Shown here: positions 1 to 64,000 of the stretch, one piece after another
How the letters are laid out: every line of letters starts with the position of its first letter
How positions within the stretch are numbered: position 1 is the stretch's first letter
Assembly: GCA_052426225.1 (NCBI GenBank)
Contig: JBNJNM010000008.1
Span: forward strand, 2,046,001-2,110,000
DNA from: Zancudomyces culisetae HAW-14-8
Taxonomy: Eukaryota > Fungi > Kickxellomycota
DNA: 64,000 nucleotides
Direction of reading: 5' to 3'
Program-made: the position numbers and the translations under genes
Notes under the pieces: generated by a model
Told to the model about the DNA's origin: nothing
Database searches by the model: none
The model's input: only the letters and a program-made list of their open reading frames with translations

Positions 1-341
1 CCAATTTTTTGATACTCTTCTCGAAAATGTATTTGGAACTGATTTATATAAAAATTAATTTAACTTTACATTTTGACTCTTAAAAAAGGACAAAAGCATT
101 TTTTTATCAAAAGAATATTATCAGCTCATTTAAGAGAATCAAGGTATAGAGAGATTGTAACATCAAAACTACCTTTAAGAGATTTTCACTAAGACGAATA
201 TCGGTCAAGATATTAAAACAAAGTATTAACGTATTTAAAAGGTATGCAACTATCCTTCCTCTATCAGGACAGATTTGTAGCATACTAAACTAGAAGTATA
301 TTTTTCATAACGATAATACAAATAGGAAAACTAGTATATTC

Positions 342-2892
342 ATGGATGTATTATTTGATCACCCAGATTTGGGTGTATTTTTCACACAACTAGTTGTGTG
401 TCTACTATTCTTTTTGGCATACTTTCTGCTGTTCTGTTATTACAGGGAGAAAAAGATATACATATATACCCCAAAACTACATTTTGGAAGACTCCAAGAA
501 AGAATTAAAGAGTTACCAAAAGGGTTTCTAAGCTGGATATTGCCATTGCTAGTGGTACCAGATAAACGATATATAAAGACAGCTGGACCGGATGGATACA
601 TGTATTTATATAACCTGGAGCTGAACATTATTATATTTATAGCTATATCCTGTCTCTCCTTAGCGGTTTTAGTCCCCATTTACTATTTTAATGGTGCAAA
701 TGGCAAAGGATTGGATAAGCTTTCCATCAACAATATACAAGTTGGCTCAAATAGTGTGTATCTGGAGAGCATATTTGCTCTGTTGTATTCAGGTAAATCT
801 ATACTTTTAAAAAATAATTTATTTAATTATTAGCCGGGCAGAAAATCTTTGCATAAAGAATATTTTATTACTTGCATATGAAACCCACACATACGTACAT
901 ACAAAAAAAAAGTATATTATAGATTTAGCTAGAATATGTATAATGTTAAAATTAATAGTTTCAGTAATAGCATCAAATTACGTTTTTGCAAAGGAAGCCA
1001 TCAAGATTCGTCAGTGGTATCTGAAAAACAAAGTCGAAAAATTAAAAGATGGGCTATATCCAGTGTTGGTAAGTGGATTGCCCAACGAAAGGGGAACTGA
1101 ACTTACAATGGCAGATCTGGCAGCAAACAATGTCGACGATGTCGATGATGTATATATGCTAAAATCAGCGATTGAAATTGAAACTTTTACTGAAATGAGA
1201 GATATCGTACAAGAAAAACTCGAAAATGCTCTTACATCAGTAGCCAGAGATGAGTTCAAATACAGAAAGGATAATCCCGAGAAGAACGATTTCTCGATTC
1301 GTAGTGATAGGTTGAGAGAGATAAGTGTATTGGCTGAGAGTATTGTAGATATTAACACCGATATAAAAACAGAAATCGACAACCTGTACGCTCAACAAAA
1401 CACTATGTCCGCAGTTATTGTGTTTCGAAATATCGCTTCAGCGCATAAATTTGTGATGAAAAAATCACATATTTTGGGACGAGAGACTCTTAGTCACATG
1501 CGATATACAGATTCCTCTTCTCATGCAATCAACTGGAGGAATCTAAATGTCACCTATCGAGAGCTTCTGACAAAAAGACACATTGGAACTATTGTCTGTG
1601 TGCTTTTGATCCTATTTTGGTCTATCCCAACAAGTTTTGTATCTGGACTGGCTTCCCTGTATAGTTTGCAGAATCTCGGTGCGTTTTCGTTTGTTAAGAA
1701 ATTACCGGCGATTATTCGGTGGGGAATAGAAGGGTTGGTTCCAACATTTGTGATGTATTATTTTTCACAAATACTTCCGTTTATGTTGAGGGCGATAATC
1801 AAATATGAAAGACACCCATTGATGCTGAACATTGAAAAAAGATTGGTGGACAAATATTTCGCATATTTGATATTCAATGTGTTTTTTGTGTATTTGGTTT
1901 CGGGAACAATTTGGTTAACAGTTACCAGTCTTCACAAAAATATAAATGTGGGGCTCACAAAGCTGGTGTATGGTGCAATTGAAAACAGCCAATTCTTTAT
2001 ACTATATATCATGATTTCTGCGTTCTACTCTTCCGGAAGCAGTTTATTTCAGAGCGTGAATATTATCTTTTCATCTTTAAAAAAATCACCGAAAACAAGA
2101 ACACCAAGAGAGGAGATGCGGATGAGGGAGCCTCGAGGTTTTAGTATGGGAATGTCGATTCCAACGGTTTCGTTTATTTTTTTCCTGGGAATGATCTACA
2201 GTGTTGTTTGTCCTTTAGTTCCATTTGTGGCACTGATCTATTTTGGGCTACATTTGGTTGTGACAAAGTACAACTTTATGTATGTTATGAATCCAAAATC
2301 CTTCAATATTGGTGGTAGGTATGCAATAAAAATGCTGGCTCATAAATGGTTTTCTTTGTATGTATTCCAGCTGATGATGATATTTTGGGCCATTGGAAAG
2401 TCGGAACTAACGCTAGCTGGGATAATTGGAAAAGCGATAATATTAGTGATTGGGCTTGTGTTGACGGGATTTAGTCATTCATACATGAAGAAAAACTTGT
2501 ATCCTAGAATCAAGTACTCCGAAGCTGCGTGTCCCAAACTTCCAGAACATTTAAGAAAGATTCCTTTAGTAAAAAGGTATGTATCTTCGATGGCCGCGCG
2601 TAAAAAAGATACCGGGATGTTCTCTGTAGATGTAGAAGATATTTTGCGCACTAAAGACTCGCCTATCTCAGAGGATAAATTTGAAAAGGAAGATGCAAAG
2701 GCAATCGCTAATCCAGCATATCAGGACTGCTGCTGCACAGAGATATGGGTACCAAAAACAGACCTTCCCGTAACATCTGATCTTTATGGCGAGCTTGACA
2801 AAAAAATGATAACCTTGGGCAATATAAACTGCTCGGATGTAGCATTTAATGATGATGGTAGTTTGGAGTTGAACAGAACTACATATCCATAA
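342..2892 (+). CDS. CSC1/OSCA1/TMEM63 (Rsn1/Phm7 family) stress-gated cation channel, 2 exons
   Basis: ORFs 342-833 and 943-2892 join in frame through a phase-1 intron at 793-958 (G|GTAAAT...TAATAG). Family-like segments include IYTPK, GPDGYMYLYNL, VLVPIY...GLDKLSINNI, INWRNL, LILFWSIP and GMIYSVVCPLV, plus many TM helices. Confidence 0.88.
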
Positions 2893-3637
2893 GCATCTAC
2901 AAGCTTCCGTTTTTTGAACTCTTTAATTATTTACGCAATCGACGTTTTTTAAGCAATGGCTTGAAAAGCCGAAAATATATTATTAACACTAATTAGTTAT
3001 TTACACACCCTATTTTGGCCGAATTAACACAAATAAATTAATTCAAAAAGACAATAAAATGGACGAGTTGGGGGGGAGGATTAATCTAAATGCTAAAACT
3101 GGAAGTTTGATTCAAGAAAACAAATTTTGATTGGTTTAGTTTTTTAGTCTTGATTATCTTGCCAAATCAGCTAGCGTGAAAGAATTCATATTTTCTTGTA
3201 AAAGATTGATTTAATTGATTTAATTGAAGAATTGGTCAAAAAATAAATAAAATGAAAGATTACAGTAATATAAAGGGATATAGTGAAAAATAAAACGAAA
3301 AAAAAGACTAGTAATGTATAATTTACATTGGTGCGTGGGAATCAAAAATCCCACAACAATTAAGTGTCTTGGATCAACGGTAATCAAGCAATACTCGGCG
3401 ACCAGAAAAGGTAAGAGAATCTGTCAGTTTCACAACACCTTTGGTGCCAAATTACGCAAAGCAGCGATAGACCCTTGGCTTAGGACAAATTTCAATTAAA
3501 ATTAATCGCATCAAATACTAACAGCAAAGAAAATAGGAAAACCCCACAAAGAAAAAAGTGTAGAGCAGGCTAAATATTCCACATCCCTAAACAATTTTAC
3601 GGAGAAAACAAATCCAAAAGATAATCAAACGAGCAGA

Positions 3638-5233
3638 ATGACAAAGTATTTGAGGGCTTCAATGGTACTGGATACCTCTGTCTCTATCGTCAAGGGAGAA
3701 CACACTGAAAATACAATCGATAATGATCAAAATAAACTTAGTAGATCAACACGCAGAAAATCGAACAAAGTAAAAACTACAGAGAATACCGCGGGCGAGG
3801 ATGTGGATAAGATCGTGATTGAATTGGAAAAGTTGACCTTGGAAAAAGTCAGTAAGCCAAAAAGGAGCCGAAAAAAGAAAAACTGTGATGATGAAGATCC
3901 TTGTAGCACCAACCAGAGCCAAGAAATACCAGGCGATAACAAAGAAGTCGAAATAAAGACGAAAACACGAAAACCAAGAGTAACAAAAAGCACAACGACT
4001 GAAAACACAGGGAAGGTTGCTCAAAGAGTAAAAAAAAAAGCAAATAGCGCCAATTTATTGGATAATCTTACTAGCGAAGAAATGGGAGGCGTATTGAAGG
4101 CATGTGGCTTTTTGGCCTCCGGGCTAAAAAGTGAGCGAAGGCAAAGTTTAGTCACGAATATCGATAAGGCCAAAAGCCTGGCGTTTGCGAGATTTTTTTC
4201 GAGAATAAAAAATCATATGAGTGCCAACGGCTCAGGGAGTAACAAAGATACAAATGCAGCTATAAAAGAAAATGAAAGAAACCAGTATTTAAAGTACGCT
4301 AAGCTGGTTGATACAAATTTAAATTTACTAGACAACTTGCAAACTAAAGAACTCTTTGATATGGCTACTTTTGTGTATTCACATTACATTTCACGGGAAC
4401 TAATATCAGTTGATGTGGGATACAAAAATCTGGCTTTTATTGAATTAACCAACACACTAGAAATAAAAAAATGGGAAAAAATTGAACTTCTTGAAAATGC
4501 TACATTTGATCCATTGTTCTTAGCATTGAAAATACGGGATTTTCTATCAAAAAAAATTCTTGAAGACGACTTTTTGTTCAAAAACGTTATTGTTGAGAGA
4601 CAAATGTATCGATTTGGTAGGGGTAGTACCGTTCTGAATGCGGCCATCATCAATGGTATGGTTGAGGCAATTATATTTTCGAATATGATTACTAACAAAA
4701 ATGTGAGAGAGCATCGATTAATCAGTAGCATCCTTCCAGCAAACGTGAGCAGTGCATGTGGGATCATGTCTGGCACAAAGAGTAGAGATCGCGCTATATC
4801 AAACTACACTTACAAAAAGAGAACTGCTGTAGAACTTGCAAATAACTTCTTGTCAAAGACACATGTTGCCTCCAGTGCTACGTTTGATGAGGTGGTTGTG
4901 TATGGAGATGATGCTGTGCTTCAGGTGTATCAAAAATATGAAGCTGTTTTGTCTCCCGAAGTTTTGATGCTACTAAAACCTATAATTACCCAACAAAACT
5001 CCCCCTCTCTATTCGATGTATATTCAGACAGTTCTAATCGCTGTGACAAACACACCGAGGATGCCATAAGGTTTGTTGAATATTTTAACTCCAACAAAAA
5101 GAAAGATGATCTAGCAGATAGTCTTGTGCAGGGAGTTGTACAGTATTATTGGCAACACAATATTGTAAAAATGCTGCTACTTTTGTTTGACAGAAATAAT
5201 TTTTTATCTGAAATCAAGAATCATTTATCCTAG
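3638..5233 (+). CDS. CCE1: Cce1/Ydc2-family RuvC-like Holliday junction resolvase with SAP-like domain
   Basis: Motifs ISVDVGYKNLAF, VIVERQ and KKKDDLADSLVQG; SAP-like segment LDNLTSEEMGGVLKACGFLASGLKSE. Confidence 0.85.
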   Translation: MTKYLRASMVLDTSVSIVKGEHTENTIDNDQNKLSRSTRRKSNKVKTTENTAGEDVDKIVIELEKLTLEKVSKPKRSRKKKNCDDEDPCSTNQSQEIPGDNKEVEIKTKTRKPRVTKSTTTENTGKVAQRVKKKANSANLLDNLTSEEMGGVLKACGFLASGLKSERRQSLVTNIDKAKSLAFARFFSRIKNHMSANGSGSNKDTNAAIKENERNQYLKYAKLVDTNLNLLDNLQTKELFDMATFVYSHYISRELISVDVGYKNLAFIELTNTLEIKKWEKIELLENATFDPLFLALKIRDFLSKKILEDDFLFKNVIVERQMYRFGRGSTVLNAAIINGMVEAIIFSNMITNKNVREHRLISSILPANVSSACGIMSGTKSRDRAISNYTYKKRTAVELANNFLSKTHVASSATFDEVVVYGDDAVLQVYQKYEAVLSPEVLMLLKPIITQQNSPSLFDVYSDSSNRCDKHTEDAIRFVEYFNSNKKKDDLADSLVQGVVQYYWQHNIVKMLLLLFDRNNFLSEIKNHLS

Positions 5234-5436
5234 CTTTTGTTTTATTTTATAGTTCTTTCTTCTGTTTGTAGTCTTTATGATGTATTTGAATTGTGTAAGG
5301 CTAATTAAAGTGTAGATTACAAATGTATTCTCTTTCTTTCCAAATTGCACTAACCAAATTCCAACCAATGAAATACCTGGAATACAAAACAAAGTGCTTA
5401 GAATGATATAATACTCAAGCTAGTTAAAAAAATATT

Positions 5437-5509
5437 GGCCGTGTAGCTCAGTGGAAAGAGTGTCCGCCTCCGGAGCGGAAGGGCCTGGGTTCGACCCCCA
5501 GCTCGGTCG
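5437..5509 (+). tRNA. tRNA-Arg(CCG)
   Basis: Cloverleaf: acceptor GGCCGTG/CTCGGTC (one U-U mismatch), D arm GCTC-AGTGGAAA-GAGT, anticodon arm TCCGC-CTCCGGA-GCGGA, T arm CTGGG-TTCGACC-CCCAG. A Pol III T-run follows at about 5519. Confidence 0.95.
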
Positions 5510-5712
5510 CGTGTAATATTTTTAACCACTTTTTTTTCTCCTTCCAGCCCATGATGTTAAAGCAAGGACAAGTGAAATAAATTGGTATTAATGAGGACTG
5601 TGAAGAAAGAATAAAAGCAAAGGTGAGACTTCTCTAGATTGTTTATTGTTGGAATGTACGTGTATTAAGAGCGTAATATAGCGAGAATAAAAAATATTGT
5701 TTTTACTATGCA

Positions 5713-7947
5713 CTAGCGTCTGGTTGACGGTCTACTAGTGGAACGACTTTTGGAGCGATGGCTGCGACTACTCCGTTTGCGGTCGCGGTCATGATCTCTC
5801 CGTTCGTGGTCGCGGTATCGATCTCTCTCGTAATCTCTATCTCTTTCCCTATCTCTATTTCTGTCTCTATCCCTACCCCTCTCCCTCTCCCTCTCCCTCT
5901 CCCTGTCTCTGTCCCTCTCCCTGTCTCTATCCCTGTCCCTGTCTCTATCACGACCATGTCTACGGCTTTCATTACGATAACTGCGGTATCTAGAGTGACT
6001 CCCTGAAGACTCAACGCTTGGCGACCGGGATCTATATCTAGATTTCGACCTTGGTATTGACCGAGATCGAGATCGAGACGGAGACTGTGACCTATCTCTA
6101 CGACTGCCATCACGCTTGGAAGACCTCCGGTAAGAAGAAGAAGTGGTAGATCTGGGTGGAGAAGAGGTTCTAGCAGATCTAGATTGTGATGATACTAAGC
6201 CACCGTACTTACTGAGGAGTCTTTCCTGGGCTTCCTTTAGCTTTGCACCGACATCGCCAGCACCATCGGCATTCGAGGCAGACCCTCTGTTGGTTGAAGA
6301 AAGTGATGTAGCTGATACTGATGAGGTGGCATTGAGATAGGAGGTAGGAGGGATGTTTGATGATGGAACTCCTGGTCTCGGCGGTTTATTGATGGCGTTC
6401 TTTGAAAAGTTTATCCTATAGATCATAATAATAATATTATCATTATTGTTAGTTAGTAGGCATTTTAAAAGGTATGAAGGAAAATAAAAAATAACGAATA
6501 AAATAAAACTTACTTTAATGGACGGCCAGCAAACATGCATCCGCTCATTGTGAGACCAATTTGGCAAGCCGCGATTGTTGCAAACTCAACAAAGGCAAAC
6601 CGAGTGGGCTGAGAAGCATCACCGGCCATTTTGACGTATGCGACGGGCCCTGCAGTGCCAAAAAAGTCCATCAGCTGCTGTTCTGTGATGTGACTAGCAA
6701 TGTTTCCTATGTAGATGGTGCGGGCAATTTCGTTAGCTTTAAACGGGTCGTGCTCAAGAATTGTGGGATGAATGATGGCTGCCATCTGTGGAGGGATCGG
6801 CTCTAACTCGCGCGGTTTCGCTGCCATCATGGCTATAACCGATGGATTGCCGAGTGGCGCCGTGTACGAAGATATTCCGGCCAGACCCATGAGCGCAGAG
6901 GTGGCACTTGCAGGGTATGCGCTGCCAATACCAGAAGCACCACCTTCGGTATTAGCAAATGAAGAGGCTAAAGCCGGGGGAAGAGTCTGGCCCTGGGGAT
7001 TTGCATAGTACGCAGCAGAGCCATATCCGACAGGTGCTATTTGAGTTGGTTGAACTATGGGTCCTGTGTATAGATAAGAAGATGCGGCACCAGCTTGGGT
7101 ATGCAAAATTTTTGAGAGTTTGAATACTTTATCACCCAGTGGCGAGTTGTTTAAAAAGATGGCCAAGTCTGCATCGTTTTCATCCGAAAAAGAAATCACA
7201 CCTTCTTTGGTACCTGGGTTAGTCGCACTAAATAATATAGGTATAGGTATATATATATATATATGTTATTTGTTTGATAATATGTATAATAATAGTGACA
7301 AATGGTTAAAACTGTATACACAAAGAGATAAAAATTGGTAAATATGGTAAAAACATTCGCCTATAGTTGTTGATTTGTACACTGTAAAATTTAAATTTGA
7401 ATTAATGCAAAAGCTTGGTTTGAAAGTATAGTAAAGGTGAGTGTTGATTTGTATAATTTGAGATTGTTAATGTTTTTATAATCAGTATGGTATGAGGAAA
7501 AGAAAGAAATATATACAATCACATCCTAACACAAAATACAAGAATACAGTAGAGATACATACACACAAGCATAAATAGAGCAATTGGTACAAGTTTTCGA
7601 ATATGAAATATTTGAAAAAGTTGAAGTGTAAAGTGTAAAGTGTAAATGAATAATTTTAGGGAAAAAGTGAGTGGAGTTTAGAGTAGTTTACCTGTTGTTT
7701 ATTTTTATGTCGCAAACGGTTCCAACATGGTTAAAAACTGTGGTTAATAAATCTTCGTCGACTGCAGTGGACAGGTTAGTAATCTATAAAATTTTGTAGG
7801 TAGAGGATGGATTAGGGAGGAGGAGGGGAGATTAGAAAGGATTAGGGTGAGGGGGAATTGAGGATAAATGTGGAATGAAAAGAGATAAAAAAGGGGGGGG
7901 GAGAGAGGGGTGTAACTTGCCTTGAGAAACGATTTTTTTTTACTCAT
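5713..7947 (-). CDS. SRSF11/SREK1-like SR splicing factor (2 RRMs + RS/RD/RE tail), 4 exons
   Basis: Exons 7947-7921, 7783-7692, 7227-6514 and 6415-5713 splice in frame. RRM1 reads MSKKKSFLK|ITNLSTAVDEDLLTTVFNHVG; RRM2 reads RTIYIGNI...RFAFVEF...GRPLK|INFSKNAINKP; an RS/RD repeat tail follows. Intron 1 is GC-AG. Confidence 0.85.
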
Positions 7948-8371
7948 ACTAATAAAAAGAGATTGCTTTTATAAATGTAAAATGGGACAAGAGATTATTC
8001 CAAGATTTATTATTTTTTATTTTTTGGGAGTATTACTAAAATGTTTAAAAAGCGAAAATATATTTATTTTGATTTAGAAACAATATGAAAAAGTAAATAG
8101 TATCAAAATAAAAATAGACTAAAGTATAATAAATCATCATAAATGATAAAGGTAAGGGAGGAGAGGAAGATAAAAAAAAGAGAGAAAATATAAAAGTAAT
8201 AAAGAAAAATATTCAAGATGATAACTAGTGAATTGGTCAACAGAAGGGGCGGGGGTTTTTTTTGTAAGGATATAGTATTATTAAGTATATCGGAATGCCG
8301 AAAAGAAATAGAGAAAATAAAAATATGAATAAAAATGAAAATAAAAAAAAGAGTATAGTATAGAAAAGGGG

Positions 8372-10519
8372 TTAGTGAGATTTGGAGAAAGCAGCAGTAG
8401 CTTTGGCCATGGTTTTTGAGGCGCGGGAAATAGGATCAGTCATGTAAAAGTTGTTGATGAGGTTGGTAAAGGCGCCAGATAGATTAGAGGTGGAAGAGGC
8501 AGAAGATGGAGCGGCAAGAGAGCGCAGGGACAAGGCGGCCAAGTCGGTGGAGGAGGGGGTCAGAGAATCGTATTCGACAAGGGTAGGGGAGACATCAGCC
8601 ATTCTAGAGCGGAGCTGAGAGATGTCAGAGTAAGGTAGGGTAAAGTCGGCAAACTCAGAGAGAGCACGGATGATTTTCCAGTCTTCTCTAGCAGCGCCAG
8701 GGGGAGAGAGGACAGCGCGAGTGAGCTGAGCACGGCCTTCGGTGTTGACGTAGGTGGCGGTCTTTTCGGTGTAAGCGGCAGAGGGGAGAATGACGTCGGC
8801 ATAGTGAGCACCGTTGTCACCGTGATGGCCTTGATAGACAACAAAGGCGGATTTGGGGAGGGAGGAGGGGTCGAATTCATCGGCGCCCAAGAGATAGAGA
8901 AACTCGGGAGAGGCAGAAGGAGCAGAGGCGTTGTAGCCAATGTCGTAGGCAGCAGCGCGAGAGGCAAAGGCCTGGAGAACATTGAAACCGTTCCAGTCAG
9001 CAGTAACGAGGTTGGGCAGTTTTGTAGCCAGGGTAGAGATGGCAGTCATGACAGCATGGGCATTGGAGTGGAAGGCAGCGTTGGAGCCAAGGAGAATCAT
9101 GGGGCGGCGGGCGTTGGCCAGAACAGAGGCAAATGGATGAGAACCGTCGGCCAAGGAGGTCAGGGCAGAGGCATCAGAGCCAACGTGGACGTAGTCGTAG
9201 GTGAGGTCAGCAGGATGGCCAACGAGCGCAACCTGCAGCTTGTTGTAGAGGTAAGGCTTGCGCAGTCTGGTGTTGAGGATAGGAGCTTCGTGGCGAGGAT
9301 TACAGCCAACAATAAGCAAAGCATCGGCAGACTCAACGCCAGCAAGCGATGAGTTGAGGGTGTATGCTGTACGGAAATCTGTGTTGGTGGCGTTGGGAGC
9401 TGCGTTGTCAACGCGCAGACTCTCGGCGCCTACAGCATTCAGCAGATCCTTCAACGCAACCATCGATTCGGCGTCGGCCTGGTTGCCAGCAACACCTTCA
9501 ATGCGCTCAGGACTGGCTTGTCGCAACTTGCTGGCCACCAACGCCAATGCGTCTGCCCACGATGCTGCTACAAACCGATCGTCTTGCCGGACCAATGGGT
9601 ATGTAAGTCGCTGGTTCTTCAACCCGTCGCAGCTGTATCGTGTCTTGTCGCTGATCCAGTCCTCGTTGACTTCGTCGTTTGTGCGTGGCAATACTCGTAG
9701 AACTTCCTCTCCTCGGCTGTCTACGCGGATATTGCTGCCAATGCCGTCCATCACATCAATACTTTCTGTATTGCGCAGTTCCCATGGTCTTGCTTTGAAC
9801 TCGTATGGTTTGGATGTCAATGCTCCAACTGGACACAAATCCACAATATTTCCCGACATCTCTGAATCCAGTGTTCTTTCCACATATGTACCTATCTGCA
9901 TATTGTTTCCTCGTCCTGTTGTTCCCAATTCCGGTACTCCTGCCACCTCGTTTGCAAACCGGACACATCTTGTACACTGGATACACCGTGTCATTGTCAT
10001 CTTCACCAGTGGTCCTATATCCTTGTCCTCCACTGCTCTCTTTTCCTCATTAAACCGGCTTCTATCACTGCCGTATCTCATAGATTGTTCTTGCAAATCA
10101 CACTCTCCGGCTTGGTCGCATACTGGACAGTCCAGTGGATGGTTTGACAACATAAACTCCATCACTCCCTCTCTTGTCTGCTTCACTCTTGGACTATCTG
10201 TCAGTACTCGCATTCCTGGCATCACTGGCATTGCACACGACGCTGCCAGTTTTGGGCTCTTTTCTATCTCTACCAAACACATTCGGCAATTTCCTGCTAT
10301 GCCCAATCTCTCATGGTAACAAAACCGTGGAATTGTTACTCCTGCCTTTTCTGCCGCCTGGATTATTGCTGACCCTTCTTCGATCTGAACTGCCTTACCA
10401 TCGATAAACAGTTCTATCTCCTTTTTATTTATTCGGCTACTACTAATTCCCCTACTGCCTCCTACTGCTACTCTAGCTATATTTTTGTTCAATTTGACTC
10501 GGCTAATTCTCTGCATCAT
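8372..10519 (-). CDS. NDUFS1: NADH:ubiquinone oxidoreductase 75/78-kDa Fe-S subunit (complex I)
   Basis: IPRFCYHERLGIAGNCRMCLVE, HPLDCPVCDQAGECDLQ, MTRCIQCTRCVRF and DLCPVGAL; basic mitochondrial presequence. Confidence 0.98.
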   Translation of the reverse strand: MMQRISRVKLNKNIARVAVGGSRGISSSRINKKEIELFIDGKAVQIEEGSAIIQAAEKAGVTIPRFCYHERLGIAGNCRMCLVEIEKSPKLAASCAMPVMPGMRVLTDSPRVKQTREGVMEFMLSNHPLDCPVCDQAGECDLQEQSMRYGSDRSRFNEEKRAVEDKDIGPLVKMTMTRCIQCTRCVRFANEVAGVPELGTTGRGNNMQIGTYVERTLDSEMSGNIVDLCPVGALTSKPYEFKARPWELRNTESIDVMDGIGSNIRVDSRGEEVLRVLPRTNDEVNEDWISDKTRYSCDGLKNQRLTYPLVRQDDRFVAASWADALALVASKLRQASPERIEGVAGNQADAESMVALKDLLNAVGAESLRVDNAAPNATNTDFRTAYTLNSSLAGVESADALLIVGCNPRHEAPILNTRLRKPYLYNKLQVALVGHPADLTYDYVHVGSDASALTSLADGSHPFASVLANARRPMILLGSNAAFHSNAHAVMTAISTLATKLPNLVTADWNGFNVLQAFASRAAAYDIGYNASAPSASPEFLYLLGADEFDPSSLPKSAFVVYQGHHGDNGAHYADVILPSAAYTEKTATYVNTEGRAQLTRAVLSPPGAAREDWKIIRALSEFADFTLPYSDISQLRSRMADVSPTLVEYDSLTPSSTDLAALSLRSLAAPSSASSTSNLSGAFTNLINNFYMTDPISRASKTMAKATAAFSKSH

Positions 10520-12877
10520 TTTTGAAATTTTCCTTTATCTATGTTTTTTTTTTTTACTTTTTTTTTTATAGCTTATCCTAAAGTTTTTGAATTACCCTTA
10601 TCCAAATTGAATTTCATAAAAATTAAATAAATTTTATTTTTCTTACTCTATATCTTTTAGATATTTCTTATCCTAATCAATTCAATTCAATTCAATTTAA
10701 TCCAATTCAAGTCAATGCTATTCCAAATCCAACTCAAACTGACCAGAGTACTTTATCAGTTATTTTCTATATTCTCTAGATGATCCTGTTTATTTTTTGA
10801 AATCCTATTTTTCCAGTCTCTCTGTAAGAATATATAAAGCTATCTCACTTTCACCGTTATCTTCAACGTGATTCTCGCTTTATTTTTTATTTTTTATTAC
10901 TATTTTTACCTGTTGTTAAATATTTTATTTCAGTATTTTGTGTGTTTTATGTGTGTGTATTATTTTTTTTCTTTTTGTTACCATTATCGCTGTTATTTTT
11001 TATTTTTTATTTTTCATTTTTTTTTTCCATTTTATCATCAGCTCCGTTAAAATCTTTAATTTTATCTTTACAAAAACATCCAATAGTTTAGAAATCCAAT
11101 AAACTCTTTTTTAGTTCATTTTATTTATCTTTGCTCCTGTATTGCTGAGCTTTTATTTTTCTTTCAATTAAATCGTAAAATTGGATTTAATTACTGGCCA
11201 ACTTTTTGTGCAAATCTATTTGAAACATTCCTCTCTCCCCTCTCTGCCCTCTGCCTCTGCCTCTGCCTCTTCCTCTCCTCCCTCATCATTTAACCCTTCC
11301 ACAACATTACTAATACATTCAAACAATAATCGCTTTGCGATTAACGGAAAATTTAAAAAATAAAAAAAATTTTTTTTTCTGCTATTTCTTTAGCACCACA
11401 ATTATTATTTGTGTTTGTTTTTGTTTTTGTTTTTTTTTTTTTCTATGCTAGCTGGCTTAAATAACAAACTCTAAAATTTGAGCTCAGTACTCAGTAAAAT
11501 ATATCCAAAAAATATCATTTACTCTTGTGAAATTGACCTAGTATTGAGCGTTTAGCTTTCTGATACATAGAAAAAAATAAAAATAAAACACTTGACTATT
11601 GATAACTTGTACATTTACCCCAATTAAACATCTTTACAGTCCTAGTACATACAAAAGCTTGAATGTTGATCAAGATTTTATCATATAACATGTGTTTACC
11701 ATTCCTTTAAAGGCGCCATTACAATGTATCACTGTTTTCATATTCTAATTACATAACCAAGTTGAGTGGGATTTCCTTTACAACACATCAAGTCTAAACG
11801 TAAGCAGTTCTATAAGTCCGTATTGTTTTTTAGCAAGCAAAATTAGTATGTAACAAAAATAATACCAACTCTATGAATAACTAGTATGTTATTTTACAAC
11901 GCATTGGAGAGAAAGTATTCTGAATTCAATATAATCTTAGCCGATAAGTCAGACCAGCTTGAATATTCACGAAGAAGAAATATGGATGAAGGATATATGG
12001 ATGTTTTGCAACACAGTATCTGATCAACCAAGCTAATTCTCGGTTTCTACTTATGAAATACATCTTGTGCCCACTAGTTTTTCAATAAATTACTCTAGCT
12101 GCCTGAACCTAACTAGGTCAAACGAAAACATCTCTCAAGGTATTAGTTTCCGAGTACAACCAAGTTGAGTGGTTTTTTTTGTTCATTTTTCAGAGTGAAA
12201 TGTTTTTTTATAATGAACGACTTTTACCAGAAACTTTGGCGTTCTAGTGGTAAACTTGCGTTAGAAAGAGGAGATGGATAGCAGCAAAAATACTCGAAAC
12301 TCTAAAGAAGGCATTTTCTAACCATTTACCATTAGATTAACACACACACACCCGTATACTTATTGAAACCCTCTTGTTTCTATTAAATTGCTTTTGCTTG
12401 GGAGTCTCTCGGGCCATTATTTCAAAGATTTATAGTTTGATGAAAAGTCTCAACACTGTTACTCTTACATTTTGTGTCTGCCTTTTAATTTTTTTTTTGG
12501 TAAAATAAAATATACATTTTATGTCTTTATCATGGGTAGTCCTGTCCCAACTCGCACAAGAATAGAAAAGCTAATTGAGTTAAAAAAAAAAAAGTGACAG
12601 GCTTTTCCACCATTCTATTTCATTGGTGACATTTATAGAAATACTATTGGTTCACGCACACAAACTATATAATTCTATTAGCATTTTGTAAATGTTTATT
12701 TTCTTTTTATCCCAGATTTTGGTTAGTGTACCAATAAAAATAGGCTTTGCAATTCAAATTAGTATACTACGTTCTATAGTTACAAAACATACACGCTGAC
12801 TTTTTCCAACCAAAATTCACATTTAACAATAAACAATAAATAAATAACAAAAAACAAAAGAAATACTGATTTGCACT

Positions 12878-13798
12878 ATGGCAAACCAAATCCAAACAGA
12901 TGATTTTGCAGAAATCCGAACACAACTGTACATTGGCGCTTACCAAGCAGTCATCAACAATCTTTCCTCGACTAACAATCAGTACAAGCGAATCAACCAA
13001 GACGAGACCAAATTGCTGCTGAGCCGTGCATATCTCGCTCTAGGTAGGTACAATCTAGCACTATCAGAACTCGACAATTCCGGCGGCAAGGCAACCCTCG
13101 AAGCTGCCAAAATCTTTGTAAAATATCACCAAGCAAAGGCCGCCAAAAACAACGCTGAAATGGACAAGCTGGCTGATGAGGCCTCTGCTCTTTTAGAGAC
13201 CGAATCGAACATTACCGATCCATCCTTTGTTGTTATTCTCAGTCTTATTTACCTAAACCAAGAACGATACGAGGATTCAATGAAACTTTTAGCCTTACAT
13301 CCTCAGAATATTGAGTGCATTGCCATAATGACACAAGCATACCTCATGATCAACAGAGTCGATATGGCAGAACAATTACTAGCACGTTCAAAGAAACAAT
13401 TTGAAGAGTCGCCCATCTACCAGCTTGCTGAAGCCTGGGTTTGCCTGTTTGTAGGCGGAAAGAAGAACGACAGAGCATTCTATACATTCGACGAGCTCGG
13501 CCAGCTCATCTCCTCCCCCTCTGTAAAACTAATGAACTGCCAAGCCATTTCAAAATTGCACCTCAATCAGTATCCCGAGGCTGAGGGTATTTTGTTGGAG
13601 GCTATGGACAAGGAAAGCTCTAATGCCGACACCCTCGTAAATATGAATATCTGCTCGATTTTGATGGAAAAGGATGCCGAGACTATAAGCAGGCTAAAAA
13701 GTCAACTTGAAGACCAACATCCAAATATCGCTTTTGTTGCTGATATCAACAAAAAGGCCGCACTTTTCGATGAGCTTGCAAATAAATTTGCTGCATAA
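12878..13798 (+). CDS. SEC28: Coatomer epsilon subunit (epsilon-COP), TPR-like
   Basis: 306 aa with LYIGAYQAVIN, RAYLALG, QLAEAWVCL..GG..AFYTFDEL and C-terminal K.ALFDELA, all typical of COPE. Confidence 0.9.
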   Translation: MANQIQTDDFAEIRTQLYIGAYQAVINNLSSTNNQYKRINQDETKLLLSRAYLALGRYNLALSELDNSGGKATLEAAKIFVKYHQAKAAKNNAEMDKLADEASALLETESNITDPSFVVILSLIYLNQERYEDSMKLLALHPQNIECIAIMTQAYLMINRVDMAEQLLARSKKQFEESPIYQLAEAWVCLFVGGKKNDRAFYTFDELGQLISSPSVKLMNCQAISKLHLNQYPEAEGILLEAMDKESSNADTLVNMNICSILMEKDAETISRLKSQLEDQHPNIAFVADINKKAALFDELANKFAA

Positions 13799-13954
13799 AT
13801 CAATTGCTATATACCTTTATTTACATTTTATGTGTTCAAATTCTATTTTTTTTTTATAAATATATAATTGACCTTGTTGGATAAGCCCTGTTTTGAAATA
13901 TATTTAACAGCTAAAAACTTTTCTCTGATTCGAGCAGAATAACGGTACAGGTTC

Positions 13955-14839
13955 CTAGTTTGTCACCCCAATATATTTATTGATTATAACATCTGCCTGC
14001 TCCACCACCTTTTGCATTTCGTTTGTAAGCTCCAACTCTCCTATAACCAGATATATTTTTTTTCTCACCAAGTTGGTACATTTAACTAGACTTATTCATA
14101 TTATATTCAATACTGTATCTTTGAGTATCAAAAAACAAAAACACAGAGTTGGGTAGTCCCCAGTACGTAGCAGTGATATTTAAACTGAGCTTTATAAAAC
14201 TTACCATCGCTATTTACTAAAAAAGAAGATTTGTCGCCTACTTTTCCCAATTCTTCTAACGCCTCCTCAATCTCTGCCACTACACCCTGACCTTGAAGTT
14301 TGTGGATTTCCCGAAGTGTTCTATTTTCGAGATTGAATAAAACAGCATATATTGTTAATACGATCATACACGTGCCAAAATATAAACAAGATAAAACCAT
14401 ATCGTAATACCACATACTTTAATTTTCCTATTCTTTCGCCAACTGGTATATATCTGAGAGCCGATCCTCGAAAGGCATCGTCATACCCCTTCTGTGTTGA
14501 TTCTTCTTTGCCGTAATCTATTCCTTCCCTGTACCCAAACTATAATTTTCCATTCATTTTTGTTACTCATTCGTATTGATATTTAGCACTTTGAAAATTC
14601 ACAAATTTATTTTTAAAGGTAAGGAAGAGAATTGTATCAATTATGGAATCAAATATTGATAGGATTATAATGAGAGGAGGGGGGGGAGGGGGAGGGGAGT
14701 GAACTAATACCTTTTCATAGATTTGTCTTTGTTTTTCAAGGTTATTTTGAGAAATCAACCTCTCGCTCGATACCTTTGTCTCTGATTGTTCGTCGTCTGA
14801 ATCATACCAAACATCGCTAGACTCGCTATTTTTTCTCAT
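13955..14839 (-). CDS. YAE1: Yae1-family protein, 4 exons
   Basis: Exons 14839-14711, 14539-14418, 14320-14205 and 14040-13955 join in frame with GT-AG introns. Contains N-terminal DVW.DSD and FGYREGIDYGKEESTQKGYDD (Yae1 GX3-type motif). Confidence 0.75.
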
Positions 14840-15106
14840 TTTTACTGTCTTCTTCGCTTTATTTTTTGTCTGAATATCTACATAAATCTAAAACACTTTT
14901 CTAAGCGCATTGATTTTCTAGTAAAAGATGTAAAAATAAACTATTGCATTTCAAAATGTCAGATTTATAATCCTCGGAAAAAAAAAACTACGGGAGAACA
15001 TTTTTACGATATTTGGGCAAATACGACTAGTTTGATCATGTATTTTGCCATGAGAGAATGTATCTAGATTGATACTCAAAAACTCGAGGCAATATTCAAT
15101 CAGTCC

Positions 15107-16822
15107 TTAGTGACTTTGATTCCATTTTACACAATCGTCAAACCTAACCAGTTTTCCACCAAAGATGTCCAGTGCGCTAAACAACCATAACATTTGAAAA
15201 TTTTAAATTTTGTACAATGAGTCAAACACAAATTAAAGCACAATAAATACACTGTATCTACTATATATCACAACGAGATTAATACACACCTTCCAATTGT
15301 TATATCCACCTTTCCGTTAGAAAGTCTGTGAACTTTATCCAGATCCAGTATGCCTATTTTTTTTAATCAAGAATGATATGTAAACCAAGCGTAAGGTATG
15401 CCGAATATACCATATAAAATACACACTTACTTGACGCGCCTCCTGCATATGTCGTTGGAATCGACACCCATTCACCCAACACTAAAATTTTACACTTCAC
15501 ATTAACTTGGTTTTCTAAAACTAAAAGTTTGTTAAAACACACGATTTAGTTACACACTCACATTTAACTAGCTCTTCATCAATTCCATTGCATAGCCCCT
15601 CAACATCTGCCGCATGCACTAGAAACTCGCTATTTAGTTTTTTTTTTCCCCCCCCTTCCCAAAGTTAGCAATAGACTAGCAAAATACTTTCGGTATAAAA
15701 ATATTATTTTATGATAAAAATATATTATTTCTTACCAACAGTGTTCAGACAACATTTCAAGTGTTTCTATATATTTGTGTTTAAACGATAAAGTGTTTAT
15801 CTTTACCTACCACCTCTGGCTCTTTCATTCAAGACATAGAAAAATAAATGTTCTAGTGAAATATTACCTTTGTTGACCCAAAGATCAGTGTTGTCTTGCC
15901 ACTTGTTCATTGCCACAACCCATCCCGATGCTGACTTTCGACAACTAAATAATTAAGAGGTGTAGTTTTTATTAATTTCTAGATCCCGAAACATATTCTA
16001 CATCGATTTGTGTAGCCATTATTGGTGAATAAGTTGAAAAGAACGTGATAATACCTTATATCAACCACAAGATTGTCTTTTCCTATCTTTTCGCTCAGCT
16101 CCACTAGCCGCTCCATTGAGAATTTTTTTTCGGGAAATAACCAACTCGTCACGATAACCTGTATGTTGAGAATAAACAGAGACAAAATTACAAATTAGAC
16201 ACCTGAAATATATTTATTAAACGTAAAGTTGAAATAAACAGGAAACAGTTATAATTAGCACCACTTTCCTTATCTGCACCCGAATCGAGCCAAAACTGAG
16301 CGTTTTCGATTGTAATTCCTCCTCCTACTTGCAAACCCCCTATTTAAACTCAACCAGGTTACTTTATACTCTTTAATTTACACATTTAGTAATTCATTTC
16401 AACTTTTTTTTTGCCAACTTTTATGCAAGAGGATGTAAACTGAAAATTAGATTAAAAAAAAACATACCTGGCCACGCTTGTAAAGCTTCTTTGGCAGCCT
16501 CATCATTGTTTGGCCCAAGCTTGATTAAATGTCCACCTCTTAAATCGTGTTGTTGATAAAGTTTTGCAAAATAGCTTGATGTTTTGCTATTGTTTTACAG
16601 TCAAAATTTTTATGTTTTTAAATCTCACTTATAGATTTGTAAAAGAAGCTATTATTTTCATACTAATACAGCTGGGATATATAAATTAGAATTAGCAACT
16701 TACTCTGATACAAAATTTGTTCTCAAATCGCTCTCGTTTTCTTTTAGCGTTCCACCAACTATCTGCTTCACTTTTCCATCGTGAAGATCAATGCATGGTC
16801 TAAACTTTGTTGATTTACTCAT
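15107..16822 (-). CDS. HIS6: ProFAR isomerase (histidine biosynthesis), 10 exons
   Basis: Exons 16822-16704, 16586-16468, 16339-16269, 16158-16055, 15944-15868, 15766-15735, 15629-15562, 15481-15431, 15353-15290 and 15176-15107. Translation gives [66 protein letters not shown] and [13 protein letters not shown]. Mostly missed by the ORF track. Confidence 0.95.
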
Positions 16823-18179
16823 GTTTGCGATGGAAGTTACTGAACAAACTGCTAATTGAACAGATATTTAATGCGTGTTTTTTTAGATATGTTTGTTTTC
16901 ATGTATTCACGCAATTCGTGTAAATCCTTATTATAAAAAAATATTGAAAAGTTGATTAAGAGCGATCTGCTTTGTTTGGTCATTACCAAACAATTTTGCT
17001 TGCGAATTATCAGCTGCGAGCAATAAACCAAATCAGCGGATCAAGACTCATTAAAACGATATTTGGGAATGGAACAGTGTGTTAACTGCTTTCAAAAGGG
17101 AAAACAACGAATAAAGAAGCATAGCATAAACATGGATTAAAGAAAAATAGAAAAAAGGACAACACATTTGTTTTTAAACAATAAGCAACAAAATATCTAC
17201 TGTACGTTTTCTAAATTGAAAATTGGGCTGGTGTTATCATACCTCACCTCCCCCCTCAAAAGATGCTTTTTTGAATTAACAGCACGCCCGACTGCACAAA
17301 CCCTAACAGCAAAATATATAATGGGCTAACTTGTTTCTCCTACTCTCCTCTCTTCTCCTCTGCTATTTCGATACTCATTATCAAAAGCTGAATTATATCA
17401 GTGCTTATATAAAACTCCGTAAATGGCTGTGGTGTTATTAACTCGAAAAATGGCACCTAAAGTATTGATGGTTTACGGATAGTGTGCGTGTTGAAGGTGG
17501 ATGTTTATAAAGTGTATTTTGCAATGATCATCCAAGCGCCAAAAAAAAAATAACACCTGCCCTCTTTTTTTATTTCCTGCAATCATGATGTTACCTTGGG
17601 GGCATTTTTGCGCGTTTATCGCCAAGGCTGCGTATTTATTTGTGGTAGCAACTGGGTCTAGCGAATAGGAAAACTATAATTTCCATTAGAACATGTGTTT
17701 ATCTGATTATTTGATTTGGTTTGTAGAGCGAATTTGGACACAAATCAATGGACCTGTAAAGCAAATATAGCAAACCCAATAGGGCACAGATGAGTTGCAA
17801 AAGTAATTCAAATCAACGATGTCGGAAAACAAGTGTGAGGGTCTTTAAGAGCGTACAAACAGCTGACAGTTTGTATTCATAGTGTTGTAAATATAAACAG
17901 ATGTGGAAAATAATTGCACGATTGGTATCCATCAAGTTTGTATGTGTCCGACTAATCGTATTTTCTGTTTCTACTTGCACGGATATGTATTTTTTTACCT
18001 TTTCGTTTTTTTGCTTTTTATTGAAGATATAACCGAGTCTAGATTTTATTTTCAAAAGAAAACTTAAAAAACGATTACATTTCAAAGTTTGGTCAATAAC
18101 TAGTTAAACCTGCTGTTGTTAGATAGAACTAATTTAATTCACAAGTCTTGGTGGAAATACTAAACACGAAACCGCAAAA

Positions 18180-19293
18180 ATGGGTATTGACACAACGAAT
18201 AAAGGACCTGTAAGGGTTAAATATGGGTTCAGGTCAAGTATATTATACACCGAACCAAACAGATTCAAATATCTTGCGGATGATACAGGTAACGTGTATG
18301 CTAAACGTGAATTTCCGACTTTGGATAGCAAGTAAAATAGTATATCAAGCTACCAAAAGGGTATAAACAACATTTTTCTCATATTCATATAGATAATCGG
18401 GATAATGAAGATAGTTTCGATACAAGCGAGTCAGAAAGCGAAACGGACGAGGAACCATATAAAATATTCGGATATGGTGAGCCAAAAGCAGGAAGTACTC
18501 GCTATCTACAAACCCATATGTTTAATGCACGCAAATTGGGGCTAGACCAAGTCAGAACATTTTTTGATGATATTTTCACCTCAGAGATTGGTAACTTATT
18601 TCCACAATTTTACTTTCTATGATGGTTCATTATCCACTATATATACCTAGAGTTTGTTCTTATTATCACGTTCTAATCGTATCGATTGTAATATTAAACT
18701 AGATCATGAAATTAATCAAAACAGGGAAATGTCAAGGCTAACATGGAAGATTTCGGCGTATTATACGCTAAAAAACAAAAAAATACCAACAAAAGTTGAA
18801 CACCCCCCAATGGATCCGTTTTTTGAGGATGAGCTAGAGTATAAGGTGAAAAAATCCAAAAATGCCATACAGGTAGGCAAAAATATACAGGCTCCTAACT
18901 TGAGACCCAGAACATCAATCAGCAGGTTGGCAACGGAGCCTTTACACTCAGAAATCACCAAGAAGGAGCATGACCACTGGGACTTTAAACATCGCTTTTT
19001 TAAGGGTATCAAACATCCAAAATCTACTCGTCCTACTCCAGCAAAAACAAACATTGGATATAGAAATAGTAAAGAAAATAGTATGACAACTGGTGCTGAA
19101 AGAGAAAAGAGTAATTTATTGAGTGTTTTTAGCTTTAAGGCAAGTAGCGCGGTAAGAAATGTTGATAATTTCGATACTGTTAATAGTGAAAACGGCAGTT
19201 TTAATAAAAGTAAAAGTGCCGTTCCTGGAGAATGGGGGGTCGAGAATATGGAAAATAAAAAAGAAACAAAAGGAATCGAAAATCAAGATGAAG

Positions 19294-19332
<39 letters not shown>

Positions 19333-19895
19333 ATGGTGACACTGGTACTTCATTAGCTGCGCCACAAGATAAAAGAAACTCTATAAATATAGAGGATGAT
19401 ACAGAGAAACATGAAAGTAAAATGTTGAGAATGTTTAGCTTTAAAAACAAAGGTAAAAATAAGAAAAACGACACCAAGAAAGGGAAAACGAAGAAAAGCA
19501 AAACGATTAAAGGCAAAAATGCTAAGTTAAAGGAAAAGGGGGCTAAGAGATTCGGAAAATTTGGTAAAAAAAAGGAAAAAAACGAAACAGTAGAGACTGA
19601 AGATGCTGAGGAGGTTCAAGAAACCGAAGCCGATGATACTGCCAATAGAGAGAATTCTCAGGAACAACAGAGAGGCAGCCAACAACCAGATAGTAACGAG
19701 AATGTGGCCGAAAGTAGAGAAAGTACAGAGGAGAGAGGAGAGTCGAGTAATATTTTTTCCAAACTCAAATTAAGAAGGTTTTCATTGAGGCATACCGAAA
19801 GTAGCAAGAAAACAAACGATCAAGATGACATACCAGCGGAGAAGAAAGAATCTCTAAAAAGAAGGGCAACTCTAAAGTTTTTTGGGAAAAAGTAG
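18180..19895 (+). CDS. Hypothetical K/E-rich, largely disordered protein, probably 3 exons
   Basis: ATG at 18180. GT-AG introns at about 18289-18392 and 18591-18702 join in frame to the 18654-19895 ORF. An (EG)n tract is encoded by (GAGGGT)n. No family recognised. Confidence 0.55.
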
Positions 19896-20151
19896 CTATA
19901 TTTTTGCAGTTTATTTACATTGATACACCTAATGACTGTCTTTTGTTTATTTATTTTGTCGAGTTATACATGTTTCCAAACGATCTTGAGCTTAATAGAA
20001 TAGTTTGGTAATTTTAAAGCGTGGGTCGGTATGCTCCTAGAAAATAAAAAATATTTACATCTACTGAAATCAAGTGAAGAAAAATAGTCACAAGATATCA
20101 GATAATAATAATAGTCATCATCATCATGATTGGCCAAAAGGGGGGGGAAAA

Positions 20152-21289
20152 CTACTTTCGTCCAGAGGCTATAAAATAACTTTCCGACGATTCTTTTCTC
20201 GAGGAAAGTGGCTTTACGCGATTTACGCTCGCAAACTCAGTTTTTAGTATCTTTAGCAACTCCTTTTCGCTGCTCGACATAAAATACTTCATTACTAATG
20301 CTCCTCCCGGATGAAGAAACTGCTTTGCAAGTTCAATCACACTCTTGCATAAATCCTACAAGCAAAAATGTAAAGTTTTCAGGAGAGCTAATCGACGTAA
20401 ACAAAAAAAAACAGACATTTGTTATAAGTGTGAATATAAGACGTACCATAGATTTCTCGCTATCTACAACTTTTATTCCGGACAAGGATGGTGCCATATC
20501 GCTTAAAATAAGTCCAACAAGCCTTCCATCGATTGATTTTCGTATTTGCTCCTGTACACTTCCTTCAAGAAAATCACCGCATATAAATTCTACACCGTTT
20601 ATTGAGGCCATAGGTAACAGATCGACAGCAATTATACTGCTATGGTCCAAGTGTTTCGCTGAGCTATCATTATCTATAGGCATGTTTTCGCACAGTGATA
20701 ACTTTTGGAGTACTGACTTTGTGTTACTTTGAAATGCTCTAGAACGAATAAAATCTGTATTTTTTTTGACAATGGCTTGACTCCAGCCACCAGGAGAAGC
20801 ACCACAGTCGAGTATAACCATTCCTTTATTGACTAGTTGGTTTAGATTGTTAAAAGCAGTATGTTGCAGGGAAATGTTTGAATCAGCAGATTCGGAATTC
20901 TTGATTTGATTTGCATAGCTTTTCAAAATATTTTTGTAGCAACTCTCAATCAATTTGTATTTTTCATCCATTTCCAAGATTTTAAAGCTACTGCGGGACC
21001 GAAAGCCCTCGAGTTTGGATTTGTTGACATAGTGATCGTTTGCTTGCCTAGCGAGCCATTGATTTGAAGAGCTGGATTTTTTTTTAGTTTTCTATATTAC
21101 AGGATTTATCCAATTTTTTACCAGCTTCAAGTCAAGTATGGAGGGAGAAGTATGTGTATTTAGTGATTAAATGTGAAGTAGTGTATAAAAGAATAAGAAA
21201 TTTGCGCTTACCAAACATGCAAAAGTGTGAAAACATTTACAATGAGCTCTTTGTATTGAACTAAAGGAGTTGGACTGTGCAAGGAGCAT
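20152..21289 (-). CDS. MRM2: Mitochondrial rRNA 2'-O-methyltransferase (FtsJ/RrmJ family), 3 exons
   Basis: SSNQWLARQANDHYV..FRSRSSFKILEMD, DCGASPGGWSQ, AVDLLP, ILSDMAP, GGALVMK and KPLSSRKESSESY. An intron at about 20446-20357 joins the two track ORFs. Confidence 0.88.
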
Positions 21290-24006
21290 TTTTAAAAAAT
21301 AAAAATAAAAATTACTGAATCATTCACAAAACGATATTTCCTTTACAATCAAAAAAAGATATAAAAAAAATAAGCAAATGAAAGTAACAGGTTGAGTGTT
21401 CCGGCGCAGTTGCTTGAAATTAAAAAAACTTTGCCCGGAATAATAGAAAATATCTTTTGATTTACATAATTTATTGGTTGATATAGGAATGGGATTTAAC
21501 GAGATAACTTGCAGTTTGGATAACAAGCAAATAGGGTAATTTATTGGAACAAAGTGGTGGAAGAGTAACATTTTACTAACTTTGGTATATTGTAACGATG
21601 ATGAAAATATAAATAAAGTGTTTCTTTACCTAATATAATGCATGCGGAGATAGTAAATGATGACTTGAAAAGTCCTATTTGACTTTATTTGGTTTTTTCT
21701 AGCAAGGGAAGTTGAAGAAAGACCAGAAAGTTAATATCCGTTAATTGAGTTGGTAAGGTAAACCAAACTTGTTAAAGACTGGTCACATTATGAGTAATAT
21801 CTGTTACAAGTTCTATTGTGTTAAATTACCAAAATAATATACTTGGTGCTAAAATGTAACTATATCAAAGGCTAACAAACCAAAGCCTAAATTAATTTAC
21901 ATATGAATCAATCGGTGAATTTCACCGAGGAAAATAAAAATAGATTAATTAGTTAAATGAATAGTCAAATGAATGCAAGGGTAAAGACCTCTATTTTAAC
22001 CTACCCTGCCGGTTAGCAAAAACATCAAGAAGATTGTGAGAAGGGGGGGGGGGTGAGAGTGAGAAGATGGGAAAATAGAAAGCAGTGGGATATTATTACA
22101 GTATATCTAGTAGTTTAACTGAAAAGCAGGTTGTAACCCAGATTATGGAGGATGGTTGGTGGTATATAGCACTATACAAAAAGTGAACCAAGCGTGGCCA
22201 GAAAAAGAGGAGGAGAACTTGTATCAAAAATAGACAAGGATGTGGGATAATATTATGTGTATAGTAGATACTTGTTTGACAGTCCAATAGGGTATTAACT
22301 GTAGCGATAAAGGTGATACAATGTTAAATGTCTTTTTATTTTTACCAACAGGTGGTAATACAAGAATGACAGAAATCAATGAGCTACACCATTCATTTGT
22401 GATTATGAGTGATGATATTTGTGTTCAAGTTGGATTTCCAAATTTATTAACTTTATCAAATTATCAAATTTATTCAGGTAGAGAAGCATCAAATTTCCAA
22501 AGAAAATAATAAAGATTGAAAAGGAATAGGGAGCTTTAGAACTATATAAAGCCACTGATGAAATGTATAAAGTTGGAGGGAATTGCATGTTAATATGTAC
22601 ACAATCAAGGTCAATTTAAAAAAAAACTATGCAATTAAAAAAAATAATTGGTGAATCGAACTTTTAAGTTTGATTTTGAATAAAACTGGAAAGTTTGTGA
22701 ATTAGTCGCAATTTCAATCAAAATTAGTTAGATTCGAATTTGATGGGTATTAACCGAACTTTAATGAAGCAAAAAAAAAAAAAAACGGCAGTATTTAGGG
22801 AAAATAGAGATAGTTTTTACTCTATTCTGGGACACCTGAAAGAAAAAAAGGGAGAGGAGAGGAGAGGATATAAAAAATCAAAAGAAATAGCACTTTTGGC
22901 AAACAAGTTGAAGTTAATAGTTTAGTAACTGCCAAAAATATTTTATGCGTGAGTAAGTATGAGGAAGAGATAAGCGAGTAGAATGAACACAAAGGAGGAG
23001 AGCTGGTAAGGGAGGAGAATAAAATATCTGACATTATATAAAGTGATAACCGAAATTGACAAAGTGATTTATTTCGATATAAATTAATATTGGCTCAAAG
23101 GCATAAAACCAAATCGAAATATTGAAGCTAATTAATGACCAAGGCTAGTTATAAAGCCGAAACAACCCCGAATGCTTTTCAGTCACTTTTATAAATTCAA
23201 AATATAAGATTACATAAATATTAATATGCTGAGCATGAAATTTTTCATTGAATACTAAATTGGTAAAAAAATAAATAATAAAAAATAAATCGATGCAAAT
23301 TGATTAGAAGACACACCTGAATATACCACTGTCATTTTAGCAAATAAACATTTGTTAAAATAACAGATTTGAAATTAGAGTGACAGGTATAAGTAAATTT
23401 TTTTATAAAATGATTTGTAATAAAAGCGATGTACACTATCAAAACAGTTTGTGCAACCTGTTGGTATAGAATCGCAGCATATAAAAGCTGGAGAAAAGTG
23501 AGGAGCAGAAAGTTAAAAAAAAATAATAGGACCTAAAAAAAAAAATAAGGGCTTTCCTGGGAGCTTATGCAAATACCATGAATTTCAATATTGGGAATTG
23601 TAAAGCAATTCAGTAATTTTATAACTGAAAAGTGCGTAAAAAGCAAACCGATATAGTATGGTAAAGAAGGGAAGGAAAGGGAAGGGATAAACGCATAATT
23701 TTGAGGTAGAGAGGCTTATGTGTTTAATAGTAATAATAAAGTAAAAGTATTGATATTGATATAGATATAGACACAGATATAGGTAAACGCCTTGATTGTA
23801 TCCAAGAAAAGGGAGCACGTATTTTCAAAGGGATAAAGATACAACTACAAACGGGCGGTAGGAATGACAAATAGACAGAGGTGATAATTTGTATAGAGGA
23901 AAAAAGCTGGAAAAAAGTATATGATATTAGAGAAGGGAACAGAGTGAGATTGAATAAACGCATTAATACGAACCTCTATAGCCAACTTTGAAAAACAAGA
24001 CTTGAA

Positions 24007-27000
24007 ATGAAGAAGAGAATAAAGAATGCGGAAAGGTACGAGTGGTTTGTGTCAAAACTGCGGGGAAAAAAGAGTCGAGTGGAGCTGTCAAATATGGGAC
24101 TTGAACAAAATGAAAATGAATATATAAATGAAAATATAAATGAAAATATAAATGGAAATATAAATGAAAATATAAATGGAAATATAAATGAAAAGAAGGA
24201 AAATAAGGAAGAGGAAAAGGAAAAGGAAAAGGAAAAGGAAAAGGAAAAGAGGTGTTTGGATCAAGCAAATAAAGGGGATTCGGGGAAAAGTGAACGGGAT
24301 AACAATTGTGCATATATGTACAACCCCGAATACTTTGAAAGCGACATGCTTTTGGCGATAAAAGAAAAGCGTGTAAAAATACAAGAGAACATAAATTCAG
24401 CAACACCACGAAGTGTTAATAGAAGGCCTAGTTTATGGCAAATGCTAAATAAAAGAAAAAAAATAGTTCCATTTGGTAGAAAAAACGAAAGAGAGACTAA
24501 GGCCATTCCATATATGAATCAAAGAGATCAAAACGAAAAAACGATCAAATTGGAAGAAGAAGAAGAAGAAGAAGAAGAAGAGGAGGAGGAGCAGGAGCAG
24601 GAGGAGCAGAAACAGAAGCAGGAGCAGGAGCAGGAGAATGATAATGATAAAGGTATAGATAGTAAAAGGGAGAGAGAAAGCAAAAAGAATAGAGACAGAG
24701 ACAAGGAAGAAGGAAAGGAAAGAGTTGCATATAATAATACGGTCAAAAACACAAATGATATATTGAGCGTGCCAATGGTTAGAGGTAGAATGAACAAAAG
24801 TTCAACAGATATTATACAGAAAGTGGGTAAAGAGGAGATTAGAACAAGCAAACTTGGAATTGCGAGCAATATCGAGATTAAGAGTTACAACACAAAAGTA
24901 GGAGGTGGAGATCAAGAGTGGGATTTCTTTAACGAAAATGAACCGAGCTTGAAGGAAGGACGTGAATCAATGGGAGATGTGGATAAACAGGAGAATGGAA
25001 TTGCAGGATATTACAATTTTGAAAGAGAAGAGGCAAATAAAGCAAGTACGACATCGTTGAAGTATAAAGGCAAAGATATTGAGAGAAAGTTAGCAGATAG
25101 TATAGAAAAGCTGAATATGATGTTTCAGCAAAGGTCAAGTAAAACACAGAGCAAGACCAAGCTGCAGAAAGAAGGTATGGATAATAAAGATGATGAATTA
25201 TGGTCAAGCGAGAGTAGAGAGGTGGAGATTGTTGATGAAGATGATGAAATGATGGTGGTGGCGTTTAAAAGTAAAAGTCGAATGAAAAAGGATTCAATAA
25301 AGCAAGTTGAAGGTTGTGACCGTAAAAGTATCCAAGAGGAAGAAAGAGAAGAAAATGAAAAAGTAAAGGAAAAATCGGCATCAAAACAAAATTTGAAACA
25401 TGTAAAAGGTGGTGGAAAAGTTATAAATGAATCAGAGAAAAATAAAAAAAACCAAGAGAAAAAAGACGTAGAGGAAGTAAAAGAGGAAGGGGATGATGAT
25501 GATGATGATGGCGGTGTGAATGTATATAAAGAGATAGCGGATGCGATTTATTTACAAGACAAGAGTAAAAAATATTTTTATATGTTCAAGGAACTAAAAG
25601 AAGGGAAATACTTGGATTTTATGGGGAAAAACAAAGATTTGAACAATAGAGTACTGGTATATTATATGAAGAACTTTAATTTTGAAAAGCAACGGATAGA
25701 CGAGAGTTTAAGGAAGTTGTGTGGACAGATATTGATGAAGGGAGAATCGCAGGCGATAGATAGGGTATTAGAGGAGTTTTCCAAGAGGTATATAGAGTGT
25801 AATCAAGACAACAGGCTTATAACCATGGAGAATGCGCATATTATAGTATTTTCGATATTTTTGCTGAATACAGATTTACATTTGGCCGAGATGAAAAGCA
25901 AGGACAGGATGACGTGGAAAAAATATGTAAATAATACGATAGAGGCAATAAGCATTAGTAAACAGGAAGAACTGATGGAGAGAACAAAATCAGCAACGAC
26001 GGTTCATAAAAAGTCCAGAGATGAAGATATGAAGCTACCAAAGATATTGTCTAGCCAAAGGTTAACATCTAAGGAATCTGATAGTTCTACAATACTTTTA
26101 AAATCCAAAAGTCAACAATATGAAAAAGAGGAGGAAAAAGAAAGGAGAAATACAGGAGTTAGTGATGGAGAAAGTTTGATAGATAATCCTTTAGAACAGG
26201 TTAAAAAGAACAAAATCAAACTGTATAAACATAACAGCAAAACCCAACCAGAACTATCAAGAGAAAAAGACGAAACAAGTAAAATTGATGAGAAACAGAT
26301 TAACAAGAGTCATATTTTTGGGCAGAAAGGATGGAGAGATGTTGAAAATTACAAAAGTGAAAGAGAGAAATATAGTGGGCAGCAGAATTTAAAAGAAGTG
26401 GTGGAAGGATTTTGTAAAGAAAAGATGAATAAAAGAGAGATATTAGGTAACAGTAAAAAAATGGATAAATTAGAAAAATCACAGGATAATAAAACAAATA
26501 AAAACAAGATATCATTAGGAGGAGTAGGAGTAGGAGTAGGAGGAGGAGGAGGAGGAGGAGGAAAGGAAGAGATGGTATTAGAAAGGAATAAGAAAAAGTC
26601 AGTGGATTCTCATCGACATTTTTTTGCAGATCGAATGGTACATTCAACACAAGAAATTTCTACAAATGAAAAAATTGATACACTATTAAAAGAGATATAT
26701 AATTCAATACGAACCAAACCATTAATGAAGCCAACATTTTCAACAGAAACACAGAAAGGTTTGAGTTTGAATGAAAAGTCAACAACAACAACAACAACAA
26801 CAGCAGCAGCAATAGAAGACCATTCTAACCAAGACAATGAGGAGAGTTATTCGATTAGGGAAAGGTCTAGTAGTGTAAGAAAGGAGAGAAGTACAATGTA
26901 TGAAGTGAGTAGTCACGATAGTAAAACCAAAGTGTTTGATAAAGGTGTACAACAAAAGAGTGAAAAATCATTTTCCAAAAAGAGTATAAGAATTTTAAGC

Positions 27001-27136
27001 TCATTTTATTCTAGTAATAGTGGAGAAAAAGAATCAAAAAAGGTATCAAATATGATGGGTTCTACTAAATCTTCATTTTATTTACAACAGGATCAATTTA
27101 ATCGACAAAATTATATTAATCAATATACTAAAATGC

Positions 27137-27169
<33 letters not shown>

Positions 27170-29460
27170 CACAATCACAATCATTATCACAATTACAATC
27201 ACAAAATCAAATTTATGGACAACATTTACCTTCACTAAGAAATCATACAGCTTATCATCAAGCATTAATGAGTGCAATAAAATATGGTAATACTAATACT
27301 AATACTAATACTAATGGTAATGATAATCAAAATCAAAATCAAAATCAAAATGAAAATGAAAATGATACTACAATAGAACAGTTAAATCTTAATTTATGGA
27401 ATTATCAACGAGATACAAACAACCTGATGAACATTCATATTTCTATAGAAGGGTTGCCTATCGCAAGCAAAAACTATTACCGAGTTGGATACTTGGCAAG
27501 AAAGTATTTGTTGGAAAGAGGAGGAAGAAAACCAAGAAGCAGAAAATGGAAAGGGTATTATGTAATGTTGGCGGGTGGTGTTGTATACTTTTTCAAAGCC
27601 GATGAAATGGGAACACCAAATCCTGACCTTGGTCTTACTACAACAATTCCTCTTCCAATAGCATCTCAGATTATGGAGAGAGCAAGTTTGCTTCATTCAT
27701 ATACTCAAGTTATGCCTTCGCCTGGTTATTCTACTCTTCGTCCTCATGTACTTGCCTTGACTCTAAAATCTGGTGAAATTTACTTGTTTCAAACCTACAC
27801 CGCTCAACAAGCCTCTGATTGGGCTTTTGCTTTCAACTATTGGGCTGCCTTGAAATCAAAAGAACCTAATTTTGCTGGTATTTCTATTACTTCAAATCTA
27901 GAATATGGTTGGAAAAATACCTTTATTTCCAATTCCAATTCCAATTCCAATTCCAATTCCAAGTCGAAATCTAAATCTAATTCTAAATCCAATCCTGCTT
28001 CCCTTTCCCCAACTTTATCATCTTCTAATCTTTCTGCTTTATCTCAACTAGATACTCAATCTCAAATTGCTTCTTCCATTAAAAGTATTGATGATAAATT
28101 TGAAACTTCAAGTACAAAATCCAACTCAAAATCGAAATCAAATTCAAATCCAAAATCCAACTCAAAATCAAAATCAAAATCGAAAATTAGCCTTTATACA
28201 AACGAAAACTCTAGTAAATCAAATAAACATCTTGCTAGTATTCATAAATTTGTAACTGACTATAACAACTCTAATTCCAATTCTACAAATATTGTTGACT
28301 GGGTTGCTCCTAAAGATCCCGATATTCCCTCCGTAAACAACGAACTTGAACAAATCAAGGCATTTTCAAAACATTCTGCTTATCTAGACTCTGAACTGAT
28401 CTCTCACAAAGCTGTCTTTATAACAATCAATCCTAATCTACCTACTACCTCAACCTCAACCTCAAATTCTACCTCAAATTCTACCTCAACTTCTACTTCA
28501 ACTTCTGCCACAACTTCTTCCTCTTCTTCTTCCAGTATTTATAACAAGGCCTTTCACAATTGGGAGAAAAAGGCTCAGTATTTACTACACGAATTGGTAA
28601 AATACAAATCTTATATTGATTGCTTGGAATCTGCAATCGCTCTTGAAAGCTCCTCTCGACCTCAACCTCAAACTCAACCCCAAACTCAAACTCAACCCCA
28701 AAATCAAACTCAACCCCAAAATCAAACTCAAAATCTTTTATCCGATGATAATGTTGTTATGGTTGATCAATCTTCTTGTAAAAATTTAAATAACACTCGT
28801 GTTGAAAATCCTAAACTACCACTTGATCCTATTCCTTCTCCTTATTCTTCCTCAAAACTTGTCAATTCTACTAGTACTAAATCATTTGTTTATTCTCGTA
28901 GACGAAGCTCTACCATTGGCTCCCAAAACCTTTTTTCTTCCAATTCTTCAAAGCTTGCTTCCACTGATCTTTCTACTCCATCCAAAAAATTCAATTCTGC
29001 CGCTAAATTTCCTAAAATACCTAACCTTTTTTCAACCTCTCTTCCACACCCACCACCACATCCCCCTCTTCCTCTTGCTCACTCTAATCATTTGCCATTC
29101 CCCTCTATTCCTCTCCACTCTTCTGCTTTGGCTTTCAACAAATCCTCCAAAACAATCCCCTCTCTCAAAACTCCCTCTTCTTCTCCCTCAATTCTTCTCC
29201 CCGATTTATTTACAACCCACTATAATATCCCTCCTAATTACCACCCTCACCATTCCGAATCTATAATCTCCGCTCCCTCCTTTCCTCCCAAACCCTCCCT
29301 CCAATCAACTCCCGATAACCCCCCCTTTTCTCCTGACTACTCTGTTTCTTCTTCCTTGGTTTATCTTTCTAAATCCATTCCAAAAAGAAAAACTTTTTCT
29401 ACTCATCGTGATATTCAGCCAAGACACCTTGGGTCTTCTCCTGGGATACAGGATGAATAA
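24007..29460 (+). CDS. Sec7 + PH domain Arf GEF (EFA6/Syt1-like) with extensive low-complexity regions
   Basis: Sec7 motifs LMKGESQAIDRVLEEFSKRY and FSIFLLNTDLH. PH domain VGYLARK...RKWKGYYVML...YSTLRPHVLAL...WAFAFNYWAA...EYGW. C-terminal coiled coil WEKKAQYLLHELVKY. Confidence 0.9.
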
Positions 29461-29751
29461 ACTACAAAATCAAACCCCTTTTCATTATCATTCTCTTTTA
29501 CCCAATATGTATCAATACTATAATTCTATTTTAAATATAGTAAAGTACAATCCTTTTGTAGTGGCATAGATTTTTTAGCTTAGTTTATAACTCTATCTAT
29601 TAAATACCCATTATATAAAAGTTCTTTCTATTTTTTTTCTTTTAAAAAAAATTTTTGTGGTTAAGATAGCAAATAAAAGATATCTTACAATTAGAATGCT
29701 TTATTATGATTATATATTACACAAATCTCAACATTTAAAAAAATTATAGTC

Positions 29752-30405
29752 TTATTTTTTAACTCGAGCCTTTTTGTTCTTAAAATCTCTCCAGCTAGCC
29801 ACTCTAGCATCCCGGTTTTTTTCCCAATCTGCCTCTTGTTTCTTTCGCTTTTTAATTTCTCCTTCCAATTCTTTCTGCTTCAAGTGCTGTTTTTTCTCCT
29901 GTTCACTTTCTACCCTAGCCTTGTTTCTTTTCCTCCATTCCATCTCAATCACCATAGTACGATACTTTTCTGAAACTGCTGCCTCAAATTCTTTTCCCTC
30001 AAATTTTATCTGCGAAACCTTTTCGTCTTTTTCTCCGTACAGCTTTTCTAGCTTCAACTTTAGATTTTTGCGCTCCTGTGTTACCAATCCTCGAGCATCT
30101 TCAATCATCTTCAACAGCCACGTTCGTTGTTGTTGGTCCATTAGGTCACTCTCTGCCTTTTTGAGTATCTCGAATGCATCTCGTGCTCTTTCATGTTGCG
30201 TTTTATCTGGATGAATCAATAGTGACTTTTTTCTATATGCTGATTTTATTGCCGAATCTTCGCAACTATATTCCAATTCCAAAATTTTAAATGGATCGAT
30301 CTTTGAACAGCCCAAGATTCTTTCTACCTCCTTTTGTCGTGAAAGTTGAGTAATTTGATGTTTAAAATATCTATCAAGTTCATCATTCTCCTTGGAATTG
30401 CTCAT
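29752..30405 (-). CDS. J-domain protein DNAJC8/Spf31
   Basis: DPFKIL...YRKKSLLIHPDK...ARDAFEILKKA; C-terminal WEKNRDARVASWRDF. Confidence 0.88.
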   Translation of the reverse strand: MSNSKENDELDRYFKHQITQLSRQKEVERILGCSKIDPFKILELEYSCEDSAIKSAYRKKSLLIHPDKTQHERARDAFEILKKAESDLMDQQQRTWLLKMIEDARGLVTQERKNLKLKLEKLYGEKDEKVSQIKFEGKEFEAAVSEKYRTMVIEMEWRKRNKARVESEQEKKQHLKQKELEGEIKKRKKQEADWEKNRDARVASWRDFKNKKARVKK

Positions 30406-30648
30406 ATTCTGTTTTCGCTTTGTTTTTTATTTTTTATTGATCCCTTTTAAAATTAATATATTTGATACAAAATAATATGCGATTTTTAAATATCGGAAAA
30501 TGCGTAGATAAAAAATTTAAATCAATTTAATTTTACGAACTTTGTTAAATATTTAGGTTTAAAAAGTACTCATGAATCAATTACTTTTAAACAAATAGAA
30601 TTCTTGGAAAACTTGGAAAACTTGTAAAAAATATAAAATAAAGGGTTC

Positions 30649-32136
30649 TCAGAGTTTATATCTGAATGAAGGGTGTCGATCATTTAGCTGAACCTGCTCA
30701 TCTTCAGTAAGATGAGAGACATCTATGGGATTTCTATCCCTCCTGTCGTTAGTAGTCTTATAGTACAGGGCAATAGAAAGTGATAACACTATCCCTACTG
30801 CAGGTAGCACGATCATTAGAATAAACCCGATTGTAAATGCTGGTGCATAGTTTCTGGTAAAAAAGAGTGGTGATACCATTGAACCAGCAGAGCCTACAGC
30901 AACTACAAGCGCAGAAGTTATCAATCTCTTTGATGTACCACCTACATTGAGCGATGACCAGGTCACAATCAGTGATGAGTTTGGAGTTCCGCTAAGGCCA
31001 GCCACACAAAAAAATATGTATTTCAGTGTAGCGTTCTTTACGAATCCAACAACAGCAAAGGATACCAGCAGAATTAAAAAGTTTCCTGTAATCATCAAAT
31101 AATAAGGAATACGCTTGGCCAGTCGGATACTTAGAAACGTTGATATCAGGCCTATTAGAGATGGAATCGATGTGAACAGTAAGGACATGTTGCTTGAAAA
31201 CCCAATCTGTTTGAGAATCGTAGGACCATAAGCAATTGTAGTTGTGTTGCAGTATTGCATTGTAAAAAACATTATGCAGTGTGGGAAAACCCGCCATTCG
31301 GTAGCATCCCGAACAACTTTTGTAAATGTTAATCGTGCTTTTGTTGCTAATCCATGACTCTCTCGTAGTCGTTTGGTTATCAATGCTCTTTCCTCCTCTG
31401 TTAATATTTTTGAAGTTTCTGGATAATCCACAATAACAAAAAAGGCAAGTATACCTACAAGTGCTGTCAGAATCCCCTCAAATAGAAACAGCTGTTGATA
31501 TTTATGCATATTTATATCTAATGATGTAAACGCCAAAGCCAATGGTCCACCCACTATCCCTGCAACTGGCAAAGCGGTAAAAAACAGAAACATTCGTGAT
31601 GGTATCTCGTCAAGAGTATACCAGTATGGCAGAAATGCAATGACTCCTGGAGAAAGCCCTGCTTCAAGTGCACCCATAACAACTCGCACTATGTTGAACT
31701 GTGTTCCATTTTTTACAAATGCCAAAATAATGGTGCATATTGACCAAGTAGTGCCAATCAAAGAAAACCAGTGGTGAGGTTTAAACCGTTTTAGCAAGAT
31801 ATTCGCTGGAAATTCACAAAGAATGTATGCTACTCCAAATAAAACCATTGTGTTTGCTTCTTCTGTCACCGAAAGATTGAGATCTTTGCTAAGTCCAACA
31901 ACAAGTGCAGAGCCTATATTGGCCTTGTCGATCAATGAACTAAGATATAGGAGCATCACTACTGGCACCAGCCGAATATCTATCTTTTTGAGGTACCTTT
32001 TTTTGATTTGCTGCTCGTGTTCAGTAAGCACTGAAATTGAGTTGACATTTATTTTATCACTATACTTGGTATACAAGTCATCTTTACTCGGTATGTCAAT
32101 GTTTGCTCCTGCCATTTTTTCCCTGTTCTCTTTCAT
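30649..32136 (-). CDS. MFS transporter, anion:cation symporter (Dal5/Tna1-like) family
   Basis: KKIDIRLVP, DKANIGSA, EAGLSPG..WY, FLFEG, DYPE and C-terminal DRHPSFRY; about 12 TM segments. Confidence 0.9.
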   Translation of the reverse strand: MKENREKMAGANIDIPSKDDLYTKYSDKINVNSISVLTEHEQQIKKRYLKKIDIRLVPVVMLLYLSSLIDKANIGSALVVGLSKDLNLSVTEEANTMVLFGVAYILCEFPANILLKRFKPHHWFSLIGTTWSICTIILAFVKNGTQFNIVRVVMGALEAGLSPGVIAFLPYWYTLDEIPSRMFLFFTALPVAGIVGGPLALAFTSLDINMHKYQQLFLFEGILTALVGILAFFVIVDYPETSKILTEEERALITKRLRESHGLATKARLTFTKVVRDATEWRVFPHCIMFFTMQYCNTTTIAYGPTILKQIGFSSNMSLLFTSIPSLIGLISTFLSIRLAKRIPYYLMITGNFLILLVSFAVVGFVKNATLKYIFFCVAGLSGTPNSSLIVTWSSLNVGGTSKRLITSALVVAVGSAGSMVSPLFFTRNYAPAFTIGFILMIVLPAVGIVLSLSIALYYKTTNDRRDRNPIDVSHLTEDEQVQLNDRHPSFRYKL

Positions 32137-34494
32137 ACTCTCTTATTTATTATACCAGATTTAAACTTATATATCTAAAGTATCTTTGTTGGTATACAAA
32201 ATAGTATAATTCTAAAAAAAAATTTTTTTGGTTTAAAGGTTAAATAGATAAATGAAAGAAGAAAAATATAAAGAGTCTCAGGATTTCATGTAGCTGGTGC
32301 TCAAGATATAAAAAGATTTATTATTATTATCAATTGTAGTGTGGATAGTGTGCTACTTTTACTCGTTAATAAATTGATTGAAGGTGTAAAAATGTGGTTA
32401 ATGATGTTTACTTTTCCAGACATTTTTTTAATTTATAACCGGATCATTTCTTGTTTTAATAATAGGACATGTTTATATGCAAATGAAATCAAATTAGTTA
32501 CATCTGACATTCCTTATTTTGGGTTTTTTAAGATTATTTTATTTTGAAAATGATGACTCAGCAAGGAATCTGGAATTTAAATCGAAAAATTAAATATGAC
32601 TAGGTTATCATTGGCTGATAAGAGAACTGAATTAAGTTCATTGAATAATATTATCATTCAAACTTGGGCCACTAATTGAGTACATCTTAACAGCTAAAAA
32701 ATGTATTGATTTGATTTGCTGAAATGGTGTAAACTGTTCAATATGCTTATCTTTTTTTTTAAATCTTTTTTTTAAATCTTTTTTTTAAATCTTTTTTTAT
32801 TTATCAACACGTGCTGATTCACTGCGGGACTTGGAATCAATCAGATTTTGAATAAAAATTATTCCAGCTGCTCAGTTGACAATTATGTAATATGAAGGAT
32901 ATTGTTGAACAATCTTTAATAATAATTGCGATGTCGTGGGTTGAGTTGGGTTGGCAATCACCCAGCTTTGTTATCTATGATCCTGGTTAAAGGTGCGTAG
33001 TTGGTGTTATTACTTGGTTCATTTTGTAAAAATTAGATTCAATTGGGTATTCAGTTCCCCACTGTTTACTCTAACCTTCCCAAATAATTATACTATGTAA
33101 ATTATAAACCATCTCTGTATATTAATAACGATAATAAATATTGGTAAAAATAATAATGAGACCCGCTTTCTTCCTCCTTCACTCTTGACTTTGTGATTAT
33201 TTATCGCACTTGTATATAAAGCATATAATTTAAACAGCTGTATACAAAGTATGCAAATGAGTGGCTCCATGTGATCTGAGTATCAAACTCAGAGATATAA
33301 GTGGCATGATGATGCAGTTTTTTCATATTTATCTGGTTTTCAAAATTACAATCATGAAGTTTTTTTTTTTTAATTACTAATTAAAACCGCAAATTATTAT
33401 ATAAAATTCATAGTATTGTTTGTATCGTAAGTTCCCCCTCCACTTACACATGCATTCACAATCTAGATTATTTGTTCACAATGAACCAATTAGTGGATTA
33501 CAAGCGATACATCATATGTACTTACTAGATCTTATTTGGATTAATGATGGCAGTTTGTAATATAATAGGCGTTATAAAAACAACAGCAATTATTTATACG
33601 TACTGCTTATAAAGGAATTTCAATCATATCGCATAAAATCTCGATGAATATGGGTATGAAAAAAATGAGTATAAAATTTCAATCACAATACAAGTAAAAG
33701 TCACAATATCAGTCACATATCCATATTTTTACAACTTCTCTTTGACCTACCAAAATTTTAATCTAAAACACAGGGAAATATTGTAAGCAGTAATACGTAT
33801 TATTAATTTTGTGGGATATTTTAGCAATAAATACTGATATAATCAATAAATCCGATTAATCTTTTGACTATGAATAAATGTAATTTGATAATATAATCAA
33901 GCAACAGCGTATAAAACAAGTCTCAGAGTTGAACTAGACAAGCAATTGCAAATCTGTACAAACATATTGAGTAAGTGGTGCCATTTAATGTGGCTATCCA
34001 CCAAATTCATCAATTTGAATTAATCCAATTTATAAGCTATTATTAATACATTATTTGGTGATAGCAAGTATATTCTGAAACATTTAACGCACTACCCAAA
34101 CTAAATAGGAGCCTCACATACTCGTCTATTGACTCTATAAAACCCAAAAGGAAAAGTATAATGTTAGATTTTGTTTTTTTTCGTGTGATGAATTTATTAA
34201 AAAGATGGTTCACAACCATTCGTAATTATTTCCCACAGAAAATTCCAGGTAATTCAAAAAGTATCACAATAATAATTTTTGGTCAACATACACACTTTAT
34301 TTATTCTTTGTATCATTGTAAACTTATTTACAATACAAACTATAAGTTTCTAATCTATGATACCAAGGTGCCCAGTAATCTGGCCTGATTATGTTGCTAC
34401 TCTATTTAATAATCACTAACCATACTATTAAAGAGGAAGTGAGTGAGGGGGTGAGGCGAGGGGAGGGGAGGGAGGATGTAGTAAAATTCTAGTA

Positions 34495-35877
34495 TTAGGG
34501 TTGTGCAAGGTAATCTATTGATACTGTGAATTTCTCCGGATCCCTAAAGTTATATTTGGTTAAGGGGCTACATTCAACAAACTCTGGTCCCTCTTGAAAC
34601 TTTATTGGGGTAGTATCAAATATCTGATCCCTAGTCATGTTGGAATAATATTTTTCTAACTGGCTAAACTCTTTTGTGTCGTATGCCACTTGTACTCCTG
34701 GTACAACGACTACTTTATTGTACCCAAGCCTCCAAAAATCGTTACATAGTAATGAGCATTCCGATGCAGCACATTCATTGCTTGGTACCTTGGACCTGCG
34801 GAACTGTAAGTTTGTTGGTGCCTCAAACGGACGCGGATTAAGTATAGCAATTCCGTTCCAGCAACACTGTACCTGAAACGGCTGATATTTTTTCATGCGT
34901 TCGGTCCCTCTTTCGTCAGATACCATTTTATCTAATGTCTTTTTAAAGGCATTTCCGTTTATATCTCTAGCTACCCATGTGTCCCTAAACCTTTTTTCAT
35001 CTGGATTCTTTCCTGTTTCATCATAAAAATCTAAATCTAATGGACATGTTATATCCGCGCCGTGGATATATGACTGTAATATTAATTCAAGAATATCATT
35101 TCTGCAAAACATGACATCATTAATAAATACAATTTTATCGAATTTATTTTTCTGGTTGGAGTCTGAGTAGATAGAAAAATGGCTAGTTTTCTGGTACAGG
35201 TCGTAAAACGGCTTCATCACTTTGTTTCGTACACCTGCCAAGTATTCTATTCTATGATACACTTGTGGTTTCCCCTCATTTTGCATAATTATTTTATGAC
35301 CTATTCCCAATATTCTCAACCTTTTAGCAAATTTTCTCAATATCAGTTTGGTATCGTCGACTGACCCGCTTTCAAAAATCGAGAAAAAAACATTGTTGTA
35401 CCCCAGCACTTCAAAGACTTTAATTATCTCGTCAACGAAATTTGGTAATATTTCTTCGTTGTTGTAAAAATTGACTGCAAAAAAATACTTTTGAGGTCTA
35501 GAAAATTTCGGATATCCATTCGTATAAGATTTACTGTGTATTTCTTGCTCATTGTTCGTTCCATACTCACTATTAGTATCATATATGTTATTCGGCGATA
35601 ATGAATCGTATCTTCCAAACACTTCACGTTTTTTGTCAAAGCGTTCTCTTTCCTTTGTTGCACACAGATTTGCTATCCGGCTTGCTCTCGAATTTTGAAT
35701 TTCCTTTAACATTTTCTCGTCTGCAATGGGTTCGGGTACCTTTTCAAAAATTGATTTTACGTTTAAATAGATAAGGCCTACATAAAACAATAAAAACAAA
35801 TACATTAGCAAAGTCTTGAACTTGCTATTTTTAACTGTAAGCTTTTGTTTTAGACGATTCGATAATTGTGCTGGCAT
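34495..35877 (-). CDS. CAP59/CMT1-family (GT69) alpha-1,3-mannosyltransferase
   Basis: Type II TM anchor; FFSIFESGSVDDT, RIEYLAGVRNKVM.P, VFINDV, DTWVARDING, VQCCWNG and CAASECSLLCNDFW. Confidence 0.88.
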   Translation of the reverse strand: MPAQLSNRLKQKLTVKNSKFKTLLMYLFLLFYVGLIYLNVKSIFEKVPEPIADEKMLKEIQNSRASRIANLCATKERERFDKKREVFGRYDSLSPNNIYDTNSEYGTNNEQEIHSKSYTNGYPKFSRPQKYFFAVNFYNNEEILPNFVDEIIKVFEVLGYNNVFFSIFESGSVDDTKLILRKFAKRLRILGIGHKIIMQNEGKPQVYHRIEYLAGVRNKVMKPFYDLYQKTSHFSIYSDSNQKNKFDKIVFINDVMFCRNDILELILQSYIHGADITCPLDLDFYDETGKNPDEKRFRDTWVARDINGNAFKKTLDKMVSDERGTERMKKYQPFQVQCCWNGIAILNPRPFEAPTNLQFRRSKVPSNECAASECSLLCNDFWRLGYNKVVVVPGVQVAYDTKEFSQLEKYYSNMTRDQIFDTTPIKFQEGPEFVECSPLTKYNFRDPEKFTVSIDYLAQP

Positions 35878-38800
35878 CTTTTTGATTTATTCATGCTACT
35901 TTTCTTATAAAACTACTTGCTTTCCCAGTTCTAACTATCACTTCGAAGCGTATCAGTACTCAAATATTATAACTCTGTTGTTTATAATAGCGTTAATATA
36001 CAATCCTTTTTCTTGCATCAAAAAAGTTTTTTTTTTTCGAGACTAATAAAACTGGATTTATAGCTACTCTTGTTTTTGTGTTAAAAACCACTCCCATCAA
36101 TTTGTGTGATTAGATAAAAATTACTGGGTAATTGAATTAAAATTACCAAATCATTGATTAAGTGCATTCAAAAATTTTTTTTATTAATTTGCAAAACTAA
36201 CTGAATGCATACCATTCAGTGGCTATACTTTCTTTGATTATTTAACTGCAAATTTTTTACGGTGAACAAGACTACCATAAATTATCTATCTGTGAAGCCA
36301 CGAGAATTTGAAGGCCTGGACCCAAGTTAAGCATAAAATGTGCTCCAACATTCATAAAAGGTTTCAAAAGATTCCAATAAACAATCTAGCGTCTCTTTGA
36401 ATTTTTCCACCACCATTAGATCGCTGTTGTCACCTTATTGTACTTTCACTGAGTGGCTTTCATGTGAAGCGAGTAAAGCGAGCAAAGCCCAATACTTTTG
36501 ATCTTGAATATGTCCATTATCTTTTTAATCTTTATCGGTTGTAGTATTTGATAGAAATATACTGTTATTTAGTGGCAAGACCAACCTCTAGCCATCAAAT
36601 AATATATTTTTTACCTATTAACAACCTACTATTTAATCAAAACAGTATTCTTACCATTTAATATATTTTAATAATTATTATAGGAGATTCAGTTTATTTT
36701 ATGTTGCCTAGTTTTTTTTTGTCCTTCTGGATTTTTTCTACAGCAACAGTCTAGTTTAATATTTATTTAGAGTTTACTTTTAATTTATATTAATTAATTT
36801 ACTAGGTCTTATGTATATAATACACGGTTATAAAAAGTATAAATGGTATAAGGCTTTTCTGTGCTAATGAGTTATCAAATAAACACAGTACAATAACATT
36901 TGGTCTGTTTATTAAAAGAAATAGTTACTATAGTGAAATGTTATAAAGTATAGTACTTATTATAGTTTTTCTATCATAATAAATATAATTTAACAAATAA
37001 TTGAAGTAAAACCTGTATTTCGCTATCAATACCATATTAATACCGTCACAAATGGATTTAAATATTACATTTTTACCATCCTTTTTGAACGTAGATGAAC
37101 TTAGATATTTACGTAATCCTCTTTATACATTTAAATTTTGCTGTAACTTTGACAAATATTTCCTAAAAATCACACCAAAAATATATTTTAAGGCCTATAT
37201 GATTTTTTTACGGAACGATAGTATCATCAAAATATACGCAGCACATGGAGTATATTACTTCCAAGTTACTATGAGAAACTTCCTATCCCATTTTTTGTTT
37301 TTCCAGATTGATTTCAGATGGACGCCTACATATTATTTAGCAAATGAAGGCTAAAGCTTTGAAGATTAAGTAAAGGCGAATGTAAAGGAGAAGAATAATT
37401 TCGAATATTACTATTATTTGTAATAAAGAGCCCTATTTGTCAGCATTTAACATAAAACTTAAGCGTGAACTCACAGCTTGTGAATGTGATCATTAACGAT
37501 ATTAGATGTTGGAGTGGTACTTAACCTAATAGAGCGGTATAAAAGAATAGTGAAGTTAACAGTGTCAAAGTAGATAATGTACATGTATGAGTATTTATAA
37601 GTACAAGAGATATTATTGGGATGAAAGGTAATCTGAGTGATAGGCCAAGAGTTACAAAGAAAATTAACTTGGGATAGGTAATCATAGAAAATGTATTGGT
37701 CTCTAAGGAGCTCTCCATATTATATGAAAAAAGTTAATTTTATAAAAGTGTTATGTTTTTGATCCTACTCCTGGTAGGAAGGAAGGATTACAGTTCAAAC
37801 TTTTTGAAATTCTTCGGAATTAAAATGCAACTTAAAACAGAGCGAACATACTCTCATCACTACCTAGTTTAAAAACAAATATTGTAGTTCCACTTTCCCA
37901 TGTACCAATACCTAATCATACGGAAACTCTAGAAAATCACCAGTAAATTATGAATGAGAAGAACTATAAAAGGGGAAAAGAAACTGTGAGAAAAACGGTT
38001 ACTATTCTGGAGGATTTTATTTTTTAACTTTTATAATATTTATACTACAAATTCGTTTTACTAAACTAAACGTCACAAAGGCTCAATGAAAATTAAATCA
38101 ACAGCCCGAATCGGTATTTTCTATAGTTTTCATATTCAAAGATTCGGAAGCATATAATGATAAATAACAAAATTTACAAAATTTGTCCATTTATTAAATA
38201 AAGATGGGTTATTTTTTTGAAATCATATATTTGCCTCCCAAGATTGCAAACTAGACATACCTGACAATCTAACTACAGTTTACTTTAATTTTTTGGTGTT
38301 TGTGATGTTTTTTTTTCAATCCAAAGTTAGCCATTAAATCAAACTGGAGGTTCTTATCAAATAAACAGGTATACTATTGGTATAAATATACATCGTCTAC
38401 TGTGATAAAATTTTTATTCTGGTTTAAGGGAGCTATTTACTGCCTATGTTTTCTTATAGCAAGGTATTCTGGAGTAATTTAAATAAAATAAGCTTTGCTT
38501 TTCTAAAGGTTTATAGTTTGTATTTACTAATGTTTTTTTTATGTTTTTTTTTTACAATATCCAGTAATCTCTTGATCACTCTGATGCATTCTTGATGAAA
38601 AGGGAGATTTGGCAAAATTACGATATTTGTGGAATAAACAGTGCAACTGTCCGCTGAATAAAAGCATCAACACCTAACTTCCCACTGGGAAAGATGGAAA
38701 TGAACGACGTTAAGTTACAAACATTTAATGGATCGGGTGTTTTGCTGTTTTACTTTTTTTTCTCATGGATAGTTGACATTTTAATTTTTCCTTTTTAAGT

Positions 38801-39547
38801 TGCGTTCTAAAAATAATACTATCAACGCTGGTTCTACGTTCTCTTGTAGCATGAGCATAATAATACGCTGTAGAAAATTTTTTATTTGGTTGTTATCCAA
38901 TAACTTATATTAATAATTATGGTTTTGGTATGTTTAAAAACCCGGAATAGGGAAAATGAGACACAAACAAAAAAAAAACCAGTTAACAAAAGGCAAAGAG
39001 TCAAAAAACCAAAATAGTTGAGCTGCATTAAGTAATAATTAAACTTTTACTAATAAATTGTAATGACAAATATGAACTATAACCAACAAAACAGTTGTAC
39101 ATGAATACCATGTACATGTTAAAAATGCTACTCCCAGAAATCATATTGCATGATATTTTATTTTTAAAAAGTTTAAAAAGCCGCCAATAATTAGAATTTT
39201 GAACAAATATTACACAATTTCATTTAATTACAATTACTTGATACAGCTAAGTTTATTAGAGATACTTCGAAGCTAGGTTGTATTTTCGAATTGTAAAACT
39301 AGCTGTTTTACAAATCTTTAAGATAATTCAAGGTTCTCTCTTTATTAGTGTTGCAAGAGTGTCATAGATAAAAATGGAGAGAAAGTAAAAGTATAAAAGT
39401 AGAACAATTTCTAATGAATTCAAAAAATTCGTCTACAATTGAAGTCTCTTCAAGTAACAGATTAAAGCATAACTACAGTGGTTTCCATTGAAATATTATA
39501 TTAGCGCACAAGCTACACACAAACTGCATTTGAACTGAATATCAAAA

Positions 39548-39958
39548 ATGGTAAAGTCAACACTCACACTCCTCGCAGCCGCACTTGTCACAGTATCAGT
39601 AAATTCTGCTGTCGTCCCAAGACCAAAAGAAAACACCGGCCCTATGCAACCGCTAATAGGACAAGTTCCGAACTTTGGAAGATTTGCCCTACCTGCTCGT
39701 CCTGCCTTTAACAAACGCTTTGTCGTTTCAGCCTACCACAAGAGTACTAAAAAAGAGGAGAAAGTTGCTCCAGTTGATGATGCTGCACCAGCAGATGGCA
39801 GCGGTACAGATGAAGAGTATGATGAAGAATATGATGAAGAATATGAAAAGGATGAAGAGAATGAAGAGGATGAAGAATATGAAGAAGAAGATAAAGATGA
39901 AGAAGAGGAAGAAGAAGATGACCGTTGGTTGTATAGACATCTACCAGACTATTGGTAA
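39548..39958 (+). CDS. Small secreted protein with acidic tail
   Basis: Signal-peptide-like MVKSTLTLLAAALVTVSVNS, a dibasic KR site and an E/D-rich tract; good start context (AAAATGG). Confidence 0.65.
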   Translation: MVKSTLTLLAAALVTVSVNSAVVPRPKENTGPMQPLIGQVPNFGRFALPARPAFNKRFVVSAYHKSTKKEEKVAPVDDAAPADGSGTDEEYDEEYDEEYEKDEENEEDEEYEEEDKDEEEEEEDDRWLYRHLPDYW

Positions 39959-41051
39959 TTTACCATTTCTAGGAATTAGTTCTGTCAACTACTCACAACC
40001 ATGATTAATCTAAAGATATTTAGTTACTTTGATGTTATTTAAATAAAAGTAGCTATAAATTTTAGTTTAAATTGACAAGTATTTTTCACATGAAGCTACC
40101 ATCTATTTTAACTCCTCTTTATGTCACTACTACAAACGATTATTTACAGAATAATTTTGAATATACAAAAGTTTATTTTCTATAATCAGTTAATTTTCAA
40201 AATGTTAAGAATAGTATTCTTACCAGAAATAATTGCTTTTAAATATTCAGCCAAAATCAGCCGCCTCGGACGAACGCCTGGTGGGTATGAAGACCCTAGA
40301 GCTAAAGCGAGGAATTGATTTATAGACGTTATACCTATATATTTTTTGTAGTCTCTTGTAATGTTTTTTCATATATCCATAGAGCGAGAGAAATAAAAAT
40401 ATGTGACTTTTTAAACACTAACCACTTTATCAACCACATAAGTGTCGAAACAGTTGCATTTAAACACAAGAAAAGTAATATTAACCATTTTTAATCCTTT
40501 TTACTCAAGTCAATTTATAAATTGCAACAAGAACACATAAAGCTAGTTAATAATGACTACAATTGAATAAAATAAACTATAGGTATAATACCACTTTCCT
40601 AACAGAACATATAGAATCTCTAAAAAACACAAGTGATATATTTTATGAAGTAACAGTAACCACTAATTGTAGAGGTGCTTTAAATATCGCTGTGGATGAT
40701 ATGTTTAGGTTCTAGAATAAAAATGGCGGATCAATTTCCTTGAGGATAGAGAAAGTAAGTTTAATAGTTATCCTTGTATTGCTTTAGTTTATAACACTTT
40801 TTATTGCACCATGTAATTGTATCAAGCTAGGAAATAATGAAAAAATTCCTAGCTGAAATTAATTACCAAATACTGCCTAAACCTAAAACAATATAGAGAT
40901 GTTCATTTTATTTGACCTTGTTTAACACCACTTGTGTACTTATGTCTATAATAATATCAAGATAAGCTAGAACCATGAGGTTAACTGTTTTTAAATTCAA
41001 AAGTTGATCATGTTTATTTATGGAAGCCGAAACAAGGTATCGAAACTGTGA

Positions 41052-41957
41052 CTAAAACTGTATGTCCAGATCTGGCGTCAAGGATCTGGGACTAACCCCA
41101 GTCTCATTTGAAATAAAGTTTAAAAAATATCCAACTCTGGTGTAGTATGCTATATTATTCTTGCCGCACTTGTTAGTGAATTTTGGATTTTTATTACGTC
41201 CTTTTGATGTCACACCAACTAGTACTTGTTCTCCCCCATACACTGTTACTAGAGGTCCACCAGAGTCACCTTGACAAGAGTCATTTCCATTATAGCTCTC
41301 TTGACAGAGCAGTGCTCCATAGTTAGTTGTCCAGTTGGGGTTATACTTTGTACAGTTAGAGCTGCTAGAGATATTCACTACTGTTTTCAGCAAAACATTA
41401 GATGGTGTAGCGCTACCTGCTTTAGTAACACCCCAACCTGCAACTGTTACTAGTAGTTTATTATATACTCTGAATGGGTAAATCTTGATAGGAGTTGCAA
41501 CGCTGCTTGGAACTGGCTTTTCTAGCCTGAATAGTGCGATGTCGTGAGCTTTACTTGTAACATAATCACCTGAATTAATTTTGACTACATTGTAATAATC
41601 AGTTCCAGAATTTGGATCACCAAGAGAACGACTCCCAAGTACAATTCTGTAACTATCTGGACTCAATTGTATCTTATTCCTAACTGCGCAATGTCCTGCA
41701 GAGAGTATATAGTTTTCAGTGACCAATGATCCAGTGCATTTATACTCAAAAGTGTTGTTCAATTTTACAAATATCTGCGCTGCAAATCCGAATTCGTCGC
41801 TGTCTGACTGAACACCGTTTATAATATTGGTTACAAGGCCTTCATCACTGTCTTGATCTAATTCGGATCTTAATACCTTTCTACTCCCAGTTGCATATCC
41901 TGAGACGTGCATTAGCAAGGTTGGAGCCAGGGAAATCAATACTCCTATAAGTCTCAT
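41052..41957 (-). CDS. Secreted trypsin-like serine protease (S1A)
   Basis: Signal peptide, mature N-terminus IINGV, catalytic triad in LSAGHC / HDIALFRL / DSCQGDSGGPL, Asp at the S1 pocket. Confidence 0.95.
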   Translation of the reverse strand: MRLIGVLISLAPTLLMHVSGYATGSRKVLRSELDQDSDEGLVTNIINGVQSDSDEFGFAAQIFVKLNNTFEYKCTGSLVTENYILSAGHCAVRNKIQLSPDSYRIVLGSRSLGDPNSGTDYYNVVKINSGDYVTSKAHDIALFRLEKPVPSSVATPIKIYPFRVYNKLLVTVAGWGVTKAGSATPSNVLLKTVVNISSSSNCTKYNPNWTTNYGALLCQESYNGNDSCQGDSGGPLVTVYGGEQVLVGVTSKGRNKNPKFTNKCGKNNIAYYTRVGYFLNFISNETGVSPRSLTPDLDIQF

Positions 41958-43355
41958 TTTATTTTTGATACTGTCTTATGTTATATTGAATGAAAAAATA
42001 AAAATTAACTGTCTTTAAGTTTATAAACTATTCTAAGAAAAATGAAAAAGAAAAATGCCTATTACAATGTTTAAGTTTTAATTTAGAAACATCTCTTTCT
42101 TGGAACCCGCTTATTTATATGCTCAAGACAGGTAAAAGCTAAGCTTAATAAATATCATAAAGTAAACATAGATAATAAAGTATAAAAATGTTCAACTGAT
42201 GCCATTTCTTTTAATTTGCACTTCATCATTAGTTAAGTCCGATGTATGAATGTTTAAATTTTAAGCCAGTGTAATTAATAATTCACAGCTGGAATATTTC
42301 CATACTAAGTGAAAATTAGATAAATTCTGGAACGTTTGAAAAAAATATGTTATCATGGGATGTTTGGCTCATTTTCAATAGTACTTTTAAACAATTCCGG
42401 TATTCTTTTGAAATTAAAGATTTAAAATAAGTCCCAGGTGAGTTAACCAACAACCACACAATTATAAAACTAGAATTTGTGAAGTAATGTAAGCAAATGC
42501 CGATTTGTTACTTTGGGATTTTGATACGCTGGTTCACTTTTTGTACTGGGCTGATAAGAAATGAATTATAACCGGTTAAAATATTTTTTTCCCAAAAACA
42601 ATTCGCTTATTACAAAATCGTTACTAGGATGTCAATATATAACATAATTAATAAAAAAACGTCCACTATCAACGTAAAATTTTATCTAATGCTGTGGGAG
42701 TATTCCAGTTTATTTAGATAACTACGGTAAGAATATTGTCTATTTTTACAATAATGTACAGAACTTGTATGGTAAAGATAAAAGAAATATTAGGATACTA
42801 AATAAATAACTTGCTTTTAGACCCTGGTTTAACAACTGCATAAACTATTGAATTTCAAAACGAGCAAACACGAAATAGCTAAAAACAATTTTGGTGTATG
42901 TCTTGATTACATTACACGTGTTAATATTACAAATCATTTGATCTTTCTGCCCACCTTAGAATTTATTCAATTACTTTGTTGTATGAAATATACAAACAAA
43001 TATGCTAAATTTCCCGGTGAATAAAACATCCCGAACATTAAAATAACAACATTATTACTGAAACTGGTATTGCTAACGCTAAATGTGCTCATTCCTATTT
43101 AGTTTACTGGAAAAACATTGGTTAGTGCCAGATTTTCAAACGAGCAAGATCATCCGTTTTATTTTCGGCTGTAAAAATGTTCTCAAATGAACTGAAAAAC
43201 AGATTGGAAAGAGTTTCAAAATCGTCAGATGTGTTAAAATCCAAACTAATGTGGTTTTTTAAATGATTTTGCAGTACCAACCCGGATCCTATCTTTATGG
43301 AGTGTTTTGACTTGTAGATGTAAAATGGAATTACGTTTTCCTGCTCTGGAGTTGA

Positions 43356-44935
43356 TTATTTGGCACTGTCATCTTGGTTGTTACCCACAGTAGTGGTTTT
43401 TTTAAATACAGGCAAAGGATCTGATATTATTTCTATGTTTTTGTTTTCTTCAAACAAAAAATAAGAAAAATTCTCAGGTAAAGGTGTTGATAGTGTGGAG
43501 TTCATAGACGGGTCTATTTTATCTGCTGTTCCAGCTGTGCTCTTTGCTATGGAGCTAGGTGTTTTGACATCATAAGCGTATGTTGTTCTTGTCTTTCTAT
43601 CAGACTCTCGATTTTTCTCATTTTCATTGACCAAAGTGATTATTCAGATATTGTGATAACCTGCGACTTCTTGTTTGAATTTATAAAATTTAAATCCAGT
43701 TGGCCATTGCCGTATTTTGATCCCGAATACACTTGTTCAAGTTGTGTTCTTGTTGTACTTGCATTGCTATCTATATTCTCGGTTTTACCCGCTATACTTT
43801 TGTTGTCTTTTACCACTTCTGCTTTATCAGCTGATGCACCAATGGACTCATCGCTATTTCTCCTTTCTAGCGCATTCCCAGGTGTAATCGAATTACCTGG
43901 GCTATATACGTTATCTGTAGCACTTTTTTTGTTTGATGAGTAGTCTACTTGGGTAATTCCTATATCCGCTACCGACTTATCTGGCTTGTAGTTTGACGAG
44001 TCGCCATTAAAACTGATGTTGGGAACATAAATTTTGTAGTCCATCGAAGTCATAAGTGGTTGTTCAATTGCGGCATAAGTATCTGTGTTGAGATCGTCAA
44101 AATTTGTATACAGCGCCCTGGTCTTTATCTGGTTGCTAATATATTCTGTACAAGTCTGAATATCGAATATTTCTGGGTTGAATGTTTTACTTTCTGGCTT
44201 GTAAATTCCACTAAAGCGGTTAGACAATATAATTTTTACTTTTCGTGAGGTTATACTTGGATACGAGGATAGATATACAGCCAAGCAGTTTTGATAAATC
44301 TCTATCTTCAAGACTAGTGTCTGTTGAAGCACCACTAATATCAGCTGATGATAGGAATCCTGTGATTATAAATGATCGATTAGAGTCTTCACACGGATTT
44401 CTTATGTACTGCACAGAGTTATATGGCTGGCATATCTCTTGGATTTTTTCATCTTTTCCAAATGCAGTAGGATGGGTATTGGTAGGGTTATGTGATTGTG
44501 ATTGTGATTGTTTTACCTTGGCTTTACTTTTACTTGCAGCTGGTGAGCGGGATGTTGACTTTTTTCTTTTGGAGTCTTTACTCTCACTTTTTCTAGGAGT
44601 ACCAGCTGTTTTGTCTTGGATAGGTGGGGTGAAAAACGTAGGTTCTATAACGAGATCGTCAAGTTCAAATACATGGTTTGATGAAACAGTTGATAAATCT
44701 ATTCTTTCACCTGCAGATTGTGTTTGCAAGCTCAGTTCTGTAAAGTTGTAGAGATCCTCAAGCTTATATACAAAGGTTGGATATTTTATCAGTTTTTTTA
44801 CATTCTGGGCCCACTCTTTTCGTTTATACAAGTCATTTGATGTACCTGTAGTATATTCATATTGAAAACTTGTTGGTAACACTAATATAGTACTTATCAA
44901 GGTAAGTTGAAACGCTCTCGTTTTAAAGTATACTG
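43356..44935 (-). pseudogene. Fragmented ORF of an unknown, possibly secreted S/T-rich protein
   Basis: Three consecutive same-strand ORFs (44900-44220, 44335-43640, 43634-43356), each in a different frame from the preceding one. The signal-like 5' segment YFKTRAFQLTLISTILVLP has no in-frame ATG. Confidence 0.4.
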
Positions 44936-45307
44936 GTTAATTCGAAAACAATCATTTGCAATGACAAATAAGAAAAAGACTGTGTTTTTGGAAAGATGAA
45001 GCGTAAAAAAACACGATTACCCACATATTTATAGTAGTTGTTCCTAAACTTAAGACATAGTTATTACATATCTAAAGCTTTTAAAAACCAAAAAAATTAT
45101 AAACCAGAATACATCAACATAGCAGAGAATTAACTATGTTTGGGTAAACCATGGTTAACTAGAAAGAATCGATAGTTAAGAAAATATGTTATCTTAAGTT
45201 AGTCAGAACTTGGGTTTAATTTTTTTATGGATTAATAAATCAACCTATAATACAATTAATAATATGTTTAGTTGAATGAAATGAAAACTTATTATTATTA
45301 TGCGAAC

Positions 45308-45581
45308 ATCCAGATACAATTATGTGTGTACCAATCTTTATTATAAATCGAAAATTCTTTCCTAGATACTATTTTTATCGATTAATCCATTACCTTAAAA
45401 TTTGGTAAAAAATTAAATCGATAAAAAGAGTGTTTAAATTTAGAAACTTTATACGTAATGATGTGTGTAATGACAGACATCAATGTATAATTTTTATAAA
45501 ATAAGTAAAACTAACTAAATAAAATAAATTTAAACCATATATAAACTGATGTCCCCCGTTTCCTGATGAATCTTTACCATC
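45308..45581. repeat. DIRS 3' inverted terminal repeat
   Basis: Reverse complement of 49507-49780, with one mismatch seen by eye. Confidence 0.93.
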
Positions 45582-45613
45582 GTTGAGCTAGGTATGGGTG
45601 GGAATTGGGTGGG

Positions 45614-45710
45614 ACATAATTGTATCTGGATGTTCGCATAATAATAATAAGTTTTCATTTCATTCAACTAAACATATTATTATGCTTCACTTATCCAGAT
45701 ACAATTATGT
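45614..45710. repeat. DIRS internal complementary region (ICR)
   Basis: First part is the reverse complement of about 45257-45325 and second part of about 49764-49794, fused at ATTA. It contains the YR stop codon. Confidence 0.93.
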
Positions 45711-48700
45711 AGCTTCAGAGTTCAAGATAAATTGAGTTAAATTTTCACGAGTTCTACGTGATAATTGATAATAAGTATCAAATATACCTTTACTTGCCCA
45801 AAATCCTTGTGCAATAACATCGTCGTATGTCGCACCTAGCTTTGTAGCTCTAGTAGATCCTAATGCTCGAGCTTTTGGTAACTTTGCGCTTTCTGGCAAC
45901 TGCAAGAGTGACATCAATGAATTAATATTTTTACTGATTCGTTGTGCCCCAATGTGTTTGTCATTATACTTTAAGTTGCGGATAAGGTAGTGCAATTGTA
46001 CTCCATCGAGGATCGGATGGTTTGCAACACTCGGAAAAGTTGCAATGTGTTTTTTATATGCTCTGTATGTTACTACAGGACATAATTTATAGTCGCTATG
46101 TGCGTGGATTATACTGACCTTTTCAATCGGATTTCCACTTCGCTTTTCTTTTGGTCCAACAATAACAAATTTAACATAATCTTTATTGATTTCCGTCTTT
46201 GAATCATCGATTCGTTCTATGTCAGAAGGTCTCAAAAATTCACAAATTGCTAGCAACCAACAAAATTTAATTGTTAAATTTTGCTTGCTCATTTTAAAAT
46301 TTGAACCAAAATTTTTAATATGTTCGATAATCGGATTAATATCGTAGTTAGGGTTGTTAAAAGATCGAACTGAAGTTGAATCGAGCTGTTTTAAATAATT
46401 AATCATCAAAATGTCGCTGCTATATGTTCGCCATTCAGCATTAATATCGATGATAGCAGACTTGTAGTTTTTTATAGTACCAACTTTTTAATTGTTACTA
46501 ATACGATGTTCATCAAGGAAATTGATAACATCAACAACTGAAACGTTATTAATGTCAAGTTTTGCCGACTCTAACCACTGAATAAACTTTACCTTGATGT
46601 TGTAATATTGTTTTTGTTTTGCCATATTTCGTTTGCCAGTTGTCATTAACGTGATAACTGAATCTTTTAAACCCGTTTTTTCAAGGCGTGCGCGCTTAAT
46701 TTCCAAGCCGTAAGCGACCATGCTTTGTTTATCTGTGTCACTTGCTTTCCGCTTTTTGGATCCGGAATTATATGTGGAGCTAATATCTTGATCGGTGGAG
46801 CTATTAGCATGCTCTTGAGGTCTGGATACCATGGTGCTGACCTCCAAAACGGTGTTATCAATGTCGCTGATACTTTGTCCTGTCTGATCTTCTGTAGTGT
46901 TTTCTGTATCAGATTCCATGGTGGACAAAGGTATGGATTCGTCCAAATGCTCCAATGATGATTGAATGCATTCGTTTTTGCTGCTTCTGGTGTCCATTTC
47001 CAACTCACAAATGTTGGTAGTTTGTGGTTGTTGTTGTTGGCAAACATGTCCACATCGTGTGGACCAAACTGTTTCTGTATCTTCTGAAACATCTTGTCTG
47101 ATAGTGACCACTCTGTTTGAGCTGTTAAACGTGATGGTGCATCCGCTGGATTCAGTATTGATGGTACATACTGAATCTGAACCCGAGTGCCATTGCTGAT
47201 GCAATGTTTCCAAATTGCTTCCGAAATGTCCATCAGATTCACTGATTTGGTTCCCCCATGCTTCTTGATGTAGCTGATTGATGTGTTGTTGTCGCAATAT
47301 ACAACAACACTCTTTCCCTGAACCTGCGGCAGCTTCACTGCATACTGAATTGCTAATAATTCCTTCGCATTGATAGGGAGCTTCATCTGTTGTCGTGTCC
47401 ATGTCCCCGTATACTGATTGCTGTCTATCACTATCCCCCAGTGATTGTCGCTTGCATCCGTATATACTTCTATCTCTGGGATCTCCGGAAGAAAGCATAG
47501 ACCATTCCATTGCTTCAGATGGTCCCTCCACCACGTCAGATTGTCCAGTGCGGGCTGATTCAGTGTTACTTGTGAACTCCAATCCGTGGTGCGTTTCAGA
47601 GTGTTGTTTTTGAGCTCTAACAACCTCCTGCTCATCAGTCGTCCTGGTCTGAGTGCTATATTCACTGCCTGCGTTTTGCCAATGAATGATGCCAGATCCT
47701 TCAGTGTTGTACATCCTTTGTGTATCAACCTGGATGCCTCTCTCGCTAAATCTTTGAGTTTCTGTTTGGGTATCTTGAAACTCATCTGACGGCTGTTGAT
47801 GTCCATCCCAAGATGCGTAATACATTGTTTGGGATGTATTGATGACTTTTCCTGGTTGATCAGGAATCCCAGTTTCACCAGTTTCTTGGATACCATGTTT
47901 GTGAACTTTAGACACTCTGTTTTTGTTGATCCTAAGATTAACAAATCGTCTAAGTAGCTCGACATTCGTATTCCGCGAGCTCTGGCCCATTTCAGTACTG
48001 GTTTTAGTATTTTTGTGAATACTAGTGGGCTTAAAGATAGACCAAATGGGAGCACCCTGTACTGGTAGGTGCGACCGCCCCATGTAAACCTGAGATACTT
48101 TCTGGACGTTTTGTTGATCAATACGTGTAGAAATGCATCGCTGAGGTCTATGCTGGTCATATAATCCCCTTTGCGGATCATTCTGGAGATAGTTGTGAGC
48201 GACTCCATCTTGAAATGTCGCTGTGGGATGTACTGATTTAACGGTCTTAAATTCAGTACCATCCGCGTGCCTCCGTTCTTCTTTGGGATTGTAAACGGAT
48301 TTGAGTAGAACCCTGGCTGCGCGGATGAAGCTTCCTCTATTGCTTTCTTTGACAGGAGGTTTGCTATCTCCTGTTCGACCACTTTTTCTGGAAGCTTTTT
48401 CAAGTTGTAACCGAACGGTTTTTTCTGCTTGACCGTCGGTGGATGCGTTTTGAAGGGGATTCTGAACCCTTCTGAGATCACTTGGAGTATCCATTTGTGA
48501 TCTGTGAGGCGCATCCAAGCCTCCTGGAACATCCTCAGTCTCCCTCCTACTTTCGGTGTTTGCTGCTGTTTGCAAACCGAAAATTACCGCCAGTAGCAGC
48601 GGATTTGTGTTGTCGTTGTTGTTGGATCTGCTGCGGCTCTGCTTGAACATTCTGGTTAACTGATGGCTGAAACGGAATGCTTGGGAAGGTCCTGGTTGCG

Positions 48701-49418
48701 TTGAATCTTGGTCTTCTCTGCTGCACATTTTTTGTTGCACGCTGCAATGTATTTGCAGCTGCTTTAACTTCGAGCATCTGCTGTATGTCCACGAGAGGCT
48801 TCTTTGATGATGAAGCCATTTCTGGAGGATCTGATGGTACTCCTGAGGCTTTGTATGACAGTTTGATTCTTTGTTACGTGATATTGGATGCAACATCCGC
48901 AAGTAAAACTCTGATTGAGTTGATAAAAACTGAAAGTTTTTCGGCACTGACTGCACCTCCGTCACGGATTGCTTCGTGCATGAAGTAATCCAAAGGTCTT
49001 GTAACGGCTGATAAACGGTACTGGATGTCATATAACATCGCATCAGTACGTTTATTGTCACCTGATAACTTGATGTTTTCCTCTGGTGGTTCATAATCCA
49101 TGCCAGAGTTTCTTGGGATGGCTGCGTAAAACTTCTTGCGTTCGACATCTGCCAGTGGTGTCCAAAAGAAATCCTGTTCAACTGTTGGTAGCGCCTTTTG
49201 CAGTTTTGGATACATGACCAGGTCTGATGGTGTTGGTCTGGGAACCACGAAGTTTTCAACTGAATCATCGTCGACTGCATCAACGATTGATGGAGCAGTG
49301 ATGTTTGCTGAATCACTGATTTCTGATACTGACATCTGATCATTTGGTGCGGTTTTTTTTTCAAGAGCTGATAATCTCTCCAAAATTTGTTGCAAAACTT
49401 CAACTGTAACGTTTGCAT
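45705..49418 (-). CDS. DIRS long overlapping ORF ending in tyrosine recombinase, interrupted by in-frame TAA at 46488-46490
   Basis: The 976-aa ORF and the 234-aa ORF are in the same frame: VVDVINFL...NN*KVGTIKNYKSAI...FLRPSD...PKEK...LCPV...PKARALGST...GFWAS..FDTYY. Confidence 0.85.
46667..48582 (-). CDS. DIRS pol: reverse transcriptase + RNase H + Dam-like methyltransferase domain
   Basis: VGGRL..F..AW start motif lies upstream of the first ATG (48532). RT: IDLSDAF, LPFGL, YLDD. RNase H: TDAS, INAKELLA, CDN, ADAPSR. MT-like: DVDMFA and YLCPPW. Confidence 0.93.
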
Positions 49419-49428
49419 TTTGACTCAT
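48547..49428 (-). CDS. DIRS gag-like ORF, interrupted by in-frame TAA at 48874-48876
   Basis: ORFs 49428-48874 and 48819-48547 share a frame (ASNIT*QRIKLSYKA). First ORF of the element, with DAMLYDIQYRLSAVTRPLD. Confidence 0.8.
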
Positions 49429-49506
49429 TATTGAAAATTTAACTAATGACTTTTATAAATACTATGTAATTTTTTATAAGCTGGTTGAGTACCTAGCGAA
49501 AGAAAA

Positions 49507-49780
49507 GATGGTAAAGATTCATCAGGAAACGGGGGACATCAGTTTATATATGGTTTAAATTTATTTTATTTAGTTAGTTTTACTTATTTTATAAAAATTA
49601 TACAGTGATGTCTGTCATTACACACATCATTACGTATAAAGTTTCTAAATTTAAACACTCTTTTTATCGATTTAATTTTTTACCAAATTTTAAGGTAATG
49701 GATTAATCGATAAAAATAGTATCTAGGAAAGAATTTTCGATTTATAATAAAGATTGGTACACACATAATTGTATCTGGAT
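49507..49780. repeat. DIRS 5' inverted terminal repeat
   Basis: Reverse complement of 45308-45581, followed by the short unique extension AAGTGAAGCATAAT. Confidence 0.93.
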
Positions 49781-50076
49781 AAGTGAAGCATAATCAATTT
49801 TATAACTTTTTTTATAGTAACTCAAGAGTGATAATGTCCCACTAATCCCCATCCACAGCGTAAAGTAAAATATAAATTCAGACAAGTAAAAAGGTAGTTT
49901 TTCATTTTATTTGTTCGGTTTTTTTATTTAGTTTATATTTCTATTACGAATAATTCGCGGTAAAAGGTTAATGTAACAACAAAACGATAATGAAAAGTAT
50001 CACCCAGTTTATGAGTCACTTAAAAAGCTCTCTGTTAGAAGAATAATTAAATAAAACGACATAAAATTACATCAAA

Positions 50077-51299
50077 CTACCAATCGTGATAAAACCTTGC
50101 CGCATACTTCAAGAATTGTGATTTTGCAGTGCCAGGATCTCCAACCAGCAAAAAGTGCATTCCACAATGAATATTGAGTCCATCGGTACTCTGTTTACCC
50201 GTACCCCCAATCATGACCAAAAGCAACGCCAGCTTGACAATATACAATCCATATACCTGGGGGCATATCGCAGCCAAAATTCCATCCCTCCCTCTAATAG
50301 GTTTGTCCACATACTTGCTCCAATACATTTCAAAAAACAGTTTCATTTCTCGTGAAACAGAGTAGTTGTTTAAATGATCGTTATTGTTGTGTACAAAGAT
50401 ACTGCTTGCCAACATACATATACTTATATCAGGCCGCTGCCCAGGTATTACTGCCTTCCACCTTCTTAGCACTATTCCTACTATGGTTAATTGATCCCCT
50501 GACCTAGCTTTATCAACAAGATCATTTTGCAAAATTACAGCTATATTTCGAGGAATAGAGCCAAACACTTTTCTATCTGCCATCTCCTGTACCTTAATTT
50601 CTTGATAGTCAATACACGTATTGATGTTTCCATACTCTATTTATTTATTTTTCATAGAAGCGCACCTAGCAGTTACAGTTACAAGTCTTGAGATTGGAAT
50701 GAATATCTTGCTATTAAATACATTAAACATTAGAACTTGCCAGAATCGTTGGTAACTTCAACCAAATTCCCATTACCACAGTCCATACATTTCATTGGTT
50801 TGGCTATATAATTGTACGACTCGATATCTGCCTCACTTTGCGTATACCGTTTACATTTGGTGCATTTGTAGAATCTAAAGGTTTCAAGAATTTTGTTTGC
50901 AACCATCCTAATAACAATACCATTAAAACTCAATAATTTCCCAATATCAACACTCGTGGGTACTTCGAATTTATCCAACCCGTCAACTTTTGGTAACTTT
51001 TCTATTCTTACAAGCACATTTTCTTTTACCTTCCCCTCCCTCAGTCCATCGATTTCTTTATAAAGCTCTTCCTGCAACCCCAACAACACTGACTCAATTT
51101 TTTTGATGTTCACCATTGGTTTTTTTAGTATTTTGTAGCCCATTATGGGTGAGAATTCAATCAGCAAGTGTATATCAATAAATACACTATATGAAGTTTG
51201 TGTGAAATCATTCAAAATTATTTTGGTGAGATCATCGATATGCAATTCTCGTAGGTATGTTGTTATTTCTTTCTCGCTTAGATCGTTTCTGTCTCCCAT
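50077..51299 (-). pseudogene. MCM9: MCM9-like helicase, truncated just after Walker A
   Basis: Exon 51299-50741, GC-AG intron 50740-50637, then a second exon. Motifs: DIGKLLSFNGIVIR, CTKC...CMDC zinc finger, CIDYQEIKVQE, GSIPR, DLVD, ICPQVYGLYIVKLA, LLVGDPGTAKSQFLKYA, then a stop. No Walker B or Arg finger found downstream. Confidence 0.75.
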
Positions 51300-51986
51300 G
51301 ATGAACCTTGTATAATACACCTTGGTATCACCACTTCACTCAGAATTTAATTCGAACTTCAAAGATAAAATTAGGGAAAATAGGTACAAAATCTGTTTTT
51401 AGCTTTTTATTTTGTATTTGCAGGAATTGTACATTTAATAATTTAATGGTTTATGTTATCGGAAATTTTCTACTGAAATTATCTATTTCAGAGTACAAAA
51501 TCAGTACAGATACAGAATTCTCAAGTATGTATTAGCTACAATCGAGCCCAACTTGTTATACAGACACACTTCCACATTTCAATGACTCTTTAAATGAAAA
51601 AAATACGTTTTTTTAACAAGAACACAGAATTATAATGCTACGGGGAGCCGAGTTGACTTGATTACCACCTTGTAGATCAGTGAAAATAGTGGAAGTTTTA
51701 ATGCGTTATTTCAACTAAAAATACAGTTTGCCGTAATTACCTTTTTATTTACTGTTTGTACTTTCTTTTTGTAAATGTAATATTATGGTTTATAGCTTAT
51801 AATTGATTTTGGATATTAAAGCAACATCAGAAAACTAAAAGATAATAAAATAATTTAGATGTATCATGATATATTTATTTAATAAACAAAAGTATGGTTC
51901 TATACTAAAAGATTATCAAAACTTATCTAGGAAATCAGTGAGTGAGCTTCAATACTAAATTCAACTTCTACCATAAGTCTATGAGA

Positions 51987-54371
51987 TTAATCATCAATCA
52001 TAGAGTTAATAGCCGAACCAAACCTAGCGTGATTGTTGTTTTTGTATAGGAATTCACACCCACGAGTTTTATCACCTCTCTGTGCTTGCTCGATGGGGTT
52101 GTACAATAATTCAGTAAAATTAAAGCTCGAAAAAGCTTCCCTATAGCTGGAAATAATGAGATTTTGCTCAAATGTTGGAGACTGGTTTTTATACATAGAT
52201 TTAGCGTTTGCACTCACAATTGGGTAAAATACGCGCTCAATCATTTTTTTGCATTGACTAAGCAACGTGATATTCTGAGGTCGTGTATCAAAGTTGGCAA
52301 ATTTTACATAAAAGTCTTGAGGATCATCATCCAAGGTTGGATTATTGATACTGTGAGCATTGTGATTTTCGGATGTCAGTTTTGAGGTACTCAGCTCTTC
52401 AAATGGCAGACATTGTTTTTTTAGTTCATTTCTTATTACTTTCAAATCAACTGCAGTTATAAATCGCTTTTTACTAGCTTCCTTAATAAATCGTGATGAA
52501 AATGCATTATTTCTATCCAGACCTTTTTTTCCAGTAATCCTACTCAACAGGAACGGGTCGTGTATCTTTGGATTTTCTGTATTATTACAGCATAACTTTT
52601 TGAGAAAGCTGCTTTCAGTTGGAACAAACCATGGATTATAGTCATATGGTGAAAGCATTTTCATTGCAAAATCTGGTGGTATGTTTCTAAATTTGGCGTT
52701 GGCTTTGTCATAACCCTTTTTAAGATTGGACAAGCCAATTAGTAAATATATGTATGTTTGTGATAGTTGAGATGTTGATTTGAGTCTTTCAAAGTACTCA
52801 GATAATACGTTTTTTCCATTTATGATTGCGTTGAGCCTACTTAGATCTTTTACATATTCCATGTTCACGAGATGTTTAAAGGCGCGAAAAGTCATGCTAT
52901 TTAGCTCGACATCAAACTTATCAAGTGAAAAGTTTGACATTAGCCAGTAGAATATCTCTGTAAAGCGAATAGTGTTCTCGATTAGCATTATTTTAGCCAG
53001 CTTTACCCTCACTGGGGGGATGTCCACGCTTTCATAGTAAGCTACCTCTGATGTGATGATGTGTAGATTAGCTACACAGGAGTTTAGAATTAATGTACAG
53101 TAGCGTAGTATAAAGTATTCAATATTCATCACATTCACTATATCTGGATTGCGTACTCCAAATACCAATACTTTTTTCAACTCATTGTGAAATTTTACCA
53201 CGACACTCTCCTGAAACTGTATGGAGTTTGTGAATAGTCTCAAATAGCACTGATAATCTTTTTTCATGTCCTTTGCTATTGTAATCTCTCTCCGGTTTAT
53301 AAAAGTTACATTTAAATGTCTTATCCTGAACAGCATTACATATGAAGCAAATGTATCAAATTTGAATTCACCTTGGCTGCTTAGAATCATGTCACCTCTT
53401 TTCGTCGAGTTTGTTGGAAGTATAAATTCCGAATTATTATGCCATAAACGATCATTGCTGGGTATGTTTACAAATATGTCCTTCAGCTGTAAAGCCGGTT
53501 GAACCACTGTTGATTCAGATAATAATACGGAGAAAATATATGTGCACCACCAAAGACGTCTTTTAAGTTCTTTTTCCACTATCAAATCCTCGCTCTGATT
53601 AGCGGGTGTTCTAATACAATATTCATCAACCCTATGTAATTTCATTAAAATTGCCAAGCTGGCTGCTAGGTGTACATATTTTGTGTACTGTGACAGGATT
53701 CCAAGTGCAGCATAGTATTTGGCTAAAACTAGCATTGTCCATATACTCAAGTAGTCCGGTTTACTGATTACCGTTCTCATATACTCAGTAACATTTTTTA
53801 ATGCTCTTTTACGCTTCTCCTCAGTAAATGCTTCAAAAAACTTATCATTTTTTAATAAGGTTGACCCCACCAGCAAAAGTATGTAAACCACATGTTTTGG
53901 CACTTGAAAACTCTTTATATTCTGTATAAACTGAGGTATCCTTACAACATTCACAAGCAATGGATAGCGGTATATAAACCTATCCATTAGCTCGTCTATC
54001 ACATCTCGCAAAAGTTTTGATAACACTATATATTCTGAGTCCCTATCAATGTTATTTTGAATGTTCATATCAACAGTACAAACCTTTGTCATCAAATTAT
54101 GCGTTACAATTTTTATATGCTGATTGACGTTTTCCTTTGCGGTAGTTTTCGTTTTATTGACATGATCGTCCAATGCTTTAATTTTCGTTTCTATACCCTT
54201 GAGCTTTCCATACAAAATCCTATTTTTGGGCTTGTTATACACTTTTTTTTTTATATTAACCCTGAACTTTATTATGTGTTTTTTATAGGCATTTTCGGTG
54301 TTTGGTTTTGATCTCTTCCGTTTGCCACAACTACTGGTAGAGTTTTTACCTTCTTTTTTTGTTTGCATCAT
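51987..54371 (-). CDS. Fungal-specific transcription factor (middle homology region) protein
   Basis: LAILMKLHRVD, EKELKRRLWWCTYI and VNIPSND.LW, typical of the Fungal_trans domain; basic N-terminus; no intact Zn2Cys6 in the ORF. Confidence 0.7.
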   Translation of the reverse strand: MMQTKKEGKNSTSSCGKRKRSKPNTENAYKKHIIKFRVNIKKKVYNKPKNRILYGKLKGIETKIKALDDHVNKTKTTAKENVNQHIKIVTHNLMTKVCTVDMNIQNNIDRDSEYIVLSKLLRDVIDELMDRFIYRYPLLVNVVRIPQFIQNIKSFQVPKHVVYILLLVGSTLLKNDKFFEAFTEEKRKRALKNVTEYMRTVISKPDYLSIWTMLVLAKYYAALGILSQYTKYVHLAASLAILMKLHRVDEYCIRTPANQSEDLIVEKELKRRLWWCTYIFSVLLSESTVVQPALQLKDIFVNIPSNDRLWHNNSEFILPTNSTKRGDMILSSQGEFKFDTFASYVMLFRIRHLNVTFINRREITIAKDMKKDYQCYLRLFTNSIQFQESVVVKFHNELKKVLVFGVRNPDIVNVMNIEYFILRYCTLILNSCVANLHIITSEVAYYESVDIPPVRVKLAKIMLIENTIRFTEIFYWLMSNFSLDKFDVELNSMTFRAFKHLVNMEYVKDLSRLNAIINGKNVLSEYFERLKSTSQLSQTYIYLLIGLSNLKKGYDKANAKFRNIPPDFAMKMLSPYDYNPWFVPTESSFLKKLCCNNTENPKIHDPFLLSRITGKKGLDRNNAFSSRFIKEASKKRFITAVDLKVIRNELKKQCLPFEELSTSKLTSENHNAHSINNPTLDDDPQDFYVKFANFDTRPQNITLLSQCKKMIERVFYPIVSANAKSMYKNQSPTFEQNLIISSYREAFSSFNFTELLYNPIEQAQRGDKTRGCEFLYKNNNHARFGSAINSMIDD

Positions 54372-55745
54372 TATAAAAGCTATCTCAAAATAGAACCTTG
54401 AAACGAATAAGTTGAGGTGAACTCATCGCAATCAACCATATGCCCAACTCTGGGGTTATATAGTATTATTTTTATTTCTACCTCTTTAATTCGAGTTTTT
54501 TCCTTTTTGATGTTTGGGAGGTCAAGTTTGCATACTTCCTCGTTTGTTATTCTATAGTAATTTTTTCAATCAATTGAAAACTGTTAATATTTTACATAAG
54601 AAAAGGTCATTATAATAAGTTTCTGTAAATAAAACTAAATGACGGGGACATGAAAGCTAGTTTAGCTTCTTTCTTTACAAAAAAGACATCAAAAACATGT
54701 GAAGTGTACTACATCTCATTAATAATCTGAGGTTTATGTAACTCGGGTTACAGGATGTGAGAGTAACAAAACAAATTCTTTTCTGGTTACGTAAATTTAT
54801 GCAAAAGTTTACCAAAAATATAAACTTCGCTTTTAGCAGAACTCAAGTTCTTAACATTACTAAATTAATAGCCCAATGAACAATTTTGTTGATGGTTTGC
54901 TTTAAATATAGCTACACCAGGTACTATTCCATGAATTATTAAAGCGATTCAAGAAATATTAAATGAGCAGTTAATGTTTTATTTTCTCAAAAATAGTGTA
55001 GCACATATTATATTAATTTTGCTATTTATATAACAATAACTAAATTATTACAATACTAAACTGAGAATATTGACTGTGATCTATGAGAATACGATGAATT
55101 GTTCTCGCTTTAGTAATGATTGCTTAAATTGTATAATTGTTTTGAGAATTATATAACCAGTGTTAATCATTTACAGTACACCAATAATAATCTGATTGAA
55201 CCTAATAGAAAAAATGTAGCTATTTGGAGAAAAGCAGCAAAAAAATTATGGAATTTCAACCAGTTACCATCACCGGAAAGTTCATCTCTGAACACCTGCA
55301 ATTTCACCACTAAACCAAGGCACAATAAATATGAAACCGATTCAGAGCTAAGAGCCACCATGAAAATTAAGAAATCAGCCTTAGGATTAGCAGTATTCAA
55401 AGCGAAAAAATAAATACAGTTTGGGAATTGAATTTATATAGCTTTTTAACAAAAAAAAACAGATGCAATAATTCACACCCAAATAATTTGTCTAGCATGA
55501 ATAGATTCAATGTGTAAAGTACCTACCAATACTCTACCCACATCCTTCTTGAAGGTTAATTGCTTGAACACACGATAAAACTTTAGTCCAGATTATGATT
55601 TTTTTACAGTGAGAATAGGTTTTAATAACGGATAAAAAAGACTGATGATATTTGTATTAATTTATCTATCAACTGAACCATTGTTATTCTGGCGTCATTG
55701 ATTCTTTTCAGAACATAATTATTTGTTGTAAGCCAACCGTGAGAT

Positions 55746-55889
55746 TCATTGAAGCAGCAGGCTCACCATTTCCTTACTGAAGTTGTCCACAAACCCAGAA
55801 AACCCATACTGTTTTTCAACAGCAGTTTCAGTAAGCATCGTATTTTTTGATTCTATAAAGTTCATGTTAGAGCCTGAATCACATAGGAT
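55746..55889 (-). mobile_element. Decayed retropepsin (LTR-retrotransposon protease) fragment
   Basis: Short stop-bounded frame ILCDSGSNMNFI resembles the hydrophobic-D(S/T)G-S-x-x-NFI active-site motif. Confidence 0.35.
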
Positions 55890-56860
55890 TCAAGGTTGTT
55901 ACAACAGTTGGCAAACCTTTATATGCTCAGTTTTAATCGATTTAAAACTACAATAACAACTTTTATTTTGGTATACAAAAATGTGATGTTCTAGTAAAAA
56001 CCCAAATTCAATGGAATATTGCATTGTACATTAAGCTTTCTATTGTATTATTTATTATAGCTTTGCACCAATATTAGCAATGAGGATAGTCACTAATTTA
56101 ATATGCTAGCATGTTATAGAATTCCAGCTACTGTAAATTATTGATTACAAAGTTCGCAATGTATAATTGAAGTCAATAAATGTTACTTTTATCGGATTTT
56201 ATCTTTAAACACAGGTATTAAAATGTTCGAAATACAAATCTCAAGCGAATATAAGATTTTTTTGTAAGTAGACGAATATTTAGCGTTTGATTCAGTGTAT
56301 AAACTGGTATATTGTTGTTGTTATTAATGAGCTTAGAAATATAAGTAGTACTCGAGATTAAACTACATATCACTGGCTCTTAGGGGTATTGCAGTTTGAT
56401 TTTTACCCCATTTTTGTTTTTGATGTATTTAGTATCATGGTGGGTGTAAGAATATCGAGTCTAAGAATACTGGGTCTTGGGCTTATTATATAGTTATCAC
56501 ATCAAATTTTTTATATTGGCTACAGAAATTGATTTATATTCAAAATACTTGACGTTCAATTGAAGAATATAACCCTGTTGATTTTCCAATTATTGCCATA
56601 CTAAAATATCACTATTTTTCTTTTGTCCAAAAAAGTTAAATGGTTGATGGGATAGATTGACAAAGATAATAAATCTTTTGGCACTAATAAAGATGTAGAG
56701 TGGTTTTCAAAATATCAAAAACAAAAATCTGTACTCATACATGGTATGATCAGTGTTGGCGATAAAATACAGCGATATAGCCGACAAAAAAAAGATTTAC
56801 TACTATAATACAATGTTATTTGAGTGAGTGTTATTTTTTGCTAATGTATTTATTTATTTA

Positions 56861-57249
56861 TAATATGGTTAGTTGAATATAATCAAAATTTGTTGCTATT
56901 AAGCGATTTTTTAGATAAAACTCCCATCTAATTCCCTTCCGTACCTTGCTAAAGAAAAGGTGTTAAAGTTAATACAACAAAGAAACAAATCGAGTTATTG
57001 TTTTCATTATTTTAGTTTTTTAGTTTTGATTTAAAATTTTATACGTTTAATTTGCAAGTTCTATTTAATAAAATTTTCTAAATTTAAACATTTTTATATA
57101 GAATTAATATTATCCTATGTATACTGGTAGAAGTAATCGATAAAGAGAATCAATAAAATAATGTTTATTATAAAAATAATATAAAAATATTTGAGACTGG
57201 ATGCTCGCATAATAATTAAAATTTCATTTCATTCAACTAACATAAATTA
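56861..57249 (+). mobile_element. Degenerate solo DIRS module (half ICR + 3' ITR + 3' extension)
   Basis: TAATATGGTTAGTTGAAT (ICR-like), CCCATCTAATTCCCTTCCGTACCTTGCT (compare CCCACCCAATTCCCACCCATACCTAGCT in the intact element) and terminal CTGGATGCTCGCATAATAAT...TTTCATTTCATTCAACTAA. Confidence 0.75.
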
Positions 57250-59503
57250 TCTGCTTAATAGTTATACGTTTAACGCCCTACTGAGTATTATTTATTCCCA
57301 ATATATACAAACGAGACAATTCTAATTTATATTGAATGTTTTTACTATAGTCATTAGGTGAGAAAGAGGACGTTATAATAATTAATTCAAAACTATGATA
57401 TTTATTAAATAACCTATAAGAATTAGCCTATAAATTAAAGAGAATACTGGTAAAAATTCAACTATGTAAAATTCCATACAAAAAATGGAAGAATGTTGGG
57501 GAGGATGATTCATTGAATTTTAATTCAAAAATTATTCAAGCTGTTCCTAAATCTTACGTCAAATAATAATTAACACTAATATTATTACGTTTACCAATTC
57601 CAATAGATATTAATTAAGGATCGATCCACTCTTGTTCTATATATTTCATTGATATTATGTTTTTCAACAGTTTCGAAAACTTTAGTATCCTATTCTCACT
57701 TTTTAATTAAATTAACTTTATAAAAGAATTATTAAATTATAAAAATATTCTTAATCAAACCCTACTTGGACAAGCTGTAATGCAAAAAAAGTCTCAAAAA
57801 AAATCTACCTGAAATATTATTCCAGTCCTACAATATCCAAATCACATCTAGGTTGATTTTGTTACTTAACATTTTACCGGACTTGAAATATTGTAATATT
57901 TTCCGCTCACACCTACCTTTTACAAACCTGGATTGGTTTACAAATTAACTATTTCTATGTATTTTTGAATTGCAACTTTATATTTATCAATTTATTCAGC
58001 TATAGTAATAATTCTATACTGAAGCTTTTAAACTAATATATTTGGATTTTGAAATCTAAACTTAATTGGCAACCCACATGTAAGAAATGTCACCATTTCT
58101 CATACTATGTAGATCAAATTTGCTATCACCAACTCTAGGTGGATGAACGCAATAACCATTACAATTAGCCGCATTACAAAACTTATGGAAATACTTGGGG
58201 TTTCAGACCATCAGTGACACAAGATAAAAATTTAGGTGAGTTGTAGCATCTGTTTGGTTTGAAACGGAAAGTTACTATAAGATTGGTAACATACATATCT
58301 GAAAGTAACTCGAGGTTAACTTTTGCCCGTGTTCGTGTGCATCCATAGTGACTGTTATTAAATTTGACTTCCGAGACACTTTTTTGACCTGATATTTGTA
58401 CGGCTTGGTTTTGTGAATTCTGTACACTTTAAGCAAGGAATGAGCCAAGTGCTAAGGTACTGAGGATTACAAACTTGATCATTACATATGTGTTTCATTT
58501 TTCATTTTCGGTTTTAGTTAAAGTTTCTATCTTCTATGGGAATCGATATAGTTTCTTTTTTAGCTGAACTAATTGTGTTTTATGTACTTTTCTAAACTAA
58601 AGGGATTATGTCAAAGTGTTTAAAATATTAACTATAGCTTTGTAATACACTTCATAAAGCAAAATTATTATTTTTTAAACAACCTAGATCGAAGCTTTTA
58701 AGTTCTAGACACTAAAATTGTATTTCATAGATAAAATGTGATCTAAATATCTTAATAATGTTGTAATTTCAACAACAATCTAACAATTTTTACATAAGCC
58801 GTCCTAAAAGTAGGTATAACCTATACAAACTAAAGAAATCTGATAATGACTATTAGTATATAAAGAGGAAACGGACCTAAAAAGAGAAGTAGTCAGTCCT
58901 ATTAGTTTGAAGGTGGTTAAGGCCTAGTGTCTTGAGAAAAATTTAAATATACAGCATTTATTTAATAAAGACAGTAGTCATTTACCACAATATAGATATT
59001 AAATTAAAATGTTTAGGTCAAAATTCATACTCACATATATCAATTTAGGTAATTTTGGAATCACTAAAAAAATTTCTGTACCTTTATGTTGTTTTGTTTG
59101 GTGAATTCCGAGTTAATAAAAAACACCCAAATTAGGTGGTGTTGGTATAAAAGTAGCAAATAAAGAACGAAATTAGAAAACATGGGCGTGAATTTATGGA
59201 ACTTGAGTGAAACTCCACATACGACCATTCAAAGGATTTGATGATTGGAAATCATCAACAAATTCCAAATATGACAAACGATTTGGGTAAACAAATTGTT
59301 GGTACTAGTAAAAAAAGAGTAAACAAAAAAATGAAAAATGTATAAAAACAGTTAAATATGAAAATTATCAAGCCGGCATTTTAAACACAAAGGCATCCTA
59401 ATAGCTCTAGGCTTCAAACCAGGGACATCCTTTTAAATTGAATAAAGTTTTTTTTCCTAAAAAACTTTCTAGTAGGTATATAGACAACAGCAATCAAAGT
59501 AGA

Positions 59504-61183
59504 ATGGAAAGGTCAGTTCTGGGGTTGGGTTTTTACGTACACGACTATATTCTGAGTGTATTATTTTCAATACAGTTTGTTGACAACCTTGTGTTGTTTG
59601 CAACTGAGAGCGAATATAGACACATACTGGCAAATCTTATTTACATACCATTATTGGCATGTGATATAAAATGGTTGTTAAAATACATCGTCTCGGATCA
59701 ATGGCTACAAGAAATACTGATTTTTATTAAGAACATGTTTTTACTTTATCTGTGTTGTTACCAAATATCGGGAAAAATTCGGAAAACAGTAAAGGAACTA
59801 GCCGTGCCCTATGGTTTAAAAAAGGTAAAATGCATGGAGGCTGGTATTAACAGTAACTATTTGAAGGGGTACAAAGGCGAACGTAATGTTTATGGGAAGC
59901 ACATGAACCAAAGTCTGTGTATAGTTAATTCGGAGGAAGGAAGAAGTATTTTGATCGGCGGAAGGTTTTCATCAGAATATGTAAAGCATCCAGAGACAAT
60001 ATTCAATAAAAATCGGGCTTTTCTAAGAAACCACCACAAACACACAATATTGACCAGAGGAATGAATGTGAGCGATATTCTATACAGAAGATACTTGTTA
60101 TATTTTCTGTCATATGTTGATTTAAACGAATCGATGGAGGCAATCCAACCAACCCTGGAACAAGTAATTAGAAAAGAGATTATATCCTCTGGAAGCATGT
60201 ATAATGGAAATGAGGTTGTGGTTAACAATTTGTATGAAACAGTAAAATGTATGGTTAGATTTGCCGTAGTATTTAGATTTTTTGGCCCATACGCAATAAG
60301 AGACAGGAATTTGGTTGAAAGCTTGAAAAAAGTGACGAAACCGACCAGGCTTGGAAACGTCAATAATCAAGAGTTTTTTTCAGTACTTTTTACTGCAGGA
60401 TATTTGGGTAAAAACTACTTTTTTGAATATTTTGAACTTGAGTCGAGCTGCAGAAAATACCTTCCCGAATACAGAAAACCAACTGATATAATACAATTTT
60501 TTACAGACAATTTTAGCATTTTCCAAGTGGAGCTAACGAGCGTTGCGTATTGTATACAGAAAGCTATAGCCATTGGTGTGGAAGTGACATCAAGGCGAAT
60601 GTTTAATTTATTAGTGGAACTTAGTCTGAGGCCTCACGTCTACAAAGAGTTGCTGCAGGAGCAAAATGAGCTTATTGAAAAAAATGGTGGTAACAACCAT
60701 ATTCCATTTGAGATGTTGGACGAAATGGTGTACTTGGATGCGTTCATTAAAGAAACGATCAGGCTTTCGGGATCGGATCCATTTATGCCCCGTTGCACAA
60801 CCCAGGAAGTAGTGATGTCTAATGGCGTGACCATTTCTAAACATCAATATGTGAGTTTTAACATTCAGGCGCATAATAGGGATCCCAAAATATTTGGGCC
60901 AAATGCGAATGAATTCGACTACAAGCGACACATTCGTCTTGGTCTGAAACTAACAGATGCTTCGCTGGCTAATTTAATGTGGGGTGCTGGCAATCGGGTT
61001 TGTCTAGCAAGAATATATGCAGCTGCACTTATGAAGCTGATGTTGGCAATGATCATTAGAAAATACGAGGTGCATGCCAATTATGCTGTTAAAAAAAATA
61101 AGCATGGACAACCCGCATTCACTCACTATACATCTCTTAGCGATTTTTGCATAAACAAGGGATTGTACTTTAAGATTCGTTGA
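59504..61183 (+). CDS. Cytochrome P450 (divergent)
   Basis: YLDAFIKETIRL (ExxR), HNRDPKIFG..A.EFDYKRH and heme loop WGAGNRVCLAR. First ATG is at 59504. Confidence 0.9.
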   Translation: MERSVLGLGFYVHDYILSVLFSIQFVDNLVLFATESEYRHILANLIYIPLLACDIKWLLKYIVSDQWLQEILIFIKNMFLLYLCCYQISGKIRKTVKELAVPYGLKKVKCMEAGINSNYLKGYKGERNVYGKHMNQSLCIVNSEEGRSILIGGRFSSEYVKHPETIFNKNRAFLRNHHKHTILTRGMNVSDILYRRYLLYFLSYVDLNESMEAIQPTLEQVIRKEIISSGSMYNGNEVVVNNLYETVKCMVRFAVVFRFFGPYAIRDRNLVESLKKVTKPTRLGNVNNQEFFSVLFTAGYLGKNYFFEYFELESSCRKYLPEYRKPTDIIQFFTDNFSIFQVELTSVAYCIQKAIAIGVEVTSRRMFNLLVELSLRPHVYKELLQEQNELIEKNGGNNHIPFEMLDEMVYLDAFIKETIRLSGSDPFMPRCTTQEVVMSNGVTISKHQYVSFNIQAHNRDPKIFGPNANEFDYKRHIRLGLKLTDASLANLMWGAGNRVCLARIYAAALMKLMLAMIIRKYEVHANYAVKKNKHGQPAFTHYTSLSDFCINKGLYFKIR

Positions 61184-61417
61184 TTATGTAGTGTGTTACA
61201 TTTTTTTGTTAATTTGGTCAATAACTAACTAAATAGAGTGAAGATAACAATGTTTTTAAACGTTCCAAAAAATAAAAGCAATACATAAAAGAGAAAAGTT
61301 GAAACATAACATTAGCAATATACCCTTGATTTGGTTTTGATAATACACAGTATTACTATAGCTGAATTTGACAAAAAATACTCTTGATGTGCTTGAGGGT
61401 TTACTTTAGCTAAATAC

Positions 61418-61875
61418 TAATGTATATAGTCAAGTGAAATGAAAGCCTATTATTATTATGCGAACATCCAAATATCAATATTCTCATAAATACTCATTAT
61501 AGCCAAATCAAATTATTATCAGTAACTCAGGAATTATAAAATTGTACTTTACTGTATGTCATTTCATACATCATTTGAATAAAGATTCCTAAGTTTAACT
61601 CGTTTAATATTGTTTTATTGTTTTATTGTTTTATTGTTTTATTGTTTTATTGTTTTATTGTTTTATTGTTTTATTGTTTTATTGTTTTATTGTTTTATTG
61701 TTTTATTGTTTTATTGTTTTATTGTATTATTGTTTTATCTATTATATGGTAAGGGATTAATCGATTAAACGAGCATCTAGATAAAAATATTCAGTATATA
61801 ATAAGGATGGTACACACATAATAGTATCTGGATGTTCGCATAATAATAATTGGTTTTCATTTCATTCAACTAAAC
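61418..61875 (+). mobile_element. Solo DIRS module (half ICR + 3' ITR + 3' extension) with internal satellite
   Basis: TGAAATGAAAGCCTATTATTATTATGCGAACATCCA at the left end and its inverse GGTACACACATAATAGTATCTGGATGTTCGCATAATAATAAT..TTTTCATTTCATTCAACTAAAC at the right end. 61748-61830 aligns to the ITR. Confidence 0.82.
61608..61738. repeat. (TTTTATTG)n tandem repeat, about 16 copies
   Basis: Directly visible, near-perfect 8-mer array. Confidence 0.95.
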
Positions 61876-64000
61876 CAATGAATATTATCCTTGTCTATTT
61901 TCATTGAACAGTTCAGAATTTTTATGCAGTGTTTAATTTGTTGGTTTTATACCAGATAATTGGTTACTTGGTTAAAATGCCAAGTTCATAAAAAAATATC
62001 GGAACACATCCTTGACAATGGTAGTTACCCCCACAAATTTATGGTTGCAGTAAATGTCAGTTCAATCAGCTACCTTTACGTATTTGCACAATGTGTATAC
62101 TTTCTACTTCTAGACCATTTCGACTACTTGGGCTCGCTTAACCACTCTGTACTCCAGAAGGTATACGAAATTGGGATTTAATAATTACTACTTTCTGTTT
62201 TTTAACTTAATTACGTAAAAATACACTACAGTTTTACATTTTGTTATTATCATCTTGAAAAATATTGAAAACCTTAATTAAACCAGTAGGATTAATAACT
62301 TGATAAAATCATTGTTTTATCTTTACAATATGTTTGTGAAAATATCGAACTTGGATAGCCTACATACATATTTCAATGAGATAGCCTTATCACAAATCAA
62401 TTATCCGTATTCTAAATAATTGAAGATATTCTAAAATAATTCATTACCAAAATGATGAATATTCTTATGCTAATATCACATTTCCTATAAATTACCTTTT
62501 GGTTACTAGTTATTTGTAATAGGTGTCAAAGACCGAATAAACATATCCCACAATATTATTTTGCTGTAAAACCATTAAAGAATGTATTTTATAACCAACT
62601 TATGGTTTAATGGTAATACTATGCTGTTGATAGTTGTGTTAAATAGTGCTTTTTAGTTATTTAAAACCGTTTTCTTAAAGAGATTAACAACACAGTGTAA
62701 ATATACTTGATATTTATTTGATTGTCAGCTATTTATAGCATTAATATTTCAATCAAAATGTATATAAATGATAGGGTTACTATATAGATATGAATCAATA
62801 TTCAAACATTTTTTGGGATTTGATTTATAGCCATCGTAAAGTTTAAACAAATTCAATAATAACAACATGGTTGACTTTAGGCAAAAAGTCATTTTACTGA
62901 TTTCAGTGTTTACAGCTGGTTCAAAATTTCAAGCGTTCAAGTACCGAACAATTTGAACTGATGAAAATTCTGTCAACAGCTATAAACGGCACGGTAGATA
63001 TGAAAGCGGAAGGGGACCTACCCTAAACACTCAAATGTTAAAACATGTTTATATATAGACACGGTAGGTACAATAGTGATTTAACCAAATATCAGTTATA
63101 ATTTGCCAAGTATTAATTCATGTATCCTCGATGGTGGTGTCATGTGTAGTTGGATGTCTTACAAAACCTAAAGAAATCAAGTAATACCTTTTTATTTCAA
63201 TTGCATCAACTAATATTTTAACAAGAAAACAATCAATATTTAAAAAAACTATTATTATTAAAAAATAATCATATAATCACAGAAAGTATAAAACGGAAAA
63301 TCAAATAAAAATATGTTAGATTAAATAATATATATATATATTGTTTAATAAAAGTATAAAAAGAAAAAGGAATTGACGAAGCCACAAGTCATGGACACTG
63401 AGAAACAAAACTATGACCAAAACTGATTAAATAAAATATTAGTAACTAATGTGAATAGTTAAAATTTTCTAAGTGTAATAGAAAATAAAGAAAGAATATT
63501 TTCAAATGGAAAACATATTGGTTTTAGTTATAACTAAAAAAGATAATAGTGCTACGGCTAGTTAAGCTTATAATACTTTAAATATTAAAATCTCAATTAA
63601 TATGCCAGGTCTTATGCATAAACTGAGATTAGCGTGGATACACAGGCCAAAGATGAAGGTTGTTATTCATCAGACAGTGATCGTTCTGGAGCCACCAATA
63701 TGGAGTTGGATTCCAGAGAGTCAGGTGACCCATTTAAAGAGCTTGCTGATCAAACCTTTTTGCTAATGAAAACCCCGATAACAGGCGAGTATCAGACCGT
63801 ACTCGCTCAACAACCTGTATCTTTTTACTTTTATTTTATTTAGTATATTCACTTTGTCTATCTGTTGTTTTCACATTCAGATTAAAATATTGACATGCCT
63901 TTTATGATGATTCTGATATAGGTTGATATGAAAACACTATATCGGTGTACTCTGGTGCTGTTTTACTTGGTTTTAGGATATTTCACTTAGTATAAAATGA

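Follow-up and report, generated by a model that had tools for sequence, protein, structure and literature searches.

GA-AG introns are a rare but described class, known from fungi, flies, plants, copepods and tunicates, and intron 3 of HIS6 in Zancudomyces culisetae is probably a further case. GA donors need an exonic AG and nearly always have A at +3, and in Eurytemora affinis GA and GG donors make up ~10–12% of the introns in sampled genes (PMC5714493, PMC7072748). The introns of E. affinis and Oikopleura dioica resemble that of HIS6 in having GA after an exonic AG, +3 A and an AG acceptor, and in being missed by automated annotation. However, they look recently gained, whereas the HIS6 intron occupies a position also found in other fungi, and the ~10–12% in E. 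affinis contrasts with two known GA-AG introns in Z. culisetae, where none of 26 other sites examined was a clear donor. Lower frequencies are reported for Ganoderma lingzhi, with 35 GA-AG introns (0.038%; PMC11590231), and Drosophila melanogaster, with 12, all with junction support (PMC4528330). Both share with Z. culisetae a low GA-AG background and an ordinary spliceosome and differ from it in lineage, the HIS6 intron belonging to Harpellales, Zoopagomycota. Intron 12 of SYMRK in Trema orientalis has a functional GA donor that is ~95% spliced according to RNA-seq (PMC10668435). Like that of HIS6, it is a single, frame-required GA donor with a derived +2 in a conserved gene of natural isolates; in contrast, the Trema GA came from GC, while distant orthologues of HIS6 have GT and the splicing of HIS6 is deduced from sequence. 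GC-AG introns with full-consensus donors (core AGgcaa; PMC12805630) likewise tolerate a non-T base at +2 given an exonic AG and consensus at +3 to +6, and differ from the HIS6 intron in having C instead of A at +2. In human donor usage, GA ranks below GC, TT and AT (PMC6280755). A yeast reporter with a U2A 5′ splice site shows a strong splicing defect with accumulation of lariat intermediate (PMC10578475); the change from U to A at +2 is the same, but the yeast donor is a laboratory mutant, whereas that of HIS6 is a natural allele under selection. No report of GA-AG introns in Harpellales was found in the literature searched, which does not by itself prove their absence.

Zancudomyces culisetae is a mosquito-gut fungus (Harpellales, Zoopagomycota). 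Within the window, the whole stretch of 64,000 nucleotides that was analysed, HIS6 lies on the minus strand, and its third intron starts with GA and ends with AG in genomic DNA, which is the definition of a GA-AG intron. Our main reading, to which we give a probability of roughly 85%, is that this is a genuine GA-AG intron in a single HIS6 gene, that the ordinary major (U2-type) spliceosome removes it, and that it derives from an old GT intron altered at +2. The gene and its parts are as follows, in window coordinates.

15107–16822, minus strand: HIS6 (ProFAR isomerase, eukaryote-type HisA), ATG to stop, 10 exons, 257 amino acids (gene model, homology)
16704–16822, minus strand: exon 1, which holds the CIDLH motif (gene model, yeast His6 match)
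16468–16586, minus strand: exon 2 (gene model, homologue match)
16269–16339, minus strand: exon 3, last residues GADK, ending in exonic AAG (gene model, PF00977)
16159–16268, minus strand: intron 3, 110 nt, phase 0, GA-AG, GC 27% (gene model, profile, ab initio prediction, other isolate)
16055–16158, minus strand: exon 4, which begins VIVTSW, a barrel strand (gene model, profile, predicted homologue structure)
15945–16054, minus strand: intron 4, GT-AG in the window (isolate comparison)
15868–15944, minus strand: exon 5 (gene model, homologue match)
15736–15766, minus strand: exon 6 (gene model)
15562–15629, minus strand: exon 7 (gene model, homologue match)
15431–15481, minus strand: exon 8 (gene model)
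15290–15353, minus strand: exon 9 (gene model)
15107–15176, minus strand: exon 10 and stop codon (gene model)

Full-length homology and conserved motifs indicate that the gene encodes His6, the eukaryote-type HisA. Searched singly, exon 1 matches yeast His6 (PDB 2AGK) at E = 8e-9; the hits of exons 1 and 3 to PF00977 are weak and under the family cut-off. The protein is up to 61% identical to bacterial homologues and keeps 71 of the 73 columns conserved at >95% in a profile of 208 bacterial His6-type proteins. The frame is open over 257 codons, and eight of the nine introns are GT-AG, intron 3 alone being GA-AG, so the original prediction that the other eight introns and the exons are intact holds. 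The published HAW-14-8 assembly is a PacBio HiFi assembly of 27.2 Mb in 26 contigs (PMC12611240), and the genome that we scanned comprises 27.09 Mb in 25 contigs. In this genome the HIS6 locus was the sole match to a full-length homologue, and the same search found no second HIS6 copy. HIS4-like and HIS7-like genes with long open frames are also present. Fungal names were absent among the 120 matches listed for a full-length bacterial His6 query. The neighbours of HIS6 are an intronless coatomer epsilon gene (window 12878–13798, plus strand), 99% identical to a Z. culisetae protein, and a low-complexity open frame of 413 codons (window 18654–19895, plus strand) whose Gly-Glu repeat is shorter in a second isolate, COL-18-3.

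The boundaries of intron 3 appear to be fixed by homology, and all canonical junctions do worse. On the minus strand the donor reads GAT AAG|GAAAGT at 16269|16268 and the acceptor ATACAG|GTT ATC GTG ACG AGT TGG at 16159|16158, a junction that bears the signature of the GA-AG class in its exonic AG before the donor and its A at +3. Two sites on the donor side are central to what follows.

16263–16271, minus strand: 5′ splice site of intron 3, AAG|GAAAGT; the +2 A is window 16267, T on the plus strand (sequence, donor scoring)
16197–16205, minus strand: in-phase cryptic GT donor CAG|GTGTCT, giving a 44-nt intron and 22 additional amino acids (gene model, donor scoring)

Between exons 3 and 4, all frame-keeping GT, GC and GA donors were paired with all AG acceptors, and each pair was scored against the profile of 208 homologues. 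The GA junction scored 399 bits, two GC options 392 and 387, and the 44-nt GT intron 379. The span from G to S in the surrounding motif has exactly nine residues in 208 of 208 homologues, so that none of them has an insertion or deletion here, and the GA junction alone retains this length. In the predicted structure of a homologue, the junction would fall at a short turn entering a barrel strand (helix 90–95, strand 100–103). An ab initio gene model built without homology also chooses the GA junction once GA is permitted. The sequence and the best profile score thus bear out the original prediction that exon 3 ends in GADK and continues into VIVTSW across a 110-nt intron starting with GAAAGT, and retention of the intron does meet TAA, as can be read in the sequence. 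The claim that CAG|GTGTCT is the sole in-phase GT alternative did not stand, as a GT donor at 16328 also keeps the frame with the same acceptor (−20 amino acids), as do GC donors at 16259 (+3 amino acids) and 16277 (−3 amino acids); all three score below the GA junction.

Use of the canonical donor CAG|GTGTCT at 16202, with a 44-nt intron removed and a loop of 22 residues inserted, is in our view very improbable. This donor is in phase and stop-free, its U1 duplex of −6.7 kcal/mol is average, it reads CAG|GTATCT in COL-18-3, where it is nearer the consensus, and the 66 bases that it would add are identical between the isolates. However, a stretch of 66 nt should show only ~1 difference, which makes their identity hardly informative, and their non-coding score is −6.9, compared to +6.9 for exon 3, with a GC content of 26%. 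The 22 added residues, correctly counted in the original prediction, would lie at a point where 0 of 208 homologues have an insertion. A 44-nt intron would also be shorter than the introns of HIS6 (77–128 nt) and than the shortest predicted intron (61 nt, with a filter from 55); its sole CTRAY motif lies at +5 to +9, overlapping the donor, and the G at +5 is absent. Removal of the 110 nt in two steps through the internal AG|GT at 16203/16202 was also considered and rejected, since it would still need the GA donor.

The nearby GC donors would keep the frame at a cost of 7–13 bits, and GC donors occur elsewhere in the genome. Nonetheless, use of 16259 or 16277 is a remote prospect: both sites have GGT|GC contexts, donor scores in the 0–2nd percentile and U1 duplexes of −3.8 and −4.3, and they would alter a loop length fixed in 208 homologues, while the three GC donors predicted in this genome all read G|GCAAGT.

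The A at +2 is present in a second isolate. In COL-18-3, known from an older Illumina assembly, the region lies on two contigs, LSSK01000890.1 and LSSK01001499.1, which show 15 differences between them over 15,901 sites and are each ~1.5% diverged from the window. The donor AAG|GAAAGT is present in both. The original prediction had offered a base-call error as one reading of the A; it is rejected because an independent Illumina assembly, made from a different isolate, has this A on both contigs. Apart from the prior rarity of GA donors, nothing speaks for a sequencing or assembly error, and with the genome of the window also consistent with the published PacBio HiFi assembly, such an error is scarcely credible. 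About 16 kb of the region is present twice in the COL-18-3 assembly (L165, L166), as two haplotypes, a recent duplication or a redundant assembly. The two contigs also differ at the donor of intron 4, which has GG for GT in LSSK01000890.1 only, AAG|GGATTAT (L003:3220, minus strand, equivalent to window 16053), and GT in LSSK01001499.1. None of the canonical junctions tried for intron 4 in LSSK01000890.1 restores the conserved motif, and a further two changes private to this contig lie no more than 30 nt from the GG donor. The GG is, from these comparisons, apparently a minority allele or a GGT-to-GGG assembly error and not a fixed trait; general use of GG donors was rejected, as GG occurs in one contig only.

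Selection on HIS6 bears on whether the donor works at all. The coding sequences of the two isolates differ by three synonymous and no replacement codon changes, and their introns at 16 of 942 bases (19 compared to the other contig). At the intron rate ~10 replacements would be expected where none was found (Poisson P ~3e-5, from three synonymous changes in two isolates). Because both isolates have the GA donor, it is older than their split, and selection on the protein would have continued with GA in place. The HIS6 protein has thus probably been under purifying selection since the GA donor arose, which would indicate that the protein is made and not which junction makes it. A splice-defective donor, the second reading offered by the original prediction, would make HIS6 a poorly working or failing allele, in a gut symbiont supplied with histidine by its host. 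Several observations are in keeping with it: U is nearly invariant at +2, in yeast U2A stops splicing at its second step (PMC10578475), ~20% of BUSCO genes are missing from the fungus (PMC12611240), and one COL-18-3 contig has a second damaged-looking donor, the GG of intron 4. However, that GG is missing from the second contig, HIS6 has no stop or frameshift and retains its conserved columns, and the other histidine pathway genes have long open frames. Together with the lack of replacements while GA was in place, these points make a splice-dead allele unlikely, and we regard a decaying HIS6 as improbable. The remaining reading of the original prediction, a true GA-AG intron, is favored by the junction scores, the two isolates and the signature of selection.

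The intron itself appears to be old. A pattern scan of metagenomes for the HIS6 intron, in which any base was accepted at +2, recovered six fungal-type HIS6 loci in which the same codon is followed by an intron, each time with the donor GTGAGT; in four of the six, the acceptor followed by VIITS (AG|VIITS) is visible. Other fungi thus have an intron at this position, and the A at +2 is most simply read as derived.

A second GA-AG intron was found in a MutL/PMS-like gene of the same genome.

L148:1328-1500 (G000:C15:1033279-1033451), plus strand: GA-AG intron of the MutL homolog, GAG|GAAAGT to GAATAG, 173 nt (exon homology, gene finder)

The flanking exons, searched singly, match yeast Pms1 residues 37–58 and 59–98 without a gap, the upstream exon match being weak alone (E = 1.4). 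The GA donor is identical in COL-18-3. The MutL homolog also has a predicted GC-AG intron, with the donor GAG|GCAAGT (L148:1850) common to both isolates. A tandem second copy of the 5′ portion of the MutL homolog, GA donor included, appears in one COL-18-3 contig (L164:159-1531, 1746-4011), as a real partial duplication or a scaffolding artefact. With 15 non-GT dinucleotides equally weighted, the gene finder picked the MutL GA donor, three GCAAGT donors and five noise-like scattered calls. Two more GC-AG introns with GCAAGT donors are predicted ab initio (window 50637–50740, minus strand; L137:8973-9045, minus strand), and an AAG|GCAAGT motif at window 7920 is a candidate GC donor (window 7784–7920, minus strand).

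The GA donor class is probably rare in Z. culisetae, with a modest excess over other fungi still compatible with the data. Among 26 other AG|GAAAGT sites, none was a clear donor and one was ambiguous, in 264 kb (~1% of the genome) scanned with a low-sensitivity detector. Given 1,101 sites of this type in the genome, donors of this type would number at most roughly 120, and a handful is likely. The genome count of AGGAAAGT is 1101 compared to 919 for the reversed control, and Markov models give 1326–1418 from a sample biased towards the motif; from such 8-mer counts, which do not settle the GA frequency, little can be concluded. AGGCAAGT occurs 712 times genome-wide, compared to 391 for the reversed control (Markov ~610), which fits a sizeable class of GC donors and is no proof of one. 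The GA rate seems compatible with the 0.04% of Ganoderma and far from the 10–12% of Eurytemora, and a Eurytemora-like use of GA and GG in several percent of introns is not indicated by these scans.

Judged from its sequence features, intron 3 resembles a U2-type (major) intron, with complementarity to U1 and U6, a CTRAY motif and a YAG acceptor. One U1 gene with a standard ACTTACCTG arm and one U6 gene with a standard ACAGAGA box were found. The U6 snRNA (L144:1496-1612, G000:C21, minus strand) has an odd 3′ end, where a short additional hairpin, GCCTC-TACG-GAGGC, precedes the T run. The donor GAAAGTGG departs from the RTATCCTT that, together with a TCCTTAAC branch site, marks U12-type introns, and U12-type splicing of intron 3 is rejected. 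U6atac gave no match in the genome in a search run without a positive control. A variant U1 is rejected, as one U1 gene was found and its arm is standard. RNA editing back to GU is rejected as well, because neither A-to-I nor C-to-U editing can yield GU from GA. With +1 and +2 ignored, the HIS6 donor has the best context among all sites scored; leaving +2 aside, the GA donors of HIS6 and the MutL homolog both score above every one of the 62 predicted GT donors, and their duplexes with the U1 arm reach −7.4 and −7.5 kcal/mol, respectively, compared to a median of −6.7 for the 62. Genome-wide, AG|GTAAGT 8-mers number 792, and the full context is found in a minority of GT donors. Its occurrence at both GA sites, though a minority among GT donors, suggests that A at +2 survives only there. 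In GT donors, AG| and GTRAGT seemed to avoid each other, but this pattern was set aside, since a number of plain AG|GTAAGT donors had been missed by the predictor.

16194–16198, minus strand: candidate branch site CTAAT with its putative branch A (16195) 37 nt ahead of the 3′ end (motif position)

This distance lies within the 10–39 nt from the 3′ end where CTRAY is most frequent in predicted introns. We propose that +2 of an old GT intron mutated, directly or via GC, and that the change would have survived because every other donor position is optimal. U1 would pair at −2, −1, +1 and +3 to +6, with a single A-A mismatch in between, loop 1 of U5 would hold the exonic AAG, and the AGT at +4 to +6 would pair with the ACAGAGA box of U6, so that contacts with U1, U5 loop 1 and U6 may compensate for the A at +2. 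Branching would then take place at CTAAT (−37), with CAG as the 3′ site. In yeast U2A, the first step proceeds and exon ligation is limited (PMC10578475), and thus the second step would be the likely bottleneck. Splicing may be somewhat less efficient, with some lariat intermediate or retained intron, yet would suffice for a working enzyme. The direct observations behind this proposal are the sequence, its occurrence in both isolates, the selective constraint on the protein, an intron position common to other fungi, and the normal U1 arm and U6 box; from this DNA evidence, we infer splicing at the GA donor.

A broader explanation is that recognition of +2 is relaxed in this fungus to admit GT, GC, GA and occasionally GG, which would make it a lower-frequency fungal parallel to Eurytemora, possibly tied to changes in Prp8. 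Leads in this direction are two GA introns with one hexamer, the GCAAGT donors and the GG variant of HIS6 intron 4. Prp8 (L167:1687-1692, G000:C22) reads WEQSSG, compared to WEKASG in human and other aligned chains; it keeps the equivalents of yeast W1575, E1576 and Q1594, with QS for KA at the yeast-equivalent positions 1577–1578. Sites next to 1577–1578 are known to relax splice-site choice (PMC12707134), and the QS substitution may be regarded as a lead only. The alignment of Prp8 to known chains breaks off after the SSC motif. We consider such relaxed recognition doubtful and favor an old GT intron altered at +2 and removed by the ordinary major spliceosome.

The GA intron has consequences for annotation. 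HIS6 was uncalled on one COL-18-3 contig in the older annotation and on the other was called only as a 67-aa fragment beginning downstream of the GA intron (window 16116–15803), while the MutL homolog was a one-exon hypothetical protein consisting of the last exon, without the ATPase exons. Gene finders miss GA-AG introns. The letter at +2 of HIS6 intron 3 is real, and our results suggest that the gene is probably functional and that the intron is of a rare but known kind. It would represent a natural change from U to A at +2, apparently working in an enzyme gene present once in the genome, at an intron site that carries GT in other fungi, and a ready substrate for how the spliceosome passes an A at +2 that stalls exon ligation in yeast. 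Z. culisetae ought not to be scored as HIS6-negative, and some genes tallied as absent or broken in Harpellales may have escaped notice because of non-GT donors.
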